A DNA stretch of 10,070 nt, taken from NCBI GenBank assembly GCA_041586955.1, contig JBFGZE010000103.1:1-10070 (forward strand). The letters are read 5' to 3'. Position 1 is the stretch's first letter; each line of letters opens with the position of its first letter. The notes under the pieces were generated by a model. That model had not been told where the DNA came from, did not search any database, and saw only the letters and a program-made list of their open reading frames with translations. Shown here in pieces: positions 1-10,070 of this stretch. Both the position numbers and the translations under genes were made by a program. This DNA comes from Bacteriovoracaceae bacterium. GTDB lineage: Bacteria; Bdellovibrionota; Bacteriovoracia; Bacteriovoracales; Bacteriovoracaceae.

Positions 1-1
1 C

Positions 2-1765
2 ATTTATCATTCATTATTTCTCTATTACAAGGTTAATGAAAATTGGGAAGAAGCGGGAAAAATTTTAAAGAACGGATTAGAAAAATATGAAGATTCGACA
101 AGGTTATTATTGGATTTAGCAGAAATTCGCCTTTCGCAAAATGAGTTTAAAAATTTTACAAATATTTTAAAAAGAGTTCACAAAAAGAAAGCGGAGAATT
201 CTCCGAGTTTTACGAGTGAGTTATTTGAATATCAAGGACTACTCGCAGGCTACCAAGGAGATACCAAAGGTGCTTCTGTATTTTTTAAAATTGCTATCCA
301 GATAAATGACACTCAAAGATTGCGGTCAAAGCTTGCTGAATTAGAAATAGGAGGAGAAAAGACCACCCAAGATCTTATCATTGAAAGTAAAGTTTTAAAC
401 CTCATGCAAAAATCACAACGAGCGGTCAAAGAAAAAAAATGGGAGGCGGCCTTCCGTTATGCTATTGATGCAGTTGATCTTTATCCCAATTATATTCCAG
501 CAAAATTATTATTATCTAATATTCAAATTAAACGAGGTTATTACGGAATGGCGACAGAGTCGTTAAAAGATTTGCGAAATAGTCATCCTGTAAATGCTAA
601 GATTTTTAAAACGCTAATATTTTCTTTGATTGAAAGTTTTAAACTGGATGACGCCAATTATGAAATCAATAGTATTTCTGGTTCGCGACTAAAGGATACT
701 GCAGAATATGCTTCTATCGTAGGTTATTATTTTTATAAAAGAGGAAATACGAGTTTGGCGGCGAAATGGTTACAGATCGCTCTTAAACGTGACCCACTTA
801 ATGATGAGGATTATTATCGCTTGGCACGTCTTTATCTCAATCACCGTCGCTATAAAGAAAGTAAACAAATGATAAATAAGGCAGTCGACCTTGATCCCGG
901 AAACCTTAATTATAAATCATTATTTGGAGAAATCCTTTATGAGTTAGATGGCGGTGAAACAGCGATTGGCTATTTACGGAAATTACTGGAAAGTAACCCC
1001 GGCCATCCTCGTTTACTTGGTGACATCGCCACTTACTACTATAGAGATGGAAAAATAAAAGATTTTAATGAATATAAAGAAAAGGTTGGAAAGCTGATTA
1101 CAGAAGATCCTTCTTTTTATCATTTTATGATCAAGAGCTCATTGATTGAGGAAAATCCCATTAATGTCATTTCTTATTGCGAAAGTTCTTTGAAGTTAAA
1201 CCCAGGGGATCTTAAAACAAGAATTATTATGGGCAGCCAATATTTAAAATTAAAACGACCGGCCCAGGCCATATCAACCTTTACTGATATTATTACCAGG
1301 CTCCCTAATTATCCACTCGCCCATTATCATTTGGCGCAGTCCCATATTCTAAAAAAAGACTATACTAAGGCCTTAGAGGCGGCAAAGAAGGAGGTTGAGT
1401 ACAACCCCACTCTCTTTGAGGGCCATTATATTAGCGGGGAAATACACCGTTTAATGGAAAATTATCCTGACGCCATAAAATCATTAGAAAAGTCTATATC
1501 TCTCAACGGAAGGTCTCCTGATGCACTGATGGCCCTGGGTTGGATAAAGATGCGTCAAAACTATATGGAACAAGCTGTTGAATTGTATAATCGCGCAAAG
1601 CGTCACCGGCCTAATAATCCAGAAATACGTAAACAACTAGGATTTATTTTTCAGGCCATCGGTCAGAGCTCCTTGGCCATAGAGGAATTGACGACCTATC
1701 TCAAACTCCATCCCGGCGCTCCCGATAGGAAGAAAATTGAATCGTATATTCGGCAGTTAAAATAA
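2..1765 (+). CDS. Long tetratricopeptide-repeat (TPR) protein, 5'-truncated by window edge
   Basis: The frame is open from base 2 (IYHSLFLYYKVNENWEEAGKILKNGLEKYEDSTRLLLDLAE...), so the TTG at 110 is probably not the true start. Many ~34-aa helical repeats with TPR signatures (AVDLYPNYIPAKLLLS, ALKRDPLNDEDYYRLA, AVDLDPGNLNY, SLKLNPGDLKTRIIMG, EVEYNPTLFEGHYISG, YLKLHPGAPD). Stop TAA at 1763-1765. Confidence 0.92.
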   Translation: MYHSLFLYYKVNENWEEAGKILKNGLEKYEDSTRLLLDLAEIRLSQNEFKNFTNILKRVHKKKAENSPSFTSELFEYQGLLAGYQGDTKGASVFFKIAIQINDTQRLRSKLAELEIGGEKTTQDLIIESKVLNLMQKSQRAVKEKKWEAAFRYAIDAVDLYPNYIPAKLLLSNIQIKRGYYGMATESLKDLRNSHPVNAKIFKTLIFSLIESFKLDDANYEINSISGSRLKDTAEYASIVGYYFYKRGNTSLAAKWLQIALKRDPLNDEDYYRLARLYLNHRRYKESKQMINKAVDLDPGNLNYKSLFGEILYELDGGETAIGYLRKLLESNPGHPRLLGDIATYYYRDGKIKDFNEYKEKVGKLITEDPSFYHFMIKSSLIEENPINVISYCESSLKLNPGDLKTRIIMGSQYLKLKRPAQAISTFTDIITRLPNYPLAHYHLAQSHILKKDYTKALEAAKKEVEYNPTLFEGHYISGEIHRLMENYPDAIKSLEKSISLNGRSPDALMALGWIKMRQNYMEQAVELYNRAKRHRPNNPEIRKQLGFIFQAIGQSSLAIEELTTYLKLHPGAPDRKKIESYIRQLK

Positions 1766-1775
1766 TACTTCTATA

Positions 1776-1804
1776 TTGCCATTCTGAGCTTTTCTGATTA
1801 TTAT
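1776..1804 (+). promoter_or_regulatory. sigma70-type promoter for the tRNA-Ser pair
   Basis: TTGCCA (1776-1781), 17-nt spacer, TATTAT (1799-1804), then GCTCCT. The -10 ends 9 nt before the first tRNA. Confidence 0.7.
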
Positions 1805-1813
1805 GCTCCTTAC

Positions 1814-1901
1814 GGAGGATTGGCTGAGTGGTCGAAAGCGGCGGTTTTGAAAACCGTTGACCTTTACGGGTCCGCAGGTTCGAATCCTGTGTCCTCCGCC
1901 A
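1814..1901 (+). tRNA. tRNA-Ser (anticodon TGA)
   Basis: Acceptor GGAGGAT/GTCCTCC, discriminator G, encoded CCA. D arm GCTGAGTGGTCGAAAGC. Anticodon arm GCGGT-TT-TGA-AA-ACCGT. Long variable arm GACCTTTACGGGTC. T arm GCAGG-TTCGAAT-CCTGT. Confidence 0.97.
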
Positions 1902-1909
1902 TTCATTTC

Positions 1910-1998
1910 GGAGAAGTGGGAGAGTGGCCGAATCCAACACCTTGCTAAGGTGTCGTACCCTTTGGGTACCGCGAGTTCAAATCTCGCCTTCTCCGCCA
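1910..1998 (+). tRNA. tRNA-Ser (anticodon GCT)
   Basis: Acceptor GGAGAAG/CTTCTCC, discriminator G, encoded CCA. Anticodon arm ACACC-TT-GCT-AA-GGTGT. Long variable arm GTACCC-TTT-GGGTAC. T arm GCGAG-TTCAAAT-CTCGC. Confidence 0.97.
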
Positions 1999-2270
1999 TT
2001 TTGATTTCTGTGACTTGCTTAAGACTCCCTAAGATTATCAATTTTTAAAACTTTAGATTTTTGACGCTTTTTATGTCCCTCGAATTTTTGTTGTCTTCGA
2101 TCTTTTTTTTAAAAAAGTATTCCCTAATTGATTTGAAATTAATTCACCTAGCAGGAAGCCCATTTCACTTTTGCCTGTTATCGCAGCGTGGGCCTAATTT
2201 TTTTATAAAACTGGATCTGGAAAAAATTTTATACAACCTAAAAATAAAGTTTGAGGATTTTAAAAAGCGT

Positions 2271-3722
2271 TTATTTTTTAATGAAAGATTTAATTTTATG
2301 AAATATTTGTTGAAGATCAATGATAATTTTACGATCGAGAAGAACGCAAAAGGGAAAAAATACTAACATAAATATTAGAAAGGAAATAAAAATATTATTT
2401 ACAAGCTTAAAATTATAAAGAAGGTAGTTTGCCAGTAATGCTCCACTGAAAACGATGATAAAGCGTTTGATTAAGTCAAATTGAATATATTCTCTGGCAT
2501 AAATACTAGCAATAATTAAGATCGTGAAGTTAGCAATAGTCTGTGCATATAAAAATCCAAAAAGTTGAAATTGCTGTGCAAGGATATATGTTAAGCCAAT
2601 CACCAAAAAGAAGTTAATAAGTTCTATTTTAGATCGCATAAACGGGTTACCAATACCAGAAAGAAGCGAGTTAATGATATTGCGAGTCCCATAGAGTCCT
2701 ATCGTCAAAGAAATTAAGGCAATAATACTTTTAGCGGCATACCATCTTTCATTAAACAAAATGTCGATAAGAGATGGCCCAAGCGCCGCGCCGAGGCCAA
2801 AGATAAGACCAATGGCGAGAATAAGAACTTCCCCACCCCGTGTAATTAAAATTTTAATTTGCTCTCGGTTGCTTTGTAATTTGGCAATTGCGGGAAAAAG
2901 AACGTTATTATAATTATTGATGAATACTAGTGGAATAGAAACGAGTCCATTAGTCCAAAAATAAAGCCCAATAGTATCAACATCGAGAAATAATTTTAAA
3001 ATAATAGGTATGAAGATGGCGTTGAGTGCGATGATAATCAAATTAATTTGATAAAAAACGCCCTTTTTTAAATTACTAAATATTGGTTGGAGATGAGTGA
3101 AGCTGGGGACGTGATACATTTTAAGGTAAAACCCACTTGCAATAATCGTTAGCTGCCTAAGGATTATACCGATAAAGAATGACCAAAAGCCAAACCCTAA
3201 GTAAGCAAATAAAACTTGGCCAATATACAAAAAAACAGTACTGATTAATTCTATTTTAGAAAAGGCGATAAAATTTAAATTTTTTTGAAAATGGATTTTG
3301 GGAATGGTTGAGAATGCTTCAAATATGGTAATAAGGCCTAAAAAGTAAAGTCCCAGGGAATCTGATTTAAAGTTGTAATAACTCTTTAAAAAAATAAAAG
3401 AAATTCCAAAAAATATTGAAACAGAAACACTTAAAATGATTCGAATAGAAAGATAGGACTTCATTTGATTGATACTGATATCACTTTTTTGTTGGACGAG
3501 AGACTCGTGTAGGCCGATATCAGTGAGGTATGATAGTGAACTAATCCACCCATTAAGTATGCCAAAGACTCCATAGTCATAGGGAGTTAAAAGCCTGGCC
3601 AAGGAGATACTTGATATAAATTGTAAAACATTTGTTATGGCCGTTCTTAATGAAAGGATCAAAAGGCCGCGTTTGCTTTGGGTCGCAATTTTCTTCCTTT
3701 TAATACTTTCATTGTCGGTCAT
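2271..3722 (-). CDS. wzx: Wzx-type oligosaccharide flippase (polysaccharide biosynthesis/export, WzxC-like)
   Basis: 483 aa with many hydrophobic TM segments. N-terminal family motif LARLLTPYDYGVFG...DIGLHESLVQ, plus AYLGFGFWS, NVLFPAIAKLQ and ILFNERW, typical of PST-family flippases. Confidence 0.9.
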   Translation of the reverse strand: MTDNESIKRKKIATQSKRGLLILSLRTAITNVLQFISSISLARLLTPYDYGVFGILNGWISSLSYLTDIGLHESLVQQKSDISINQMKSYLSIRIILSVSVSIFFGISFIFLKSYYNFKSDSLGLYFLGLITIFEAFSTIPKIHFQKNLNFIAFSKIELISTVFLYIGQVLFAYLGFGFWSFFIGIILRQLTIIASGFYLKMYHVPSFTHLQPIFSNLKKGVFYQINLIIIALNAIFIPIILKLFLDVDTIGLYFWTNGLVSIPLVFINNYNNVLFPAIAKLQSNREQIKILITRGGEVLILAIGLIFGLGAALGPSLIDILFNERWYAAKSIIALISLTIGLYGTRNIINSLLSGIGNPFMRSKIELINFFLVIGLTYILAQQFQLFGFLYAQTIANFTILIIASIYAREYIQFDLIKRFIIVFSGALLANYLLYNFKLVNNIFISFLIFMLVFFPFCVLLDRKIIIDLQQIFHKIKSFIKK

Positions 3723-3798
3723 AATTAGTAATGAGGTTTAACTGTTAATAAAAATAAAAAGCCACTATAATTTGATTTGGACTTAACAAGATTTTACT

Positions 3799-4710
3799 AT
3801 GGAATTAAATACGCAACAAAAGAAAAGTATTGATTTTACCCCAAAAGAGCAGGTTTACTTAACGTGCCTATGTGGGCAAAAAAAATTCATCGAATATTTT
3901 GACCCCTACAAAAAAACAAAAAGGTTTGAAGGGTATAAGTTAGTGGAGTGCACGAGCTGTTCTTTGGTTAGAACTGACCCCTCGCCTATTTCGTGTCTTG
4001 ATGATGCCAAGGAATTGTATGATGACCCAAACTATTATGCTGAATCGGCAGATCAAACAAATTTCTGGCTCAAGATGGCGAAAAGAACGATTCAGGACCT
4101 CAGCAAGATAGATGTTAAGGGAAAGCTGTTAGACATTGGATGTGGACTTGGCTATATCGTAAAAGCAGCGGAAGATCTGGGTTTTAAGGCTTCAGGAATA
4201 GATTTAAACCCACATCCCATTCCTATAGGTAAAAAAAAATTTGGTGTTAATATTGCCAGAAAAACCCTTGAAGAAGTCGTTGAAAAATATGATGTTATAA
4301 CTTCAAATCATGTTTTAGAGCATGTACTATCGCCAAAGGATTTTTTAGCACAAATTGAAGAGCGTCTAAACCCTGGAGGTTATTTGCTTTTGGGTGTTCC
4401 AAATATCAATGGGGGGATACCTAGAACATTGCGCCTTTTAAATTACCTTAATCGCGGCCCGGGGGCGAATTGGCTTTGGGTTGGTTATCAGCCAAATGAA
4501 CATATTTGGCATTTTACACCTCAAACCCTAATGTCGTTCTTGGAAAAAGAAGGCTGGGAAGTTAAAAAAGTGCGAGTAAATTTAAATAATTCATATGCCT
4601 ACATTAAATTCCCTAAATTTCATCAAAGAATTATTCAAAAACTATGGCGTATTTTTGAATTCTTTAATATGGCCGATGAATTTACGGTTCTATGCCAAAA
4701 AAAGAAATGA
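3799..4710 (+). CDS. Class I SAM-dependent methyltransferase with N-terminal Cys cluster (putative Zn-binding), glycan-locus type
   Basis: Motif I LLDIGCGLG, YDVITSNHVLEHV, LNPGGYLLLGVPN, EHIWHFTP. N-terminal CLC...CTSC. Confidence 0.9.
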   Translation: MELNTQQKKSIDFTPKEQVYLTCLCGQKKFIEYFDPYKKTKRFEGYKLVECTSCSLVRTDPSPISCLDDAKELYDDPNYYAESADQTNFWLKMAKRTIQDLSKIDVKGKLLDIGCGLGYIVKAAEDLGFKASGIDLNPHPIPIGKKKFGVNIARKTLEEVVEKYDVITSNHVLEHVLSPKDFLAQIEERLNPGGYLLLGVPNINGGIPRTLRLLNYLNRGPGANWLWVGYQPNEHIWHFTPQTLMSFLEKEGWEVKKVRVNLNNSYAYIKFPKFHQRIIQKLWRIFEFFNMADEFTVLCQKKK

Positions 4711-5206
4711 AATACCTTTTTAGCTATATTCATTGCGCTTGATATTACCTAAAAAATATTAATCCTGTGGGATATTTCCGTCTACTACGACCTTTTTCTA
4801 AAAATAAAACCCTTGTCATTGGACCTTACCGGAGGGCCGTAAAGAAAAATTAAATTTTTGTTTTACTGTTTGTCGACCCTTAAAAAAATCGTTCTGTGTA
4901 TTTAAAAAGATTCGCTAGGATTATTTGGTGAGAGGTCTCAATTTTGAGAACCTGATGCCTTCTTATTAGTTATTTATGGTATTATGCAAAGGAGTTCTCG
5001 TTAACTTCCTTATTGTGGCGTTGGGGTTTGCCGACTCCATGAGCGAGTACAGTCGCTTTATTTTACGGCAATTAACCTTTTTGCCTTGGCCAATATATTG
5101 CAGGTAAGAAAATTGACTTCGTGATGGACTGTGATAGGGAGAGAAGCACCACCGCGGTTAAATATTAGGTTGCAAATAACGCTATCTGTAAAAACTAGAG
5201 ATTGGC

Positions 5207-5234
5207 TATAATTAACGTCTTCTTCAACAGGGGA
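5207..5234 (+). promoter_or_regulatory. Putative -10 box and Shine-Dalgarno for the PIMT-like gene
   Basis: Perfect TATAAT at 5207-5212. AGGGGA at 5229-5234, 7 nt before ATG 5242. No good -35 at canonical spacing. Confidence 0.45.
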
Positions 5235-5241
5235 TCCATTT

Positions 5242-6450
5242 ATGCCCGCTAAAATGTATCAAGATGAATTATTAAAATTGGCCACACGTAACTATCGTAG
5301 TACGCCCTTAAGTCAAGCTGTAAAGGATGCTTTTTACCATGTGCCTAGGCATCAATTCGTGTCGCGGTATCGTAATTTATCCCAAGGAGTATGGATCGAT
5401 ATAGATGAAGCAAATATTGAGGATAATCTCTCACTGCTTTACGCAGATCAGCCTCTTATGATTTATGGGGATGAAAATGATTTTAAAAAAGAGCTAGGCT
5501 CAGAATATGTGTCAACGATTTCCCAACCTTCTTTTGTTCTTAGAATTATCGATATTCTTCGTTTAAAAAAAGGTCATAAAGTATTTGAACTGGGAACTGG
5601 TAGTGGTTGGAATGCCGCTTTAATGGCGGATATTGTAGGGCCAACTGGAAAAGTGGTTTCTGTCGAAATTATTAAGGACTTAATAGAACGAGCTCAAAAA
5701 TCAATAGATGCACTTGGTATTAAAAATGTTCAAATTATTCATGGAGATGGAAGTGACGGCTGGGAACCAGAAGCACCTTACGATAGAATCATATTCACGG
5801 CAGGTTCGTATGAATTACCTCGATGTTTTTTTAAGCAAATCAAAGATGAGGGTCTTCTGTTATTTATCCTTAAGAATAAATATGCTGGGGATCGTTTAAT
5901 TTTATTGCAAAAACGCGGACATTGTTTTCAATCCCTTTATTCTTTAGGATGTGAATTCGTCCCTTTAACAGGGAAGCTTCGGGTAGAAGATATGGAAGAA
6001 GTTCCGATTGGGACATTATTGAAGAAAAACAATATAGAGAATAAAGTTGTCGCTAGTCAAAATATTAAATGGACAAATATTAGCGATGCCTCGTTTTATT
6101 GGAGCACATTTGGACTTAAGTCTTTTTTAACTGTTACGGATGAAAAGTTCATTCATATTCTTTTAGAAAATGGGAGCCGTACATTTGGTTATTTAGACAA
6201 AGAGAATAGTTCATTTGCCATTGCCTATCCTGAAAGAATTGATTGTTATGGAAATGATTATGCGCTTAGGTCATTAATGGAAAGAATTGATCAATGGTTA
6301 GAGTTAGGTGAACCAAGTATTTCTGATCTGGAACTTAAAGTCTTTCCAAAAGAGTCGGATTTTGTTTGGGAGGATGAAACATGGGTCGTTGCTAAGAAGG
6401 AGTCAGTTTTTGTATGGTCTTTAAGAGAGGATTATTTTCCTAGTGACTAG
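5242..6450 (+). CDS. Protein-L-isoaspartate O-methyltransferase (PIMT/Pcm) homologue with extended C-terminal domain (RiPP-associated / FxLD-system-like architecture)
   Basis: PIMT motifs VPRHQFV, STISQP, VFELGTGSGWNAA, VVSVE, GDGSDGWEPEAPYDRIIFTAG and FVPLTG (aa 239-244), followed by ~158 extra residues containing WLELGEP (aa 352-358). Confidence 0.9.
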   Translation: MPAKMYQDELLKLATRNYRSTPLSQAVKDAFYHVPRHQFVSRYRNLSQGVWIDIDEANIEDNLSLLYADQPLMIYGDENDFKKELGSEYVSTISQPSFVLRIIDILRLKKGHKVFELGTGSGWNAALMADIVGPTGKVVSVEIIKDLIERAQKSIDALGIKNVQIIHGDGSDGWEPEAPYDRIIFTAGSYELPRCFFKQIKDEGLLLFILKNKYAGDRLILLQKRGHCFQSLYSLGCEFVPLTGKLRVEDMEEVPIGTLLKKNNIENKVVASQNIKWTNISDASFYWSTFGLKSFLTVTDEKFIHILLENGSRTFGYLDKENSSFAIAYPERIDCYGNDYALRSLMERIDQWLELGEPSISDLELKVFPKESDFVWEDETWVVAKKESVFVWSLREDYFPSD

Positions 6451-6640
6451 GAAAATAAAACATAGTTTTTCTTCAAACCAATTAAAGCAACTCCTAAATC
6501 TATCCAAATTAAGGAGGCATTTTTCTCCAACGCTTAAAATATATTCAAACTTCCAGTAAAATTAAAAATGGGTTAAGAATTTTCTAGTATTGAATTTGAA
6601 TCTCAATATATGGATTAGGCATCCATAAAAACGATAAAAA

Positions 6641-8164
6641 ATGCAAAGTAAAGCTCTTTTTAAAATTCAATACGTACTAATAATTCTTTACGTGATTTTG
6701 AACTTTCTTGGTACTCCTTTAGTCAAGTACCTCTACCTTATAATTTGTTTTTTTGTGTTGGCAGGCCTTATTTCTTCGGGGTTACGTAAAAACATTTATG
6801 CGCTTTTAATATTGGCGTTGATTGAAGGCCAAGGACGAATTTTATGGGGATATAACTCAGTTTCTCGAATTGTATTTGATTGTCTTTTGGTTTTGGGCAT
6901 AACAAAAGATCTGATTAAAGATCGGCGTTTATTTGACCTAAAATTAGTCCCGAAAAGTCTTGTGACGCTTATAATATTACACTTCTGTTGGTTTGGATTG
7001 GAGTTATTTAATCCTAAAGGGGCAGGTATTTTACCAAGCTTTGCCACATCAAAATATTATATTTTCCCCTTTTTCCTTTTCCTTTCATTAGTTATGAATA
7101 AATTTGATATTTATTCTGAAGAATTTCAAAAATTTATTGATTATTATTCAGTAATCGTTTTTTTGATTTGCCTTCTTTGTGTTAAACAAATGATGATGGG
7201 CGCTGATTTTATGCACTCGATCTCACCATATTATTCAAACTTATTTGAGAAATTTAAAGTCTTTGGCGGTAGTAACTTTCGCCCTTGGGGGACTACATAT
7301 GTACCAGGTGGATTTTCGGGGTATATATTTCTATCGGGAGGATTTACAGTACTTAAATTTCTTGCTGATAAAAACCTTAATAAGCAAAAAGTATTCTGTT
7401 ATCTAGCTTTAACGATCTTTTCTTTTTATATTCTCTTTATAGGTCAAGTCCGAGCGTTCTTATTGCGTTACATCCTTTTTGTTATCATTATGGTGATTGC
7501 CTATATTATGATCAAAAAAGTTAAAGTCAGTAAAATCGTATTTGGATTTACGCTTGCTGCGCTAATATCTTTTGTGGGGATTAAATTAGTGTCGACGCTT
7601 GTGGGCGATCAAATTGATACAAAAACTAGCTTAAATCGTTTAATAGAATTAGAAAATGAAGGGATTTTGGCGCAACGAATGGGTATTGCTCGCCTTTATG
7701 AAACTTTGGAGAGAAGAGTTCAGCTGCCATTTGGGGTCGGCCCTGGAATGACATCTAATTTTCTACCCCAGTTTGCGGAAGCGAGACGTGCACATATCGG
7801 TCTTGAGCAAGGATACTTTTGGGGAAATGATAATTTAATTTATCTTGTTATTTTCGAATTAGGAATTGGAGGATTTGTTTATGTTTTGATCCTTATCCTC
7901 AATATACTGATTCAATTTTCGGGGATTATTTATTGCGCTAAAAAAGGTGAAACCAGGTCAGCTTTGATTATGTCAGGTGCTTTTGCGATGGTTCTAATTA
8001 ACTTTTTGGGAAGTTATGGGTCTTCGTCGCTTCTTTTTAATCCTGAGTCCTTCTATTATTGGTTTTGGTCGGCCATTGGTCTGATTGTTTATAATGAGGC
8101 AGGTGGTAAGATTGTCATCGATGAAGAGAAGAAGGATTTACGCTACGATAGCCCTGCAACTTAA
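6641..8164 (+). CDS. Polytopic membrane protein, Wzy polymerase / O-antigen ligase-like
   Basis: 507 aa with about 12 hydrophobic segments. Loop motif RPWGTT, GQVRA, a large soluble loop followed by PFGVGPG and DNLIYLVIFELGIGG, and terminal YYWFWSAIG. Context of wzx and a glycosyltransferase. Confidence 0.72.
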   Translation: MQSKALFKIQYVLIILYVILNFLGTPLVKYLYLIICFFVLAGLISSGLRKNIYALLILALIEGQGRILWGYNSVSRIVFDCLLVLGITKDLIKDRRLFDLKLVPKSLVTLIILHFCWFGLELFNPKGAGILPSFATSKYYIFPFFLFLSLVMNKFDIYSEEFQKFIDYYSVIVFLICLLCVKQMMMGADFMHSISPYYSNLFEKFKVFGGSNFRPWGTTYVPGGFSGYIFLSGGFTVLKFLADKNLNKQKVFCYLALTIFSFYILFIGQVRAFLLRYILFVIIMVIAYIMIKKVKVSKIVFGFTLAALISFVGIKLVSTLVGDQIDTKTSLNRLIELENEGILAQRMGIARLYETLERRVQLPFGVGPGMTSNFLPQFAEARRAHIGLEQGYFWGNDNLIYLVIFELGIGGFVYVLILILNILIQFSGIIYCAKKGETRSALIMSGAFAMVLINFLGSYGSSSLLFNPESFYYWFWSAIGLIVYNEAGGKIVIDEEKKDLRYDSPAT

Positions 8165-8197
8165 AGAATGTTCTTAGGTTTCGGGTGAACTTTAAAG

Positions 8198-8875
8198 TTA
8201 GATCTTTTTAATTATTGATATGTAGTTATCTGAGTACCTTTTTCCCGTAAGGAAAGGGAAAATGGATTTCCATCTGAGTTTTGTACCTGGGATGCGACCG
8301 TTTGGTATATATATTTGATCAATGAGGTCGAGTGATTCAATTTCTTTTGCCATTAGTTTTAATTCGAATGATGAGACAGAGGTAATATGCGCGGGATAAG
8401 ATCTTGGGCCGAATGCGGAGTGATAGCCACGCAAAGCAAAAGATAATAAACTGGTAAAGCTTTCAGTATTTGGGGTTGTTATAATGAGATGCCCATTCGG
8501 TTTAAGTAATTTACTCAGTGATCGAATAAAATGACGAGGATTCTCTAAATGTTCAATTACCTCGATGGCAGTAATAATATCGTACTTCTCAAAATCATCT
8601 GTGGCAAAATCGTTTAGGTCTAATTTAAGCCACTTTCCTATTTTGGAAATAGATTCCTGGTAATCGAATAAATCAGTTCCACTTAATAAAAACTGACTAA
8701 AATTATCTTTAACTAAATTTAAAAAAGCACCCTTTCCACAACCGATGTCAAGTAATGTCTTTGTTTCATGTGAATTAAGCTTTTTAAGTACTGTAATTAC
8801 GTTACTGTATATATCGTTATCGGACGACCCAGCCGCTTGTAATAAGGCGTACTCTTTATGTTTAGAATTCTCCAT
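8198..8875 (-). CDS. Class I SAM-dependent methyltransferase (225 aa; start revised to ATG 8875)
   Basis: LLDIGCGKG, YDIITAIEVIEHLENP, LKPNGHLIITTPN. The first 60 aa of the 285-aa track ORF would overlap the divergent glycosyltransferase gene and the intergenic promoter region, so MENSKHKE... is the likelier start. Confidence 0.88.
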   Translation of the reverse strand: MENSKHKEYALLQAAGSSDNDIYSNVITVLKKLNSHETKTLLDIGCGKGAFLNLVKDNFSQFLLSGTDLFDYQESISKIGKWLKLDLNDFATDDFEKYDIITAIEVIEHLENPRHFIRSLSKLLKPNGHLIITTPNTESFTSLLSFALRGYHSAFGPRSYPAHITSVSSFELKLMAKEIESLDLIDQIYIPNGRIPGTKLRWKSIFPFLTGKRYSDNYISIIKKI

Positions 8876-8882
8876 AAATAAT

Positions 8883-8911
8883 ATTATATAGGAGAACTCT
8901 AAACAGGTGAA
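8883..8911 (-). promoter_or_regulatory. Putative sigma70 promoter giving a leaderless or near-leaderless mRNA for the minus-strand methyltransferase
   Basis: On the minus strand: TTCACC (8911-8906), 17 nt, TATAAT (8888-8883), 7 nt, ATG (8875). No SD in between. Confidence 0.55.
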
Positions 8912-8971
8912 GCTAATCGTAAATTTATGCCCATAAGACATCGATCTCTTAGAGTACGCTAAAATAATCTT

Positions 8972-10070
8972 ATGATAAAAAAGATCGTTTATATATGTCC
9001 TAACGGATATATTGGTGGAGCAGAAAGGTTTGTTATAGACGTTTGTACTTCTCATGTCTCTAATAATACGTGGGATCCTACCATTATATTTTATGAAAAG
9101 GGAGCTGCTGTCGAGCAGGCCAAGGCCAGAGGTGTAAAAACTATCGTTTTATCTAATAAGTTTCGTCTTAAAAATATCCTTAGCGTGATTAAGGTTAATT
9201 TAGAATTACGAAAAAATATTAAATTAATTTCACCATCAATAATTCATTATACAATGCCGTACTCTGTCGTTTCGGCCTATTTTTCTTCAATAGGGCTTGG
9301 TATTAAAAGGGTGTGGTTTCAACATGGACCTCTTTGTTTACCATTAGATAAAATGGCCGCGCTTTTACCGATGTCTAGAATTTTTTTTAACACGCCCTAC
9401 TTTATGAGCGTGCATGAAAAGTTAAAAACGGTTACACCAAAAAAGAAATGGCGAATACTAAATTATGGTATTCCGTTTATCAAGAAAACCTCTGATAAAA
9501 AAATCGAACTGGATATCGCCCAAGAAAAAATTGTAATAGGAATGGCCGGACGGATAACTTCGTGGAAGGGGTTTCATACTTTTGTCGATGCTATTAACTT
9601 GCTAAAAAATAATATTAGTGACGAGGAATTTAGGAAGTGTGAATTTCTCGTTATTGGCGATGCCAATAATAAAGCTGATCAGCAATATTTAAAAAAAATA
9701 AAGAGTACATCCGGCGGAGTCATAAAATTTATACCCGCCAAAGAAAATATCCGAGATTATTTTTATGCGATGGATATCGTCATTCATGCGTCAACAATCC
9801 CGGAGCCATTTGGTCTCGTTGTGGCCGAAGCAATGCTGACAAAGGCCCTCATTATTGGGTCAAACTTTGGTGGGGTTGCGGATATATTAAAGCATGGGGA
9901 GACAGGATATTCATTTTCTTCTGCTGGTCATGATGCTGCGTCGAATTTGTCGGGCCTTTTAAAAAATATTATTCAAAATTGGGAGTCTAATCAATCGGAA
10001 TACAAAAAGATATCTCAAGCAGGGTATGATTTAATTTCCACAGAGTACAATATTGAGAAGCTCAATCTAG
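8972..10070 (+). CDS. Glycosyltransferase family 4 (GT-B fold), 3'-truncated by window edge
   Basis: Hand translation is open from ATG 8972 to the end: MIKKIVYICPNGYIGGAERFVID...WFQHG...IGMAGRITSWKGFHTFVDA...DIVIHASTIPEPFGLVVAEAM...GGVADILKHGETG. It carries the GGAE and E-X7-E motifs. Absent from the ORF track because no stop lies in the window. Confidence 0.95.
   Translation, partial: MIKKIVYICPNGYIGGAERFVIDVCTSHVSNNTWDPTIIFYEKGAAVEQAKARGVKTIVLSNKFRLKNILSVIKVNLELRKNIKLISPSIIHYTMPYSVVSAYFSSIGLGIKRVWFQHGPLCLPLDKMAALLPMSRIFFNTPYFMSVHEKLKTVTPKKKWRILNYGIPFIKKTSDKKIELDIAQEKIVIGMAGRITSWKGFHTFVDAINLLKNNISDEEFRKCEFLVIGDANNKADQQYLKKIKSTSGGVIKFIPAKENIRDYFYAMDIVIHASTIPEPFGLVVAEAMLTKALIIGSNFGGVADILKHGETGYSFSSAGHDAASNLSGLLKNIIQNWESNQSEYKKISQAGYDLISTEYNIEKLNL

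What the first reader, a model, noticed from the sequence alone, without database searches (positions are those of the whole stretch)
5242..6450. Orphan RiPP-type PIMT (C-terminal WxxxGxP domain) embedded in a polysaccharide locus
Seen: a complete PIMT catalytic domain ending at FVPLTG, a long insert between VPRHQFV and STISQP, and a ~158-aa C-terminal extension with W-L-E-L-G-E-P (nt 6295-6315) and an acidic, Trp-rich tail. Known: housekeeping Pcm is only ~210-230 aa. PIMT homologues of ~400 aa with such a C-terminal domain (OlvS in lanthipeptides, TceM/LihM in lasso peptides, graspetide and imiditide/pamtide methyltransferases) methylate an Asp in a ribosomal peptide to give aspartimide/isoAsp. 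They are mostly characterised from Actinobacteria, and WxxxGxP is a described motif of that domain. Inference: no LanB/C, lasso cyclase or ATP-grasp gene lies in the window, the DNA is AT-rich, and the gene has its own -10/SD between glycan genes. It may be a stand-alone aspartimidylating system, act in trans on a distant RiPP locus, or have been repurposed for a protein substrate.
Basis: partly seen in the sequence, partly recalled or inferred. Interest (0 to 1): 0.72.

Follow-up and report, generated by a model that had tools for sequence, protein, structure and literature searches.

The report
Long PIMT, likely protein-repair methyltransferase
This is an intact protein-aspartate methyltransferase with the extra domain seen in peptide-antibiotic tailoring enzymes, but it has no peptide partner nearby and its relatives often lose that domain, so it is likely an ordinary protein-repair enzyme that happens to sit among sugar-polymer genes.

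Summary
The ORF (5242-6450, 402 aa) is real: PIMT catalytic domain, N-terminal insert and a C-terminal domain with WxxxGxP at 6295-6315. The RiPP reading is weak. The protein belongs to a widespread clade (Bdellovibrionota, Acidobacteriota, Chloroflexota, Cyanobacteriota, Verrucomicrobiota) apart from both canonical Pcm and actinobacterial RiPP enzymes; grouping with the latter is rejected (AU p=0.001). Its best solved match is the long repair enzyme of Thermotoga (1DL5). Across 160 homologue loci no neighbour or precursor is conserved; RiPP genes flank one lineage only. It is the only PIMT in this 88%-complete genome. In its own class, 25 of 26 relatives read have lost most of the C-domain, each as sole PIMT. 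The acidic tail is not conserved. Nine relatives' polysaccharide loci lack the gene; low GC3 and a decayed glycosyltransferase upstream suggest a passenger. The RiPP-like precursor I found elsewhere in the genome has no Asp. Best reading: isoaspartate repair (about 0.6). Against it, 21 of 50 long-form genomes also keep a canonical Pcm, so a dedicated Asp-modifying role on a folded protein stays open (about 0.2). Partnerless enzymes of this kind are published; the scan noted one before on other DNA.

The parts
5242..6450 (+). Long PIMT-family methyltransferase gene, 402 aa (the protein database entry starts at Met5, 398 aa)
   Evidence: one source contig spans 2650-8106 (not independent)
5311..5976 (+). 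PCMT catalytic domain, aa 24-245, with VPRHxF, family insert, STISQP, ELGTGSGWN SAM loop and FVPLTG
   Evidence: PF01135 146.6 bits; motifs
5977..6447 (+). C-terminal domain, aa 246-402; predicted order strand-helix-four strands-helix, then WxxxGxP and three more strands
   Evidence: AlphaFold model, mean pLDDT 91.5; domain alone 88.2
6295..6315 (+). WLELGEP (WxxxGxP), aa 352-358
   Evidence: W352, G356, P358 invariant in 48 aligned homologues
5207..5234 (+). TATAAT (5207-5212) and GGGGA (5230-5234): possible -10 box and ribosome site, no matching -35
   Evidence: sequence; scan; function untested
4758..4850 (+). Decayed glycosyltransferase fragment in the 531-nt gap upstream
   Evidence: 58% over 31 aa and 81% over 68 nt to an intact GT gene on contig C49
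3641..3825 (+). Upstream region and first codons shared with the same C49 GT gene, now joined to the 303-aa methyltransferase (3799-4710)
   Evidence: 80% over 185 nt
2271..3722 (-). Context: Wzx-type polysaccharide flippase
   Evidence: PF13440, PF01943
6641..8164 (+). Context: 507-aa membrane protein, likely Wzy-like (inferred from orthologue position)
   Evidence: no family match; orthologues in 25 of 120 family genomes, mostly in the polysaccharide locus after pheST
1814..1998 (+). Context: two tRNA-Ser genes at the left edge of the glycan genes

Best explanation
The gene encodes a long PIMT-family enzyme that likely works as a stand-alone L-isoaspartyl protein-repair methyltransferase, like the Thermotoga maritima enzyme it most resembles in fold. 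Shown: intact catalytic motifs, the extra WxxxGxP domain, membership of a widespread partnerless clade, sole PIMT of this assembly. Inferred: it uses SAM to methylate isoAsp formed spontaneously at Asn/Asp in cytoplasmic proteins; the ester closes to a succinimide that hydrolyses partly back to Asp. Inferred: the C-domain is an inherited accessory (stability, oligomer or substrate preference) that the clade can lose, and the gene is a recently arrived passenger in a variable satellite polysaccharide locus beside tRNA-Ser, with no role in glycan synthesis.
For: (1) Top structural match is 1DL5 over the whole length (Foldseek E 4e-24; VIA-align Z 27.4, 313 aligned, rmsd 6.1); the review PMC13001092 says this enzyme carries WXXXG. 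(2) No conserved neighbour in 160 loci beyond close kin and generic signalling proteins; no shared small ORF. (3) RiPP genes next to the gene in one lineage only: 1 of 60 loci by Pfam, 3 near-identical loci of 160 by tblastn. (4) Only PCMT in G000; surE is followed directly by an nlpD-like gene with no pcm between. (5) Sole PCMT in 25 of 50 long-form genomes and 22 of 23 truncated-form entries, closed Bdellovibrio chromosomes among them. (6) In the class, 25 of 26 family members read keep only 23-97 residues after the catalytic domain and lack WxxxGxP, whereas TceM and NmaM are inactive without the C-domain. (7) Canonical TISQP-type motif in 116 of 120 homologues, 11 of 11 canonical Pcm, 0 of 6 actinobacterial RiPP enzymes. 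(8) GC3 0.27, 2nd percentile of 2198 ORFs; absent from 9 of 9 relatives' loci around the Wzy-like orthologue.
Against: 21 of 50 long-form genomes also have a canonical Pcm, which a pure replacement does not predict. WxxxGxP and three Trp are strictly conserved in long forms, so the domain is under selection. The sister group holds an enzyme from a YcaO/SagB cluster (L186) and one lineage sits right behind PqqD and lasso B2 genes (L133). Mutual exclusion with canonical Pcm in the class (0 of 28) is weak evidence: 183 of 238 genomes have neither and kin are not independent. Truncated forms may have changed function. Independent losses are only suggested (AU p 0.015 under LG+G4; 0.06 under a mixture model). 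TISQP is not diagnostic: 1DL5 has STSSQP. The isolated C-domain did not list 1DL5 among its top 50 folds. No activity was measured, and the genome is 88% complete.
Confidence: 0.6

Rival explanations
1. A dedicated L-Asp methyltransferase (PAMT chemistry) whose C-domain recognises one conserved folded cellular protein encoded elsewhere and installs an aspartimide/isoAsp in it; truncated relatives would have reverted to repair or decayed.
For: Strict WxxxGxP conservation in long forms across many phyla; co-existence with canonical Pcm in 21 of 50 genomes; descent on the PAMT side of the tree; Lee et al. suggest protein substrates for FHA-linked PAMTs (PMC10787088).
Against: No conserved neighbour or fusion points to a substrate; patchy distribution, C-domain found in 3 of 238 class genomes; sole PCMT in half of the carriers; C-domain charge varies widely.
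Confidence: 0.2
2. A RiPP tailoring enzyme acting in trans on a peptide made elsewhere in the genome, such as the rSAM/SPASM-PqqD-kinase cassette on contig C40.
For: The genome has such a cassette. It follows the main polysaccharide locus, and in G009 and G011 it lies 5.6 and 13 kb from the orthologue of the window's Wzy-like gene. RiPP-adjacent relatives exist (L133, L186).
Against: The C40 precursor has no Asp, and no Asp is conserved in 6 homologues. The 5 family genomes with strong cassette matches had no PIMT-like match. No LanC (positive control rang), LanB (control silent; tblastn), lasso cyclase or B2, or graspetide ATP-grasp over cut-off; the single YcaO has no precursor or dehydrogenase beside it.
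Confidence: 0.09
3. A two-gene imiditide/pamtide system with an unannotated precursor beside the gene.
For: Pamtide precursors are often unannotated (PMC13001092); a 531-nt gap lies upstream; the C-domain here is acidic like NmaM's.
Against: With the published filter (30-75 aa, one Asp) 4 ORFs pass: 3 are shadow frames in the Wzy-like gene, and 4976-5107 is hydrophobic with 1 Asp, 2 Gly, 2 Pro. Part of the gap is a decayed GT gene. No CxxCxGxG or shared precursor among 2827 small ORFs near homologues.
Confidence: 0.03
4. A methyltransferase co-opted for the polysaccharide pathway (methyl ester on a uronic acid or on a pathway protein).
For: It lies between wzx, two other methyltransferases, a Wzy-like gene and a GT4.
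Against: No window glycan gene has a match in 160 homologue loci; GT4 genes adjoin the homologue in 2 of 60 scanned loci, both cyanobacterial; 9 of 9 relatives' loci lack it; peptide-binding motifs are intact.
Confidence: 0.04

Closest known systems
Thermotoga maritima PIMT (PDB 1DL5; NCBIfam PRK13943/NF010550)
   Same: Catalytic domain plus C-terminal domain; best fold match over aa 6-395; carries WXXXG and sits in the PAMT clade according to PMC13001092 and PMC10787088; described as a protein-repair L-isoaspartyl methyltransferase (title of Ichikawa and Clarke 1998, seen only in the reference list of PMC5668901).
   Different: 25-28% identity; 402 vs 317 aa; longer insert and three extra C-terminal strands; 122 bits vs cut-off 359. 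Its sequence could not be put in my trees.
RiPP-associated PAMTs: graspetide TgmC/AmdM/SsfM (TIGR04188), lanthipeptide FxlM/OlvS (TIGR04364), lasso TceM/LihM, imiditide NmaM/SpaM
   Same: About 400 aa, extra C-domain, WxxxGxP aligned; TIGR04188 aligns in one stretch over aa 25-371; same side of the split from canonical Pcm.
   Different: 22-33% identity; far under cut-offs; separate clade (AU p 0.0013); no cyclase or precursor in cis; C-domain similarity weak outside the motif (HHalign probability 34%, E 4e-4, 53 columns; 1 of 47 C-domains hits TIGR04188 at E 0.009); C-domain lost in close relatives.
Unassigned PAMTs of Lee et al. 2023 (3653 of 9408 enzymes with no RiPP or protein-modification clue)
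   Same: Long PIMT homologue over 300 aa with no partner gene (PMC10787088 section 2.3).
   Different: I could not show that this clade is in their set: organism names of the clade were not found in the two supplements held. The natural C-domain truncation series is not described in the sections I read.
Canonical Pcm (E. coli surE-pcm-nlpD; PRK00312, TIGR00080)
   Same: Shares TISQP and FVPL motifs and the catalytic fold; highest NCBIfam score is PRK00312 (162 bits).
   Different: Below cut-offs (188; 159); twice the length; separate branch (100/100); not in the surE-nlpD operon. A tree with the window on the Pcm side was not rejected (AU p 0.27).

Membership tests
PIMT/PCMT superfamily (PF01135) | PCMT domain above gathering score with SAM loop and PIMT motifs | tested here: met
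   146.6 bits vs 20.3; motifs
PAMT clade (Lee et al. 2023) | Over 300 aa with a C-terminal domain of strand-helix-four strands-helix order | tested here: met
   402 aa; order seen in models; full-length alignment to 1DL5
PAMT clade (Lee et al. 2023) | WxxxGxP near the end of the C-domain | tested here: met
   aa 352-358; aligns with RiPP enzymes
PAMT clade (Lee et al. 2023) | C-domain fold homologous to that of 1DL5 when taken alone | tested here: inconclusive
   isolated model: best Z 5.6 to KA1/TBP-like domains, 1DL5 not among the 50 listed
PAMT clade (Lee et al. 2023) | Methylates L-Asp rather than only isoAsp | not testable with these tools
   needs enzyme assay
RiPP-tailoring PAMT (lanthi-, lasso-, grasp-imiditide) | Encoded in a cluster with a cyclase and an Asp-containing precursor | tested here: not met
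   window; genome (88% complete)
RiPP-tailoring PAMT (lanthi-, lasso-, grasp-imiditide) | Score above TIGR04188 or TIGR04364 cut-off | tested here: not met
   143.7 vs 380; 143 vs 320
RiPP-tailoring PAMT (lanthi-, lasso-, grasp-imiditide) | Groups with actinobacterial RiPP enzymes | tested here: not met
   separate clades; AU p 0.0013 with 6 plasmid-borne references; OlvS, TceM and NmaM themselves were not in the tree
Imiditide / pamtide type I and II | Adjacent 30-75 aa Gly/Pro/Lys/Asp-rich or CxxCxGxG precursor | tested here: not met
Imiditide / pamtide type I and II | Conserved 41-aa C-terminal motif of NmaM-type enzymes | not tested
   motif is given as a figure in 10.1101/2023.04.07.536058, not held as text
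Canonical Pcm (PRK00312, TIGR00080) | About 210-230 aa, score above cut-off, often surE-pcm | tested here: not met
   402 aa; 162 vs 188 and 145 vs 159 bits; not beside surE
Thermotoga-type long repair PIMT (PRK13943) | Score above NF010550 cut-off | tested here: not met
   122 vs 359; works-like claim only
Thermotoga-type long repair PIMT (PRK13943) | Methylates isoAsp in generic peptides | not testable with these tools
   needs enzyme assay

The most novel reading that the evidence does not exclude
This clade is a cross-phylum lineage of PAMT-fold enzymes whose full-length members install an aspartimide or isoAsp on purpose in one conserved folded cellular protein rather than a RiPP, while naturally truncated members in Bdellovibrionota have turned into plain repair enzymes; the long/short pairs would then show directly how the C-domain switches Asp versus isoAsp specificity.
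Probability: 0.2. Interest if true: 0.7.

Novelty: new member of a known kind. Interest (0 to 1): 0.27.

Why it matters
As a single gene it matters little: partnerless long PIMTs are common (3653 in Lee et al.). The finding warns that a WxxxGxP C-domain alone is not a RiPP marker. The useful by-product is a natural deletion series: long, internally deleted (about 250-310 aa) and catalytic-only (about 220 aa) members at 45-55% catalytic-domain identity. These pairs make the open question of what the C-domain does for Asp versus isoAsp choice testable with ordinary assays.

Tried and rejected
Precursor search in cis by six-frame listing, the published imiditide filter and clustering of small ORFs around homologues: nothing (part of the gene maps was cut from view, the small-ORF results were not). 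Repeats or a mobile-element boundary around the gene: only short chance repeats. Rfam: only the two tRNAs. Stand-alone C-domain proteins of 77-279 aa: none at E 1e-5 (does not exclude other lengths). Isolated C-domain fold search: no clear match, 1DL5 not listed. Fusions: one metallo-beta-lactamase fusion among 6 checked, no hint at a substrate. RimK-family hits in the genome read as two RimK, a glutathione-synthetase-like protein and biotin carboxylase by inspection (labels recalled). The ESM Atlas held neither the protein nor the homologue tried. No RNA holder listed. Contigs of four runs from one study showed no form of the locus without the gene; the one joint listed is the paralogous C49 GT. 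One of 17 queries was out of frame and was ignored for the loci. Literature: no paper with PIMT + Bdellovibrio + isoaspartyl; searches returned the same few RiPP papers; subscription journals are mostly not covered. bioRxiv supplements (imiditide and lasso papers) are closed and may list related enzymes.

Full report
Observation. The ORF at 5242-6450 is intact, 402 aa. A TATAAT and a GGGGA lie upstream, though the scan finds no paired -35. The neighbours are a TPR protein, two tRNA-Ser genes, a Wzx flippase, two class I methyltransferases, a 507-aa membrane protein without family match and a GT4. The genome is 3.46 Mb, 39% GC, 88% complete; named records that coincide with loci of its family are Bacteriovorax and Halobacteriovorax, so it is a Bdellovibrionota genome. 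The runs that hold the DNA are marine metagenomes of one study.

Family. A protein search gave 856 hits; the best 120 are mostly about 395 aa, 40-52% identical, and all 120 have WxxxGxP. Named genomes with full-length members span Bdellovibrionota, Acidobacteriota, Chloroflexota, Cyanobacteriota, Verrucomicrobiota, Myxococcota, Nitrospirota and Bacteroidota. NCBIfam scores are below every cut-off: PRK00312 162/188, TIGR00080 145/159, TIGR04188 144/380 (aligned over aa 25-371), TIGR04364 143/320, PRK13943 122/359. In a catalytic-domain tree of 48 rows (a 90-row quick tree agrees) the window lies in a 30-row clade (99/92), apart from five actinobacterial RiPP enzymes taken from annotated plasmid clusters (98/94) and from canonical Pcm (100/100). 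Holding the window with the RiPP enzymes is rejected (AU p 0.0013); holding it on the Pcm side is not (p 0.27). The sister group includes an enzyme from a YcaO/SagB cluster.

Structure. The AlphaFold model (pLDDT 91.5) matches T. maritima PIMT 1DL5 best and over the whole length. The C-domain has the strand-helix-four strands-helix order that Lee et al. describe for PAMTs and 1DL5, then WxxxGxP and three more strands. Folded alone it gives only weak KA1/TBP-like matches and 1DL5 is not listed. Against five RiPP-type or related C-domains, HHalign gives probability 34%, E 4e-4, centred on the motif. So the domain is probably the PAMT/Thermotoga domain, with weak similarity outside the motif.

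Literature. I read parts 1-3 of 5 of the review PMC13001092 and parts 1-4 of 5 of PMC10787088 and searched its two supplements; for the imiditide and lasso preprints, PMC5668901 and the uS11 preprint I saw passages only. The review says RiPP PIMTs carry the extra domain and that the Thermotoga enzyme has WXXXG too. Lee et al. found 3653 of 9408 long enzymes with no RiPP clue. TceM without its C-domain and NmaM without its last 50 aa are inactive. A partnerless long PIMT is therefore a known category, and the motif is not proof of RiPP function.

Neighbourhoods. I fetched 80 genome and 80 metagenome loci (the best 80 of 174 and of 327). Clustering 1189 neighbour ORFs showed only synteny among close kin and one promiscuous signalling cluster; no window neighbour clustered with anything. 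Pfam on 274 ORFs within 3.5 kb at 60 chosen full-length loci found RiPP-type genes at one locus, L133 (PqqD and lasso B2), and GT4 genes at two cyanobacterial loci. tblastn with 16 valid RiPP-enzyme queries over all 160 loci hit only L133, L134 and L144, 94-100% identical to each other; no window glycan gene hit any locus. Among 2827 small ORFs near the genes none was shared beyond kin and none had CxxCxGxG.

Genome context. This is the only PCMT in the assembly, and surE runs straight into an nlpD-like gene. No LanC (control rang), LanB, lasso cyclase, lasso B2 or graspetide ATP-grasp was found. A RiPP-like rSAM/PqqD/kinase cassette exists on contig C40, but its precursor has no Asp, none is conserved in six homologues, and the five family genomes with strong cassette matches have no PIMT-like match. 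Earlier notes of this scan list further peptide-modifying clusters in the genome; I did not test them as substrates.

Distribution. Of 50 genomes with the long form, 25 have it as the only PCMT, 21 also have a canonical Pcm and 4 have another weaker match (completeness not given). In 238 genomes of the class, 28 have a family member, each as a single match; 27 have weaker, mostly canonical matches; 183 have neither. The C-domain was found in 3 of 238. Of the 27 other family loci 26 gave an ORF: 1 full length, 25 truncated without WxxxGxP. Truncated forms are the only PCMT in 22 of 23 entries (some entries may be the same genome). They nest among long forms; the tree needs 4 changes, 2 forced by starred branches, and their monophyly is rejected under one model (p 0.015) but not another (p 0.06). 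The family keeps the canonical TISQP motif (116 of 120) that the six actinobacterial RiPP references lack, though 1DL5 lacks it too. The acidic C-domain is a local trait.

Why among glycan genes. The gene's GC3 is in the 2nd percentile. A decayed glycosyltransferase lies just upstream and the promoter region of its intact paralogue precedes the neighbouring methyltransferase. Orthologues of the downstream membrane protein occur in 25 of 120 family genomes; none of nine regions fetched around them holds a PIMT. The locus beside tRNA-Ser looks like a recombination patchwork and the PIMT a passenger; that is inference.

Mechanism and verdict. Most likely (0.6) the enzyme methylates spontaneously formed isoAsp and starts repair, with the C-domain as a dispensable accessory; chemistry is inferred, not shown. 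A dedicated Asp-modifying role on a folded protein (0.2) is kept alive by strict motif conservation and co-existence with Pcm in 21 of 50 genomes. In-trans RiPP tailoring (0.09), glycan methylation (0.04) and a cis pamtide (0.03) have little support. It is a new member of a known kind; interest 0.27. The natural long/short series is the part worth testing.

Noticed in passing
G000:C40:19511-25040 (L194:7512-13041): RiPP-like cassette after the main polysaccharide locus: 67-aa precursor (YxKP leader, invariant C-N-G..G.RK..P..C core ending in Ser, no Asp), HPr-kinase-like, two PqqD, nucleotidyltransferase-like, rSAM/SPASM, ABC. Precursor homologues in G009, G011, G024, G029, G045. Noted before by this scan (e1-9806591, e1-9967783).
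   Followed up: partly
window 6641-8164; L254-L262: The Wzy-like gene sits between wzc-like and wza-like genes after pheST in several relatives but has moved to a satellite locus beside tRNA-Ser here (wzc, wza and wzy labels are mine).
   Followed up: partly
window 3641-3825 and 4758-4850; G000:C49:1447-2616: A copy of a GT gene's upstream region and start now drives the 303-aa methyltransferase, with a decayed GT piece behind it: signs of gene replacement by recombination.
   Followed up: yes
L133:5221-7173, L134, L144: One metagenomic lineage has the long PIMT right behind PqqD and lasso B2 genes, near a kinase-like gene and a B12 radical SAM; no cyclase or precursor seen in 6 kb upstream.
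   Followed up: partly
L186 (NZ_CP072145.1): A sister-group long PIMT follows YcaO (split by an IS3) and SagB genes on a Rhizobium plasmid: a candidate azole-peptide cluster with a PAMT outside Actinomycetota.
   Followed up: no
L004, L047, L065, L075, L081-L095, L214-L239: Truncated family members: many keep the last C-terminal strands and delete the middle of the C-domain; Bdellovibrio forms (218-253 aa) keep almost none.
   Followed up: yes
L182 (G000:C44): surE is followed directly by an nlpD-like gene, with no pcm between as in E. coli.
   Followed up: partly
G000:C66:11536-13839: 767-aa YcaO-domain protein with an N-terminal extension (OsmC-like by recall), no precursor beside it.
   Followed up: partly
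G000:C43:3727-4014 and 10036-10353: Two lone PqqD-like genes with no RiPP enzyme nearby; noted before (e1-9911925).
   Followed up: no
P0123: 869-aa fusion of a metallo-beta-lactamase-fold region to a full-length family member.
   Followed up: no
window 1-1765; contig C114: The window's 5' end overlaps the end of contig C114, which carries respiratory complex I-like genes (label by inspection) and the start of the TPR gene.
   Followed up: partly
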